Below, piece by piece: positions 1 to 64,000 of a stretch of 64,000 bases of DNA. The notes under the pieces are model-generated. The model saw only the letters and a list, made by a program, of their open reading frames with translations. It had not been told where the DNA came from and ran no database searches. A program made the translations under genes and the position numbers. Location of the stretch: NCBI GenBank assembly GCA_963748215.1, contig CAVVHS010000005.1, forward strand, positions 225,771 to 289,770, written 5' to 3'. Every line of letters starts with the position of its first letter. Within the stretch, counting starts at the first letter, position 1. Origin of the DNA: an uncultured Gammaproteobacteria bacterium (lineage in GTDB: Bacteria; Pseudomonadota; Gammaproteobacteria; UBA9214).

Positions 1-75
1 GTGTAGTAGTCCAGCTCGCCTACCAGCTGCCAGTCACCGTTGCCGCGATCTGTGAAACCGGCTTCTGGCATGACG

Positions 76-696
76 TCAGGATTTATTTTTCTCGACCAGT
101 TGTGTGATCAGGTTGTCGATCCCCTTGTCCCGGATGATATTGCCGAACGAGGAACGGTAGTTGGTCACCAGGCTGACGCCGCTGATGGCGACATCGTAGA
201 CCTTCCAGCCCTCGCCGCTCCGGTACATGGAATAGGAAATCGGGATCGTCGAGCCGGCCTGCTCGATCTCGGTCCGCACCGTCACGGTGGGGGCACTGAG
301 ATCTCCCGCAAACGGCAGGTAGACAATCTTTTCATCGGCATAATCGGAGAGTGCCTGTCCGTAGGTGCGCACCAGCAGGCCACGGAACTGTTCGACGAAA
401 CGGTCGCGTTGCTCGGGTGTCGCCGTGCGCCAGTTCTTGCCCAGTACCCACTGGCTCATGCGCTCGAAATCGAAATACGGCAAGACAATGGTGGAAACCA
501 GGTCGTACAGGCGCGAGGAATCCTGCTTGATGGCTGCGCGGTTGTCCTTCAGCGCCACCAGCATGCGCGAGGAGGTATCCCGCACCAGCTCCAGCGGCGT
601 GATGTCGCTGGCCGCGTGCAGCGACGTCGCACAGCCCAGCGCAAGGTACAACAAGAACGCCCGCAGACCCGCTAGGCTGATTTTCGATGTATGCAT
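76..696 (-). CDS. mlaC: Phospholipid transport periplasmic chaperone MlaC (Ttg2D)
   Basis: Signal peptide, FDFERMSQWVLG and WKVYDVAISGVSLVTNYRSSF motifs; directly after mlaD. Confidence 0.93.
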   Translation of the reverse strand: MHTSKISLAGLRAFLLYLALGCATSLHAASDITPLELVRDTSSRMLVALKDNRAAIKQDSSRLYDLVSTIVLPYFDFERMSQWVLGKNWRTATPEQRDRFVEQFRGLLVRTYGQALSDYADEKIVYLPFAGDLSAPTVTVRTEIEQAGSTIPISYSMYRSGEGWKVYDVAISGVSLVTNYRSSFGNIIRDKGIDNLITQLVEKNKS

Positions 697-1221
697 TTAT
701 TGTGACCCTGACACTGGCTCTGGCTCTGGCTTCGATCCTGAAGATACTGTTGACTCTTCCGGCTTTTTCGCGGCTGCATTATACAGGAACTGGCCGATGA
801 TCTGTTCCATTACCAGCGCCGACTGGGTCAGGTGGATCTGGCTGCCATCCACCAGGTTGGTCATCGATCCGCCCGGTTCCAGGGAGACATACTGCTCACC
901 GAGCAGGCCGGCGGTGAAGATGCTGGCCGAGGTGTCTTCCGGGAAACCCTCGTACTGCGAGTCGATCTTCATCGACACCACGGCCTCGAAGGTCTTGAAA
1001 TCGTAGCCGATGTCATCCACCCGGCCGACGCGTACGCCGGACACCGTCACCGGCGCGCGCACCTTCAGGCCGCCGATATTCTGAAAGCTTGCCTTGACCA
1101 CGTAGCCATCGTTGTTGCCCAGCGTGCTGAGATTGCTGACCTGCATGGCCAGCATGAAAAGGGCCGCCATACCACCGGCAACAAACAACCCGACAACGAT
1201 CTCGATTGTTCTGGCGTTCAC
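697..1221 (-). CDS. mlaD: MCE-domain protein MlaD
   Basis: N-terminal TM, FQNIGGLKVRAPV..GVRVGRV and TAGLLGEQY motifs; GTG start. Confidence 0.95.
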   Translation of the reverse strand: MNARTIEIVVGLFVAGGMAALFMLAMQVSNLSTLGNNDGYVVKASFQNIGGLKVRAPVTVSGVRVGRVDDIGYDFKTFEAVVSMKIDSQYEGFPEDTSASIFTAGLLGEQYVSLEPGGSMTNLVDGSQIHLTQSALVMEQIIGQFLYNAAAKKPEESTVSSGSKPEPEPVSGSQ

Positions 1222-1224
1222 TCT

Positions 1225-1495
1225 TCAGGGCCTGCTAACACGTGGTTGGTCGTTGCGACGGTGGCCATTTTTTCGCCAGCCAAGGCAGTGCGAGTGCCGT
1301 GTAGTTGCACTACTCAAGCGAGCACTAACGCAGGATGGCGGGAAAATGGCCCCGTCCCTTCGGGTTGCGCCTGCAATCAGGCCATGCGGCGTTACTCGTC
1401 GTTCATTTAGCATAACTAAACCTCTCTCCTTGTACCTTGCCTGGCCTGATTTCAGGCAGCAACGCAACGATCAATCACGTGTTAACAGGCCCTAA
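1225..1495. mobile_element. ~270-bp MITE-like palindromic element between mlaE and mlaD
   Basis: 33-bp imperfect TIRs (TCAGGGCCTGCTAACACGTGGTTGGTCGTTGCG / CGCAACGATCAATCACGTGTTAACAGGCCCTAA), nested internal hairpins; the right end overlaps the mlaE TAG. Confidence 0.8.
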
Positions 1496-2271
1496 TCTCC
1501 AAACATCAGTGCGGTCAGTACGAAATCCAGCCCCAGCACGACCAGCGACGTGTGCACCACCGTGCGGGTGGTTGCGCCACTGACGCCCTCCGCCGTCGGT
1601 ACGGCATCGTAGCCCTCGAACAGTGCAATCCAGCCGGCGAAGAAGCCGAACACGATACTCTTGATGACACCGTTCATGATGTCGTCGTATAAATCCACCT
1701 TGGCCTGCATCTGCGACCAGAATGCCCCGTCGTCTACGCCCAGCAGGCCGACGCCGACGAAATGTCCGCCGTAGACGCCGACGGCACTGAAAATGGCCGC
1801 CAGCAGCGGCATGCAGAGGAACGCCGCCAGGAAGCGCGGTGCGATCACGCGCTGTACCGGGTCCACCGCCATCATTTCCATACCGGACAGCTGCTCGGTC
1901 GCCTTCATCAGGCCGATCTCCGCCGCCAGCGCCGATCCGGCACGCCCGGCGAACAGCAGCGCGGCGACCACAGGCCCCAGCTCCCGGACCAGCGACAGGG
2001 CCACCAGGACGCCCAGCGATTCCTCCGCGCCGAAATCGACCAGCGTATTATACCCCTGCAGGCCCATGACCATGCCCACGAACAGTCCGGACACCAGGAT
2101 AATGACCAGGGTCAGGACACCGACCGAGTACATTTGTCTCACCACCAGCCCCGGCCGCAACAGCATGCCCGGCATGCTGGCCAGTACCTGAAACAGGAAC
2201 AGGTGCCCCCGACCCAGGCGCTGGAAAAAGCGCAGCGTCTGGCGGCCCAGCCTCTGCAATGCATTCAGCAT
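1492..2271 (-). CDS. mlaE: ABC permease MlaE
   Basis: [31 protein letters not shown] motif. Confidence 0.96.
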
Positions 2272-3077
2272 CAGCCGCGCGCCCCGCCGATCAGGTCGTC
2301 ACGGAAGCCCGGCGCGGGGTAGTGAAACGCCACCGGCCCGTCGGGCTCGCCGTGAAGAAACTGGTGCGTCCACTCCGATTCGGATTTCCACAGCTCATCG
2401 GGCTTGCCATGGTCCATCACCCGACCATCCGACAGCAGATAGGCATAGTCCGCGATCGCGCTGGTCTCGCGCACGTCGTGCGAGACCACGATACTGGTCA
2501 GGCCGAGTGCACTATTCAGCTCGCGTATCAGCTTGACCAGGATACCCATGGAGATGGGATCCTGCCCGGTAAACGGCTCGTCGAACATCACCATCTCGGG
2601 ATCCAGTGCGATCGCGCGCGCCAGGGCAACCCGACGCGCCATGCCGCCGGACAGTTCGCTGGGCATGAGCCCGGCCGCGCCGCGCAGCCCCACTGCCTCG
2701 AGCTTCATCAGTACGAGATCACGTACCAGCGCTTCGGGCAGACGCGTATGTTCTCGGATCGGATAGGCAATATTGTCGAACACGTTGATGTCCGTCAGCA
2801 ATGCGCCGCTCTGGAACAGCATGCCGATGCGCTTGCGCAGGCGGTACAGTTCCGGACGACTGAGCGTCACGACGTCCTGGCCCTGCACGAGTATGGAACC
2901 GGACAGCGGCGACAGCTGGCCGCCGATCAGCTTCAGCAAGGTGGTCTTGCCGGTGCCGCTCGGCCCCATGATGGCGGTGACAGTACCCGGCAGAATGTCG
3001 AGATCCACGCCATCGAATATCATTCGCTCGCCACGGGCATAGCGCAGGCCGCGTATCTGGACAACAGGCTCCGGCAT
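2271..3077 (-). CDS. mlaF: ABC ATPase MlaF
   Basis: Walker [33 protein letters not shown]; start moved to ATG 3077 after AAGGA RBS. Confidence 0.95.
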
Positions 3078-3311
3078 TATTCCTTTCCCGCACTCGTTCA
3101 AAAGGTCGACATTATGGACAGGCAGGCCGCTGCATTACAAACAGCAATTTCGACGGCCGGTATCGATGTGTATGATATTACGAACAGATTTCCGGAACCT
3201 GCCCGATGAAGCGCGCATTATCGTTCCACTTAGGGGAACCCCGCAAGCAGAATCCGGGATGGCCTGCCCGAACGGGATATACGTGCCCCCAAAACCCGCC
3301 GACCCACACTT

Positions 3312-4280
3312 ATGTGGACTGAACTGCTGGCCATAGCCGCCGGTTTCGTACTGCTGGCCTGGAGCGCGGCGCGCTTCGTGGAGGGTGCGAGCGCCATCGC
3401 CTGGCACCTGGACATCCCGCCACTGGTCATCGGGCTCACCGTGGTCAGCATCGGCACCTCGGCGCCGGAAATCGTTTTCTCCGGGATTGCGGCCTGGCAG
3501 GGCAACGCCGGGCTGGCGGTGGGCAACGCGCTCGGCTCGAATATCATCAATACCAGCCTGATCCTCGGAATCGGTGCGCTGATCAGGCCCTTGTACGTGC
3601 ATTCCAGCATCATCCGGCGCGAGCTGCCGATGCTGCTGCTGGTCATGGGCTTCACCTACGCCCTGCTCGTCGACCACAGGCTCGGCCGCCTCGACGGCGC
3701 GTTGTTGCTGACCGGTATGCTCGCCGTGCTGTACTGGATCGTGCGGGTCGGCATGAAACCCCAGGCCGCACGCGACCCGATGGGCGAGGAATACGCACAG
3801 GAACTGCCGACCGGGCTCGGCATCGGTCGTGCAACAATACTGCTGGCCGTCGGTCTGCTGGTGCTGCTGGCGAGTTCGAAGCTGCTGGTATGGGGCGCGG
3901 CATCGCTGGCGACGATGCTCGGCGTCAGCGATCTCGTCATCGGCCTGACCATTGTCGCGCTCGGCACCAGCCTGCCGGAGCTGGCCGCCACCATCAGCAG
4001 CGCGCTCAGGAACGAACATGACATGGCGCTCGGCAACATCATCGGCTCGAATATCTTCAACCTGCTCGCCGTACTCGGACTGGCCGGCGTGATCCGGCCG
4101 GAGCCGCTCGACCCGATCGTGCTGACGCGCGACTACCCCGTCATGGTGGGCATGACACTGGCGATGTTCTTCATGGCGTACGGCTTTCGCCACCCGGGGC
4201 GGCTGAACCGCTTCGAGGGCGCCCTGCTGGTGCTCGCCTATGGCGCCTACCAGACCCTGTTATACTTTGCCGAGACCTGA
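3312..4280 (+). CDS. yrbG: Ca2+/Na+ antiporter (YrbG family)
   Basis: Two alpha repeats GTSAPE / GTSLPE with GSNI; position upstream of kdsD. Confidence 0.92.
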   Translation: MWTELLAIAAGFVLLAWSAARFVEGASAIAWHLDIPPLVIGLTVVSIGTSAPEIVFSGIAAWQGNAGLAVGNALGSNIINTSLILGIGALIRPLYVHSSIIRRELPMLLLVMGFTYALLVDHRLGRLDGALLLTGMLAVLYWIVRVGMKPQAARDPMGEEYAQELPTGLGIGRATILLAVGLLVLLASSKLLVWGAASLATMLGVSDLVIGLTIVALGTSLPELAATISSALRNEHDMALGNIIGSNIFNLLAVLGLAGVIRPEPLDPIVLTRDYPVMVGMTLAMFFMAYGFRHPGRLNRFEGALLVLAYGAYQTLLYFAET

Positions 4281-4306
4281 CGACGCGAACCCGCTACCAT
4301 TCCGAC

Positions 4307-5281
4307 ATGAACGACACCAAACTGCAGGAGCTCGCCCTGGCGGTCATCGATACCGAGGCGCGCGCCGTCGACCGGCTGGCCGATGAAATCCGCAAGCCCT
4401 CGTTCGCGCATGCCTGTCACCTGATGCTGGACTGCCGCGGACGCGTCGTCGTCACCGGCATGGGCAAGTCCGGCCACATCGCCGGCAAGATCGCCGCGAC
4501 CCTGGCCAGCACCGGCACCCCCGCCTTTTTCGTGCATCCGGGCGAGGCCAGCCACGGCGACCTCGGCATGATCACGGCGTCCGACGTGCTGCTGGCGCTG
4601 TCCAATTCCGGGGAAACCGCCGAAATCGTCACCATCCTGCCGATCATCAAGCGTCTCAAGGTGCCGCTGATCGCCATGACCGGCAATCCGGAATCCACCC
4701 TGTCGCAGGCCGCCACCGCCAACATCAACGTCAGCGTGGAAAAGGAGGCCTGTCCGCTCGGCCTGGCGCCGACCGCCAGCACCACGGCCGCGCTGGCCAT
4801 GGGCGATGCCCTGGCCATTGCCCTGCTGGAGACGCGCGGCTTCACGGCGGAGGATTTCGCACGCTCCCACCCGGGCGGCACGCTGGGGCGGCGCCTGCTG
4901 CTGCTGATCGATGACCTGATGCACACCGGCGACGCCATCCCGCGTGTGTCGCCCGACACCCTGCTCAGCGATGCACTGGTGGAGATGACCCGCAAGGGCC
5001 TGGGCATGACCGCGGTGGTGGATGCCGATGGCAGGCTGGCCGGCGTGTTCACCGACGGCGACCTGCGTCGCACCATCGATCATCGCATCGACCTGCACAC
5101 CGCCCGCGTCAGCGAGGTGATGACCGCCAGCTGCAAGACGGTGCATCCCGGCATGCTCGCCGCGGAAGCCCTGCAGATCATGGACGACAACAAGATCAAC
5201 GCCCTGCCCGTAATCAATGACGATAACCAGATCGTCGGCGCGCTCAACATGCACGACCTGCTGCGCGCCGGCGTGGTATAA
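4307..5281 (+). CDS. kdsD: Arabinose-5-phosphate isomerase (SIS+CBS)
   Basis: GMGKSGHIA.KIAATLASTGTP, HPGEASHGDLG, CBS pair. Confidence 0.96.
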   Translation: MNDTKLQELALAVIDTEARAVDRLADEIRKPSFAHACHLMLDCRGRVVVTGMGKSGHIAGKIAATLASTGTPAFFVHPGEASHGDLGMITASDVLLALSNSGETAEIVTILPIIKRLKVPLIAMTGNPESTLSQAATANINVSVEKEACPLGLAPTASTTAALAMGDALAIALLETRGFTAEDFARSHPGGTLGRRLLLLIDDLMHTGDAIPRVSPDTLLSDALVEMTRKGLGMTAVVDADGRLAGVFTDGDLRRTIDHRIDLHTARVSEVMTASCKTVHPGMLAAEALQIMDDNKINALPVINDDNQIVGALNMHDLLRAGVV

Positions 5282-5293
5282 CTTCCCGTCACC

Positions 5294-5815
5294 ATGAAAG
5301 ACATACTCGAAAAGGCCGCACGCATCCGATTACTGATCTTCGACGTCGACGGCGTGCTCACCGACGGCAGCCTGTTCATTGGCGACGACGGCCAGGAATA
5401 CAAGGCCTTCAACTCGCGCGACGGTCACGGCATCAAGATGCTGCAGAAGCACGGCGTCATCGTCGGCATTATCACCGGCCGCACCTCGAAAGTCGTCGAG
5501 CACCGCATGGCGAACCTGGGCGTCACCCATGTCTACCAGGGCAAACTTGAGAAGCTGCCGGCCTTCGAGGAACTCATCGACAAGCTCGGCATCACTCCAC
5601 AGGAGACAGCCTATGTCGGCGACGATGTGGTCGACCTGCCGGTCATGCGCCGCGTCGGACTGGCCATCGCCGTGCAGGACGCGCATCCTCTGGTGGTGCG
5701 CCACAGTCACTGGCAGACACCCCGCGGCGGTGGCCGCGGCGCGGCGCGCGACGTGTGCGAAATGCTGATGGAAGCGCGCGGCGTGCTCAAGCGGGAACTG
5801 GACAGCTACCTGTGA
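5294..5815 (+). CDS. kdsC: KDO-8-phosphate phosphatase
   Basis: HAD motif DVDGVLTDG, GDDVVD, GGRGAAR. Confidence 0.96.
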   Translation: MKDILEKAARIRLLIFDVDGVLTDGSLFIGDDGQEYKAFNSRDGHGIKMLQKHGVIVGIITGRTSKVVEHRMANLGVTHVYQGKLEKLPAFEELIDKLGITPQETAYVGDDVVDLPVMRRVGLAIAVQDAHPLVVRHSHWQTPRGGGRGAARDVCEMLMEARGVLKRELDSYL

Positions 5816-6375
5816 GCAACGCCCGCACGGTCATTCTGCTGCTGGTAGCACTGCTGGTGGTGGCCACCAGCTGGTTTTCCCGCCAGCAGGGCTCCCCCGG
5901 CGATTTGGCGGTCTTCACCGAGCGAGGTCCCGACGCCTACGCGGACGACGTCACCATCCGGGTTATGGATGCGGACGGCCAGCCCGTCTACCGACTGCGC
6001 GCCGCACACATTGCCTGGTATCCGGACAACGACCAGCTGGCGCTGCGCCAGCCACAACTCGATGTGACGCGGCCCGATGGCGCACGCTGGCAACTGACCG
6101 CGGAACAGGGCCGGACCGGCCGCGCCGGCGACCCGATTTCCCTGACCGGTAAGGTTATTATTCAAAGGCTTGAATCTGACTCACAGAATCCACTCAAGAT
6201 CACAACCAGCGACGTGACAGTCCTGGCGGACGCCCGCTTGGCGTTGACGGAAAGCGCCGCACAGGTGAGCGGACCGGGCTATCGCTTCGAGTCACTGGGA
6301 CTGTCGGCGGACTTCAGCGAAAACCGTCTGGAGTTGCGTTCGCAGGTACGGGGCAATATCGATGGCAAGAGCTAG
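5812..6375 (+). CDS. lptC: LPS export protein LptC
   Basis: N-terminal TM then beta-jellyroll-type sequence; GTG start overlaps kdsC stop (GTGA); synteny. Confidence 0.88.
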   Translation: MSNARTVILLLVALLVVATSWFSRQQGSPGDLAVFTERGPDAYADDVTIRVMDADGQPVYRLRAAHIAWYPDNDQLALRQPQLDVTRPDGARWQLTAEQGRTGRAGDPISLTGKVIIQRLESDSQNPLKITTSDVTVLADARLALTESAAQVSGPGYRFESLGLSADFSENRLELRSQVRGNIDGKS

Positions 6376-6976
6376 CCGACTGACCCGACTGCTGTGCACG
6401 GCCGGCTGGCTGCTGTTACTGGCGCCCTGCCTTGCCTGGGGGCTCACCAGCGACCGCAGCCAGCCGATCCAGATCGAGGCGGACCGCGCCACCCTGGACG
6501 AGAAGACGGGCCTGAGCGTGTATGAAGGCAATGTCTTCCTGCATCAGGGGACGCTGATGCTGCGCGGCAGCCGGATGAGCGTGCAGATACGTGACAGCCA
6601 GGTCGACACCATCATCATCGATGGCAAACCTGCCACCTTTTCGCAACGACCGGACAGGGCCGATACCGACCAGCAGGCCGAGGCCGATCACATCGAGTAT
6701 CACACCGGCGACCAGCGCCTGATCCTGCAGGGCCATGCCATAATCCGCCAGTCGGAAAAGGAAGAGTTCAGCAGCAATCGCATCATCTTGAATCTCAGGA
6801 ACAACACGGTAAATGCCGGCGGCAGCAGCAAGGGCAGCCGTGTGCGCATCACGCTGCAGCCGGACGCTGTCCCGGACATCGCGCCGGACGCTGCGACTGA
6901 TGTTGCGCCTGGCGCCGTGCCGGACGCGGCACCGCAAGGCACGCCACCCGGCGATCCGGCAGGCACACCGCCATGA
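6362..6976 (+). CDS. lptA: LPS transport periplasmic protein LptA with Pro/Asp/Ala tail
   Basis: Signal peptide, [23 protein letters not shown]. Confidence 0.93.
6860..6931 (+). repeat. Six degenerate 12-bp in-frame tandem repeats (PD/GxA) in the lptA tail
   Basis: CCGGACGCTGTC CCGGACATCGCG CCGGACGCTGCG ACTGATGTTGCG CCTGGCGCCGTG CCGGACGCGGCA. Confidence 0.75.
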
Positions 6977-7698
6977 GCCAGCTGAATACCTTCAACCTGG
7001 GCAAGGCCTACCAGTCTCGGCGCGTCGTCGACGACGTCTCCATCACCGTCGACAGCGGCCAGGTCATTGGACTGCTGGGACCAAACGGTGCCGGCAAGAC
7101 TACCTGCTTCTACATGATCGTCGGCATCATCCCTTGCAGCGAGGGACGTATCGAGCTGGACGGCACTGACCTGACCGGACAGCCCATGCACGTGCGTGCT
7201 CGCCACGGGCTCGGTTACCTGCCGCAGGAAGCCTCCGTATTCAGAAAGCTCTCGGTCGCGGAAAACATCATGGCGATACTCGAGATCCGCAAGGATCTCG
7301 ATGCCCACGAGCGCGGCGAGCGCCTGGAATCGCTGCTGCACGAATTGCATATCGGTCATCTCGCCGAACAACCGGGCATCAGCCTGTCGGGCGGCGAACG
7401 GCGCCGCGTCGAGATCGCGCGCGCCCTGGCCGCCAACCCGCGTTTCATCCTGCTGGACGAGCCATTCGCCGGCGTCGACCCGATCTCGGTCATCGATATC
7501 CAGCACATCATCGAGCACCTGTGCAGCCGCGACATCGGCGTGCTGATTACCGACCACAACGTGCGCGAAACCCTCGGCATCTGCGACCGCGCCTACATCC
7601 TGAGCGAAGGCCGGGTCATCTCCGCCGGCAGCCCGCAAAGCGTGCTGGCGGACCAGCGCGTGCGCGAAGTCTACCTGGGTACGGAATTCCGGCTCTAG
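6973..7698 (+). CDS. lptB: LPS export ABC ATPase LptB
   Basis: [43 protein letters not shown]. Confidence 0.97.
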
Positions 7699-7863
7699 GA
7701 GCCTGTCGGACTTGGGCGATCGTAGCGAGCCGGGTGGGAGAACGAGGTCATTTTTCCGATCGTTCGAGGAGAATAGCCGTAGCTATTTGACGAGGAGGAT
7801 CGGAAAAATGGGCCGCTGTCCCGCCGGCGCAGTAGATCAGTCCCTAGTCCGACAGGCTCCTAG
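7695..7863. mobile_element. 169-bp MITE-like structured element, copy A
   Basis: CTAGGAGCCTGTCGGACT...AGTCCGACAGGCTCCTAG TIRs; core shared with 52034-52202; left end overlaps the lptB TAG. Confidence 0.85.
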
Positions 7864-8005
7864 CACCGCGCGGCGCAGACGCGGCATCGTGACTGGATGC
7901 GGACGAAACTGCCTGTTACCCCGGCAAGCCACAACACGTCACGGGTATAGACGTGCCAATCTGACAGGTATGTCAGGCAATGCTCCCAACAGGATATTGC
8001 CGGCA

Positions 8006-8028
8006 TGGCATGGATCATGCACTATAGT
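8006..8028 (+). promoter_or_regulatory. Possible sigma54 -24/-12 box (TGGCAT-N5-ATGCA) abutting a TATAGT -10 upstream of rpoN
   Basis: GG-N10-GC spacing is correct, two mismatches to TGGCAC-N5-TTGCA. Confidence 0.4.
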
Positions 8029-8237
8029 AATTGAAGGGTTTATAGGTACTGCCAAACTGGCAGAAAACAGGTGTTTTACTCTGCGGAACAAGAATCCGTA
8101 AAATCTATACTAGTCAAAGGCTTGCATATTCAATGAGCAAACGCTACCAGGCTGCGTGTGGAACAGGGAAACCCTGCCGGCAGCGGCACATCACCCAACC
8201 AAAAGTCCGCAACAGACCTGCATAAGCCTCGCCACCC

Positions 8238-9686
8238 ATGAAGCAGTCGCTGCAACTCAAGCTCGGCCAGAACCTGACCATGACACCCCAGTTGCAGCAG
8301 GCGATTCGCCTGCTGCAACTGTCGACTCTGGAGCTTCAGACCGAGGTGCAAATGGCGCTCGAGTCCAACCCGATGCTCGAGCAGGACGAAGGCGCCGTCG
8401 CCGAGAACGGCGAGCCGCCGGCCGAGGTCAATGGCAGTGACCGCGATAGCAAACTGACCGCCGAGGGCGACAGCGAAAACATCCCGGACGAGCTGCCGGT
8501 CGACAGTAACTGGGAAGACGTCTTCGATACCGGCGCCACCAGCTACAGTGCCCCGGATACCGGCGGGCGCGACATCATGGAAACGATCACCGTCAGCGGT
8601 GAAAGCCTGCAGGATCACCTCGTGTGGCAGCTGGAAATGACCAACCTGTCGGACACCGACCTGATGATCGCACGTACCGTCATCGACGCCATCGACGAGG
8701 ACGGATATCTCACCATCGGCTCTGAAGACATCCGCCGGTCGCTGGCCAGCAGTATCGAGGTGGAAGCGGACGAGATCGAGGCGGTCATCCATCGTATCCA
8801 GCAGCTCGACCCGATCGGTGTCTGCGCACGCGACCTGCAGGAAAACCTGTTGCTGCAGCTGCAGCAGTTCGATATGGATTCGCCCTGGCTCAGGGAAGCG
8901 CAGCTACTGGTGCGGGACCACTTCGGCCTGCTCAGCAACCGCGACTACAACCGCATCTGCAGCAAGATGAAACTGGGCAAGGACGAACTGCAGCAGGTCA
9001 TCAACCTGATCCAGTCGCTGAATCCGCGCCCCGGCTCCACGTACAACACCACAGAACCCGAGTACATCATCCCGGACGTCTACGTCTTCAAGAAGGGCAG
9101 CGCCTGGCAGGTGGAACTGAATCCCGATTCGATCCCGAAATTGCGCATCAACTCGATGTACGCGAACATGATCAAGCGCGGCAGCAACAGCCGGGATAAC
9201 AATTATCTGCGGGACAATCTCCAGGAGGCGCGCTGGTTCCTGAAGAGCCTGCAGAGTCGCCACGAGACCCTGCTGAAGGTCGCCAGCTGCATCGTCGAAC
9301 GCCAGCACGGCTTCCTGGATCATGGCGAGGAAGCCATGCGGCCGATGGTGCTGCGCAGTATCGCGGAGACCATCGAAATGCACGAATCGACCGTGTCGCG
9401 CGTGACCACGCGCAAATACATGCATACGCCGCGCGGTATCTACGAGTTCAAGTACTTCTTCTCCAGCCATGTTTCCACGGAAGCTGGCGGCGAATGTTCC
9501 GCAACCGCGATCCGGGCCATCATCAAGAAGCTGGTCGCAGCGGAAAACCCGGCGAAACCGCTGAGCGACAGCAAGATGGCCAATGTCCTGGCCGACCAGG
9601 GTATCAATGTCGCTCGCCGCACTATCGCCAAGTACCGGGAGTCACTCTCCATTTCACCATCCAACGAACGCAAGCGCCTCTCGTAG
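8238..9686 (+). CDS. rpoN: RNA polymerase sigma-54 factor
   Basis: [22 protein letters not shown], RpoN box [10 protein letters not shown]. Confidence 0.98.
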
Positions 9687-9712
9687 GCGTAACCAGAAAA
9701 AGGAGTGCTGTT

Positions 9713-10033
9713 ATGCAAATCAGCCTGACCGGAAATCACGTCGACCTGACCGAACCGTTGCGCGAATATGTCAACACCAAGATGGAACGCCTGGAGCGCC
9801 ATTTCGATATCGTGCATGACATCCACGTGGTACTGAGTGTGGAAAAACTGCGTCACAAGGCGGAAGCGACCGTGCACATTAACGGCAACAAGCTGTTTGC
9901 CGATTCGGTACAGGAAGACATGTACGCGGCAATCGATGCCCTGACCGACAAGCTCGACCGCCAGGTAAAAAAGCACAAGGAAAAAATGACCGACCATCAC
10001 CGCAGCGAGGGGTCCATTGCTAAAGGTCTGTAG
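9713..10033 (+). CDS. hpf: Ribosome hibernation promoting factor
   Basis: MQISLTG..VDLT, DMYAAIDALTDKLDRQ; AAGGAG RBS before ATG 9713. Confidence 0.95.
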   Translation: MQISLTGNHVDLTEPLREYVNTKMERLERHFDIVHDIHVVLSVEKLRHKAEATVHINGNKLFADSVQEDMYAAIDALTDKLDRQVKKHKEKMTDHHRSEGSIAKGL

Positions 10034-10095
10034 CACCGCCTGACGGCCGGCAGGATGTCCGGCGTACGGCCTGCAACAGCAGCACACTGTCAATC

Positions 10096-10566
10096 ATGAA
10101 TATAACCAGTTTATTATCAAACGACCGCGTTGTTTGCAGTGACGATATCGCGAGCAAAAAACGCGTGCTGGAATTGCTGAGCGAGCTGCTCGGCAGGAGT
10201 TCGCCACAGCTGTCGCAACAGGCCATTTTCGACGCGCTGGTCAACCGCGAAAAGCTCGGCAGCACCGGCCTCGGCAAGGGTGTTGCCATCCCGCACGGCC
10301 GCATGACCTCGCTGGAGGAGCCGGTGTGCGCCTTCATCGAGGTCAAGACACCGGTGGATTTCGACGCCGCCGACGGTCAACCCGTGGATCTTGTGTTCTG
10401 CCTGCTCGTCCCGGAAGACTCAACCGAGGAACACCTGCAGGTGCTGTCGACCATCGCCGAGATCTTCAGCAACCCTTCCATGTGCAGCTCGCTGCGCGAG
10501 TGCGACAACGGTGAATGCATACTCGCGCAACTCTACCAGTGGGAGAGCCAGCGAATATCCGCATGA
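10096..10566 (+). CDS. ptsN: PTS EIIA(Ntr)
   Basis: REKLGSTGLGKGVAIPHGR. Confidence 0.95.
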   Translation: MNITSLLSNDRVVCSDDIASKKRVLELLSELLGRSSPQLSQQAIFDALVNREKLGSTGLGKGVAIPHGRMTSLEEPVCAFIEVKTPVDFDAADGQPVDLVFCLLVPEDSTEEHLQVLSTIAEIFSNPSMCSSLRECDNGECILAQLYQWESQRISA

Positions 10567-11507
10567 GCACAACGCTTGATATCAGGACGTTGTACGATGA
10601 TCTGGAGGAAAAACTGGGTCTGAGCTGGATCTGCGGCTCCGATCACGAGCACAAGGTGATCCACACCAGCAAGGAGCTCGCCACCGAGGTATCGCTGGTC
10701 GGACAACTCAATCTCATCAATCCGCACCGCGTCCAGATACTCGGCAGGAAGGAACTGGAATATTTCGACAAGTTGCAGAAAAACTCGCGCAAGGATGCAA
10801 TCGCCCAGCTTTTCTCCGGAGAATCGACACTGATAATCCTCGCCGGCCGGCTCAGCGCACCCAAAGACCTGACGGCCGCCGCGACAGCCTCGCACACGCC
10901 GCTGCTGTCCTCACGCCTGAAAAGCCAGGAAACCATCGAGAACCTGCAGCACTACCTGACCAACTTTTTCGCGGAAAAGATCACACTGCATGGCGTGTTC
11001 ATGGAAGTCATGGGTACCGGTGTACTGATCACCGGCGAATCGAGCATCGGCAAGAGCGAACTGGCGCTGGAACTGCTGACACGCGGGCACCGGCTGATCG
11101 CCGACGATGCGCCTGAATTCGCGCGCATTGCGCCGGACACGCTGATCGGGACCTGCCCGGAAATGCTGCGTGAATTTCTCGAGGTGCGCGGCCTCGGCAT
11201 CCTCAATGTGCGCGCCATGTTCGGCGCCAGCGCAATCAAGCAGAACCGCAACCTGCGGCTCATTATACGTCTGCAGGACATGGAGGAGGCGGTGAAGATG
11301 GACCGTCTGCACGGCAGCCGCCAGCTGCGCAAGATCCAGGATGTCGACATACCCGAGGTTACCCTGCCGGTCGGCCCCGGCAGGAACCTGTCGGTGCTGG
11401 TGGAAGCGGCGGTACGCAACCATATCCTGATCAGCAAGGGTTACGACGCCAGCGAGGCCTTCATCGAGCGGCAGAAGAAACGCCTGGAAAAGGCGCGCGA
11501 AGAATAG
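10563..11507 (+). CDS. hprK: HPr(Ser) kinase/phosphorylase
   Basis: HGVFMEV.G.GVLITGESSIGKSELALEL, LIADD, LEVRGLGI. Confidence 0.96.
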   Translation: MSTTLDIRTLYDDLEEKLGLSWICGSDHEHKVIHTSKELATEVSLVGQLNLINPHRVQILGRKELEYFDKLQKNSRKDAIAQLFSGESTLIILAGRLSAPKDLTAAATASHTPLLSSRLKSQETIENLQHYLTNFFAEKITLHGVFMEVMGTGVLITGESSIGKSELALELLTRGHRLIADDAPEFARIAPDTLIGTCPEMLREFLEVRGLGILNVRAMFGASAIKQNRNLRLIIRLQDMEEAVKMDRLHGSRQLRKIQDVDIPEVTLPVGPGRNLSVLVEAAVRNHILISKGYDASEAFIERQKKRLEKAREE

Positions 11508-11515
11508 CTACGGAT

Positions 11516-12373
11516 ATGAATATGGTCATCATCAGCGGCCTGTCCGGCTCCGGCAAGAGCGTGGCCCTGCACGCCCTCGAGGACATGGACTTCTACTGCA
11601 TCGATAACCTGCCGATCGGACTGCTGGTTGCCTTCGCCAACGAACTCCACGAACGCAACCTGGCCAACAGCGACAAGGTCGCCGCCGGCATCGACGCGCG
11701 CAACCGCGGCGACCAGCTCGAGCGCTTTCCGAAGATTATCGCCGGGCTGCGCGAGCGCGGCATCGACTGCAAGATACTGTTCCTGCAGGCCGACGACGCC
11801 ACCCTGCTCAAGCGATTCAGCGAGACACGCCGCAAGCACCCGCTCAGCAACAGCAGGACTCCGCTGGCCGATGCCATCGAACGTGAACGCGAGCTGCTGG
11901 CGCCGATTGCTGCCAATGCCGATCTGTTCATCGACACCAGCCGCACCAACGTGCACCAGCTGCGCGAGCTGGTCATGGAAAGCATCGGCAAGACACACAA
12001 CAAGGGATTTTCCCTGCTGTTGCGCTCCTTCGGTTACAAGCACGGCATCCCGGCGGACGCCGATTTCGTATTCGATGCACGCTGCCTGCCGAACCCGCAC
12101 TGGCAGCCGGACTTGCGCAGCAAGACCGGACTTGATAAAGAAGTGGCAGACTATCTGGAAACACAGCCGGTCGTGGCCGAGTACCGGGAACAGATCGAGC
12201 AGTTCCTGAAACGCTGGATTCCGGAGTTCAAGGCGGACAATCGCAGCTACCTCAGCATCGCCATCGGCTGCACGGGCGGACAACACCGTTCCGTCTACCT
12301 GGTCGACGGGCTTGCCGGGCGACTGGGCGACTCACTTGGCGAGGTCGTGGTCCGCCACCGGGAGCTGGAATAA
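11516..12373 (+). CDS. rapZ: RNase adapter RapZ
   Basis: SGLSGSGKS, RFSETRRKHP, SFGYKHG, GCTGGQHRSV. Confidence 0.96.
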   Translation: MNMVIISGLSGSGKSVALHALEDMDFYCIDNLPIGLLVAFANELHERNLANSDKVAAGIDARNRGDQLERFPKIIAGLRERGIDCKILFLQADDATLLKRFSETRRKHPLSNSRTPLADAIERERELLAPIAANADLFIDTSRTNVHQLRELVMESIGKTHNKGFSLLLRSFGYKHGIPADADFVFDARCLPNPHWQPDLRSKTGLDKEVADYLETQPVVAEYREQIEQFLKRWIPEFKADNRSYLSIAIGCTGGQHRSVYLVDGLAGRLGDSLGEVVVRHRELE

Positions 12374-12771
12374 TGTGCGGAGTACTACTGATTACACACG
12401 GCAACATCGGCCAGGACATGCTGGACACGGTCAGCGCCATCCTGGGCCGCTGCCCGCTGGACACGCTGGCCATCGGTGTCCCGCCCGACTGCGAACCCGA
12501 TGCAGTATTCGCCGCCGCCAGCCGGAGCTGTACATCGCTGGACGATGGCCAGGGGGTGCTGGTGCTGACCGACCTGTACGGCAGCACGCCAAGCAACATC
12601 GCCAACCGCCTGCTCGATGCCCACAACGTCATCGTCCTGAGCGGCATCAACATGCCGATGCTGCTGCGCATCATGAACTACCCTGATAATGATCTCGGAG
12701 AGCTCGCGGAATTCGCCGCCAGCGGCGCCCGCAACGGCATCGTGCTCACCCACAGCAAGCAGGCATCCTGA
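12373..12771 (+). CDS. PTS mannose/fructose-type EIIA
   Basis: LITHG, LTDLYGSTPSN, GINMPML. Confidence 0.92.
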   Translation: MCGVLLITHGNIGQDMLDTVSAILGRCPLDTLAIGVPPDCEPDAVFAAASRSCTSLDDGQGVLVLTDLYGSTPSNIANRLLDAHNVIVLSGINMPMLLRIMNYPDNDLGELAEFAASGARNGIVLTHSKQAS

Positions 12772-12772
12772 C

Positions 12773-13042
12773 ATGCAGGAACGTCCAGTCACTATCGTCA
12801 ACAAACTTGGCCTGCATGCACGCGCCGCGGCCAAGTTCGTCACCACCGCCTCGTCTTTCGCCAGCAACATCGATGTCGCGAAGAACGGGCAGCGGGTCAA
12901 TGGCAAGAGCATTATGGGAGTCATGATGCTGGCGGCGTCGCGCGGCACGGAACTGGTCATCATCACCTCGGGAGATGACGAAAAGGAAGCGGCTGACAGC
13001 CTTGCGCGGCTGATCGCGGACAAGTTCGGGGAACACGAATAA
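12773..13042 (+). CDS. ptsH: Phosphocarrier HPr/NPr
   Basis: NKLGLHARAAA, GKSIMGVMML. Confidence 0.93.
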   Translation: MQERPVTIVNKLGLHARAAAKFVTTASSFASNIDVAKNGQRVNGKSIMGVMMLAASRGTELVIITSGDDEKEAADSLARLIADKFGEHE

Positions 13043-13100
13043 CCGCAGCACACGCAGGCGTCAGCGCCGCTTTCGCTGACGCCGGGAGTCGACAGGCGAC

Positions 13101-14840
13101 ATGAGCCTGATGTTATCCGGCATTGGAGTATCCCGCGGCATTGCCATCGGCAAGGCCCACCTCATGCGTAGCAGCATCGAGGTGCTGCAGCTCAGCATCC
13201 CCGCTACTCAGCTGGACAGCGAGGTCGCGCGTTTTCTCGCTGCCGTGGAGCGGGCGCGCAACCAGCTCGAGGCCATACGTGAGCGCATTCCGCTGGAAAC
13301 CACCATCGACATCACCGCATTTATCGACACCCACTTGCTGATGCTCGACGATGCCACCCTGGTCACAACGCCCATGGAACTGATCCGGGAACATGCCTGC
13401 AACGCCGAGTGGGCACTCAAGCTGCAGCGCGATGCCGTCATCAGCGTGTTCGAGAAAATGGACGACCCTTACCTGCGCACCCGCAGCGACGATGTGGATC
13501 ATGTCGTCAACCGCATCCTGCGCATCCTGCTCAATCGGGAACAAGACGACGGCACGGACGAACCCGGGCAACTCGCGGATACCATCGTGCTGGCCGACGA
13601 ACTGACCCCCGCGGAAACCGTCATGCTGAAACACCAGGGCATGACGGCATTCGCCACGGAATTCGGCGGCCCGCTGTCGCATACCGCGATCCTGTCGCGC
13701 AGCATGCAGATACCGGCGGTGGTCGGCGCGCACGGCATCCACCAGTACCTGCGTGACGGCGAGACACTGATCCTTGACGGCCTGCAAGGCATCATAATCG
13801 CGGCCCCCGATGCACACACCCTCGCCCACTACCGCCGGCGCCAGCAGGATGAATTGCGGCGTCAGCAGGAACTGGCGCGCCTGGCCAGCCGTCCCGCGAT
13901 CACGCTGGACCAGGTGCCGATCCGGCTGATGGCCAACATCGAATTGCCCGAGGACGTCGAGGCCGTCGGGATGACGCACGTCGACGGGGTCGGCCTGTAC
14001 CGCACCGAGTTCCTGTTCATGAACCGGTCGACACCACCCGACGAGCAGGAGCAGTTCGACTGTTACCTGGCGGTACTCGATGCGCTCAAGGGCAGGCCGC
14101 TAACCATCCGCACCCTCGACATGGGTGCTGACAAGCAGGTCGACAGCGGCACCAGCCGTTGCGGCAGCAACCCTGCGCTCGGACTGCGCGCCGTGCGATT
14201 ATGTCTCAAGGACCTGTCCCTGTTCCGGCCCCAGCTGCGCGCCATACTGCGCGCCTCCGCGCACGGACCGGTACGCATGATGATCCCCATGTTGACCAAC
14301 ACCCAGGAGCTGCACCAGGTACTGTCGCTGCTCAAGGAGACGCGCAATGCCCTGCACCGCGAGGCGCTGGCATTCGCACCGGACATCAGTATCGGCGGCA
14401 TGATCGAGGTGCCGGGAGCGGCGCTCTCGGCGCGCGAATTCGCACGCCACCTGGACTTTCTGTCCATCGGCACCAACGACCTGATCCAGTACACGCTCGC
14501 CATCGACCGCGTCGATGACGAGGTCAACTACCTGTACGACCCGCTGCACCCCGCCGTCCTGCGACTGATCAAGATGACCATCGACGCCGGCCTGGAGACC
14601 GGCATCCCGGTAGCCATGTGCGGCGAGATGGCCGGCGACCCGCGCTACACACGACTGCTGCTCGGAATGGGGCTGACCGAGTTCAGCATGCACCACACCT
14701 CCCTGCAGGAAGTGAAGCGCGTCATCAACAACAGCCACATCGCCACACTCAGACCCCTGGTCGAGGAACTGGTCAACCGCACCACCGCCGGCCAGATCCA
14801 CACCCGCGTCGAATCGCTGAACAGCAACCTTACCGAATGA
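13101..14840 (+). CDS. ptsI: PTS enzyme I (no GAF domain)
   Basis: SHTAILSR, GLYRTEFLF, NPALGLRAVR, SIGTNDLIQY, CGEMAG. Confidence 0.95.
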   Translation: MSLMLSGIGVSRGIAIGKAHLMRSSIEVLQLSIPATQLDSEVARFLAAVERARNQLEAIRERIPLETTIDITAFIDTHLLMLDDATLVTTPMELIREHACNAEWALKLQRDAVISVFEKMDDPYLRTRSDDVDHVVNRILRILLNREQDDGTDEPGQLADTIVLADELTPAETVMLKHQGMTAFATEFGGPLSHTAILSRSMQIPAVVGAHGIHQYLRDGETLILDGLQGIIIAAPDAHTLAHYRRRQQDELRRQQELARLASRPAITLDQVPIRLMANIELPEDVEAVGMTHVDGVGLYRTEFLFMNRSTPPDEQEQFDCYLAVLDALKGRPLTIRTLDMGADKQVDSGTSRCGSNPALGLRAVRLCLKDLSLFRPQLRAILRASAHGPVRMMIPMLTNTQELHQVLSLLKETRNALHREALAFAPDISIGGMIEVPGAALSAREFARHLDFLSIGTNDLIQYTLAIDRVDDEVNYLYDPLHPAVLRLIKMTIDAGLETGIPVAMCGEMAGDPRYTRLLLGMGLTEFSMHHTSLQEVKRVINNSHIATLRPLVEELVNRTTAGQIHTRVESLNSNLTE

Positions 14841-14913
14841 GCTGAGTGCTGCTACACTGCGCAGTGCCTGCGCAGACGGATGGGCGTCTGTGCGCCCGGA
14901 ACAGCTTGCCGCG

Positions 14914-16272
14914 ATGAACGAGTCAGCAACCACAAAAACAACCGAGACCCGGCTCGAACGCCTCACCCGGGCGCTGGACTCCGGCGCGGCAGGCCAGGTC
15001 CGCTACCTGCTGACCAACCTGCACGCCTCCGAAATCGCCGACATGCTGGAGGCATTCCCGCACGGGCCGCGCGAAATCCTCTGGGAACTGGTCGATCCCG
15101 AAGACCGCGGCGAAACCCTGGTGCATCTCAACGAAGAGGTGCGTGCCGGTCTCATCAAGGACATGGAGACCCACGACCTGGTCGCCGCCACCGAGGGCCT
15201 GGACCCGGACGACCTCGTCGACCTGCTGCAGGACCTGCCGGGTGCGGTCACCCGGGAAGTCATGCGCTCCATGGACAAGCAGAACCGCATCCGGCTGGAG
15301 GCGATCCTGCAGTACCCGGAAGACTCGGCGGGCGGCCTGATGAACGTCGACGTCGTGACCATCCGCGCGGATGTGTCGCTGGACGTGGTGCTGCGCTACC
15401 TGCGCCTGCACAAGGAAATACCCGGAGCAACGGATACCCTGTTCGTGGTCGACCGCAACGACCACTTCCGCGGCACCCTGCCGCTGACCACCCTGCTAAC
15501 CAACGACCCGGAGCTGATGGTGGCCGCGGTGATGAATCGCGACGTCAAGCCCATCCCTGCCACCCTGCCGGACGTCGAGGTCGCGCGGCTGTTCGAGAAC
15601 CTCGACCTGGTGTCCGCACCGGTAGTCAACGAAGACAACAAGCTGCTCGGTCGCATCACCATCGACGACGTGGTCGACGTGATCCGCGACGACGCCGAAC
15701 ATTCCCTGCTGAGCATGGCCGGCCTCGACGAGGAAGACGATACCTTCGCGCCTATCCTCAAGAGCGCCCGGCGCCGCGCCATCTGGCTCGGCATCAACCT
15801 GGCCACCGCCTTCCTCGCCTCCTGGGTAATCGGCCGCTTCCAGGCCACCATCGAACAGGTGGTCGCGCTGGCCGTCCTGATGCCGATCGTCGCCAGCATG
15901 GGCGGTATCGCCGGCAGCCAGACCCTGATTATCGTGATCCGCGGCCTGGCGCTTGGCCAGGTCGGCAGCAGCAACGCCCGCTGGCTGATGCACAAGGAGC
16001 TGATGGTCGCTATCATCAACGGCGTCGGCTGGGCGGTGGTGGTGGCGGTGATCTCGGGCCTCTGGTTCCGCAACTCCGATATCGGCTTGATCATCGCCGT
16101 GGCACTGATCGTCAACCTGTTCTGCGCCGCGCTGGCCGGCCTGTCCATCCCGTTCTTTCTCAAACGCATGAACATCGACCCGGCACACGCCGGCTCGGTG
16201 ATCCTGACCACGGTCACCGACGTGGTGGGATTCCTGGTGTTCCTGGGGCTGGGGACTATCTTTCTGCTTTAA
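14914..16272 (+). CDS. mgtE: Magnesium transporter MgtE
   Basis: YPEDSAGGLM, CBS pair, GGIAGSQT, IDPAHAG..LTTVTDVVG; start could be GTG 14890. Confidence 0.95.
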   Translation: MNESATTKTTETRLERLTRALDSGAAGQVRYLLTNLHASEIADMLEAFPHGPREILWELVDPEDRGETLVHLNEEVRAGLIKDMETHDLVAATEGLDPDDLVDLLQDLPGAVTREVMRSMDKQNRIRLEAILQYPEDSAGGLMNVDVVTIRADVSLDVVLRYLRLHKEIPGATDTLFVVDRNDHFRGTLPLTTLLTNDPELMVAAVMNRDVKPIPATLPDVEVARLFENLDLVSAPVVNEDNKLLGRITIDDVVDVIRDDAEHSLLSMAGLDEEDDTFAPILKSARRRAIWLGINLATAFLASWVIGRFQATIEQVVALAVLMPIVASMGGIAGSQTLIIVIRGLALGQVGSSNARWLMHKELMVAIINGVGWAVVVAVISGLWFRNSDIGLIIAVALIVNLFCAALAGLSIPFFLKRMNIDPAHAGSVILTTVTDVVGFLVFLGLGTIFLL

Positions 16273-16280
16273 AACCCCGC

Positions 16281-16413
16281 CTCTGCGTCTCTCGGCAACT
16301 GCTCCCGGCGTTGCTCTAACTCCTCGGTAACTGCTCCATGCGTTACTCTACCTCCTACATCCATGTAGTCGTACATCCATGTAGTCGTACATCCCTGCTG
16401 TCGTGCGCGAGGC
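16281..16413. repeat. Nested micro-elements in the mgtE/pmbA convergent gap
   Basis: 48-bp CGGYAACTGCTCC..GCGTTRCTCTA.CTCCTACATCCATGTAGTCGT inserted into a second copy, plus an extra 16-bp tail, all splitting CTCTGCGTCTCT^GCGCGAGG. Confidence 0.75.
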
Positions 16414-16419
16414 AGTATT

Positions 16420-17778
16420 TCACGACCCTCCAATCATCATATGATCGAGCAGCACCGAGCCTGAGCGGATGTTGCCGCGCAGGTCGACGTCGTTGCCGAC
16501 GGCGGCGATGCCCATGAAGATGCCCTTCAGGTTGCCGGCCACGGTGATCTCGTCCACCGGGTAGGCGATCTCGCCGTTTTCCACCCAGAAGCCGGCGGCG
16601 CCGCGCGAGTAGTCACCGGTGACGATGTTCACGCCGAAACCGATGAACTCGGTGACCAGAAGACCATTGCCCATTTCACGCAACAGGCCCTCGAGGTCAT
16701 GTTCGCCCGGCTCGATGGTCAGGTTGTGCACACCGCCGGCATTGCCGGTGGTCTGCATGCCGAGCTTGCGCGCCGCGTAGCTGTTCAGTACGTAGCCCTG
16801 CAGGATGCCGTCGCTGATGATGTCGCGCGCCTGCGTGACCACGCCTTCCGAGTCGTAGGGTGCGCTGCCCAGGGCCCTGGGCAGGTGTGGCTGTTCGTGG
16901 ATGTGCATGAAACCGGGAAACACCGGCTTGCCGAGATGGTCGAGCAGAAAGCTGGACTTGCGGTACAGGCTGCTGCCACTGACGGCATTGATGAAATGCC
17001 CGAACAGGCTGCCGGCGCTCTCCGCGGCGATGATCACCGGCGCGGTGCGTGTGGAGAGGCGGCGCGTACCGAGGCGCCTGACAGTGCGCTCGCCTGCCTT
17101 GCGACCGACGTCGGCGGGCAGTTCCAGGTCGGCGCGGCCACGCGCAGCGCTCGACCAGTAGTCGCGCTGCATCTCCTCACCCCGCCGTCCGATCACCGAA
17201 CAGCTGATGCTGTGATAGCTGGTCCGGTAGCTGCCATGAAAGCCGAGGCTGTTGGCCTTGACGCGCAGCCCGGCGTAACTGGCGACGGTAGCGCCTTCCG
17301 AGTTGTCGATACAGGGGTCGACCGCGCGGGCGGCGTCCTCGCACTCCCGGGCGATGACGATCGCCTGTTCGGGGCCGAGGTCCCAGGGATGGTACAGGTC
17401 GAGGTCCGGGATCTCTTTCGCCAGGCACTCGACATCGGCCAGACCGGCACAGGGATCTTCACTGGTGTAGCGCGCCACGTCGCATGCAGCACGCACCGTC
17501 GCCTCGATGCTATCCGGCTCGAAGTCCGCGGTCGTGGCCGTGCCCTTGCGGTGGTCGAAATACACCGTCAGTCCCAGCACACGGTCACGGTTGAATTCCA
17601 GCGTCTCGGTCTCGCCGAGGCGCACGGTGACGGACAGGCCGGCATCGAAACTCACGCCTGCCTCGACCTCGTCGGCGCCGGCGGCCCGCGCGCGGGCGAT
17701 GATGTCCTGCACCATCTCCTCCAGCCGTGCGGCTTCCGGCAGGGGTGCAGTTTGTTCGGTGGCCTGGATCGCTGACAT
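16420..17778 (-). CDS. pmbA: Metalloprotease PmbA (TldE)
   Basis: NSEGA, MQRDYW, LYRKSSFL, GDYSRGAAGFWVENGEI; GAGGG RBS before ATG 17778. Confidence 0.96.
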   Translation of the reverse strand: MSAIQATEQTAPLPEAARLEEMVQDIIARARAAGADEVEAGVSFDAGLSVTVRLGETETLEFNRDRVLGLTVYFDHRKGTATTADFEPDSIEATVRAACDVARYTSEDPCAGLADVECLAKEIPDLDLYHPWDLGPEQAIVIARECEDAARAVDPCIDNSEGATVASYAGLRVKANSLGFHGSYRTSYHSISCSVIGRRGEEMQRDYWSSAARGRADLELPADVGRKAGERTVRRLGTRRLSTRTAPVIIAAESAGSLFGHFINAVSGSSLYRKSSFLLDHLGKPVFPGFMHIHEQPHLPRALGSAPYDSEGVVTQARDIISDGILQGYVLNSYAARKLGMQTTGNAGGVHNLTIEPGEHDLEGLLREMGNGLLVTEFIGFGVNIVTGDYSRGAAGFWVENGEIAYPVDEITVAGNLKGIFMGIAAVGNDVDLRGNIRSGSVLLDHMMIGGS

Positions 17779-17986
17779 GGTCTTCCCTCGTGTGAAAGGC
17801 TGGATTCTACCGGCCTGCCGCACCCCGGACAAACTCCCGGAAAACGGCTATGCTAGCCCGCATACCCCTGCGGCTGGAAGAACGGTGTCCAAAGGATGCA
17901 AATAGTGAAAGCGATGCGACTCCGGCAGACGACTGCATGTCACTGGCCGATGTCTGTCACGCCCGGAAATACAGGCTAGCCGCCGT

Positions 17987-18505
17987 ATGCAGAACCACGA
18001 CGACGACACCGTCAGCAAGTCGCGTCGCAAGCGCGAACTCGAGGAACTCAGGCAACTGGGCAACAAACTGCTGGATTTCAACGAGGACAGTCTGCGTCAG
18101 CTGCACTTGCCCGAGCTGCTGCTGGAGGCGGTGCTGACGGGCAGGAACATCACCTCGCACGTGGCACGCAAGCGCCAGTTGCAGTACATCGGCAAACTGC
18201 TGAAGGAGTTCGATGCCACGCCGGTGCGTGAGGCCGTGGCGGCACGCGAGCACCAGCACGATACCGCCACCCGGGAATTCCACCGGATCGAGGCGCTGCG
18301 CGAGCAGCTGCTTGCGCAGGGTGACGAGGCCATACCCGCAGTGCTGGCGCAGTTTCCGCGCACCGACCGCCAGCACCTGCGCAAGCTGGTGCGCCAGGCC
18401 CGCCAGCAACAGACCACTGGCCAGCCGGCCGGTGCATCGCGGGCGCTGTTCCGCTACCTGCGCGAGTTACAGGACGCACCGGAATACCAGGGAAGCTCTG
18501 ATTAA
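17987..18505 (+). CDS. yjgA: Ribosome biogenesis factor YjgA/DarP
   Basis: SKSRRKRE, RKRQLQYIGKL, DRQHLRKLVR, LFRYL; divergent from pmbA. Confidence 0.93.
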   Translation: MQNHDDDTVSKSRRKRELEELRQLGNKLLDFNEDSLRQLHLPELLLEAVLTGRNITSHVARKRQLQYIGKLLKEFDATPVREAVAAREHQHDTATREFHRIEALREQLLAQGDEAIPAVLAQFPRTDRQHLRKLVRQARQQQTTGQPAGASRALFRYLRELQDAPEYQGSSD

Positions 18506-18658
18506 TTCAATGCTCGTCATTCCGGCGCAGAGCCTGCCCCTGCGAAGCCAGGGGCAGGAATCCTGTGACGGCCTGAATGGTAACACCTGGATTCCGGGTC
18601 TCCCCCCGGATCAAGTCCGGGGTTCGCCCGGAATGACGGATTAATCACACCTTCCCTC
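18488..18658. mobile_element. MITE-like element containing a GTCATTCCG..GGAATCC / GGATTCC..CGGAATGAC palindrome pair with nested inserts
   Basis: TIRs AGGGAAGCTCTGATTAA / TTAATCACACCTTCCCT (15/17); the left end encodes the last yjgA codons. Confidence 0.75.
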
Positions 18659-18671
18659 GATTAGCCACAGT

Positions 18672-18762
18672 TGCAGGAGCGGACCGCGTCCGCGAATGTC
18701 ATGCCACCGATGTTCGCGCTTGTACCCGATAAAGCGCCGGGCATAAACGAAGCGCTCCTGCA
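18672..18762. repeat. Inverted REP doublet (REPIN-like), right unit interrupted
   Basis: TGCAGGAGCGGACCGCGTCCGCGAA ... TTCGCGCTT[~26 bp]CGAAGCGCTCCTGCA. Confidence 0.65.
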
Positions 18763-18871
18763 CGATTAGCAAGGCCCGCAGGAATGCATAATCACATGTC
18801 CTTGGCTCAGAGACGAAAACAGACTATTACCCTGTGTCCTCCATACCCTCTGCGGCAATGCCTTGCCGATT

Positions 18872-18911
18872 CTTGGCGCCTTTGCGCCTTTGCGTCTTTG
18901 CGTCTTTGCGC
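18872..18911. repeat. 8-bp tandem repeat CTTKGCGY x5
   Basis: CTTGGCGC CTTTGCGC CTTTGCGT CTTTGCGT CTTTGCGC just past the NMO stop. Confidence 0.85.
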
Positions 18912-18915
18912 GGGC

Positions 18916-19893
18916 CTACACTTCCAGCGCCGCCGCGAACTCCGCCACGATCTCCGCCGCGGGCCGTACCGCGTGAATGCCCTGCACGCTCTTGCCGGCC
19001 TGGTAGATATCCTTGTAACCCATGCTCCTGAGCGACGACTGCTTCAGCTTCCAGATCGACTGCAGGGAGTACAGCGTGCGCATCCAGTGCTTGGTGCGAC
19101 GGCCACGCAGCAACAGCTTCGCCAGCGGACCGGCGTGTACGCCCATCTGCTCGATCCACGGCGTGCGGATGATCGATACCGGCACGCCGGTGATCTTTTC
19201 CGACAACACGATATCCTGCTCGCCGGCAGCCACGATGGCCTGCTTGTAATCGTCATGTGCCGTGCACTCGCGGCTGGCAATGAAGCGCGTACCGAGCTGC
19301 GCCCCGGCATAGCCCATGCGCAGTGCCTGTGCGAACTGCTCGGGCGTGCCGATACCGCCGGCGCACACCAGCGGCTTGCCGAGCGGACCGATCTCGTCCA
19401 CTAACTGCTGCGCCGACAGGGTACCGGCATGCCCGCCGGCGCGGTCGTTCACGCAGATGAACCCGTCGACGCCACCGTCCAGCGCCTTCTCCGCCCAGTG
19501 ACGCGCCGTGACGTCGTGGTAGACGGTAACCCCGGCCGCACTGGCGCGCTCGACCACCCAGTTCGGGTTGCCTAGCGCCGTCACCAGGAACGACACGCCC
19601 TCCTCCAGCGCGACATCCAGCCACTGGTGCACGCGCTGAAGGTATTTTTTCGAACTGCGCTCGATGATCAGGTTCACGCCGATGGGCCGGTCGGTCAGGC
19701 CGCGTATATAACGCAGACCGGCACGGAATTCATGGCCGTGCACGTAGCTCAGGCTGAGTGGCTGCACAATGCCGATGCCACCGGCCGCGGACACTGCCGC
19801 CACCAGCTCGGGGTTGGAACAGGGGTACATGGCACCACAGATCAGCGGCACCCGGATACCGAGCGTATCGGTCAGCGCAGTATGCAGTGTCAC
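18916..19893 (-). CDS. Nitronate monooxygenase / FabK-like flavin oxidoreductase
   Basis: PLICGAMYP.SNPELVAAVS.AGG, AGGHAG, AGGIG, GTRFIAS.E. Confidence 0.88.
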   Translation of the reverse strand: MTLHTALTDTLGIRVPLICGAMYPCSNPELVAAVSAAGGIGIVQPLSLSYVHGHEFRAGLRYIRGLTDRPIGVNLIIERSSKKYLQRVHQWLDVALEEGVSFLVTALGNPNWVVERASAAGVTVYHDVTARHWAEKALDGGVDGFICVNDRAGGHAGTLSAQQLVDEIGPLGKPLVCAGGIGTPEQFAQALRMGYAGAQLGTRFIASRECTAHDDYKQAIVAAGEQDIVLSEKITGVPVSIIRTPWIEQMGVHAGPLAKLLLRGRRTKHWMRTLYSLQSIWKLKQSSLRSMGYKDIYQAGKSVQGIHAVRPAAEIVAEFAAALEV

Positions 19894-20378
19894 GCGTCCG
19901 GCTCCGGGCCGATCAGCCAGCGCGCGGTGACAACGGCTACGACTTCGTCCTCCAAATCGCGGATCTCCCCGGACAGCTCATAGTCCTGCCTGCTGTTGTC
20001 GGGCGGTATCGCGCAACGGCACTCGGCGCGCAACCGGCCACGCGCCTTCTTCAGGTAATTGATGCGGTAACCGGTGAGAATGCCGCGCGCACCCTCCGGC
20101 AGGCTGTTCATCAGTGCCAGCCCGGTGGTCAGCTCGCCGAGATTGGCCAGCGCCATGGCATGCACGGAATGCAGGTGATTACGCACCCGTCGGCGCTCGT
20201 CCAGCAACACGACACAACGGCCGGGCTCGAGTACCTGCACGCGCGCTGCCAGCGTCCCGGTGTACGGGACAGTATGGCCAAGGGCCTTGCTGAACAGCCA
20301 TTTGCCGCCGGGCTTGCCGGACAGCAGCTGCCAGCGCCGGCGCAACGCGGGTCCGATCGAACGGGACATGGTTTTCAC
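19890..20378 (-). CDS. Hotdog-fold thioesterase (DUF4442/PaaI-like)
   Basis: PYTGTL, NHLHSVHAMALANLGE, YLKKARG; 4-nt overlaps with neighbours. Confidence 0.85.
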   Translation of the reverse strand: MKTMSRSIGPALRRRWQLLSGKPGGKWLFSKALGHTVPYTGTLAARVQVLEPGRCVVLLDERRRVRNHLHSVHAMALANLGELTTGLALMNSLPEGARGILTGYRINYLKKARGRLRAECRCAIPPDNSRQDYELSGEIRDLEDEVVAVVTARWLIGPEPDA

Positions 20379-20785
20379 CCCTGCTGCGAGCTGTCATCTT
20401 CATGTTTAACGCCGACTCGCCGTGCTGTCCACCATTTCCGCAGCAGCCAGCCATAGATAATGGCATTGATGGCGATCACCACGGCGGCCAGCACCAGCTG
20501 GATGTCGGGGGTCAGCCCCGCCGGGTAGATCAGCGGTAACAGGTAGTACGGGATAAAACCGCCGCTGTAGCCGGCCTCGCCGGCGGCCAGCCGCAGCTGC
20601 TGTTCCCAGGGAGTGAGCGGACAGGGCCAGTGATACAACTCCAGCAGTACTGCCCACAAGACGGCCGGCACATGCAGGAACGCGACACGCGGCCAGTGGA
20701 ACACCGGCAGGCCGCCAAACAGCACGAAGCCGATAAATGCGAAATGCACAATGACCAGCGCGTCGGCGGTAAACCGGTACAGCAC
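20375..20785 (-). CDS. DUF2784 family membrane protein
   Basis: H.AFI.FVLFGG, CPLTPWE..LR..AGEAGY.GGFI..YL.PLIYP.GLT. Confidence 0.88.
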   Translation of the reverse strand: MLYRFTADALVIVHFAFIGFVLFGGLPVFHWPRVAFLHVPAVLWAVLLELYHWPCPLTPWEQQLRLAAGEAGYSGGFIPYYLLPLIYPAGLTPDIQLVLAAVVIAINAIIYGWLLRKWWTARRVGVKHEDDSSQQG

Positions 20786-20856
20786 AGCGACTGTTTCCGC
20801 GCCGTACTACCTGCCCGCGCGCCCGCTGCACGCACGCCGGCGGTGGATACCTGTCA

Positions 20857-21261
20857 TCAGTCAGGGCGGAACGCGTAGCGGCCGCTGCCGAGGAACAGGA
20901 TGGCGAGACCGCCGAACAGGTAGAACATCTGCAGCTCGAGCCCGTATCCGCCGTGGTCGGTCAGGCTGAACAGGTCGCCCGTATGCATCAGGCCGATAGC
21001 AAACAGCATGTTGACGACGATCGCCAGCCCGCTCAGGCGCGCAAACACCCCGGCGATCAGCAGCAGCGGCGCAACGATTTCCCCGACGTACACACCATAG
21101 GCAATGACATCGGGCAGGCCCGATGCCGTGAGCTGGCCGGTAATGAAATCGAGCGAACCTTCCGAGGTAATCTTGGACAAGCCGTGAAACAGCATCAGGA
21201 TACCGACCGTCAGCCGCACTATAAGTTTGCCTACCGCATCACTCTTGTTGAGATCTAACAT
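20857..21261 (-). CDS. DoxX family membrane protein
   Basis: R..VGILMLFHG..K, YVGEIVAP, GGYGLELQ, GSGRYA. Confidence 0.9.
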   Translation of the reverse strand: MLDLNKSDAVGKLIVRLTVGILMLFHGLSKITSEGSLDFITGQLTASGLPDVIAYGVYVGEIVAPLLLIAGVFARLSGLAIVVNMLFAIGLMHTGDLFSLTDHGGYGLELQMFYLFGGLAILFLGSGRYAFRPD

Positions 21262-21443
21262 GCTGCCCCCTGTCCTGTTGATTCACTGACCGAAGCATCT
21301 AACGTGCCTGTTGCACCGGTCGACCGCGAGTCGGTGTCGCCGGATCAAACGGACATACACCCGTCAGCCGATCCGGTATCTGCACATCAACCCGTGCCCC
21401 CCCGCCCCGCGGGCTGGCGGCTCAACTATAACAGTCCCGGGAG

Positions 21444-22301
21444 TCATTTATCACGTATTTGCTGGCGCCGGTTGCCTGCAAAAAATACCAGCGCCCAGCC
21501 CGTCGCCGCCGTCCAGCAGATGGCCAGGGCAAGCAGATCGTGGCTCAGGAAGTGTGCGCCGCGGATTTCCTGTGTGGCGGCGAACAGGCCACCCAGCAGC
21601 AGCGGGAACAGCAGTGCCAGGACACGGTAGCGGCTGCCCGCGGCCAGCAGCGCGAAATACACGCCGAACCACGCAAAGCCGCCACTGGCATGGCCGCCGG
21701 GGAATGCATGCCCGGGCAGACTGCCCGGCGGCGCGCTGTCGAAGATGCGGATGTAGGGCATGTCGCCGCCGAACTGGACCAGGCTCCATGGCGTATAGAT
21801 ATGCGTCGTGCTTTTCAGCAGGCTGACGATTGCCGGTCCGGTTATGCCGGCAATCAGCACGAACAACAGGACCTTGCGGTACGGTGCAAGCGCGCCGACG
21901 CAGCAACTGGCGATCAACATCACGAAATCCGCCACCGCCAGCAGCACGGCAAGCTCACGCCCCCAGGTATGCAGCAAGGTGCTGGTGAGAAACAGAGACC
22001 GGTACGGCCAGCTGCCCGTGACCGGATCGAACACCAGGCCCGCCAGGTACAGGTCAAGCCCGGAATACTCGCTGGTTATCGCCAGCAGCGTCACTGTGAC
22101 GCTCACCAGCAGCGCCTTCATCCATTGCCGGCTGGTCAGCGGTCCGGGTTGCCAGACCGGGACACGACCGGCCGGGCCAGATGTCCCCGCCTGCCGCTCG
22201 GCACGCGCAGACCGCCCGTCACGGCGCCACCGCAGGCGCGCCGGCCAGCGGAGCGAGGATGTCCCGGCACTGGCGTCCGTCAGGTCTGATGGTGTCTGCA
22301 T
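21444..22301 (-). CDS. PAP2-family phosphatase (possibly lipid A / undecaprenyl-phosphate related)
   Basis: K...H.Y.PW.L..FGG, FPGGHASGGF, Q..RGAHFLSHDL; ATG 22301 preferred as start. Confidence 0.85.
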   Translation of the reverse strand: MQTPSDLTDASAGTSSLRWPARLRWRRDGRSARAERQAGTSGPAGRVPVWQPGPLTSRQWMKALLVSVTVTLLAITSEYSGLDLYLAGLVFDPVTGSWPYRSLFLTSTLLHTWGRELAVLLAVADFVMLIASCCVGALAPYRKVLLFVLIAGITGPAIVSLLKSTTHIYTPWSLVQFGGDMPYIRIFDSAPPGSLPGHAFPGGHASGGFAWFGVYFALLAAGSRYRVLALLFPLLLGGLFAATQEIRGAHFLSHDLLALAICWTAATGWALVFFAGNRRQQIRDK

Positions 22302-22323
22302 GGACCTTAGATAGCGCATACAC

Positions 22324-22339
22324 CTTAAACCACGCTTAA
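22324..22339 (-). promoter_or_regulatory. PmrA/QseB-type direct-repeat box upstream of the PAP2 gene
   Basis: Minus strand TTAAG-CGTGGT-TTAAG (11-bp period), then 10 nt and TATCTA. Confidence 0.55.
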
Positions 22340-22524
22340 CGGGGCCAGGGCCGGGTCTCGCCCTGCGCAGCCGTTCACAGTTTCGTACATCAGCGACCAG
22401 CAACCTGGCGATGACATCCATTCAGCCTCAAGTAACGTAACCCGGGCGTCGTTATATTAGCAGTTGCTTATTTTTTAACTTTTTAACTTACTAACATTGT
22501 GGGTTTTTACCCGGGAGATACACC

Positions 22525-22632
22525 ATGTACTGGGATTCACTGACGGCAACCGGCGTGTTTATTTCGCTGCTGATGGCGATAAGCATGATTTATCTGATCA
22601 TCCGCGACCAGCCGGGCGCACCCCGCGGCTGA
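22525..22632 (+). CDS. Small 35-aa single-TM protein (not in the ORF track)
   Basis: GGGAGA RBS; MYWDSLTATGVFISLLMAISMIYLIIRDQPGAPRG*; AT-rich upstream region. Confidence 0.6.
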   Translation: MYWDSLTATGVFISLLMAISMIYLIIRDQPGAPRG

Positions 22633-22697
22633 TCCGGCAGCGGCACGCGACGCCCCTCTGTATCGCCCCGTCGTACCTTGCGGCGGGGCGATTTGCT

Positions 22698-23036
22698 TCA
22701 CCCGGCATCACCGTTGCGGTTGACGTTCTCCCGGTCGAGATCCCCCTGTACCCGCTCGACGGTGTCGACGATGTCCAGGAAGCGCCGGCCAAATTCAGTG
22801 AACAGGTACTCGACCCGCGGCGGAGATTCGGGATACACGACTTTATCGACGATACCGAAACGCAGCAGCTTGTTCAGGCGTTCGTTCAGCACTTTCGTCG
22901 TCAGCCCGTCGACCTGACGCTGCATGGCGCCGGGCCGGTTAATGCCATTTCGGATCAGGTGTATCACCGACAGTGACCACTTGCAGCCGATAATCGACTC
23001 GACCATTCGCGCGACGTTTTTGTCCGACTTGTCCAT
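22698..23036 (-). CDS. HxlR/DUF24-family winged-helix regulator
   Basis: IGCKWS, GLTTKVLNERL, YPESPPRVEY.FT.FG. Confidence 0.92.
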   Translation of the reverse strand: MDKSDKNVARMVESIIGCKWSLSVIHLIRNGINRPGAMQRQVDGLTTKVLNERLNKLLRFGIVDKVVYPESPPRVEYLFTEFGRRFLDIVDTVERVQGDLDRENVNRNGDAG

Positions 23037-23065
23037 AAATAGTTTGCCCCGCCACTCAGCATCTT

Positions 23066-23098
23066 GCACCGAAAAGTACCTGATGAACCATTTTGTGC
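23066..23098. promoter_or_regulatory. Putative HxlR operator pair in the divergent gap
   Basis: GCACCGAAAAGTAC and GAACCATTTTGTGC, two G.AC-N6-GTRC pseudo-palindromes. Confidence 0.45.
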
Positions 23099-23186
23099 GT
23101 ACTGTTTTTCCACTCCTCATTCGACTGTAATCAAGCCATGCCTGATGTGCAACGCAGGCTGGAACCAGTTATTTCAGGAGGCACAC

Positions 23187-23660
23187 ATGTTATCAGCCCT
23201 GTACAAGACAACGCTTGCCGCTGCCCTGCTGCTGACCGGCACTATCACAACCGCTGCCGGTTATCCGGAAGACTATCGCAGCTGGACGCATGTCAAGACA
23301 CTGACCCTGCACGCCGGGCATCCGCTGGAAGTTCCCTTCAAGGGGATCCACCATGTCTACGCCAATCCGGCTGCGCTGGAAGGGCTGAGGAGCGGCAGCT
23401 ACCCGGACGGTGCCGTACTGGTGTTCGATCTGCTGGAAGCGGTCAGCGCTGACCATGCCACGGCGGAAGGCAAGCGCATCCTGCTTGGCGTGATGGAAAA
23501 GAACCGCTCGCAACACACCGCCACGGGCGGCTGGGATTTCGACGCCTGGGCCGGCGACAGTCACAGCGAACGACTGGTGAAGGATGACGGCCAGTCCTGC
23601 TTTGCCTGTCATACGTCGCAGCAGGACAACGATTACGTGTTCAGCACCTGGCGGGATTAA
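23187..23660 (+). CDS. Cytochrome P460-family protein, probably cytochrome c'-beta type
   Basis: GGAGG RBS, signal peptide, YP.DYR.W, YPDGAVLVFD, TGGW, C-terminal CFACH, DYVFS. Confidence 0.88.
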   Translation: MLSALYKTTLAAALLLTGTITTAAGYPEDYRSWTHVKTLTLHAGHPLEVPFKGIHHVYANPAALEGLRSGSYPDGAVLVFDLLEAVSADHATAEGKRILLGVMEKNRSQHTATGGWDFDAWAGDSHSERLVKDDGQSCFACHTSQQDNDYVFSTWRD

Positions 23661-23683
23661 CAGGACGCCTGGCGCGTGCGCGA

Positions 23684-25132
23684 TCAGTCGGTACTGGTAC
23701 CGCCGACGGTGAGGTCGTCGATAAGCATGGTCGGCTGACCGACCCCGACCGGGACGCTCTGGCCCTCCTTGCCACAGGTACCGACGCCGGGATCGAGCTG
23801 CAGGTCGTTGCCGAGCATGGAGACGCGCTTGAGCACATCCGGGCCGTTGCCGATCAGGGTCGCGCCCTTCACCGGCCGGGTGACCTGGCCGTTCTCGATC
23901 AGGTAGGCCTCGCTGGCGCTGAACACGAACTTGCCCGAGGTGATGTCCACCTGGCCACCGCCAAAGTTGACGGCATAGAGCCCTTTCTTCACGGATCGGA
24001 TGATGTCCTGCGGCTCGCTGTCGCCGGCCAGCATGTAGGTGTTGGTCATACGCGGCATCGGCAGGTGCGCGTAGGATTCGCGCCGTCCATTGCCGGTCGG
24101 CACCACACCCATCAGTCCGGCGTTCATGCGGTCCTGCATGTAGCCCTTGAGGATGCCTTTTTCGATGAGCACGGTGTTCTGTCCCGGCGTGCCCTCGTCG
24201 TCGACGTTGAGCGAACCGCGGCGGCCGGCGAGTGTGCCGTCGTCGACCACGGTGCACAGCGTTGATGCCACCTGCTGGCCGAGCCGCCCGGCGAACGCCG
24301 AGGTGCCCTTGCGGTTGAAGTCGCCTTCCAGGCCGTGCCCGATCGCCTCGTGCAGCAGGATGCCGGGCCAGCCCGGCCCCAGCACCACCGGCATGGCGCC
24401 GGCCGGCGCAGCGACGGCCTCGAGGTTGACCAGTGCCTGGCGCACCGCCTCGCGCGCGTAGCCCGCGGCCCGCTGCTCGTCGATAAAGAAACTGTAATCA
24501 CTGCGTCCGCCACCGCCGGCACTGCCCTGTTCGCGGCGCCCGCCCTGCTCGACAATGGCAGTGACGTTGCAGCGCACCAGCGGCCGCACGTCGGCAGCCA
24601 GCGTGCCGTCGCTGACGGCGACCAGCATCACCTCGTGCACCCCCGCCAGGCTGACCACGACCTCCTTGACCCGCGGGTCCTGGCGGCGTGCCTCGGCATC
24701 GAGTTGCCGCAACAGCGCCACCTTGTCGTCCGACGACATGCGGTCGATCGGGTCGATGGCCGGGTACAGCAGATTATCCCCGCGCGCATGCCAGGCCTGC
24801 AGCCGGCCGGCCTGGCCCCGGCCAGCGATGGCGCGCGCCGCGGTCGATGCCTGCAGCAGGGCCGGCATGACGATTTCGTCGGAATACGCAAAACCGGTCC
24901 TGTCGCCGCTGATGGCGCGCACGCCGGCGCCCTGCTCGATACTGTGGCTGCCTTCCTTGACGATGCCGTCTTCCAGCACCCACGATTCAAAACGCGTCGA
25001 CTGGAAGTACAGATCGCCGCCGTCCACCGCGTGGCCAAGCAGCCGCCCGAACACCGACTCCAGATCGCCGTCGTCGATGCCGGCGGGTGCCAGCAGCCGC
25101 TGTCGGGCTATGTCGAGACTGGTATCAGGCAC
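23684..25132 (-). CDS. tldD: Metalloprotease TldD
   Basis: [43 protein letters not shown]. Confidence 0.97.
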
Positions 25133-25952
25133 GGTTGAGACACTGCAGGCGGCGGTGGGCGATACTGGGGAAATTGCGCCGTGCGCTGTTCAGCCGCCCC
25201 AGGTCGACATCGGCGCACACCACGCCGGGGCCGCGCGCGAGGCTGTTCAGCACCGTGCCCCACGGATCCACGATCATGCTGTGGCCAAAGGTTTCGCGGC
25301 CGTTCAGGTGATAGCCGCCCTGGTCCGGCGCGATCACGTAGCACAGGTTCTCGATGGCACGCGCGCGCACCAGCACCTCCCAGTGTGCACGTCCCGTAAT
25401 GGCAGTGAAAGCCGAGGGCAAGACGAGGATTTCCAGCCCCGCCTCGAGCTGCTGGCGAAACAGTTCCGGGAAACGCAGGTCGTAGCAGACCGCGACACCC
25501 ATGCGCCCGAACGGGCTGTCGATGACCACCACCTCGTTGCCAGGCTCGATGGTATCCGATTCGGTGTACTGTTCACCGCTGTCGACCAGCGCCACGTCGA
25601 ACAGGTGGATCTTGTCGTAGCGTGCCACCTGCCTGCCCTTGTCGTCGAACACCAGGCAGGACGCGCGCACCTTGTTGTCCGCCTCGGCCACCAGTGGAAT
25701 GGTTCCGCCGACCAGCCAGATGCCATGGTGCGCCGCCTGCTCGGCCAGGAAGGCCTGGATGGCGCCGCTGCCGGCGGTTTCGCGGGCCTTCACCTTGTCA
25801 TGCTCGGACTTGCCCATCAGGGCGAAATTCTCCGGCAATACCACCAGCTGCGCATGCTGGCTGACGGCCTCGCCTATCAGGCGCTCGGCCTCCAGCAGGT
25901 TGGCGCCGATGTTCGGGCTCGAGGCCATTTGTACGCAGGCAACCACACTCAT
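25125..25952 (-). CDS. Carbon-nitrogen hydrolase (Nit1, deaminated-glutathione amidase)
   Basis: [32 protein letters not shown]. Confidence 0.92.
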
Positions 25953-26035
25953 GGAATCATGTCATCCTTCACTATTCAGCAGCTTACAGAGAATAACACA
26001 GAAAACAGCTGGCGCAGTGCGCCGCGCTGATCGTG

Positions 26036-29000
26036 CTAGCGGAAAAATTCATCGGCGCCCATGGCGGGGTCCGGTGGTCGCTCCTGTTCCGGTTCGGGCA
26101 CGTTCAGTTGCTTCACGACCGGGTTGGCCCAGGGTCCCGTCACCTCGTACTGCTTGCGTGCGAGCTCGTTCAGCCGAAAGGCATCTTCCAGCAGTTTTCC
26201 GGCGACGATCACCACCGCGCCGACCGCGGGCCCGCCGGCCAGCGCGCCGGCCAGCGGCAGGCTGGAATTGAGGTACGGCGTCACGGTGACCAGCTCGTCG
26301 TAGTCCTGCGCCACCAGTCCGACCCGACCGGAAATCTCGATCTTCGCGGCCGGGCCATCGATCACCATCTTCTCGGTATAGGCATTGCCGTTATCCAGCA
26401 CGAACTCGGCCCCGATACGATCGAAGCTGAGACCCTCGCCGAACAGGTCGGTGAAATCCAGCGTCAAACGCCTGGGCAGCTTGGCCAGGCTCAGCAAGCC
26501 GAGCGCCCGCCCTGTCGCGCCGGGCTCGACCTCCAGTAACTGGCCATCCTTGATAACGATATCGAAGCGGCCATCGATGATCTCCGTCCTGAGATCCCAC
26601 GGAGCACCGCTCCAGCTTGCCTTGAGCTGGCCGGTCGGATGTCCGTCTTTCATGAGCTTCTGGTATCCCAGCGCATCGAGCAGCGCCCCCACGTTGCCAC
26701 CCGTCACCGCGATCTCGGCATGACTGATCTGTTCAGCGCCTGCCTGACGCCAGTCACCGCTGGTCTGCAGGGTCAGCATGGGTGACGACAGTGCCAGCTG
26801 TTCGATGCGGTAAATACCACCGGGCTGCCTGCGCGCCTGCAATTCCAGCTTGCCGAAATCAATGTCTTTGAAGAACAGTTGCCGAATCTTGATGCTCAGC
26901 GCGGGAAACCCGGCCGGTTGCGGCGGGGGTTCGGCCTGCGGCTTGGCATCGGCGACGGGTTCGAGCACGAGCCGCTGCATGTCCATCCCGATCGTATCGA
27001 TGCTGCCTGCACTTCGCGTCACCCGCAGTTCGCCCTCCGCCGACGGACCGATGGTCTTGATCGTCCAGCCCGTGCCGGCCTCGACGATATCGAGCCCGGT
27101 GTCGTGCAGCCGGAAACCGAACGTTTCGAGTTCCCTGAGCCTGACCGATACCCGCAGCGGCGGGCCCGCGCCTGTATCACCGCCGGCCATATGCGGCTGC
27201 CAGTCCGCCAGCCGGAACCGGTCCAGCTTGCCGCTGATCAGCAACTGCGGTATTTGCGGTGGCACCGGCGTTTCATCACCCAGCGCGATATTGCCGCGCT
27301 GCAGACCGAATCCCTGCGCACCCTGCGTCAGCACCAGCACCGCATGCAGGGCCTCGCCATACTCCGCCCGCACGTAAGGCTCGCTGCTCCCGAGTGCGGC
27401 GATATCGACCGACAGCGGCCGTGACGCCGCCGCCGGCTTGCCAAACGGCGCCGGCAGGTCGATGGCCAGTCCTTGCAGCGAACTGGTGATGCTCAACCCG
27501 ACATCGACATTCTTGCCACGCGCCGGTATGCCCCGCGTCGTAAGCTCCACGCGCCAGACGGGATCGCCGCTGATCACGTCGCGCAACGAAGCCGATTCCG
27601 GCAGCACATGATCGAGCAGGCCCAGCTGGCCTTCCAGGCTGACGTGCGTAACCGGCTTGCCGCGCCCGGTCCAGACCCGCGCGCTGGCGGTCCGCCCGAA
27701 CAGTGTGGCCTGCAACCCGTCACCGCGGATACCCTGATCGTCGAATTCGAGCCGGCCACGGACATGTTCGAGCGTGATATCGGCGTCCTTCACGGTCAGC
27801 GTGTTGTCACGCAGCCCGATCTTGCCGGCCACGCTGATCGGCGCTGTGCTTTTATCCAGCGGCACCAGGATATCCAGCGCCAGGTCGGTGTCCCCCGAGG
27901 TGACGATGCGATCGACGAAGCCGCCATAGGTCTCGCCCAGCGGACTGCTGCCGAGTTCCTCCAGCATGACGGGCAATGCACCCTTCACATTGCCCTTGAT
28001 GCTCAGCCGCGGCCTGGCGATGTCCTTGATCTGTGCATGCACCTTGCCCAGCACGGCCGTGCGGATGAGGCCCTTGTGCGAGTTGATGTCCATTTGCCGG
28101 CCGGTGAAGTCCACCTGAGCATCCAGTTGCGTGAGCGGCGACCAGTGTTCGTTGAAATCCAGTGTGGCATCGGTCACCGGCAGGCGCACTTCCAGCCGGC
28201 CTTCGCCGTGATCGTAGGGTAACTGGTCCAGGCGACCCTGGATGATCACGCTGCCGTCACGCACCTTGCCATCAACCAGCGCACGGTCCAGCCATGCCAC
28301 ACCGGTCTTCGACATGATCAGGGCCGGCAGGAAGTCCCTGGTACTGGCGACGTCGAATTCGCGCACGGCGATTTCCGTATCGGTCTCCACCGGGTCACCG
28401 TTCCGTGGCAGGCTCAGGCTGAAGCGGGCATCCAGCGCCAGGTGCGGATTGCGGAGCGTCAGCGATTCACTGCCGACCTCCAGCACCCCGTCCGCCATGC
28501 GCCAGTACACCTCGCCACCGGCCTGGTCGAAATGCAAGGCGGCGCGAAACAGGTGTTCGTCATGCAGCACCAGCCCCGTACTGCCGAGTTGCAGGGAGCC
28601 GGCCTGTGCATCACCGTTGATGGTACCGTCCAGGCCGGCGAGATACGGCATGGCACCGGTCTGCAGCATGCCCAGCCCGGTGAAACGTGCGGAAAAGCTA
28701 TCCATACTGATGACCTCATTCGTGCGTGTGAAGGCGCACGACAGGTCCTCGATCACGCCGGTCGGCTGCGCGTCCACCAGCATATCGCGCACGGCGGCAT
28801 CCAGCCCCGGTATCACCGGCAGCAGGCCGGAGATTTCGTCCAGGTCGACCAGCGCCGCCTCGGCACGCACCTGCACGCTGTCCTCATGATGCAGGCCGGC
28901 CAGCGAGAGATTGCCGGTCTGCCATGCCTGCCGGTCACGCCTTACCTGCAGCTGCTGCAGCACGGCCTGCCAACCCTGTGCAGCCTGCCGCCAGCCGAAC

Positions 29001-29884
29001 TGCGTCTGCACGTTGTCCGCCGCGAATACGACCTGCCTGTTGCCCGCGTGATAGGCCATGCGCAGGGCATCGACTTCCAGTTCGCCGCTGACCGCCGTGA
29101 TGCGCGACGCCTCGAGTCGCGCCCACAGGCGCAGGTCGACGATGCCCTGCACCGCATGCGCCTGCTCGAGCGCGGGTGCCAGCAGGCTGGACAGCGCCAG
29201 TGATTGCCCCCTGAAGTAGGCGCGCCCACGCCAGTCGGCGGGGTGCGTGGTATCGCCGCGCAGCTGCGCGACGATTTCGATCCGGTCACCGAGCTGGCCC
29301 GGCAACAGGGCATGTCCGTTCACGTAGTGGTCATCACCCTGGTTGGTCAGGGTGGCATTCACCGCCGAAAAGTGCTGTGTCCCGGCCCCTCTGGGGATAT
29401 CCCTGATAGTGACGTCGGCGTCATGGATGGACAGCCGCGACATCGCCGCAAGCGCACCGAATTCGACGTCCGCCCTGTGCTCGGCGGCGAACTCCTCCAG
29501 TATCAGGCGGCCGCTTTCGTCACGCGCCAGAGTGAGTGCGACGCCGATGATGTCGATATCCGCAAAACGCAGCTCGCGTGTTTTCAGAAAATGCACGGTA
29601 TCGATGCTGATCTGGATTTCGCGCACGACAAGCGGCTGCATACCGCGTATGCCGGCGATGACGACATTCCTCAGCCTGATCACCGGGCGCAGGCCACGCC
29701 AGGTCGCCTCCACGCGGCCGACGCTAAGCGGGCGCTGTAATGCGTCGCTCGCAGCCGTCTCGATATCGTGCCCATAGCCGCCCAGCGACGGGGCCCATAC
29801 CCGTGCGACCGTGAGCAGCACGGCGAGGAGGAACAGGCCGGCAGCCAGCAGCAGCCAGGCAAGGTGCAGGATGCGCCTCAGCAT
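26036..29884 (-). CDS. yhdP: AsmA-like phospholipid bridge YhdP
   Basis: 1282 aa, N-terminal TM, LPRRLTLDF.DLF; between rng and nit-tldD. Confidence 0.93.
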   Translation of the reverse strand: MLRRILHLAWLLLAAGLFLLAVLLTVARVWAPSLGGYGHDIETAASDALQRPLSVGRVEATWRGLRPVIRLRNVVIAGIRGMQPLVVREIQISIDTVHFLKTRELRFADIDIIGVALTLARDESGRLILEEFAAEHRADVEFGALAAMSRLSIHDADVTIRDIPRGAGTQHFSAVNATLTNQGDDHYVNGHALLPGQLGDRIEIVAQLRGDTTHPADWRGRAYFRGQSLALSSLLAPALEQAHAVQGIVDLRLWARLEASRITAVSGELEVDALRMAYHAGNRQVVFAADNVQTQFGWRQAAQGWQAVLQQLQVRRDRQAWQTGNLSLAGLHHEDSVQVRAEAALVDLDEISGLLPVIPGLDAAVRDMLVDAQPTGVIEDLSCAFTRTNEVISMDSFSARFTGLGMLQTGAMPYLAGLDGTINGDAQAGSLQLGSTGLVLHDEHLFRAALHFDQAGGEVYWRMADGVLEVGSESLTLRNPHLALDARFSLSLPRNGDPVETDTEIAVREFDVASTRDFLPALIMSKTGVAWLDRALVDGKVRDGSVIIQGRLDQLPYDHGEGRLEVRLPVTDATLDFNEHWSPLTQLDAQVDFTGRQMDINSHKGLIRTAVLGKVHAQIKDIARPRLSIKGNVKGALPVMLEELGSSPLGETYGGFVDRIVTSGDTDLALDILVPLDKSTAPISVAGKIGLRDNTLTVKDADITLEHVRGRLEFDDQGIRGDGLQATLFGRTASARVWTGRGKPVTHVSLEGQLGLLDHVLPESASLRDVISGDPVWRVELTTRGIPARGKNVDVGLSITSSLQGLAIDLPAPFGKPAAASRPLSVDIAALGSSEPYVRAEYGEALHAVLVLTQGAQGFGLQRGNIALGDETPVPPQIPQLLISGKLDRFRLADWQPHMAGGDTGAGPPLRVSVRLRELETFGFRLHDTGLDIVEAGTGWTIKTIGPSAEGELRVTRSAGSIDTIGMDMQRLVLEPVADAKPQAEPPPQPAGFPALSIKIRQLFFKDIDFGKLELQARRQPGGIYRIEQLALSSPMLTLQTSGDWRQAGAEQISHAEIAVTGGNVGALLDALGYQKLMKDGHPTGQLKASWSGAPWDLRTEIIDGRFDIVIKDGQLLEVEPGATGRALGLLSLAKLPRRLTLDFTDLFGEGLSFDRIGAEFVLDNGNAYTEKMVIDGPAAKIEISGRVGLVAQDYDELVTVTPYLNSSLPLAGALAGGPAVGAVVIVAGKLLEDAFRLNELARKQYEVTGPWANPVVKQLNVPEPEQERPPDPAMGADEFFR

Positions 29885-29923
29885 GCCCCTGGATACCCCG
29901 GATCGCAGGCCGGAAATGCCTGC

Positions 29924-31396
29924 CTACATTGGCACGACGTCATACTGTTCCTGCGTGTAGAGGGTTTCCACCTGGAAGCGAATGGGCTTGTCGATGAAGA
30001 CTTCGAGTTCCGCCAGACTGGAGGACTCCTCGTCCAGCAACAGGTCGACGACCTCCTGCGAGGCCAGCACCAGCAACTGCTGCACGTCGAACTGGCGCGA
30101 GGCACGCAGGATTTCCCGGAAGATCTCGTAACAGGTGGTCTCCGCGGTCTTCAGCGAGGCCCGGCCGTTGCAGGTCGGGCAAACCTCGCACATGACGTGT
30201 TCCAGGCTCTCGCTGGTACGCTTGCGCGTCATCTCCACCAGTCCCAGCGAGGACACCTCGCTGATCTGGGTCCTGGCGTGGTCCTTTTCGAGGCATTTCT
30301 CCAGCATGCGCAGCACCTGGCGCTTGTGCTCCGCATCCTGCATGTCGATGAAATCGATGATGATGATGCCGCCCAGGTTGCGCAGGCGCAGCTGGCGGGC
30401 GATGGCCTGAGCCGCTTCCAGGTTGGTCTTGAAAATGGTTTCTTCCAGGTTGCGGTGCCCGACGTAGCCGCCGGTATTGACATCGGCCGTGGTCATCGCC
30501 TCGGTCTGGTCGAGGATCAGGTAGCCGCCGGACTTGAGCTGCACCTTGCGGTCGAGCGCCTTCTGTATCTCGTCCTCGATGGCGTAGATATCGAAGATGG
30601 GGCGCTCGCCGGGATAGTATTCCAGCTGCGTCTGCATACCCGGCATGAAGCGCTCGCAGAATTCGTGCGCACGCTGGAAACTCTCGCGCGAATCGATGCG
30701 CACACGCTCGATGTTGTCACCCAGCATGTCGCGCATCACGCGAATCGTCAGCGGCAGATCACCGTAGACCAGCTTGCCGGCCTTGCTGACGGCGAGCGTT
30801 TCCGAAATCGACAGCCACAGCTTGCGCAGAAACAGCATGTCCGCGCGCAAGGCCTCGGCGCTGGCCCCCTCGGCGGCGGTGCGGGCGATGTAGCCACCGC
30901 CTTCCTGTTCTGACATGAACAACTGGATAACATCACGCAGGCGCACGCGCTCGTTTTCTGTCTCGATCTTTTGCGAGATACCGACATTGTCGACATTCGG
31001 TATGAACACCAGGTAGCGCGATGGAAGGGTGATCTGCGTGGCCAGCCGTGCGCCCTTGGTACCCAGCGGATCCTTGATGACCTGCACGCAGATCTCCTGG
31101 CCTTCGCGCAGCATGTCGCTGATGTCCTTGCCGGTACTGCCGCCGACATCGGCGTCGGCCGCGTCTTCACGGCGCCCGATATCGGAGGCATGCAGAAAGG
31201 CCGCGCGTTCCAGCCCCACATCGACGAAGGCGGCCTGCATGCCGGGCAGCACGCGGCACACCTTGCCCTTGTAGATATTCCCGACCAACCCGCGCCGGCG
31301 CGCACGCTCGATGAAGATCTCCTGCAGCACACCGTTTTCCACGACGGCCACACGGGTCTCCCGCGGGGTGACATTGATCAGTATTTCCTCGCTCAT
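29924..31396 (-). CDS. rng: Ribonuclease G
   Basis: GNIYKGKV.RVLPGMQAAFVD, DVNTG, RLRNLGGIIIIDFIDM. Confidence 0.97.
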   Translation of the reverse strand: MSEEILINVTPRETRVAVVENGVLQEIFIERARRRGLVGNIYKGKVCRVLPGMQAAFVDVGLERAAFLHASDIGRREDAADADVGGSTGKDISDMLREGQEICVQVIKDPLGTKGARLATQITLPSRYLVFIPNVDNVGISQKIETENERVRLRDVIQLFMSEQEGGGYIARTAAEGASAEALRADMLFLRKLWLSISETLAVSKAGKLVYGDLPLTIRVMRDMLGDNIERVRIDSRESFQRAHEFCERFMPGMQTQLEYYPGERPIFDIYAIEDEIQKALDRKVQLKSGGYLILDQTEAMTTADVNTGGYVGHRNLEETIFKTNLEAAQAIARQLRLRNLGGIIIIDFIDMQDAEHKRQVLRMLEKCLEKDHARTQISEVSSLGLVEMTRKRTSESLEHVMCEVCPTCNGRASLKTAETTCYEIFREILRASRQFDVQQLLVLASQEVVDLLLDEESSSLAELEVFIDKPIRFQVETLYTQEQYDVVPM

Positions 31397-31461
31397 GCCG
31401 TCCCTGCCTGTCCAGATGGATGATTGTTATCCGGCATCACGCCGTGCGTGCCACAGGGCAC

Positions 31462-31718
31462 CTAGCCCGCATTTCTCACCGGGATCCCGGATGCTGGTCG
31501 CTCCCGGCGGTCGCTACGGGCATGGCCCAGGCCAGCCTCTCGACCGGTTCCCGGTCTCACCTTCTCCTTGTACATCGCAAGTATGGGCGCGCGAGAACCA
31601 GCCAGGGCCGGGTTAGGCAATGGCCGATAACACACTCTTTTTTGCCGAGCGGGTATTAGCTTCATGGTTTCAGCTCATTATGCCGGATAACCGCCGCCCG
31701 GTGAGAAATTCGGGCTAG
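31462..31718. mobile_element. 257-bp MITE-like element between maf and rng
   Basis: TIRs CTAGCCCGCATTTCTCACCGGG / CCCGGTGAGAAATTCGGGCTAG (21/22); the right end overlaps the maf TAG; partial second copy at 51984-52037. Confidence 0.82.
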
Positions 31719-32302
31719 ATTACCGTGATCCCTGATTCTTTCAACAACTCCGCGGTTTCGTACAAGGGCAGCCCCATCACCCCCGAGTAACTGCCCTCGA
31801 TGCGCGCGATGAACACGGCGGCCAGACCCTGGATAGCATAGGCACCCGCCTTGTCGGCCGGTTCCCCCGTTGCCCAGTATGCCGCGCATTCCCGACCTGT
31901 TAGCGTGCGAAAGGTCACGCGGCTGGCGCTGACACGCACGGCCTCGCCGCTTGCGCCGGCCAGCGCCACGGCACTCAGGACTTCGTGCGTGGTGCCGGAC
32001 AGGCGCTGCAGCATCGCAATGGCGGCGGCACGGTTCGCGGGCTTGCCAAGCACCTCGCCCGCGATGACCACGCTGGTATCGGCGCCAAGCACGGGGACAT
32101 GATCACCGGTGGCCAGCGCGGCACGCCCGGCACGCGCCTTGTCCAGCGCGACGCGCGTGACATAGTCGCTGGCGCACTCGCCGGCATGCAACTGCTCGTC
32201 GACCTCGACGGACAACACTGCATGGGAGACACCGATCTGCCCGAGCAGTTCACGGCGCCGTGGTGATTGCGAGGCCAGGTAGATGACCGGGTTCGATGTC
32301 AT
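31715..32302 (-). CDS. maf: Maf/YhdE nucleoside triphosphate pyrophosphatase
   Basis: LASQSPRRRELL, GADT, DKAGAYAIQG, GSYSGVMGLP. Confidence 0.96.
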   Translation of the reverse strand: MTSNPVIYLASQSPRRRELLGQIGVSHAVLSVEVDEQLHAGECASDYVTRVALDKARAGRAALATGDHVPVLGADTSVVIAGEVLGKPANRAAAIAMLQRLSGTTHEVLSAVALAGASGEAVRVSASRVTFRTLTGRECAAYWATGEPADKAGAYAIQGLAAVFIARIEGSYSGVMGLPLYETAELLKESGITVI

Positions 32303-32342
32303 GCAGTATCAGCTTCCGGGACCGGCCGGTGGTTCAATCCTG

Positions 32343-32813
32343 TCACGACCGGTGATAGGGATGGCCGCTGCCCAGCGTCCAGGCACGGTACAGCTGCTCG
32401 GCCAGCAGTACGCGCACCAGGGCATGCGGAAACGTGAGCGGCGACAGCGACCAGCTTGCATCGGCGCGCGCCAGGCAGTCCGGCGCCAGGCCGTCCGGGC
32501 CACCCACCAGCAGGGCGACGTCGCGCCCGGCGCCGAGCCAGTCCTGCAGCTGCCCGGCCAGGGTCTCGGTACTCCAGCCCTGCCCGCGTACGTCCAGGGC
32601 GATGACCCGGCACTCCCTGGGCAACGCCGCCAGCATCTGCCGGCCTTCCTGCTCGCGCGCCTGGGCCACGCTCGCGGATTTGCCACGCCGGCCGGGCGCG
32701 ATCTCGACCAGCAGCAGGCTGCATTCCCGCGGCATGCGTTTGGTGTACTCCTGGTAGCCCGCCGTCACCCAGGCCGGCATGCGCGTGCCGACGGCAATCA
32801 GGTGAATACGCAC
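32343..32813 (-). CDS. rlmH: 23S rRNA m3Psi1915 methyltransferase
   Basis: GTG start, IAVGTRMP.WV, GGPDGL, EQLYRA...GHPYHR. Confidence 0.96.
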   Translation of the reverse strand: MRIHLIAVGTRMPAWVTAGYQEYTKRMPRECSLLLVEIAPGRRGKSASVAQAREQEGRQMLAALPRECRVIALDVRGQGWSTETLAGQLQDWLGAGRDVALLVGGPDGLAPDCLARADASWSLSPLTFPHALVRVLLAEQLYRAWTLGSGHPYHRS

Positions 32814-32823
32814 CTGATTGCCG

Positions 32824-33222
32824 TCAGCGTTCGCTGTCCGCGGCGGAGCGTTGCTCACCGCCGACAGACCACAGCTTCTCCAGGGCGTAGAAGTCACGCA
32901 CTTCCGGCATCATGACGTGCACCACCACGTCTCCCAGGTCGACCAGGATCCACTCCGAGCCCTTGTCGCCCTCCACGCCCGGCGTCCGCACGCCGATCTT
33001 CTTCGCCTCCTGTGCGACATTGTCGGCCGCCGCCTTGATATGGCGAGTCGAGGTGCCGCCGGCGATCACCATCAAATCGGTGATCGAGGTCATGTCGCGC
33101 ACGTCGATGATCCGGATGTCGACAGCCTTCATGTCTTCCAGCGCCTGCAGCGTGACCTCGAGCAGTCGTGCCGTGCGCGGATCCATGTTATCCGCCTGAC
33201 GTGTGTCTGTTGATTTGTCCAT
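32824..33222 (-). CDS. rsfS: Ribosome silencing factor
   Basis: LEDMKA.DI, WILVDLGDVVVHVM..R.FY.LEKLW; start could be 33186. Confidence 0.95.
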   Translation of the reverse strand: MDKSTDTRQADNMDPRTARLLEVTLQALEDMKAVDIRIIDVRDMTSITDLMVIAGGTSTRHIKAAADNVAQEAKKIGVRTPGVEGDKGSEWILVDLGDVVVHVMMPEVRDFYALEKLWSVGGEQRSAADSER

Positions 33223-33858
33223 TCAGCCGCCCGTTGTATACAAGTTCTGTTCCCGGATAAGTGCCAGCACCGGGTCCGGCAGCAGGAAGTCCGCCGCCTC
33301 GCCCCGACCCAGCAGTGCCCGTATATGTGTGCCGGAGATCTCGAGCTGGCTGACCTCCTGGAAATACAGCAGCCCGGTCGAATGCATACGCAGCGCCGCG
33401 GGATCGAGCACGCGATGCAGGCCGATGAAGGTGCCCAGTTCGCCGCGTTCCGGGAAGGTTGCGCCCGGTCGTGTCATCACAACGATATGGCAGTGGTCGA
33501 TCAGCTCGTGCCAGCGATGCCAGCTGGTCAGGCCGCGGAACGCGTCCATACCGAGCAGCAGGCACAGGTCAACACCCTTGATGTCCGCATGCAGTGACAG
33601 CAGCGTATCGAGCGTGTAGGACGGTCCGTCCCGGTGCAGCTCGCGCTCGTCGATCACGAATCCTGCATGGCCCGCAATCGCACCCTGCAGCATCGTCAAC
33701 CGCTGCCGGGCCGATGCGAACGGTTGCGGCCGGTGCGGCGGCACGCTGCAGGGAATCAGGCGGATTTCGTCCAGGCCCAGCGCCTGCCTGGCCTCCAGGG
33801 CCGGGCGCAGGTGTCCGAAATGAACCGGGTCGAAGGTGCCGCCGAGGATGCCGATCAT
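33223..33858 (-). CDS. nadD: Nicotinate-nucleotide adenylyltransferase
   Basis: GGTFDPVHFGH, GPSYTLDTL, ISGT.IR. Confidence 0.96.
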   Translation of the reverse strand: MIGILGGTFDPVHFGHLRPALEARQALGLDEIRLIPCSVPPHRPQPFASARQRLTMLQGAIAGHAGFVIDERELHRDGPSYTLDTLLSLHADIKGVDLCLLLGMDAFRGLTSWHRWHELIDHCHIVVMTRPGATFPERGELGTFIGLHRVLDPAALRMHSTGLLYFQEVSQLEISGTHIRALLGRGEAADFLLPDPVLALIREQNLYTTGG

Positions 33859-33963
33859 GCAGTCAGCTACAGCAAACCGGCAACGTGCAGCCGCCGGACG
33901 ATGGAATCGCACCGCGCCCCGCATCGGGCAGCCGTGCCGGTATGGGCAGCGCAGCCATACACA

Positions 33964-35247
33964 TCAGGTCCTGACATGGCCGTCGCCGATGACGATATAC
34001 TTCAGCGTGGTCAGCCCTTCCAGCCCGACCGGGCCGCGTGCGTGCAGCTTGTCGGTGCTGATGCCGATCTCCGCGCCGAGCCCGTATTCGAAACCGTCCG
34101 CAAAACGGCTCGAGGCATTCACCATCACCGAGCTCGAATCCACCTCGCGCAGAAAGCGCTGCGCCTGCACCAGCGACTCGGTGATGATGACATCGGTGTG
34201 ATTCGAACCGTGTATGGCGATGTGTTCGATGGCCGCATCGATGTCGTCGACCACGCGGATCGCCAGGATCGGTGCGAGGTATTCCTCGTCCCAGTCCGCC
34301 TCGGTGGCGGCCTTGATGTCCGGGAGAACCGCACGGGTGCGCTCGCAGCCACGCAGCTCGACGCCGGCCTGCATGTATTGCTCCGCCAGTGGCGGCAGTA
34401 CACGCGGCGCGATGTCCTGTGCCACCAGCAGTGTCTCCATGGTGTTGCAGGTGCCGTAACGCTGGGTCTTGGCATTGAAGGCGACGCGGACCGCCTTGTC
34501 GAGGTCGGCGCTGGCATCGATATAGGTGTGGCAGACACCGTGCAGGTGCTTGATCACCGGCACCCTTGCCTCGGCGCTGATGCGCTCGATAAGCCCCTTG
34601 CCGCCGCGCGGCACGATCACATCGACATACGCTTTCATGCGAACCAGCTCGCCGACGGCGGCGCGGTCGGTAGTCTCAACCACCTGCACCGCATCGGCCG
34701 GCAGACCGGCGGCGGTCAGCCCCGCGTGGATGCACTTCGAGATCGCCTGGTTGGAATGCAGCGCCTCCGAACCGCCGCGCAGGATGGCGGCGTTGCCGGA
34801 CTTCAGGCACAGGCCGGCAGCGTCCGCCGTGACGTTCGGGCGCGATTCGTAGATGATGCCGATGACGCCGATCGGCACGCGCATCCGCCCGACCTGGATG
34901 CCGGACGGACGGAACTTCATGTCGCTGATACTGCCGACCGGGTCCGGCAGCAGCGCGATCTCGCGCAGCCCCTCCGCCATGGCGGCTATCCGGTCATCGT
35001 TGAGCTCCAGGCGGTCCAGCAACGCGGCATCCAGACCGTGCTGGCGACCGGCCTCGAGGTCCCGGGCATTCTCGGCCTTCAGCGTCCCGGCGGCGGCCTC
35101 GATGGCCCCGGCGATGGCGAGCAGCGCGGCATCCTTTTTGCCGGTATCCGCGCGGCTCATGGCACGTGCGGCGGCGCGCGCGCGTTGTCCGACCGTCTGC
35201 ATGTATGCGGCCACGTCGAACTGCATGGATTCAGCCTTTGCACTCAT
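33964..35247 (-). CDS. proA: Gamma-glutamyl phosphate reductase
   Basis: [38 protein letters not shown]. Confidence 0.97.
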
Positions 35248-35258
35248 AATGAATATCT

Positions 35259-36302
35259 TCAGCCCGCCTGTTCCAGTTGGCGCGGATCGGCCAGCGTCGG
35301 CTGGCCCGCCAGTTGCATGGTCAATTGTAACAGCTCATCCCAGGCGTTGCCCGTCGCCCGCCCCTTGCAGACGCGGTCGATGGCGGCGCAGTGCCGCAGT
35401 AGCCGGGCGCAGCCGGGGGCCGACAGCCGCTGCAGGGCGGCCCCGACCACGTCCTTGCGGTTGGCCCAGACCCGGTAGCGGGCCAGCACCCCGGCAATCG
35501 ACTGTCCCTTGCGTATTTCCGCCGTCATGGCCGCGAGCTGGCGCAGCTCGCGGGCCAGCGCCCAGAGCACCACCGGCGGCGCCACCCCCTCCGCCTGCAG
35601 GCCGTTGAGGATGCGCACACTGCGTGTTGCCTTGCCGGCCAGCGCGGCATCCACCAGGGTGTACACATCGAAGCGGGCGTGGTCCGCGACAAGGCCGGCA
35701 ATGGCATCGGCATCGACCGGTCCCGCACCCCGCAGCAGGTACAGCTTGTCGATCTCCTGCACACAGGCCAGCAGGTTGCCTTCCACCCGCTCCGCCAGCA
35801 TCTGCACAGCAATCGCGCTCGGCTGCAGCCCGCGCTTGCGCATCCGCGCCTGCACCCAGCCGTTGAATTCCTGTGCATTAAGCGGCCAGACAAAGACCGC
35901 CACGCCGGCCTGTTCGAGCGCCTGTACCCACTTGCTCTTGCGCGCGGACGGGTCGAGCTTGCCGGCCGTGATGAGCAACAGGATGTCTTCCGGCGCCTGC
36001 GCCACGAATTCGCGCAGCGCCTTCGCGCCGGCCTCGCCGGGCTTGCCGGTCGGTATGCGCAGATCGATGATACGACGCTGCGCGAACAGCGACAGGTTGC
36101 CGGCCTGGGCCAGCAGGCTGTTCCAGTCGAAGCCTGCCTGCACGGTCATCACGTCGCGTTCGTCGTAACCCTGCGTGCGCGCCGCGGCGCGCACGGCATC
36201 GGCCGCTTCCAGTACGCGCAGCGGTTCGTCGCCGCTGATAAAATATACCGGCGCGAGTTTGTTCTTCAGGTGTGCGTCGAGCTGTTCGGGCTTGAGTTGC
36301 AT
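35259..36302 (-). CDS. holA: DNA polymerase III delta subunit
   Basis: [30 protein letters not shown]. Confidence 0.95.
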
Positions 36303-36339
36303 GGCCGTGGCGGATTCGGTTAGCGGCGGTTTCGGCTTG

Positions 36340-36825
36340 CTATCTGGCCGCGGCGGCGATGCGCAGCATGGCCATGTTGACGATATTTTCCTGCAGTGTG
36401 GCACGCACCACCTGCTCCTCGCGCTGCTTGCCAAGCACGTCGGTGCTGCTGAAGATGTAATCGCGGCTGAGGGCAACGGTCTGCTCCTCAACCACCGGCC
36501 GGCCGTCGGGGGTCGCCACCCGAAAGCGGATACTCTGGCGGATTTGATATTCCAGCACGTTGCCGTTGATGTCCACCGACAGCACCTGCTTGTCGGTCGT
36601 GTCCTGCGTGACGTGCAGCACGGCCGTCGCGTACTGTTGCCGGTCGGTCACAGCGACGCCACGCTGGCGCAGGGCCAGGCTGAAATCCTCGGTCAGCGTA
36701 CCGAACGGCCGGACGCCCGTGATGAAAGTGACCGACATGTCGGCCGGCAGGTCCGCGCTGCCGCGCAGGTGAAAACCGCAGCCGGCCAACAGCGCCGCCA
36801 GCAATAGCAATACGGGAAATTTCAC
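36340..36825 (-). CDS. lptE: LPS assembly lipoprotein LptE
   Basis: Lipobox LAGC followed by GFHLRG; leuS-lptE-holA synteny; start GTG 36825 or ATG 36894. Confidence 0.92.
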   Translation of the reverse strand: MKFPVLLLLAALLAGCGFHLRGSADLPADMSVTFITGVRPFGTLTEDFSLALRQRGVAVTDRQQYATAVLHVTQDTTDKQVLSVDINGNVLEYQIRQSIRFRVATPDGRPVVEEQTVALSRDYIFSSTDVLGKQREEQVVRATLQENIVNMAMLRIAAAAR

Positions 36826-36932
36826 AAAATATGTACGATGTCTCAGCAAGTGATTTCCGCTACCAGGCAATGGCCGGGAATACAGTGGTTCCATTTCTTC
36901 CGCGGGTTCTCTGGCTGAATTCAATTTAAATT

Positions 36933-37529
36933 GCCACGGAAGCACACGGAATAACACGGAAAGATTAATTGCAGGATCGTTCCCTGCCATTCTTGTGTCT
37001 CATGGATTGTCAGGCAATCCGGGGGGCAGTGCAATCTCGATAAATAAACTCACGTCGTTATCAGCATTCTGTGTATTTCCGTGTGTTTCCGTGGCCATTA
37101 TCATCGCTCCCGTAATTCACGTTTCACCTTTCACGTCTCACTCAATGGTGCACAGAGTGCACCCTGCATTCTTTCCGTGTTCTTCCGTGGATTTTGTGGC
37201 TGATTTTAAAATGTTTTATGGCCACGGAACCCACGGAAGAACACGGAAATACAAAAAACATGATGGTCTACAGCAAATTCGCATGCCTCGCAGTCTCTCA
37301 TACTATCAAGTCCTGATGAGGAACAAGTGGAACGAAAACCATCATCAGCACGGGAATCACACGGCATAAAAATATCATCATGTCATTTTCCGTTCTGTGT
37401 GTTTCCGTGTGTTTCCGTGGCCATTATCAATCGCACCCGAAATTCACGCTTCACCTTTCACGTCTCACTCAATGGTGCACAGAGTGCACCCTGCATTCTT
37501 TCCGTGTTCTTCCGTGGATTCCGTGGCCG
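36933..37529. repeat. Composite repeat array: two ~135-bp direct repeats and inverted (CACGGAA)3 arms around unique spacers
   Basis: 37067-37202 is nearly identical to 37393-37529; forward arms at 36933-36963 and 37221-37249. Confidence 0.9.
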
Positions 37530-37552
37530 AAATTGTGTTCATATCATCGTTG

Positions 37553-40090
<2,538 letters not shown>

Positions 40091-40148
40091 TCAACTCGCG
40101 GGCACTTTGGTTCACACTTGAACCAGGCTGACAACACGGGATGCAACC

Positions 40149-40679
40149 ATGAAGGACGAAAAAACCAGGCGTGGAAAATGGCTCGCCGCCTACGATGACA
40201 TGATGGCACGGGTCAAGACGGCCCTCGAGGAGGCCGAGGAAAGCACCCTGCCGGTGGTGACCGGCTTCATTGACAAGGCCAAGGAAACCGCGGTCGAGCT
40301 CGAGGAGCTGACCCGGGACGAGGCCGATAAAGTGGCCTACTACCTGCAGCGCGACATGCAGGACGCCGGCAGGCACCTGGCCGAGACGGGCCACGAGCTG
40401 GGCGACTGGCTGCGCTTCGACGTGGAACTGGTCGAGGACCGCCTGCTGGAGATACTGGCGCTGGTCGCCGACCGTACGCGCCTGGAAATGCTGGAGTTCG
40501 AGCACGACGTGGAAGAAGGCCTGGCCTGGCACGCGGGCGAGATCACCGGCCCCGGCTCACTGGCCTGCGACGCCTGCGGTGCCGAGATCCGCTTCAACGC
40601 CACCAGCGAAATCCCGGCCTGCCCGAACTGTGGCCACACCCTCTATCACCGCCCCCAGCCGCATGCGGACAGGGGCTGA
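40149..40679 (+). CDS. Zinc-ribbon protein (DUF1451-like)
   Basis: YLQRD, ADRT.LE, GEITGPG.L.CDAC...CPNCG; commonly found next to leuS/lnt. Confidence 0.82.
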   Translation: MKDEKTRRGKWLAAYDDMMARVKTALEEAEESTLPVVTGFIDKAKETAVELEELTRDEADKVAYYLQRDMQDAGRHLAETGHELGDWLRFDVELVEDRLLEILALVADRTRLEMLEFEHDVEEGLAWHAGEITGPGSLACDACGAEIRFNATSEIPACPNCGHTLYHRPQPHADRG

Positions 40680-40761
40680 CCATAGAAAGGGGGACGGGGC
40701 ATTGACGGCCAGCGGGTGTCCGTCATCCACCCTTTGACCATGTTATTGCCTCCCTTCTTTT

Positions 40762-42285
40762 TTAATTTGTTCCTGTCCCATTTTTCACATCCTGCGGATA
40801 CCGGCGCCGGCCCGGCTTCCCACCGAGGAACACCGCAAGCAGGCACAGCAGCGCCAGTACCAGCGCCGGCGCATTGCCGAACTGCACAAACGGCGTCGTA
40901 CCCTGCATAGGCAGCACGCTGCCTGTCACCACCGCCTGGCTGAACTGCGGGCTACGTGCCGTGATCCGCCCATGGTGGTCGATGATGGCGGAGATGCCGG
41001 TATTGGTCGCGCGCAACAGCGGCCGACCGGTTTCCAGCGCGCGCACGCGCGCGATTTCCAGGTGCTGGTGGGGGGCGAGCGAGTCGCCGAACCAGCCATC
41101 GTTGCTGACGTTGACCAGCAGCGCCGCCTCGGGCACGCTCGCAGCGATCAGGCGGCCGAACGCCACCTCGAAACAGATCGAGGTACCGGCCGGATAACCC
41201 GCCGCCTGCAACAGCGGCTGCCCGGCCGCACCGGGTGTGAAGTCCGCGTTCGGCACCGCCAGCGCGTCGAGCGTATCGCCGATCAGCCAGCGCAACGGCA
41301 GGTATTCGCCGAACGCCACCAGGTGTTGCTTGAAATACAGGCGCTGTTCGCCGTCCAGGGCAAGGATGGCGTTGTAATAGTCCCAGCTGGTGCGGTCCAG
41401 CACCGGGATACCCGTCAGCAGCGAGGACTGCCGCTGCGCCAGTCGTTCCTCGAGCACCGGCAGGTAGCCCTCGTCGACCTCGTGGTAGAACGCCGGAATC
41501 GCGGTTTCCGGCCACACCACCAGGTCAGTGCCCGGCCCGGCAAAGGTCAGTTCGGCATACAGGGCCAACGTACCCTGCATGTTTTCCGGCAACCATTTCT
41601 GTTCCTGCGCGACATTGCCCTGCACCAGACTGACCGTGACGGCATCACCGCGCGGCTGCACCCAGTCGACCCGCCCGAGCAGCCAGCCGCCCGACCAGAT
41701 CGCCGCCAGCAGCAACGCGGTGAGAATGCGCTGTCGCGTATGCAGCAGTGCCAGCAGCAGGCCAGCCGAGAGTGCCACCAGCCAGCCGGCACCGTACTCG
41801 CCCAGCAGCGGCAGGTAGCCGGCCAGCGGGCCATCGACCTGGCTGGCGCCGATATTCAGCCACGGAAACCCGCTGAACAGCCAGCCGCGCAGCCATTCCG
41901 CCAGCAGCCAGCCGGCCGGCATGGCCCCGGCCAGCACGCCCCAGCCCTGCCCCGGCAGGTGGCGCCGCAGCAGGTAACCGAGCAAGGCGGGATACAGCGA
42001 CAGGACCAGGATGAACAATACCGCCACCAGCGCGGCCACGGGCGCCGCCACGTGGCCGTAGGTGTGGATACTGACATACACCCACGAGACGCCGGCTCCG
42101 AAATAGCCGATGCCGAACCAGGCGCCCTGCACGAATGCCTGGCGCGGCGCAGCCCGCCGCCAGCCATGGAACAGCACGGCGAGTGCCAGCACAGCGACGG
42201 GATACCAGCCCAGCGGGGCAAACGCGAGCACGGCCGCCGCGCCGCTGGCAAGCGGCAACAGGGCCCGACGGGAGACGGATATCAT
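40762..42285 (-). CDS. lnt: Apolipoprotein N-acyltransferase
   Basis: GFPWL, WPETA, K.HLV.FGEY.P, ICFE, SNDGWFG, RATNTGIS. Confidence 0.96.
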   Translation of the reverse strand: MISVSRRALLPLASGAAAVLAFAPLGWYPVAVLALAVLFHGWRRAAPRQAFVQGAWFGIGYFGAGVSWVYVSIHTYGHVAAPVAALVAVLFILVLSLYPALLGYLLRRHLPGQGWGVLAGAMPAGWLLAEWLRGWLFSGFPWLNIGASQVDGPLAGYLPLLGEYGAGWLVALSAGLLLALLHTRQRILTALLLAAIWSGGWLLGRVDWVQPRGDAVTVSLVQGNVAQEQKWLPENMQGTLALYAELTFAGPGTDLVVWPETAIPAFYHEVDEGYLPVLEERLAQRQSSLLTGIPVLDRTSWDYYNAILALDGEQRLYFKQHLVAFGEYLPLRWLIGDTLDALAVPNADFTPGAAGQPLLQAAGYPAGTSICFEVAFGRLIAASVPEAALLVNVSNDGWFGDSLAPHQHLEIARVRALETGRPLLRATNTGISAIIDHHGRITARSPQFSQAVVTGSVLPMQGTTPFVQFGNAPALVLALLCLLAVFLGGKPGRRRYPQDVKNGTGTN

Positions 42286-42448
42286 GGTGTCTGCTGTCAC
42301 GTGATTCGGGGTTCGCTGCGGGCCGGGTACCCGCCATCGCATACTGCGCTCTGGCGTGATGTCTGCGGATTATACGATCGGAACGAACACGCGGCCGGGT
42401 TCTTCGCGCCTGCCTGCAAGGGGGTATGTCATCACGCGGCAGCGAGTA

Positions 42449-43333
42449 TCAGGCCTGGCCGCCCGGTGCGTCCTGCGGGCTCTCCACCGGCCTGGGCAGC
42501 AAGGTCAGCTGCAGCATGTGCACGCGCCGGTTGTCCGCGCGCAGCACCTTGAACAGCAGGTTGTCGATTACCGTGCGCTCGCCGCGCTTGGGCAGGTGAC
42601 CGATCTGGTGCACCACCAGCCCGCCGATGGTGTCGAATTCCTCGTCGGAATATCGCGTGCCGAAATACTCGTTGAAATCCTCAATCGGCGTCAACGCCTT
42701 GATGGTGTAATGCATCTCGCTGTGCCGGCGGATGGCGTAATCCTCCTCGACATCGTGCTCGTCCTCGATCTCGCCGACGATCTGTTCCAGCACGTCCTCG
42801 ATGGTGACCATGCCGGCCACGCCGCCATACTCGTCCACCACGATCGCCATGTGATTTCGGCTGGAACGGAATTCCTTCAGCAGCACGTTGAGGCGCTTGC
42901 TCTCCGGCACGAACACGGCCGGTCGCAGGATATCGCGCACATTGAGGCGCCCCTCGCCGCGCCCGCTGGCATACGGCAGCATGTCCTTGGCCAGCAGCAC
43001 ACCGACCACTTCGTCGCGGCTGTCGCCGTTGACCGGAAAGCGCGAGTGGCCGGACTCGGTAATGGTGCGCACCAGCACGTCCTGGTCGGCGTCGCGCTCC
43101 AGGAAGACCACCTGCGAACGCGGGATCATGATGTCACGCACCTGCATTTCGTCCACCTGCAGTACGCCTTCGAGCATGGCGAGCGCATCCATGTCGATGA
43201 GATGACGGCGCTGCGCGCCGCGCAGCACATCCAGCAGTTGTTCGATATTGGCAGGTTCCCGCAGCAGCAGCTGTTTCAGCCCGTCAATCCAGGCGTGCTG
43301 TACGGGACCGTTGGTAGGTCGGTCTTTATTCAT
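42449..43333 (-). CDS. corC: HlyC/CorC CBS-domain protein
   Basis: [37 protein letters not shown]. Confidence 0.95.
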
Positions 43334-43477
43334 TAATTTCAGTAGATTAGAGAATGTTTTTGATAGATTTTTCAGGTCTTGCGTGACCACGAGGGTGCCC
43401 GGCAGCGCCACTATATCGGTATTGCCCCGTGTAATGCCAGCACCCGCACCGAAAATGCACGGGGCGGGCCAGCGCGC

Positions 43478-43936
43478 CTACCAGGGATTCGGATAGCCCA
43501 GCCCGGTCAGCAACGCGCTCTCGCGGCGCTCCATGTGGTCGGCATCGGTGGCATGCTGGTGATCGTATCCGAGCAGATGCAGGACACCGTGGATCACCAG
43601 GTGCGCCCAGTGCCCGGCCAGCGGCTTGCCCTGCGTCGCGGCCTCGGCGGCGACCACCGGGGCGCAGATCACCACGTCGCCGAGCAGGTCGCTGGGCACG
43701 CCGGCGAAGCCCTCGCAGGGAAACGACAGCACGTTGGTAGACCCGTCCTTGCCACGGTACTGGCGGTTCAGTGCGGTGATCTCGGCCTCGTCGACGATGC
43801 GCACCACCAGTTCCGCACGCCGGTCATGATCCTGCAGCGCCAGTTCCGCCCATTGCCGGATCTCGTCCGCAGACGGCGTACCGGCCGCACTCACCGCGAA
43901 CTGCACGTCGATGTCGTGTTCGATGGCGTGTGACAT
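43478..43936 (-). CDS. ybeY: rRNA maturation RNase YbeY
   Basis: TNVLSF, HGVLHLLGYDH. Confidence 0.97.
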   Translation of the reverse strand: MSHAIEHDIDVQFAVSAAGTPSADEIRQWAELALQDHDRRAELVVRIVDEAEITALNRQYRGKDGSTNVLSFPCEGFAGVPSDLLGDVVICAPVVAAEAATQGKPLAGHWAHLVIHGVLHLLGYDHQHATDADHMERRESALLTGLGYPNPW

Positions 43937-43940
43937 GCGC

Positions 43941-44921
43941 TCAGGTTTTCCCGGACTGGCGTTCGAATTCCTCGTAGGCGGAAATCACGCGCTGCACCAA
44001 CGGGTGGCGCACCACGTCCTGCGAGGAAAAGAAACTGAAGCTGATTCCCTTGCTGTCCTTGAGTACATCGATCACCTGGCGCAGGCCGGACTCGGTGTGC
44101 TTGGGCAGGTCGACCTGGGTGATATCGCCGGTGACCACGGCAGTAGAGCCGAAACCGATACGCGTAAGAAACATCTTCATTTGCTCCACGGTTGTGTTCT
44201 GCCCCTCGTCGAGAATGATGAAGGCATCGTTGAGACTGCGCCCGCGCATGAAGGCCAGCGGGGCCACCTCGATCACGTTGCGCTCGATCAGCCTGGCGAC
44301 CTTGTCTATGCCGAGCATTTCATACAGGGCATCGTACAGCGGTCGCAGGTAGGGATCGACCTTTTGCGTCATATCGCCCGGCAGGAAGCCGAGTCGCTCG
44401 CCGGCTTCCACCGCGGGTCGTACCAGTACCAGCCGGCTGACCTTCTCCTGCTCCAGCGCCTGCACGGCGCAGGCCACCGCCAGGTAGGTCTTGCCGGTGC
44501 CGGCCGGCCCGATGCCGAAATTGAGATCATTGGCGATAATGCTGCGCAGGTAATGTTTCTGGTTGCGTCCGCGCGGCGTGATCACCCCGCCCGGCGTCTT
44601 GATCACGACCGTGTCGGTGTCCCGGTCCCCGGCGTCAGCGGCTGCGTCGTCCGCGCTTTCCTGCAGGTAGAGGTGGATCTTGCCCGGCGTCAGCGCCGTG
44701 CTCGCGGTTTCCGCATACAGGCTCGCCAGCACCTCGCCGGCCCGCTGCACGGCGGCAGCTTCACCGATGATCCGGAAGCGGTTGCCGCGACTGTTGATTT
44801 CCACCCCGAGTCGCTGCTCGAGCTGGCGCAGGTGATTGTCGAACTGGCCGCACAACGCGGCAAGGCGTTCGTTGTCGGCAGGTTCCAGCGTGATATCTCT
44901 GGATTGGACGTCGGCGTTCAA
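43941..44921 (-). CDS. ybeZ: PhoH-like ATPase (YbeZ)
   Basis: [30 protein letters not shown]; TTG start. Confidence 0.95.
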
Positions 44922-46288
44922 GAGACCCTCAGGTTCGACACGGTATTATCAGCTGCATCGGCCAGTCCCGCGAATTCTCCACGCAGGGAATTCGGCATGG
45001 CCTCCGTGATGCGGATATTGACGAAGCGTCCGATGCTGTCCTTCGGTGCCGCGAAATTCACAACACGATTGTTCTCGGTGCGCCCGCTGAGCTGGCTTGC
45101 ATCTTTACGTGACGGCTTTTCTACCAGCACGCGCTGCACTGTGCCGACCATGCCGGCGCTGATTGCCGCGGCCATCTCGCCTATCCGGTGCTGCAGGCGC
45201 GCGAGTCGCTGTTTCTTGACCGCCAGCGGCACATCGTCGGGCAGCCCGGCGGCCGGTGTGCCCGGGCGCCGGCTGTAGATGAAACTGAATGAATGATCGA
45301 AACCGATGGTCTCGATCAGCGCCATGGTCTGATCGAAGTCCGCGTCCGTCTCGCCCGGAAAGCCGACGATAAAATCCGAGGAGATACTGATATCGGGACG
45401 CGCCGCGCGCAGGCGCCGGATGATGGCGCGGTATTCGAGCGCAGTGTGATTGCGTTTCATCAGCGCCAGGATACGATCCGAACCGGACTGCACCGGCAGA
45501 TGCAGGTGTCCGACCAGTTGCGGCACCTCGGCATGGACATCGATCAGCCGCTCGCTCATCTCCAGCGGATGCGAGGTGGTATAGCGGATTCGATCGATGC
45601 CGTCGATGGCGGCTATCCAGGAAACCAGCAGCGCCAGGTCTGCGCTCTCGCCGTCGTGCATCGTGCCACGGTAGGCATTGACGTTCTGGCCCAGCAGCGT
45701 CACCTCGCGCACACCCTGCGCAGCCAGGCTCGCCACTTCGGCTATCAGGTCATCGAACGGCCGGCTGACCTCCTCGCCTCGGGTATAGGGCACCACGCAG
45801 AAACTGCAGTACTTGCTGCAGCCTTCCATCACGGAAACGAACGCCGTGGGCCCATCGGCGCGCGGCGCCGGCAGGCTGTCGAATTTCTCGATCTCGGGGA
45901 AGCTGATATCGATAACCGGCCGGTGCGCACGCCGCGCGTCATCCAGCATGCCGGGCAGCCGGTGCAGGGTCTGCGGACCGAACACGATATCGACGTACGG
46001 CGCACGCGCACGGATCGCCTCGCCTTCCTGGCTCGCCACGCAGCCGCCCACGCCGATCACCAGCTGCGGGCGCGCATCCTTGAGTTCCTTCCAGCGTCCA
46101 AGCTCGGAAAACACCTTCTCCTGGGCCTTCTCACGGATGGAACAGGTGTTCATCAGCAGCACATCCGCCTGCTGCGGGTCCTGCGTGAGTTCCAGGCAGT
46201 GCGATACTGCCAGCACGTCCGCCATCTTCGCGGAATCGTACTCGTTCATCTGACAACCGTGCGTCTTGATATAGAGCTTGCCTGACAT
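44918..46288 (-). CDS. miaB: tRNA ms2i6A37 methylthiotransferase
   Basis: [21 protein letters not shown] domain. Confidence 0.97.
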
Positions 46289-46479
46289 TCTACTTTATGT
46301 AATCTGTGTAATTGTCTGTTTAATATATGTTAAATTACGAATGCTCCGGTCCCGGGCCCGTGCATGGCAGTAACATAACCGCAACCGGACCGTGAACGCA
46401 AAGAAATACCTGCCGGGCCGAAACGGGCAGGCGTCTCGCGCCGTCACCCGGGCGGCACGCGGCCGGTGCGAAAGGAGAA

Positions 46480-46831
46480 GGGAGTCGGCCGGTAAGCCGG
46501 GTTCTGTCGAGGACAGTCATTCATCTGGACGCTGCGTCACCGCAGGTCTCAAGCAACCTACCCGGGAGCCATGCGGGCCGCACGTTCGCTCCCCTATTTG
46601 GTCTTGCTCCAGGTGGGGTTTACCCTGCCACGCCTGTTGCCAGCCGCGCGGTGCGCTCTTACCGCACCATTTCACCCTTACCTGCCCTGCCTGTTGACAG
46701 GCAGGACCGGCGGTATATTTTCTGTGGCACTTTCCATGGACTCGCGCCCTCCAGGAGTTACCTGGCACCTTGCCCTGTGGAGCCCGGACTTTCCTCCCTG
46801 CTTGCGCAGAGCGACTGTCTGGCCGACTCCC
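46480..46831 (-). ncRNA. rnpB: RNase P RNA (bacterial type A)
   Basis: Minus strand GGGAGTCGGCCAGACAGTCGC, GAGGAAAGTCCGGGCTCCA, AGTGCCACAGAAAA, ACAGAACCCGGCTTAC; ends pair as P1; TATACT -10 at 46839-46844. Confidence 0.97.
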
Positions 46832-46895
46832 GAGCTGGAGTATAGGGTATTCGTGCGCCCGCGGCACGGCCGGCAACGCGGCGTCGCCCCCGCCG

Positions 46896-47393
46896 TCAGC
46901 GTGACCAGGGCTTGCGCACACCCCTGATCAGCTTGCCGAGCATGCGGTTCAGGGGTTTGTCGCGCGCCAGGTCGGGAATGAGGCTGCGCTTTCCGCGCAG
47001 ACCGAGTTCGTGTTTGAAGCGCTGCAGGCTGCGGTGATCCGGATCGACCTGCAGGCCGCGCCGCAATGCCGTCCAGGCACTTTCGCGCTGGCCACACCGG
47101 TGTTCCGCCTGGGCGAGGTTGTAGAACACCTCGGCATCGCGGGCCTCGCCAACCGCCGCGTTGCGGCACAGCTTGATGCCGTTACGGTCACCCAGGCAGA
47201 CGCGGCACAGGCCGTGAAAGGAGGTGTAACGGTTCTGGTAGACATCGTCGACTGCGGCGCTCTCGTCGGCGGTGCGAAAGAACACCAGCGCGCCCTCGAA
47301 ATCATCACTGCGGAAACACTTCAGACCATCGATAAAGTCATGATGCAGCCGCGCATGGCCGTACGCTGCCCCCGCAGAGTTGATATGCTCCAT
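46896..47393 (-). CDS. Small TPR-like helical protein
   Basis: AEVFYNLAQAE...R..A..ALRRGL..DP.H pattern; basic C-terminal tail. Confidence 0.7.
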   Translation of the reverse strand: MEHINSAGAAYGHARLHHDFIDGLKCFRSDDFEGALVFFRTADESAAVDDVYQNRYTSFHGLCRVCLGDRNGIKLCRNAAVGEARDAEVFYNLAQAEHRCGQRESAWTALRRGLQVDPDHRSLQRFKHELGLRGKRSLIPDLARDKPLNRMLGKLIRGVRKPWSR

Positions 47394-47637
47394 GCCCCCC
47401 CCGATGTACGCCCCCTGAATACAGCCTGCGCCTCGGCGCGGCCGGCGTTCCCTTGCAGTGCAGGGTAAACCCTTTGTACAAAAACACAACCATGCCCGGC
47501 ACCTTTCGCCAAACCGCTGCCGGGCGGCCCGGCCCGGACAATAACGGACTTTGGACGTCACACGCTGTGGCGGAACCCGCGCCAACCGGTATAATCACAA
47601 CCCGGACAATGCAGCCGCGTAATGACGTGGCTTTTTT

Positions 47638-50475
47638 ATGGCCATGACAAAAGCAGGCACAAACGAATTCGAACAGGCCGGCGACAAGGACCTGCGCAGC
47701 CGCGTGCGGCTGTTCGGCGACCTGCTCGGCGAGGTGCTCAGGGAGCACGCGGGTCAAAACATCCTCGACGCGGTCGAATCGCTGCGCAAGGGCTATATCC
47801 GCCTGCGCCGCGAGGAGAACCCGCGCCTGCGCGCGCGACTGACCCGGGACATCAACAATCTCGACCCGGATGCACTCACCGACGTCATTCGCGCCTTCAA
47901 CCTGTATTTCAGCCTGGTGAACATTGCCGAAGAGGCGTTTCATCACCGCCAGCGACGCAAGCAGGCGCGCCGCTACGGCCTGCTCTGGGTCGGTTCCTTC
48001 CAGCGCACCCTGCAGGATTTTCGCGACAGCGGCGTTGGCCCGGACCAGTTGCAGACGCTGCTGGACCAGTCGCTCTACCTGCCGGTATTCACCGCGCACC
48101 CGACCGAGGCAATCCGTCGCACCGTGATGTCCTCGCTGCGCCGCCTGTTCCTCACCAGCGAGAAACTCGATGACCTGCGCCTGGGGCGCGAGGAACGCGA
48201 GGCGGTGCAACAGGTCCTGAAACAGCAGATCCAGGTCCTGTGGAAGACCGACGAGGTTCGTCTGCACAAGCCGAGCGTGGAGGATGAAATCCGCAACGGC
48301 CTGTACTTCTTCCGCGAGAGCCTGTTCGCCGCCGTCCCGAAGTCCTACCGCTACCTGGAAAAGGCCGCGCAGCATATCTACGGCAGCAATCCGACCGGCA
48401 AGAAGCTGTCGATACCCGGCGGGCTGATGCGATTCGGCTCATGGATCGGTGGCGACCGCGACGGCAATCCGTTCGTCAAACCCGCCACGACCGCACTGGC
48501 GCTGCGCCTGCACATGCGCGAGGTGCTTGCGACCTACATCGAGCATGTCGTGGCCCTCGGTTACCGGCTGACCCAGTCGACGCACCTGTGCGACTTTTCC
48601 GCACCGTTCCTGGACAGCCTGCAGCAGGACGAGACCCGCTTCAGCGAGGCCTGCAGGGATTTCCCCGAGGGCTACAGCCACGAACTGTACCGCCGCAAGC
48701 TGTGCGTGATGAGCCACCGCCTGCGCTTCAACCTCGCAGACATCGATGCCCGCATCGCGCAACCGGAAACGGACATACCGGCCAGTCCCGCCGCCTACAC
48801 GAACGAACAGGAATTCCTGGGCGACCTGCTGCTGATCCGCGAATCACTGATCGCCAACGGCGACGCGAACGTGGCCGATGCGGATCTGAAAGACCTGGTG
48901 CGACTGGTCGAGACCTTCGGCTTCTATCTCATGCACCTCGATATTCGCCAGGAATCCACACGCCACAGCGAGGCCGTTGCCGAACTGCTCAAGGCGCTGC
49001 AGGTCGAACCGGACTACGACGCGCTGGACGAGACGCACCGCCAGCACTTGCTGTGCAGCACGTTCGCCGGGCCGCCGCCGGCACTCGATCGCGGCAAGCT
49101 GACCGAACGCACCCGCGAGACGCTCGAGGTGTTCGACGTTATGCGGCGCATGCAGACGGAAGTGAGTGTCAACGCCTTCGGCAACTACGTCATTTCCATG
49201 ACCCACACCGCCAGCCACATACTGGAAGTCATGTATCTCGCCTGGCTGACCGGACTGGCGGGACAGCGCAACGGTGACTGGTTCGCGGATATCCGCATCA
49301 GCCCGCTGTTCGAGACTATCGACGACCTCGAGCACATCGAACAGGTATTGTCCGAACTGCTCGGCAACGAGACCTACCGCGCCCTGCTCAATGCCGCCGA
49401 TCATTGCCAGGAGATCATGCTGGGCTATTCCGACTCCTGCAAGGATGGTGGCATCCTGGCCTCCAACTGGAGCCTGTACGAGGCGCAGAAGAAGATTATC
49501 GCCATCTGCGACCGCTACGATCTGCAGGTACGCCTGTTCCATGGTCGCGGCGGCACCGTCGGCCGCGGTGGCGGCCCGACTCACGAGGCCATCCTGTCGC
49601 AGCCGCCGGGCACGGTACATGGCCAGATCAAGTTCACCGAGCAGGGCGAGGTGCTTCGCTACAAGTACAGTAACGAGGAAACCGCGGTGTACGAGCTGGC
49701 CATGGGCGTCACCGGCCTGCTCAAGGCCAGCCGCGTGCTGATCGAGCCCGCAGTCGAGGACCGGCGCGACTATCTGGGCATCATGGACGAACTCGCCCGC
49801 ATCGGCGAGGATACCTATCGCGACCTGATTGACAACACCGAGGGCCTGTTCGACTATTTCTACGAAGCGACGCCGGTCACCGAGATCGGCCTGCTCAACA
49901 TCGGCTCGCGTCCCTCGCACCGCAAGCAGCAGGATCGCTCCAAGACCTCCATCCGCGCCATCTCCTGGGTGTTCGGCTGGGCACAGTCGCGCCATACCCT
50001 GCCCGCCTGGTACGGCCTGGGCAGCGCGCTCGAGACCTGGCGCAGCGATGACCCGGCGCGGCTGGCACGCCTGCAGGGTATGTACCAGGACTGGCCGTTC
50101 TTCCGCGCCCTGATCGGCAACATCCAGATGGCACTGTTCAAGGGTGAGATGAATATCGCCCACGAATACACCCGGCTGGCCGGCAACCAGGAGATGGCAC
50201 AGCGCATTTACGCCAAGATCAGCACCGAGTACCGCAAGACCATCCTGCAGGTATTGCACGTCAGCGGCGCACACCACCTGCTCGAGGAAAACCCGGCGCT
50301 GGGCCTGTCGCTGTTCCGGCGCAATCCCTACCTCGACCCGCTGAACAATATCCAGGTCACGCTGCTGGCGCGCGTCCGGGACAGCAGCCTGGACGAGGAG
50401 CAGCGCGAAGCCTGGCTGAAGCCGCTGCTGCGCTCGATCAACGCCATCGCCAGCGGCATGCGCAATACCGGCTAA
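47638..50475 (+). CDS. ppc: Phosphoenolpyruvate carboxylase
   Basis: VFTAHPT, SWIGGDRDGNP, MLGYSDSCKDGG, FHGRGG.VGRGGGP, RNTG terminus. Confidence 0.98.
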   Translation: MAMTKAGTNEFEQAGDKDLRSRVRLFGDLLGEVLREHAGQNILDAVESLRKGYIRLRREENPRLRARLTRDINNLDPDALTDVIRAFNLYFSLVNIAEEAFHHRQRRKQARRYGLLWVGSFQRTLQDFRDSGVGPDQLQTLLDQSLYLPVFTAHPTEAIRRTVMSSLRRLFLTSEKLDDLRLGREEREAVQQVLKQQIQVLWKTDEVRLHKPSVEDEIRNGLYFFRESLFAAVPKSYRYLEKAAQHIYGSNPTGKKLSIPGGLMRFGSWIGGDRDGNPFVKPATTALALRLHMREVLATYIEHVVALGYRLTQSTHLCDFSAPFLDSLQQDETRFSEACRDFPEGYSHELYRRKLCVMSHRLRFNLADIDARIAQPETDIPASPAAYTNEQEFLGDLLLIRESLIANGDANVADADLKDLVRLVETFGFYLMHLDIRQESTRHSEAVAELLKALQVEPDYDALDETHRQHLLCSTFAGPPPALDRGKLTERTRETLEVFDVMRRMQTEVSVNAFGNYVISMTHTASHILEVMYLAWLTGLAGQRNGDWFADIRISPLFETIDDLEHIEQVLSELLGNETYRALLNAADHCQEIMLGYSDSCKDGGILASNWSLYEAQKKIIAICDRYDLQVRLFHGRGGTVGRGGGPTHEAILSQPPGTVHGQIKFTEQGEVLRYKYSNEETAVYELAMGVTGLLKASRVLIEPAVEDRRDYLGIMDELARIGEDTYRDLIDNTEGLFDYFYEATPVTEIGLLNIGSRPSHRKQQDRSKTSIRAISWVFGWAQSRHTLPAWYGLGSALETWRSDDPARLARLQGMYQDWPFFRALIGNIQMALFKGEMNIAHEYTRLAGNQEMAQRIYAKISTEYRKTILQVLHVSGAHHLLEENPALGLSLFRRNPYLDPLNNIQVTLLARVRDSSLDEEQREAWLKPLLRSINAIASGMRNTG

Positions 50476-50559
50476 TATCGCCCGGTGCGTCTCACACCGG
50501 CCGCCGCGATTGGGGTATAGTAGCCGGCAGCAAAACTACCCTCCGGGACCTGTCATTCC

Positions 50560-51912
50560 ATGGACAAACGGCTCGCACTGGTTGTAGACGACTCCAGGAC
50601 GGCGCGCGATACACTCAAGCGCATGCTGGACAAGCATGGCCTTGACGTCGACACGCTGGAATCGGCACAGCAGGCACTCGACTACCTGCAGGACCACACC
50701 CCCGACGTCATCTTCATGGACCACATGATGCCGGGCATGGACGGGTTCCAGGCCGTGGAGGCGATCAAGGGCAACCCTGACACCGCCACCATCCCCATCA
50801 TGATGTACACCTCCAAGGAAGGCGACCTGTACGTCAGCCAGGCACGCGCCCTCGGCGCTATCGGCATCCTGCCCAAGCAGGTCGAACCGGCCGAGCTGTT
50901 CGAGGTGCTCAACAAGCTCGGACTGGTCAGTGAGCGCCGGCGCCGGAGTACCGAGAGCAACCGCTTCGTGCTGATGGACAACGTTCCGGAGATTGCCCTG
51001 TCCGCTACCCGCGAGGAAATCCAGGAGATCGCCGAACAGGCCGCACAGGCCGTCGGTGGCAAACATGATGCGCTTGGCACCCAGGGTCACCTGGGCGAAT
51101 TGCTCGAGGACTACCACCACGAAATGGTGGAGAACATGCAGGAACTGAAGACCGCGCTCGACGCGCAGGCCATGCGCGGCATACGCCCGCTGACCGCGCT
51201 GCTGGTGCCGCTGGTAATCATGCTGATGCTGATCCCGCTGCTGTGGATCTACCACGACAGCAGCACGGCCCGAGCCGAACTCGGCGACGCCAACCGGCGC
51301 ATCAGCGAACTGGTCGCGGCGCAACAGGATTTCACCAGCAACGAGCACAACGAAAGCAGCACCCTGCGGCAGCAGCTGAGCCAGCGCGACGACCAGGCAC
51401 GCCGGCAGGCGCGTATGCTCTACGACAGCATCACCTGGGCGATCAACCAGGGCAGTGCGTACGACGTGCACGAGGAAGCGTTCAGCGACCGACGCCTGAC
51501 GGTGGTCCAGGAACTGGTGACGCGCCTGAGGTCACTCGGCTTCCAAGGTACGGTGCAGCTGGAGTCCCACCTCGGCGAATTCTGCCTGAGTGGCAACGAC
51601 GTGGACGGTTATGTCGAGGCGCCGGCCGACCTGCCGGTCACATCCTGCGACCTGGTCGGCCATCCCCTGCAGCAAATACCTGCGCTAGGCGAGCGCCAGT
51701 CGATCGCATTCGCCAACTTCCTCGCCACCTCGCCGCTGGTCAACAGCGGCGACATCCACCTCGAGATTGCGTCATTCCTGTTCAGCCGGCCGCGCATCCC
51801 CTACCCGCCGCAGGTCGACACCGTCATGGCATACGAGTGGAACCGCGTTGCGGCCGCCAACAACCGCGTCGATGTCAGGCTGGTGCCGGACACGGAATCG
51901 TCGCGGCAATGA
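50560..51912 (+). CDS. Membrane-spanning response regulator (REC - helical - TM - degenerate OmpA/MotB-like domain)
   Basis: VVDDS, FMDHMMPGMDG, YTS, PK; TM LTALLVPLVIMLMLIPLLWIY; ends AAANNRVDVRL. Confidence 0.8.
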   Translation: MDKRLALVVDDSRTARDTLKRMLDKHGLDVDTLESAQQALDYLQDHTPDVIFMDHMMPGMDGFQAVEAIKGNPDTATIPIMMYTSKEGDLYVSQARALGAIGILPKQVEPAELFEVLNKLGLVSERRRRSTESNRFVLMDNVPEIALSATREEIQEIAEQAAQAVGGKHDALGTQGHLGELLEDYHHEMVENMQELKTALDAQAMRGIRPLTALLVPLVIMLMLIPLLWIYHDSSTARAELGDANRRISELVAAQQDFTSNEHNESSTLRQQLSQRDDQARRQARMLYDSITWAINQGSAYDVHEEAFSDRRLTVVQELVTRLRSLGFQGTVQLESHLGEFCLSGNDVDGYVEAPADLPVTSCDLVGHPLQQIPALGERQSIAFANFLATSPLVNSGDIHLEIASFLFSRPRIPYPPQVDTVMAYEWNRVAAANNRVDVRLVPDTESSRQ

Positions 51913-51983
51913 CTCGGCCGGCTGTTGCCGGCACTCCTAAAGAAGAGACAAGCCGCACGGCTCCCGGGCACCCATGGATGCCA

Positions 51984-52037
51984 GGTTTCAGCCCGATTAT
52001 GTCGGATAAGCGCCGCCCGGCGAGAAATGCGGGCCAG
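51984..52037. repeat. Right-end remnant of the 31462-31718 MITE family
   Basis: GGTTTCAGCCCGATTATGTCGGATAAGCGCCGCCCGGCGAGAAATGCGGGCCAG aligns with 31666-31718. Confidence 0.75.
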
Positions 52038-52202
52038 GAGCCTGTCCGAGTAATCTGTGCGTAGCGAGGCGAGTGGGATAGCGTGGACAGTTTTGCGATC
52101 GTTCGAGGAGAATAGCGGGTTCTATTTGACGAGAAGGATCGTAAAAATGGGCCGCTTCCCCACCGCCGCAGTAGCAACATGATTATTCGGACAGGCGCCT
52201 AG
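52034..52202. mobile_element. 169-bp MITE-like structured element, copy B
   Basis: Same length and core as 7695-7863; the right end overlaps the TAG of the coiled-coil gene. Confidence 0.85.
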
Positions 52203-53053
52203 CGCACACCCCAGAAGAAAATTGCGCCTGCTACTGCCAGTACCAGCGCGAAAACAGCAACCAGCATGATATTTCTCAGGCGCTCAGCCTGCTTGTGCAA
52301 CTGCACCTGTGCGTCCTCGAACAGCTTGTGCTGAAGCCTGTGCTCTGCCTCGAGCTTCTTTTCCAGGGCCATGACCTGTTGACTGGTTGCCTCGAGCTGT
52401 ACGGTGGTGGAAGCGAGGTAAGTCTCGAGTGTCCGGGCCTGTTCCTCTTTCGCTGCACGCAACGCCTCGAGTGCGCTGTCCGTGGATTCGAAACGGCTGA
52501 CTGTCTGAGCCAGAGAGGCCTCGAGTGTCTTGATCTGTTCATATGCTGCATCCAGCCGCGCCTCGAGCGCGTCGTCCCTGGTTTCCAGCCGGCTTGCTGA
52601 TTCGGCCAGCGCAGTCTTGAGAACCTGCAGTTGTTCGCGTGCAGAATCCTGCAGGAACTTGAGCTGGTTGCCCCGGGTTTCCAGCCGGTGCGTTGTTTCA
52701 GTCAGGGAGGCCTCGAGCGCCATGACCTGTGAATGCCCCGCCTCGCGTGCCTGTTCAGTCTCGACGAGCCGCTGTTCCAGTTCGTCCAGCCTTCTGGCGT
52801 GGGCCATTCTGGCGGTCCCGGTTTCCCGGCGGCTCTCCTCCAGGTCCTCGACTTTCTGCAGGATTAGCAGGGCACGGCGCTCGGACTGGGACCGCATTAG
52901 TTCCAGTTTCCCGGCGAGGGCCTGATTCTCTGCTGTGAGTTCCAGCAGCTCCCGTTCGAGCGCTTCCTGGCGCTGCCGCGGGCTCGATTGCAGTCCGAGA
53001 AGTTTGTTTATACTGGCTGCGGCGCTGCGCCAGTACTGCTTGAGATTGTTCAA
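52199..53053 (-). CDS. Tail-anchored coiled-coil protein with 32-aa repeats
   Basis: E/L/Q/A-rich heptads, C-terminal TM IMLVAVFALVLAVAGAIFFW; TTG start after AAGG. Confidence 0.8.
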   Translation of the reverse strand: MNNLKQYWRSAAASINKLLGLQSSPRQRQEALERELLELTAENQALAGKLELMRSQSERRALLILQKVEDLEESRRETGTARMAHARRLDELEQRLVETEQAREAGHSQVMALEASLTETTHRLETRGNQLKFLQDSAREQLQVLKTALAESASRLETRDDALEARLDAAYEQIKTLEASLAQTVSRFESTDSALEALRAAKEEQARTLETYLASTTVQLEATSQQVMALEKKLEAEHRLQHKLFEDAQVQLHKQAERLRNIMLVAVFALVLAVAGAIFFWGVR

Positions 53054-53304
53054 TACATTTACCTTTTATTTTATTGTTTTATATAAATATTTGTTTTTCG
53101 ATGTTAGCACGCCTGTATCCTGCGAGTACAGAGACCCGATGGGGAGCATGCCAGACCTGCAGGCTGTGACACTCTGCTGAAAGATGTAATAAACTAGGAT
53201 TCGAGGTGTGCCGGATTGTTGTTTCAGAATACCATTATCACAGGCAGCTCACCTATTGCAGGTGCGCGTATCGCTCGCCTTGCCGGCGTCCCCACAGGCT
53301 TCTT

Positions 53305-54480
53305 ATGAGTTGTCAATCGGATATAAAGAAGACCGTGCTGCAGGGTGTCTACGAGGACAACGCGGGCATACCCCGTTCCTTTCGTGGCAAGGGGCGAACG
53401 AGACACGCTATCGGGGCACAGCCTGCCGGGCAACGGACCTGGTACCGAAGCAGGGCTGTGGTCGTCGCCTTACTGGGCCTTGTTGCACTGGTCGGCATCA
53501 ACTTCCGGCTGGTCACGGTGGACGTAACCGGGCCGGTCGCCATGCAGGTGCTGGACGAGCCGTCCCTGACCTTGCCGGCGATACCCATGTCCATGCTGGC
53601 CAGTCCGGGGGTTGCGCCCGGCATCGACAGCGTACCTCCATCCAGTCTTGAGCCATTGCAGGCCATCAGGGATGCTGCCACCACGAGCGGTCATTATGAC
53701 GCCATGCTTGGCCGTCTCGGCATGTCGATGGCAGACCTGTTCAACCTCAAGGTTCAGACGATCGTCATCGACCCGGGACACGGCGGAATCGATCCGGGCG
53801 CCACGGGCCATCAGGGCCTGAAGGAGAAGGACGTCGTGCTGGATATCGCCAGGCGACTCAGGGACAAGCTCGCCGGGTCCGGGAAGTATCGCGTCCTGCT
53901 TACCCGTGACGAGGACAAAAAGGTCTATCTGAAAGAGCGGGTGGCCTTCGCGAAGGAGAACCGCGCGGACCTGTTCATCTCGATCCATATCAACTCCCTC
54001 CCGGCCGAGGCCCGACAGCTCAATTATGTCGAGACCTATTACTTCGGGCCGCACACGGATCAGCGCTCACTGGAACTGGCAGAGAAGGAAAACCACGACT
54101 CCGACTACCTCATGGGGGACTTTCGCGAGGTCATCGCCAGGATCGGCGACACGCTGAAGACCGAGGAATCGAAAGAGCTTGCCGGCTCCATACACAAACG
54201 CCTTTACAGCAATCTGAAACGCCACAATCGTGATCTGCTTAACGCCAGATCGAAGACAGGACCGTTTATGGTACTGTTGGGTGTGGAGGTGCCGAGCGTG
54301 CTGGTGGAGGTTTCCTGCATCAGCAACAAGGCGGAGGAAACCCGGTTGAATAGCCCACAGTATCGTGACGCTGTTGCGGGCTACCTGAGGACGGGGATCA
54401 TCGAATACCTTGAACAGCGCGAATACCGCAGATCTATAGAAAGAGGAAAAACACAACATGTCGCCAAGCAAGAAAGATAA
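53305..54480 (+). CDS. Membrane-anchored N-acetylmuramoyl-L-alanine amidase (Amidase_3)
   Basis: IVIDPGHGG.DPGA, LKEKD, LTR, ADLFISIH.N, PSVLVEV; TM at VVVALLGLVALVGI. Confidence 0.92.
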   Translation: MSCQSDIKKTVLQGVYEDNAGIPRSFRGKGRTRHAIGAQPAGQRTWYRSRAVVVALLGLVALVGINFRLVTVDVTGPVAMQVLDEPSLTLPAIPMSMLASPGVAPGIDSVPPSSLEPLQAIRDAATTSGHYDAMLGRLGMSMADLFNLKVQTIVIDPGHGGIDPGATGHQGLKEKDVVLDIARRLRDKLAGSGKYRVLLTRDEDKKVYLKERVAFAKENRADLFISIHINSLPAEARQLNYVETYYFGPHTDQRSLELAEKENHDSDYLMGDFREVIARIGDTLKTEESKELAGSIHKRLYSNLKRHNRDLLNARSKTGPFMVLLGVEVPSVLVEVSCISNKAEETRLNSPQYRDAVAGYLRTGIIEYLEQREYRRSIERGKTQHVAKQER

Positions 54481-55477
54481 CATGCTATACGTCGGGATTG
54501 ACCTGGGCACCTCCAGGTCGGTGGTATCCGCCAGCAATGGAAACCGCAAATGGGTGGAGAGCTATGTCGGCTGGCCAAAGGATTTCGTTGCCAAGAAGAT
54601 GCTCGGTAAAAGCGTGCTGTTCGGCAGCGAGGCCCTCGAGCACCGGCTTGCGCTTCATCTCACCCGTCCACTGCGCAACGGCATTATCACGGAAGGCACC
54701 GAGCGGGACGAGGCCGCCGTGCATGAGTTGATCGACCACCTGATCGAACTGGCCGGGGCAGGTCCGGATAACGAGATCTGTGTTGCGGTAGGTGTCCCGG
54801 CCGAAGCGCTCAAGGTCAACAAGATTGCCATCAGGAATGCCGTGGCCCAGCATGCCAAGAAGCTGATGGTGGTTTCCGAGCCCTTCTCCGTGGCCTACGG
54901 ACTGGGCGCGCTGGACAACACCATGATCATCGATATCGGCGCCGGCACCGTGGATTTCTGCATCATGCATGGCACCGTACCTGCGGATGAGGACCAGCGG
55001 AGCATCCTCATGGCGGGCGACTACGTGGACGAGCAGCTATTCAAGCTGCTGTCGGAAAAACACCCCGAGGCCGATTTCTCAATCAACACCGTGCGCAAGT
55101 TCAAGGAAAAACACGGCTTCGTGGGGGAGCCGAAGCGGCGGGTCAAGATCGAGGCACCGGTGGACGGGAAATTCACGGAATTCGATATCACCAACGAAAT
55201 GCGCAAGGCCTGCGAGAGTCCCATGCCTGCCATTGTCGAGACTGTCATCGACCTCATCGGGAGCTTCGACCCCGAGTTCCAGGAAAGCGTGCGCAACAAC
55301 ATCATTATTGCGGGTGGCGGGAGCCAGCTCACGGGCCTGGATACCTATCTCGGCGAAGCCACCAGGCAATTCGGACCCTGCAGTTTTTCCTGCATCACTG
55401 ATCCGCTCTATGCGGGTGCGGATGGCGCGCTGGAACTGGCAGTGGACATGCCCGAGGAATTCCTCGAGAAACTGTAA
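54458..55477 (+). CDS. MamK-like bacterial actin
   Basis: GIDLGTS, VGWPKD, VGVPA, VVSEPF.VAYGL, IDIGAGT.D, GTVP..EDQ, AGDYVDE, AGGGS; GAGG RBS inside the amidase 3' end. Confidence 0.9.
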   Translation: MSPSKKDNMLYVGIDLGTSRSVVSASNGNRKWVESYVGWPKDFVAKKMLGKSVLFGSEALEHRLALHLTRPLRNGIITEGTERDEAAVHELIDHLIELAGAGPDNEICVAVGVPAEALKVNKIAIRNAVAQHAKKLMVVSEPFSVAYGLGALDNTMIIDIGAGTVDFCIMHGTVPADEDQRSILMAGDYVDEQLFKLLSEKHPEADFSINTVRKFKEKHGFVGEPKRRVKIEAPVDGKFTEFDITNEMRKACESPMPAIVETVIDLIGSFDPEFQESVRNNIIIAGGGSQLTGLDTYLGEATRQFGPCSFSCITDPLYAGADGALELAVDMPEEFLEKL

Positions 55478-55518
55478 GCAACCGGTTGTACCCTGCGCGG
55501 GTACGGCCCGTCGCCAAC

Positions 55519-55702
55519 AAAAACAGGCCGGATACATTTTCCAGGTGGGACCTCCCCTGATTGAGTGGGTAACACATCAATTCAGACGAGACGCATCGCT
55601 TCTGATGGCAAGGCTGTTGGCCGAATGAATTCGGCCCTACAACGGTAATCTAGCTACTCGGTTTGGGGAAGCGCCTTCCAGGTAAACGTATCCGGCCCCG
55701 TT
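55519..55702. repeat. Inverted repeat pair GGCCGGATACATTT ... AAACGTATCCGGCC
   Basis: Same motif forms the hairpin at 58032-58076. Confidence 0.55.
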
Positions 55703-55739
55703 ATGGTGTTCAGGTCCTCGCCCACCGACTCTACATAAT

Positions 55740-56477
55740 CTACCGATCCTGCGCCTGGTCCTCCGGTGGCCCGCTCAGTATTTTCCGTCCCGTGATCATG
55801 GCGGATACCAGGTTGCCGCCGCCGCGCAGCTCGGTGATAACGACGGCCAGGATGTGGATCACCCCGAGGCCGAGCAACACGAAAAACCCGTTCTCGTGAA
55901 TTTCGATGAAGGGCCCGCGAAAGGCGCGCATGGCCTCGTAGGCGGCCGCGTCGTAGGTCTCCTTCGCATAGGGCATGAGCGTAGCCGGATCGACACCCGG
56001 GGCGGCGATCCAGCCCGCGATCCAGGACCCGAGGGGCGGATAGAAAATATCCGTACCGGCCAGTACCAGCCCGGTGACCGCCTGCACCACCAGGAGTAAC
56101 AGCAGCAGGGTTACCGCGATGCGTCCGAGCGGGTTGTGCCCGATGTACTGCAGCGGCCGCCCGGCGCTGAAACCGGCCCGGTAGGCCCGCACCTTGTCCA
56201 GGTAGCCGGGGCCACCAGGCAGAATCGCCCGCCAGCGGGCATGCGGCCCGCCGATAAAGGCCCAGACCAGACGCCACGCCAGGTTCAGCGCAAACACATA
56301 GCCGATCCAGACATGCACGGTCTTCAACAGGATTTTGCCGTCGTTGGTCACGCCCAGTGCCTTGTCATTCATGATAACCAGGCCAACGGCGATCAGTCCG
56401 ATCATGCACAGCAGGTTGATCCAGTGAAACCAGCGGACGGAGGCGTCCCAGGCGGGATAGGATTTCAGGTCGTTCAT
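55740..56477 (-). CDS. Cytochrome b (Ni-hydrogenase CytB / b561-like)
   Basis: WD..VRWFHWIN, HVWIGY, GHNPLG, IHE, IHI.AV, AMITG. Confidence 0.88.
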   Translation of the reverse strand: MNDLKSYPAWDASVRWFHWINLLCMIGLIAVGLVIMNDKALGVTNDGKILLKTVHVWIGYVFALNLAWRLVWAFIGGPHARWRAILPGGPGYLDKVRAYRAGFSAGRPLQYIGHNPLGRIAVTLLLLLLVVQAVTGLVLAGTDIFYPPLGSWIAGWIAAPGVDPATLMPYAKETYDAAAYEAMRAFRGPFIEIHENGFFVLLGLGVIHILAVVITELRGGGNLVSAMITGRKILSGPPEDQAQDR

Positions 56478-56619
56478 GGTGGGTCTCCGGTTACTCGTTT
56501 TTTACCAGGCACAACAACCCGGGTTGAGCCTCGATTCATGGAACAGGACATAGTATTTCACGCGACTAATTCAATACAACCCAATGTCCGCCTACGGCCG
56601 CGAATTGCCGCCGCTCATA

Positions 56620-56646
56620 TGAAAACGGCGACCCGAAGGTCGCCGC
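56620..56646 (-). terminator. Rho-independent terminator after the beta-barrel gene
   Basis: Minus strand CGGCGACC-TTCG-GGTCGCCG-TTTTC. Confidence 0.8.
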
Positions 56647-56672
56647 TACCGGGGCAATACTGCCGGCAGGAC

Positions 56673-57224
56673 TCAGAATTTCAGAACCGCGCTGATGGAA
56701 AGCAGGTCAACATCGTCCCCGTCGGCATCAAGACGCTCCCACTCACCGCGGAAACCGATGGTGTCACTCAGGGCAACCTCTGCACCGAATCCGTAGGTCA
56801 GATCCGTGCCGTCATCATCGACACTTCCAAAACCGGTGGCCGATGCCTCGGCATCCCAGAACGCGAAACCCAGCTTGGCGAACAGGGAAAATCTATCATT
56901 CAGCGGTATCGTGCCCTTTCCGGCTATAGCAAATGCAGTTGCCTCCAGCGTGACCGATGTGGCGCCAGCCGAGGCACTCAACTCTCCGTAATCCGTATAA
57001 CTGCCCTCGATGGCGATATTTTCATTCAATTCATAGCCACCGAAGAACTTGAACCCGGTATCCTCGTCATCACAACTGGTTGCACCCAGCGCAAGCAGGT
57101 CGCCGCAGGCATCCACGCTTGCTTGCCCGACACCTGCACCCACATAGCCGCCCGCGAAGGCAGATCCTGACAGTGCAAGCGCCAGTGCAATCACAGATGT
57201 CTTCAGGTAAATATGCTTCATCAT
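56673..57224 (-). CDS. OmpA-like 8-stranded outer-membrane beta-barrel protein
   Basis: Signal peptide, GYVGAGVG, FGGY..N.N.A.E..Y.D.G, C-terminal Phe. Confidence 0.88.
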   Translation of the reverse strand: MMKHIYLKTSVIALALALSGSAFAGGYVGAGVGQASVDACGDLLALGATSCDDEDTGFKFFGGYELNENIAIEGSYTDYGELSASAGATSVTLEATAFAIAGKGTIPLNDRFSLFAKLGFAFWDAEASATGFGSVDDDGTDLTYGFGAEVALSDTIGFRGEWERLDADGDDVDLLSISAVLKF

Positions 57225-57618
57225 CACGCTCCCTTAATGTTTTGAAGTTCCTGTCCCGCCAGCCCGGGTACTATCTGCAATGTACTCCGCAGACACGGCA
57301 GTGACGACAGCCGGGTGTAGCACGTAATTACACAAGGCAGGCGGAAAGGCAGTCACAGAACTACCCGGCCAGAATATATGGCATCAGCATGCAGACTGAA
57401 AGAGTTATTATCCCGACCTTCGGCATGCCTGACGGATATGGCCTGTCTAGAACCTATCTCATGATCCCGCGTAGCTCGACTGAACTGTATCGTATCGAGA
57501 ATCACATTGACCCGGCTCGCGCGACGGGGATCCCGGACCGGGTTCTCGGCGAAGCGGCTGCAACATCGTTTATACAAGCGGCATTAACTGCCACAGCGCA
57601 GGACGGAATGACCTGTTC

Positions 57619-58008
57619 CTAGAGACCTTTGGGGTTACCATCGGACACGGTGAATTCAGTCCGGGGTTTGTCATCCTCGATTTTCTGATAAGTCCCGTTG
57701 CCTTGATCGACAACCGGATTGCAACGCTCATGCTCGCCCCAGTCGAGACAGTGCTGTCCATCGTCGGTGACACGCCATGTGCCCTGTATTTTCCCACCCT
57801 CGGCGGTGAGCCTCGTCACGGTACCATCGTCCCGGAAGTAATTGGTGAATGCCTCGCCCTTCTGCAGGTTGCTGCAGTGCATGGTGTTATTGGCCAGCAG
57901 ATGCGTGACCTCGGCAGCCGACATCTGCCCGGCTGCAAACAGGGTGCCGGAAAAGGTCAGCGCCGGAAGTAAGAGCACAACCTGCCCGAATTTCAAAAAC
58001 GTTCCCAT
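57619..58008 (-). CDS. Secreted hypothetical protein (DUF995-like)
   Basis: Signal peptide, S.AEV..LL..NT, GTWRV..DG..CL.W, GNP.GL; GGA RBS. Confidence 0.65.
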   Translation of the reverse strand: MGTFLKFGQVVLLLPALTFSGTLFAAGQMSAAEVTHLLANNTMHCSNLQKGEAFTNYFRDDGTVTRLTAEGGKIQGTWRVTDDGQHCLDWGEHERCNPVVDQGNGTYQKIEDDKPRTEFTVSDGNPKGL

Positions 58009-58031
58009 CTGTCCTGTCTCACCTGTCACAT

Positions 58032-58076
58032 AAAAAAAGGGCCGGACACATTTAATGGCAAATGTATCCGGCCCCT
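58032..58076 (-). terminator. Hairpin plus U-tract after the CSLREA gene
   Basis: Minus strand GGGGCCGGATACATTT...AAATGTGTCCGGCCCTTTTTTT. Confidence 0.7.
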
Positions 58077-58143
58077 TGCTTGTATGAAGGCATGCCCCTT
58101 CCTTTTCAGGAAGGGGCATGCGGCGTACCGCACGGCAAGTGCT

Positions 58144-60062
58144 TCAGCCGTTCAAGCTGCGGCGCCGGAAGCCCCAGTAGAGACCGGCTGCGGCCAGCAG
58201 CAGCGGGAACAGCGGGTCGAATCCACGCTGCGTGCCGGCGACACTACAACCACCGCCGCCACCACCACCACCGACCGCGGGTGCTTCCACGGCGCCGACA
58301 TCGCAGATCACGACGCCATCACCGTTGCCGTCGTTCCGGCGCGGAAAGCCCGTGCCGCGCTGATCGAACGCCGAAGCCAGTGCCTGGCAAGCGGCATCAT
58401 CACCCGCGTCGATGGCCGGACTGCCGGCCCCCAGGGCCTGCGTTTCGGTCAGGCCGCCGTTGTCCAGCAGCACACCCAGCAGGGCATCGGTATTGATCTG
58501 GTCCGAGAGTAAGACCGCGTCCATATCGCAACTGTCGCCGTCCTCGAGGTTGAAGCCGCCCGAGACCATCTCTCCTCCAGCGCAGGGTCCGCCGCCGCTG
58601 CAACCGCAATTGGATAATACCGGTGCCAGCGCGTTCTTCTGGTTGTTCTGCAGTACCGTGCTGGTGAAGTTGAATACGCCCGGACCGAAGGAGTTCAGAC
58701 CCGCACCACCACCGGGGGCATCAGTGTCAGCGAAGTTATCCGCCACCGTGACGCTTTGCAGGTTGACCGTGCCGTTGGTGTTGATACCGCCGGCCACGTC
58801 GGAGGCCAGGTTACCGCTCACCGTGCTGTTTGTGATATCGATGGTTACAAGGGCACGTCCGGCGATTCCGCCACCACCGATGGCCTCGTTGCCGTTGATC
58901 GCGCTGTGCGAGATCGTGGTCGTGTGCGAACCGGTGTCGAACAGACCGCCGCCGTTCTCGCCGACGTTGCCGTTGGCCAGGTCCGGAAACTGCGCGATCG
59001 TGGCAGGATCGAAGACCGCGCCCACCAGTGACTCGGTCACGGTCATATCTGCGTCGTTGTAGATGCCGCCGCCATTGGCGCCGCTGAAGTTGCCGCTGAC
59101 CGCGGTCTGGTTGAGTGTTGCCGGCACGGCACTGTAGAGTCCGCCGCCATCGGCACCGGCCCAGCTGCTGACAATGGCCACCCGGTTGAGGGTCACGCTA
59201 TCGATGCCAAAGCCTTCTTCCTCACCGGGCTTGCCGCCGGGGAACGGTCCGCCATCGTCGGAACCGCCGCCGCCGCCCATGCCGCCACCGACAGCGCCGC
59301 CCGGACCGTGTACGGTTTCCTCGTACAGCACCACGCCATAGCCCGCACCCAGCGCGATGGCGCCGCCCATGCGGCGGAACTGCCAGATCGTCAGCTGGTC
59401 AGGAACAGTGGCATCGATGGCGATGTCGTAGGCGTTGGTAATCTCGAGCGCGTAGGACGCTGCGTCGGTGGGAATCAGACCCACCTCGCCGTTCACCACC
59501 GCCAGGTCCTGGATCACCACGCTGGCGATGTTGGCTTCCGCACCGGCCGCAACCTGCACATGGAAAATGCGGTCGCCGGTCAGCGGATCCGTATCCTCCA
59601 CGGGCAGTTGCCCCCAGTTGGCCGGGTCACCCAGCCGATCGCGGTCTCCTCGATACCTGCGCCGGTAATGGTCAGGTCATCGGTGATATCCAGGTCGCCG
59701 ATACTTGCATCCGCCGTGATCACCGGCAGATAGGGATTGCCCTCGGTGCCATCGCCGCTACAGGGCATGTCACCATCGCAGCGCTCGTCCACACCAGCAA
59801 TCGTCAGGGAAATATCCCCCACCGGCAGGGTGATCGTGTCGATGACACCGACCGACGCATTGGCCTGCATCACCGCCGCACGCAGGGTACAGGCGTTGTT
59901 TGCCGTCAGGCAGACCCCATCATTCAGGTCGGCATCGATTTCGTCAACTGCAATTTCGTCAACGATAAAATCCGCCGCCTGGGCAACACATAGCCCCAGC
60001 CCGCAGACGCCGGCCAGGCCGGCGCGTAATGCAAATCTGCTGATCATTCCAGAACCCGCCAT
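58144..60062 (-). CDS. CSLREA-domain / choice-of-anchor Q surface protein with a JDVT-CTERM-like sorting tail; one gene split by a 1-nt frameshift near 59631
   Basis: CTLRAAVMQAN, GDLDIT, DRIFHV, GGG repeats, DNGG.T.T.AL..GSPAIDAG, DQRG, CDVGAVE, GGGGC...FDP-TM-RRR. Confidence 0.85.
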
Positions 60063-60256
60063 ATCTATCTCCTTATGTTGTTGTAATCACGTGAGAGTAT
60101 TCAGGTTTTTAAGTATAACCCTGCCGACAGCTTAAGGCGCGTGAGAGTGTCCGACACTGACATGCATCGATTCAAGCGCACACTTTTTTGGGAACTTATT
60201 ACCAGACAAGCCGCAAGTGTAACATATCAGGGCTGGGCGTGAATAACTCACTGAGA

Positions 60257-61855
60257 TCACATGTACCTGCCCCTGATAACGTTTGCTTTCAGCGTTTGAA
60301 CGAAATATAACGAAATATAATGGTTTGGGCAGTCGCCGATATCGCGGCGATGCTGGCGGTGAATTTCGTCGGCGAGATCGACAAATTCCTCGTGCCGCTC
60401 GTTCAGGTAATAAATCTCGGCAAGCCGTAACTTGGCGCGATGGTTGTTCGGCGCATCGGCGATGGTCTGCTCGAGCATGGCCTCGGCTTCGTTGTATTGG
60501 CCATGGGCGATACGGGTTTCGATCTCGTCCAGCGAGGCGCGCGGGCCGGACAGGATATCGGCCGGGCGCAACATGCCCGGCACGGGCTCGCTGCCGGTGT
60601 CGCGACGGCCGGCGATCATGCGCTTCACTTCGTCCTCGAGCTGCGCGCGTTTTTCAGTCTTGCGGGCAATCTCCGCCACCAGCTCGCGATCCGCGCTGCG
60701 TACGCCGGCATCGCTCAAGCGGTTGCGCAGCCGACGTCCGATACGCAGACCACCGAGCAGCAGCGCTGCGGCCAGCAGCACCGCGCCGATACCGAGCAGA
60801 ATCTTGCCGTCGACATTGCGTGCGAGCGTATCCAGCAGCGACTCCGCTTTGGCGCTCGGCGCCGGCGCGTTCACTTTGGGGGCGGGCTTGGCGATTTTGC
60901 TGACGGCCTTCGCCGGCGCAACGGCCTCGGCCGCATGAGGGTTGGCCGAAGTTTTGTCGGCCACGGCGACGGTCGGGTTTGATTTCAGTTGGGGCGCAGC
61001 GAGGGTCGGCTGTGAGGACGCGGAGCTTGTCGCTGATTGACGCTGCTGCGCGGCATAGCGCGCGCGGATCTCGGCAAACTGCGTCGCAAGACGTTCGAGG
61101 CGCGCAGCAGTATCGGCATCGATGGCTTGCTTGCCGTCGCGTGCCGCCGTCGCGCGCGGCGCAGCTTTTGCGACGCTTCGGCCCTCGGGCAAGCGCAGGG
61201 TGACACCAACACGCAGGCGCGTCGCATCACCGCCGACAAAGGCCTGCGGATTGGCAGCAACGATATCCTTCATGAGCTGTTGGCTGCCCGTGCCGGCCAG
61301 GCCGGTCTCCTGCAGGATTCCCCACAGCGACTGCCCGGCTCGCACCGGACCGTATTCATTCGTCAGCGCAGTCAGCGTCGCCGGCGCCGAGGCTTCATTG
61401 CCTGCTAGCGTCGCACGCGGCGCGCGACGTGCCGGGGCTTTGCGCACGGTGGCTGTCGCGGCAGTCAGGCGCGGCGCAGGCGCGGCGGGAATGGTCAATT
61501 CAAAGTGACGGACCACGGCATGGATGCCGTCGCGCAGGCGCACGCGCAGCGACAGACTCGTCGCATCAAACGCACGCGCGCTGGTGATGACGAGCGCCTG
61601 TTCACCGTATTCGTTGGTTTCGATGCGGGCATGAACATCGAACAGCGCGAGAGTGTCGGTGTCGGCACCAAAGGCCGGCAGCAATTCGGCTTGAAGATCG
61701 TGCGCCGCGACCGTCGCCGGGCCGTACAAAGTCACGCGCGCCAGCAGCGGTTGGCCACGTACCGACTCGCTGCTGATTTGTCCCATCTGCACTGCCGAGG
61801 CCTCGTGGCCCAAGGCAAGCATGATCAGCAAACTCGAAAATCTCGGTATAGTCAT
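60257..61855 (-). CDS. FimV/HubP-like protein, apparently 3'-truncated near 60330
   Basis: Signal peptide, S..GQPL.A, LysM-like YGPVRAGQSLWGI..NPQAF, TM, TPR-like KLAEIY; last 24 aa come from unrelated AT-rich DNA. Confidence 0.75.
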   Translation of the reverse strand: MTIPRFSSLLIMLALGHEASAVQMGQISSESVRGQPLLARVTLYGPATVAAHDLQAELLPAFGADTDTLALFDVHARIETNEYGEQALVITSARAFDATSLSLRVRLRDGIHAVVRHFELTIPAAPAPRLTAATATVRKAPARRAPRATLAGNEASAPATLTALTNEYGPVRAGQSLWGILQETGLAGTGSQQLMKDIVAANPQAFVGGDATRLRVGVTLRLPEGRSVAKAAPRATAARDGKQAIDADTAARLERLATQFAEIRARYAAQQRQSATSSASSQPTLAAPQLKSNPTVAVADKTSANPHAAEAVAPAKAVSKIAKPAPKVNAPAPSAKAESLLDTLARNVDGKILLGIGAVLLAAALLLGGLRIGRRLRNRLSDAGVRSADRELVAEIARKTEKRAQLEDEVKRMIAGRRDTGSEPVPGMLRPADILSGPRASLDEIETRIAHGQYNEAEAMLEQTIADAPNNHRAKLRLAEIYYLNERHEEFVDLADEIHRQHRRDIGDCPNHYISLYFVQTLKANVIRGRYM

Positions 61856-62009
61856 CTTTCTCTCCGTGCGCCGGATTTACGCGGGGTTGGCCGGAAGCTG
61901 TCATGCAAGATGTGATGACGGCCAAGGAACCCAGCCGCGTGTATCACGCTTAGCGGCGCGCGGCCCCGATACTTGACCCCCTCGCCGCAGCGCGACTGGA
62001 GACCTCATT

Positions 62010-62597
62010 GTGAAGGCCAACGCTTTCGATCAAGCCTATTTCGAGCGCTATTACTTCAACCGCCGAACGCGCATCGCAGAACCGGCGTATTTCGACCAAC
62101 TGTCCGCATTTGTCGGTGCCTATCTCAAACTTCTGGACTGCCCGGTAGGGCGTATTCTCGATATCGGCTGCGGCGCCGGCCTGTTACACCGAGGTCTCAA
62201 GCGTGCCTTTCATGGCGCCAAAATCGACGCCTGCGATGTCAGCGAATACGTCTGCGAACGTTTTGGTTGGCAATGCGTGAGTATTGAAGATCTGGAAGTA
62301 AAGAGCAGCTACGACCTCGTCATCTGTCACGATGTTTTGCAATATCTGGATGACAAGGCCGCCAAGCGCGCCATCGAAAAACTTGCCGCGCTCAGCCAGT
62401 GTGCATTGCTGTTTGGTGTATTGACCCGCGAAGACTGGGAGAACAACTGCGACCAGACCCTGACCGACAGCAATGCGCACATGCGCAGCACGGCCTGGTA
62501 TCGCCGCCAGCTCGGCGCGCACTTCCACAACGCCGGCGGTGGCATCTATATCAAGCGCGATGCGAACGTGGTGCTGTACTCGCTGGAGTCGTTCTGA
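62010..62597 (+). CDS. Class I SAM-dependent methyltransferase
   Basis: ILDIGCGAG, YDLVICHDVLQYL. Confidence 0.88.
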   Translation: MKANAFDQAYFERYYFNRRTRIAEPAYFDQLSAFVGAYLKLLDCPVGRILDIGCGAGLLHRGLKRAFHGAKIDACDVSEYVCERFGWQCVSIEDLEVKSSYDLVICHDVLQYLDDKAAKRAIEKLAALSQCALLFGVLTREDWENNCDQTLTDSNAHMRSTAWYRRQLGAHFHNAGGGIYIKRDANVVLYSLESF

Positions 62598-62607
62598 GCG
62601 CGTCGCA

Positions 62608-63167
62608 TCAGCCGGCGAGCGGAATGAAGCGTAAGGCCACGCCGTTGTTACACCAGCGTTGGCCGGTAGGCGCGGGGCCGTCATCGAAAACATGGCCCTG
62701 ATGGCCACCGCATTTGGTGCAGTGGTATTCGGTGCGCGGCAGGATCAGTTTGAAGTCCTGCTTGGTGGCGAGATGAGTTTCGATGGTGGTGTAAAAACTC
62801 GGCCAGCCGGTGCCGCTGTCGAATTTCATGTCGGAGTGAACAGTGGTAGGTCGCAGGCGCGACACACGAACAGTCCGTCGCGCTTTTCATCGTTGAGGGC
62901 GCTGCTGAAAGGTCTCTCGGTATTCTCCTTGAACAACACGCCATAGGCGTCGGCCGGCAACTGCGCTCGCCAGTCGTCGTGGCTGCGGGTCAGGGCGGGG
63001 AGAGCGTTGACGATGGTGACACCCGGCGCGCGCAAGGCCTGCCAGTTCTTGCGCAACTCGGCGAGCGCGGCGGCATCGGCTGCGCTCGCGGCATGTACCC
63101 GCGCGCTGCCGAACAAGGCCGACGCCAGACCGCCGACACTGAACTTGAGTAGGTTCCTGCGCTTCAT
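62608..63167 (-). CDS. msrB: Tat-exported methionine-R-sulfoxide reductase, 1-nt frameshift near 62836
   Basis: MKRRNLLK Tat signal; TERPFSS, CRAC in one frame; KFDSGTGWPSF, HC.KCGGHQGHVFDDGP.PTG.R.CNNG in the next. Confidence 0.9.
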
Positions 63168-63177
63168 CTCACCGCTC

Positions 63178-63299
63178 ACCCAAACACAGAGACCCAAACC
63201 CAGACACCAACCCAAAGGTACCCAAACCCCAACCCCAAACCCCAAACCCCAAACCCCAAACCCCAAACCCCAAACCCCAAACCCCAAACCCCAAACCCC
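63178..63299 (+). repeat. Telomere-like (CCCCAAA)n tract
   Basis: Nine perfect CCCCAAA units at 63233-63295 plus CCCC, preceded by ~55 bp of degenerate C/A-rich sequence. Confidence 0.92.
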
Positions 63300-64000
63300 G
63301 GTTTCAAACCAAGTGAAGTATGATGCTGAGCTCCGTACAATATGTATACACATTTGTGGTTAACTTCGACTCCCGACTTAAACGAGAGATCCTCGGTTTA
63401 TAATAGAAATCTCTGTGAGAGTCAAAGAGATGTCTTAATTTGTCTGACGGTACGTGTAAGGTAGTGTTTCATCTCAAAACTGAAGAGTACAAAGTGTACC
63501 ACGGTGTTCCACTCTTCGTGAGTGTCCATAAACCATTCGACTCGGCATAATTAAACACAACAGGCTGTGACGCCGCACTGAGTATAAACTGACACAGGAA
63601 TTTATCTGTTAATTAAGGATTGTTCGGCTGTCCGGGATTTGATCGCCGAGTTAATTAAGCGACGGTCACAAGATTGTTACAATCCGAGTTTTTGAAAGTT
63701 CGAGGGTCTCTTGACGGAGCGAGAAGGCTCAGTTGCTGCGGACCGACGTGTCTCGAAACTCAGATGTTTGGGACTTTCTACACAGTCACCTCACACGAGG
63801 CACTGTTGTTCGTTGTGGCTTGATTGCTGCGGAAATTACCATCTTGAGCGTGTGTCCCACTGACGAGCAGAGAGATGCTGAGGGCTGCAGTCAGCATGAG
63901 CAGAATCTGAAAAGAATAGTGAAGCAACAACTTCATATGGTACAGCTGACCTGACAGATAATGTTTCAGGCATTGAACAATTTCACCAATCTCCGTGGAA
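63300..64000. other. AT-richer DNA of probably foreign (possibly eukaryotic subtelomeric) origin
   Basis: Abrupt compositional drop after the repeat tract; no recognisable ORF under the standard code. Confidence 0.55.

Follow-up and report, generated by a model that had tools for sequence, protein, structure and literature searches.

The window (the whole stretch of DNA analysed, 64,000 nt) carries an amidase gene and an overlapping actin gene together with a divergent coiled-coil gene and a stack of short repeats. All three open reading frames of the original prediction were recovered: the coiled-coil gene at 52199-53053 (minus strand), an amidase frame at 53206-54480 (plus strand) and the actin gene at 54458-55477 (plus strand). 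The features are as follows.

51913-52198, no strand: two-repeat MITE-like stack between a response-regulator gene on one side and the 3' end of the coiled-coil gene on the other
52199-53053, minus strand: divergent ORF for a putatively tail-anchored coiled-coil protein of 284 aa, TTG start
53054-53304, no strand: AT-rich divergent intergenic region, a 251-nt spacer
53305-54480, plus strand: predicted bitopic N-acetylmuramoyl-L-alanine amidase of 391 aa (Pfam PF01520, AF2 model, Foldseek)
53314-53364, plus strand: N-terminal cytoplasmic helix of the amidase, residues 4-20, with the motif VLQGVYEDN; predicted actin-binding peptide
53443-53502, plus strand: predicted single TM helix of the amidase, residues 47-66 (helix in the AF2 model; position of the hydrophobic stretch conserved in the orthologue alignment)
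53752-54438, plus strand: predicted periplasmic Amidase_3 catalytic domain, residues 150-378 (pLDDT about 90, invariant catalytic residues)
54440-54447, plus strand: Shine-Dalgarno-like AAGAGGAA, read from the sequence, inside the last amidase codons
54458-55477, plus strand: MamK-like actin-fold ATPase of 339 aa (NCBIfam MamK 407 bits, PDB MamK 297 bits)

The repeats at 51913-52198 belong to two dispersed short families, for which the own genome contains 35 matches (self counted). One family is ~160 nt long with 28-nt inverted ends, the arms being located at 52028-52055 and 52181-52208. The earlier reading as a MITE stack is partly confirmed. The stack is a border of the block and no functional part of it. 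Flank genes that were scanned or identified, in the window as well as in related loci, are ordinary cellular ones: PEP carboxylase (by likeness), a response regulator, cytochrome b561, an outer-membrane barrel, an M48 peptidase and Band 7. Phage or transfer genes were not found among the flank genes examined in the window and the related loci.

The spacer between the divergent genes had been described as an AT-rich promoter. It is indeed AT-rich, with a GC content of 0.518 in the bin 53000-53499 compared to about 0.62-0.65 in the flanks. A single sigma-70-like match lies at 53166-53195, and the count of such matches in 53054-53304 is not above that of shuffles. Promoters in this spacer are presumed.

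The 339-aa actin contains every motif named for it earlier, and all of them align with solved MamK (DLGT, VGWPKD, EICVAVGVPA, VVSEPFSVAYGL, DIGAGT, GTVPADEDQ, AGDYVDE, GGGS and GALELAVDMP). The nucleotide-binding motifs DLGT, SEP, DIGAGT and GGGS are invariant across 26 sequences. MamK (5ljw, 5jyg, 5ljv; NF040964) is the best-matching family and structure and has the nucleotide-binding and MamK motifs in common with the present protein. The NCBIfam model NF040964 gives 407 bits and thereby only marginally exceeds its cut-off of 400, whereas the BeeR model gives 200 bits (cut-off 530) and MreB 86. Comparison with PDB entries yields 297 bits for MamK 5ljw over residues 6-337, 141 for BeeR 8r2n and 58 for MreB. 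Judged by its sequence the actin is much nearer to MamK than to MreB or a plasmid Alp, as had been proposed. The genome encodes MreB in addition.

In a tree of 101 rows the amidase-linked actins form one clade (SH-aLRT 99). The smallest clade of a 177-row FastTree that holds all 99 linked rows comprises 108 rows (support 95); none of the 65 remaining representatives falls inside it, nor do the three loci without linkage (L034, L098 and L102). Groupings within the actin tree follow phylum. Sister clades score 327-425 bits with the MamK model. The representative with the highest score, P0138 (508 bits), is excluded from the amidase-linked clade in a tree that contains no named magnetosome MamK. 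On sequence grounds the actin belongs to a separate amidase-linked subfamily inside the MamK-like radiation, apart from the group of P0138. The original assignment to the MamK clade is refined in this respect. In contrast to MamK, the present actin (407 bits against 508 for P0138) is not found in or beside magnetosome genes and belongs to a clade of its own that is linked to an amidase.

This linkage had been expected to recur in other genomes. An amidase is located directly upstream of the actin in 33/34 genome loci and in 71/80 metagenome loci, and six of the nine metagenome misses have ≤ 195 nt of upstream DNA. In total 104 of 108 informative loci from at least three named phyla show the linkage, all carriers seen being metagenome-assembled genomes or metagenome contigs. 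Exceptions are L085, which lies in the clade but shows no amidase in its 4 kb of upstream DNA, and L033, where the amidase has an in-frame stop. Moreover both genes are present or absent together. The actin was detected in 16 of 54 genomes of the window's own order and the tailed amidase in 17, namely the same 16, always at adjacent coordinates, plus G006. The coordinates of the G006 amidase are those of L036, where the contig stops 51 codons into the actin. Accordingly 17 of the 54 genomes have both genes and the other 37 have neither. Amidase and actin are gained and lost jointly in this order.

The coiled-coil gene behaves differently. Its product has no Pfam match and only weak SMC-like coiled-coil matches. 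It is presumably tail-anchored because the final ~24 residues are hydrophobic, which agrees with the earlier description of a divergent, tail-anchored coiled-coil gene at this position. An N-terminal L..QYWRK motif and the C-terminal hydrophobic helix are conserved at 18 of 22 gammaproteobacterial-type loci, whereas the gene is found in 0/12 genome loci of other types. Hence it is a lineage-specific accessory, and its inclusion in the core module by the original prediction was not borne out. In an all-against-all clustering of the ORFs from 115 loci three genes came out as conserved, namely those of the actin (in 111 loci), amidase (103 loci) and coiled-coil protein (22 loci). No further conserved gene was found in these loci, the remaining large clusters being antisense shadows of those three.

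The actin ATG (54458) precedes the amidase TAA (54478-54480), resulting in an overlap of 23 nt, and AAGAGGAA at 54440-54447 is placed 10 nt upstream of this ATG. Both start and ribosome binding site thus lie within the 3' end of the amidase gene as originally noted. An identical 23-nt overlap is present in 22 of 33 genome loci. A metatranscriptome contig of 276 nt with 5 differences spans the junction (54395-54670), which is weak support for coupling because such libraries can contain DNA. Translational coupling suggests that amidase and actin are made in similar amounts.

The amidase starts at the ATG at 53305 (M34 of the long ORF 53206-54480), since close relatives have in-frame stops further upstream; residues are numbered from this methionine. 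It is predicted to consist of a cytoplasmic N-tail, one TM helix, a disordered linker and an AmiA/B/C-like catalytic domain. The N-tail would comprise about 46-50 aa, and the basic residues preceding the TM helix indicate an N-in orientation. Pfam finds no AMIN domain, and a cleavable export signal is likewise absent. Apart from its start, which had to be moved to 53305, the proposed topology with a ~50-aa N-tail, one TM helix and no AMIN domain is retained. The AF2 model has pLDDT values < 50 at residues 27-46 and 66-148. The linker of ~85 residues between TM helix and enzyme is of low confidence and varies in sequence and length among orthologues.

The catalytic domain matches Amidase_3 (PF01520) with 4e-47 and 160.9 bits (cut-off 27). 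Neither the zinc ligands H159, E174 and H228 nor the catalytic E335 vary among 25 orthologues of 33-97% identity. This confirms the intact active site reported before and argues for an active enzyme. Scores with the NCBIfam equivalog models are below cut-off for AmiA (122/400), AmiB (88/532), AmiC (112/700) and CwlD (128/222), the latter being the best match by E-value. Foldseek in turn returns E. coli AmiA, AmiC and AmiB as best matches of the model. With phmmer the amidase aligns to Bartonella AmiB 3ne8, AmiC 4bin and AmiA 8c2o through an insert between the third zinc ligand and the catalytic glutamate (residues 250-310 covered), whereas shorter amidases align only to about residue 250. The insert contains the helices 253-264 and 270-280, modelled with lower pLDDT, and we take it to be the regulatory helix region of division amidases. 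Having this AmiA/B/C-type insert, the enzyme is probably auto-inhibited. A separate canonical AMIN-Amidase_3-LysM amidase is present in the same genome.

The N-tail carries a motif with the consensus h-L-[RKQ]-x-h-h-x-[DE]-N, which is conserved across phyla. In the amidase of the window it lies within a helix modelled at residues 5-20. It begins at residue 11 in 22/22 gamma-type loci (21 amidases and the window). A strict pattern detects it in 76 of 103 amidase ORFs; of the remaining 27, inspection by eye shows a variant in 17, and the other 10 are truncated or miscalled. Counting the variants judged by eye, every complete amidase N-terminus has the motif.

Complex prediction of tail and actin gave ipSAE values of 0.86, 0.88 and 0.88 in three runs, which share at least 75% of their contacts with a partner pLDDT of 64-69. 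The best of three controls reached 0.00. Among solved complexes 58 of 80 attain the ipSAE mark, and among mismatched pairs 2 of 110; these counts apply only roughly here because we used our own alignments. Part of the score could moreover be likeness, since peptide-in-cleft complexes of other actins have been solved. The link between amidase N-tail and actin that had been put forward thereby has the support of a controlled prediction (0.88 vs 0.00), a value that expresses the confidence of a model and not measured binding. The predicted interface covers amidase residues 4-32 and actin residues 126, 136-139, 147, 152-153, 171-178, 269-274 and 327-339. The tail motif is thus predicted to contact residues of subdomains IA and IIA, which we read as the IA/IIA cleft. 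At the position of R126, 97% of the clade members have R or K, and sequences outside the clade mostly L, I or V. Conservation of the whole interface set within the clade is hardly higher than that of the remaining actin (0.72 vs 0.69). According to the part of PMC6599009 available, the ParM-type IA/IIA pocket also serves longitudinal filament contacts. By analogy, a cleft-bound tail might cap ends or hold monomers instead of decorating filaments.

Taken together we propose, with a probability of roughly 0.6, that the amidase (53305-54480) and the actin (54458-55477) constitute a two-gene module in which a peptidoglycan amidase is tethered to a filament. The actin would be a cytoplasmic, ATP-dependent filament former, whose polymerisation we infer, as we do the activity of the enzyme, its localisation and the cellular process served (curvature, septum splitting etc.). 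The amidase would reside in the inner membrane with its N-terminal helix docked in the actin IA/IIA cleft, while the catalytic domain would hang in the periplasm from the flexible linker of ~85 residues. In this manner the filament may tether, cluster or place extra peptidoglycan amidase at defined envelope sites, such that stem peptides would be stripped from glycan strands locally and not everywhere. The enzyme, probably auto-inhibited, may also require a LytM-type activator. A literature search yielded no description of an actin-amidase module.

A comparable arrangement is known from the bactofilin BacA and the M23 endopeptidase LmdC of Hyphomonas and Rhodospirillum. In the available part of PMC10945521 the polymer gene adjoins the gene of the bitopic hydrolase, a short cytoplasmic stretch at LmdC's N-terminus binds BacA and the pairing is conserved across species. 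Adjacency of polymer and bitopic hydrolase is conserved here as well (33/34 and 71/80 loci), with tail binding being predicted only. Measured against that part of the source, the present polymer is an actin-fold ATPase and not a nucleotide-independent bactofilin, the hydrolase an Amidase_3 and not an M23 peptidase, and the tail a helix motif instead of a beta-hairpin. AmiA, AmiB and AmiC (8c2o, 8c0j, 3ne8, 4bin) are nearest in fold and sequence and have the insert and the zinc and catalytic residues in common, whereas the present amidase has neither AMIN domain nor cleavable signal, but an N-in anchor and a conserved cytoplasmic tail. Judged by the entry titles, LytH-ActH (7tj4) and CwlD-GerS (7rag) likewise combine an Amidase_3 with a dedicated partner. 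Going by these titles, the partner is an extracellular domain or a lipoprotein, in contrast to the cytoplasmic actin predicted here, and enzymes of the LytH/CwlD type align with our amidase only to about residue 250-260.

Among actin-fold polymers, ParM is bound at its barbed end by ParR (PMC6599009, available part) and FtsA recruits the bitopic FtsN (source available in part). As in ParM-ParR, FtsA-FtsN and MreB-RodZ, an actin-fold polymer is predicted to be engaged by a short adaptor segment. In contrast to those systems the adaptor is itself a wall hydrolase, and no DNA-binding or synthase partner is encoded. Filament-forming MamK-like actins outside magnetotactic bacteria are described as BeeR (PMC11929497), a Saltatorellota protein (10.1101/817700) and Thiomargarita mamK (10.1101/2022.04.11.487978). 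These three papers contain 0 mentions of an amidase each.

Two related readings appear rather unlikely. In the first, the tail would occupy the barbed-end cleft of the actin in the manner of ParR on ParM, and the membrane-anchored amidase would move processively along the envelope, pushed or dragged by insertional polymerisation or treadmilling. If true, this would be an actin motor with a peptidoglycan hydrolase as cargo, and the resulting line or ring of denuded glycan would mark or weaken the wall for division, branching, separation or curvature. In the second, the actin would be a nucleotide-driven switch in the form of monomers or short oligomers, without long filaments, and would set from across the membrane how active the amidase is or how it oligomerises, loosely like FtsEX acts on EnvC and the amidases. 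The predicted tail site corresponds to a subunit-contact site in related actins, so that tail binding and polymerisation could compete. The similar protein amounts suggested by translational coupling and an insert typical of auto-inhibited amidases also speak for such a switch. However, a variable, low-confidence linker of ~85 residues would pass a conformational signal poorly, and the actin has kept residues in common with filament-forming MamK.

It is unlikely that the amidase domain chiefly fixes the filament to the sacculus, with the filament positioning a different cargo, for instance granules, compartments or DNA. MamK-type actins are known as positioning tracks (PMC11929497, available part), the bitopic layout would suit a wall tether and the module is accessory and patchy (16/54 genomes of the order). 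On the other hand the long disordered linker is a poor rigid anchor, a third conserved gene that might serve as cargo adaptor was not found in the 115 loci, and the four catalytic residues, invariant in 25 orthologues at 33-97% identity, favour an active enzyme.

A module of a mobile element, phage lysis or anti-phage defence, whose anchored amidase would lyse the cell upon release or activation, is highly improbable. Amidase_3 domains match phage endolysin families, the distribution is patchy, and the block has a somewhat lower GC content and MITE-like repeats at its flank. In addition, the N-terminal membrane anchor presumably resembles that of signal-anchored endolysins. Yet PADLOC gave no relevant match, no phage or transfer gene is among the flank genes examined and those identified are ordinary cellular ones, the actin tree is grouped by phylum, and the catalytic domain belongs with the cellular AmiA/B/C enzymes, insert included.

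A displaced remnant of a magnetosome cluster, or mere neighbours without physical interaction, has next to no probability: the actin does exceed the NCBIfam MamK cut-off (407 vs 400 bits), but this reading is already contradicted by the six magnetosome families that are not above cut-off in the genome, the separation of the actin clade from P0138 (508 bits) and the linkage in 104/108 informative loci with joint presence and absence. The models concerned are those for MamA, MamE, MamI, MamO, MamP and MamQ, none of which scored above cut-off in this 95%-complete genome in a search run without a positive-control genome. A magnetosome island was hence not detected by these six models genome-wide, in line with the original prediction.

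The proposed filament-tethered amidase, being accessory, would work alongside a division amidase of the normal AMIN type and an equally normal MreB. It points to a previously undescribed way of steering wall remodelling from inside the cell.

The block in the window comprises three ORFs according to ORF calling and borders a stretch of dispersed repeats:

51913-52198, dispersed repeats of two families
52199-53053, minus strand, coiled-coil ORF, 284 aa
53206-54480, plus strand, long Amidase_3 ORF (true start 53305, 391 aa)
54458-55477, plus strand, actin-fold ORF, 339 aa

The stop codon of the amidase (TAA, 54478-54480) falls 23 nt inside the actin ORF and AAGAGGAA is located 10 nt before the actin ATG, which bears out the overlap with ribosome binding site described in the original prediction. 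The start at 53305 was assigned because close relatives show in-frame stops upstream of the codon equivalent to M34 of the long ORF. Neither a promoter scan (2 promoter-like sites vs 1.4 expected) nor a terminator scan (3 terminator-like sites vs 3.6 expected) revealed a signal. The GC content of the block (52000-55500) is 0.52-0.63, with the lowest values in the bins 53000-53499 and 54000-54499, compared to 0.62-0.65 in the upstream flank. By composition this would be compatible with acquisition by transfer; proof is not claimed. Two metatranscriptome runs yielded contigs of close relatives covering parts of the block, whereby gaps in cover carry no meaning. One 276-nt contig with 5 differences spans the amidase-actin junction, a hint at co-transcription that is weak because DNA may be present in libraries of this kind; this bridging apart, the contigs tell nothing on level, strand or transcript ends.

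The actin matches Pfam MreB_Mbl weakly (88.7 bits). Among NCBIfam models it scores 407 bits with MamK (cut-off 400), 200 with BeeR and 86 with MreB, and among solved structures MamK (5ljw, 297 bits) ranks before BeeR (8r2n, 141 bits) and MreB (at most 58 bits). All MamK-type motifs listed in the original prediction were found and align with solved MamK. Two NCBIfam accessions beside that of MamK, NF040962 (near_HgcAB) and NF040967 (cytc_ExtN), represent unrelated families and were discarded as uninformative.

The first tree (IQ-TREE quick mode, LG+G4) was built from 101 rows: 32 locus proteins, the actin domains of 68 full-length representatives of MamK-like clusters at 50%, and the genome's own MreB as outgroup. 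Linked actins, i.e. those with a tailed amidase gene directly upstream, form one clade therein (SH-aLRT 99). For the second tree (FastTree, 177 rows) metagenome loci were added and actin ORFs below 300 aa left out. The smallest clade with all 99 rows scored as linked comprises 108 rows (local support 95). Its other rows are locus L085, five rows scored unknown, two of which (L104 and L106) do show amidase fragments, and three representatives without context. All 65 other representatives as well as the loci L034, L098 and L102 are found outside. The representative with the best fit to the MamK model (P0138, 508 bits) branches close to the tree's base and well away from the linked clade. As the trees are without named MamK, ParM and FtsA sequences, the position of the actin relative to these rests on HMM scores.

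MamK-like actins are also annotated in archaeal MAGs of ANME-2 and Methanosarcinales (P0141 cluster, 39-41% identity to the window's actin). Hence the MamK-like radiation extends to archaea. Another tight MamK-like clade (P0134, P0136, P0137, P0139, P0140, P0142-P0149, P0153, P0156) carries N-terminal extensions of 190-900 residues at total lengths of 523-1232 aa, and no Pfam domain was detected in the extensions of seven scanned members. A Pfam scan of ten MamK-like proteins of 404-1208 aa detected no amidase or other domain in their extensions either, so no fused actin-amidase form was found that way.

The genome itself (3.52 Mb, 9 contigs, 95% complete) contains one MamK-like gene and one MreB. 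Models for MamI, MamP, MamQ, MamO, MamE and MamA gave no match above cut-off in this 95%-complete genome, in a search with no magnetotactic positive control; they match only generic proteins of HtrA, LemA and TPR type, with scores far under it. The lack of magnetosome context noted before for the window thus extends, for these six families, to the assembled genome, and its actin gene is most probably not a magnetosome gene.

The proposed adjacency of amidase and actin recurs in other genomes. Scanning one genome per species revealed 34 actin loci, 33 of them with the amidase directly upstream (tblastn). These comprise 22 gammaproteobacterial-type loci (actin identity 76-99%, one cut by the contig end after 51 actin codons), nine from Rhodothermota/Bacteroidota (59-68%, one actin cut) and two from Acidobacteriota (51%). 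The sole unlinked locus belongs to Planctomycetia (41% identity) and falls outside the linked clade. A nine-sequence alignment used as query against metagenomes found 80 loci, with the amidase directly upstream in 71. In six of the nine unlinked loci the DNA upstream of the actin spans no more than 195 nt; two others (470 and 514 nt upstream) encode N-terminally extended actins of 47% identity outside the clade. Within the clade a single actin, that of L085 (2020-5029), lacks the amidase despite sufficient upstream DNA (4 kb); an M48 peptidase-TPR gene takes the amidase's place. Clustering of the ORFs of 115 loci showed that besides actin and amidase only the coiled-coil protein is conserved (22 loci). 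Gene context was derived from tblastn and clustering; longest-ORF maps are noisy from antisense ORFs in GC-rich DNA.

Within the window's order the actin is present in 16 of 54 species genomes (11 of 26 among those of high quality). These 16 also carry the tailed amidase, in each case at adjacent coordinates on the same contig. The only further genome with this amidase, for a total of 17, is G006; the amidase coordinates there are those of locus L036, whose contig is cut after the first 51 actin codons. Both genes are absent from the remaining 37. This joint pattern is no statistical test, the 54 genomes being related to each other, but shows that amidase and actin behave as one accessory unit. 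One MAG (G010, contigs C1 and C20; loci L015 and L016) holds two copies of the whole pair with identical actins, by duplication or by two strains binned together, both being possible. In two Acidobacteria loci the region ~2-3 kb upstream of the pair encodes an SPFH/Band 7 protein and a conserved protein of 197 aa without Pfam match (2094-3685 in L032, similar in L033). In Thiomargarita mamK adjoins a flotillin-like gene, according to a preprint (10.1101/2022.04.11.487978).

The N-terminus of the coiled-coil protein is conserved (L..QYWRK), a long coiled coil follows, and a membrane helix stands at the C-terminus. The original prediction had counted it as part of the module. It is tail-anchored and divergently encoded as stated, but occurs in 18/22 gammaproteobacterial-type genome loci and 0/12 others (downstream of the actin in L014) and is hence no core part but a lineage-specific addition. 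The best ESM Atlas score with this protein was 0.86, under the meaningful level. The repeats at 51913-52198 belong to a family of ~160 nt with 28-nt inverted ends (about ten copies, 71-92% identity) and one of ~50 nt (~25 copies), together scattered over seven of the nine contigs. Upstream, 50560-51912 encodes a response regulator with a receiver domain followed by ~330 residues without Pfam match; it is also found beside a PEP carboxylase gene in three further loci (L003, L004, L006). The flanking genes of the pair vary between lineages.

The amidase scores 160.9 bits with PF01520 and stays below every NCBIfam equivalog cut-off (AmiA, AmiB, AmiC, CwlD). Its AlphaFold model (mean pLDDT 67, catalytic domain ~90) shows the following parts:

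residues 5-20, N-terminal helix
residues 47-66, transmembrane helix
residues 66-148, linker, low-confidence
residues 150-378, catalytic domain

The N-terminus should be cytoplasmic by the positive-inside rule, since basic residues stand before the transmembrane helix. H159, E174, H228 and E335 are invariant in an alignment of 25 orthologues (33-97% identity to the window's amidase), from which the L033 amidase was excluded for an in-frame stop. This single stop (4979-6010, Acidobacteria MAG) may be an assembly error or mark a pseudogene. Top Foldseek matches are E. coli AmiA, AmiC and AmiB and Bartonella AmiB. In phmmer the alignment with AmiA/AmiB/AmiC continues across residues 250-310, a stretch at which alignments with shorter amidases end. 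The amidase hence has the insert that carries the auto-inhibitory helix in division amidases. AmiA, AmiC and AmiB are thus nearest in fold and sequence with this insert in common, although their equivalog cut-offs are not reached. As the genome also holds a second Amidase_3 gene with the canonical AMIN-Amidase_3-LysM layout, the actin-linked enzyme is an extra paralogue.

The tail is marked by a motif, VL[RQK][GS]V[YF]E[DE]N, at residue 11 in 22/22 gammaproteobacterial-type amidases with called start (21 loci and the window). It reads [IM][LF][RQ]x[VI]YE[DE]N in Rhodothermota and [LV]LRQAVADN in Acidobacteriota. Of 103 amidase ORFs, 76 match a strict pattern for the motif; 17 of the other 27 show variants by eye (e.g. 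LVRENL, VREDN) with the Asn kept, and 10 are contig-cut or miscalled.

Complex prediction from two alignments, that of the actin and that of the amidase cut to residues 1-48, a kind of modelling proposed along with the original prediction, gave tail-actin ipSAE values of 0.86, 0.88 and 0.88 in three runs, the best of three controls reaching 0.00. This mark is reached by 58/80 solved complexes and 2/110 mismatched pairs, rates that apply roughly here as our own alignments were used. The runs have at least 75% of contacts in common at a partner pLDDT of 64-69. Tail residues 4-32 (core 7-20) are predicted to contact actin residues 126, 136-139, 147, 152-153, 171-178, 269-274 and 327-339, which presumably line the IA/IIA cleft, by the usual subdomain order of the actin fold. 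In ParM the same pocket receives the neighbouring subunit and the barbed end is bound by ParR, as described in PMC6599009. As a set the interface residues show no special conservation (0.72 vs 0.69 elsewhere). R126 alone stands out, being R/K in 97% of the clade and mostly hydrophobic outside, and this pattern fits a contact to the acidic residue preceding the invariant Asn.

Taken together the initial observation is confirmed and its interpretation supported; the cellular function is what we infer. We favour, at a probability of about 0.6, an amidase tethered to a filament. The filament would bind the tail and so set where in the envelope this extra amidase, which is probably auto-inhibited, can act; the linker, long and flexible, would serve as a leash and give the enzyme reach to the wall. 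Alternatively the actin may be a nucleotide switch without long filaments, which fits a tail site predicted in the polymerisation cleft. This is hard to reconcile with the floppy linker and we consider it unlikely. Next in rank and likewise improbable is a role of the amidase as a pure wall anchor, against which speak the invariance of the catalytic residues and the finding that no cargo gene is conserved. A lysis or defence module is very unlikely, being contradicted by context and conservation: PADLOC gave a 20-bit actin match and weak coiled-coil matches with no defence context, PHROGs generic endolysin and partition-protein families with no phage context. The same kind of data leave hardly any room for a magnetosome remnant or chance neighbours.

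Spatial restriction of dangerous wall hydrolases is a central open question in bacteria. Known links are FtsZ/FtsA with FtsEX-EnvC, MreB with synthases, and bactofilins with M23 peptidases. In its logic the proposed filament-tethered amidase comes closest to the bactofilin-LmdC pair, where a bitopic M23 peptidase (LmdC) binds the polymer through its cytoplasmic tail (PMC10945521). Polymer, enzyme and tail motif all differ here. The pair would thus be a known kind of coupling, cytoskeletal polymer and wall hydrolase, with a new polymer, enzyme and tail motif. No paper on MamK together with an amidase was found among the main texts of open-access papers and preprints, and the papers listed by broader searches there contained nothing on a pairing of actin homologue and amidase either. 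The MamK relatives of BeeR, Saltatorellota and Thiomargarita type are likewise non-magnetosome. The word amidase occurs 0 times in the main texts of the BeeR paper (PMC11929497), the Saltatorellota preprint (10.1101/817700) and the Thiomargarita preprint (10.1101/2022.04.11.487978).

The two-gene module is found in more than 100 loci of Pseudomonadota, Rhodothermota/Bacteroidota, Acidobacteriota and unnamed lineages and is gained and lost as a unit. Being this small, it lends itself to reconstitution in a model host. Automatic labels such as 'MamK family' or 'rod shape-determining protein' on these genes are uninformative on magnetosomes or MreB function. If true, the tethered amidase would represent a fourth type of link, an actin-fold ATPase hard-wired to an amidase via the enzyme's own cytoplasmic tail, and part of the MamK-like radiation would get a concrete non-magnetosome function to test.
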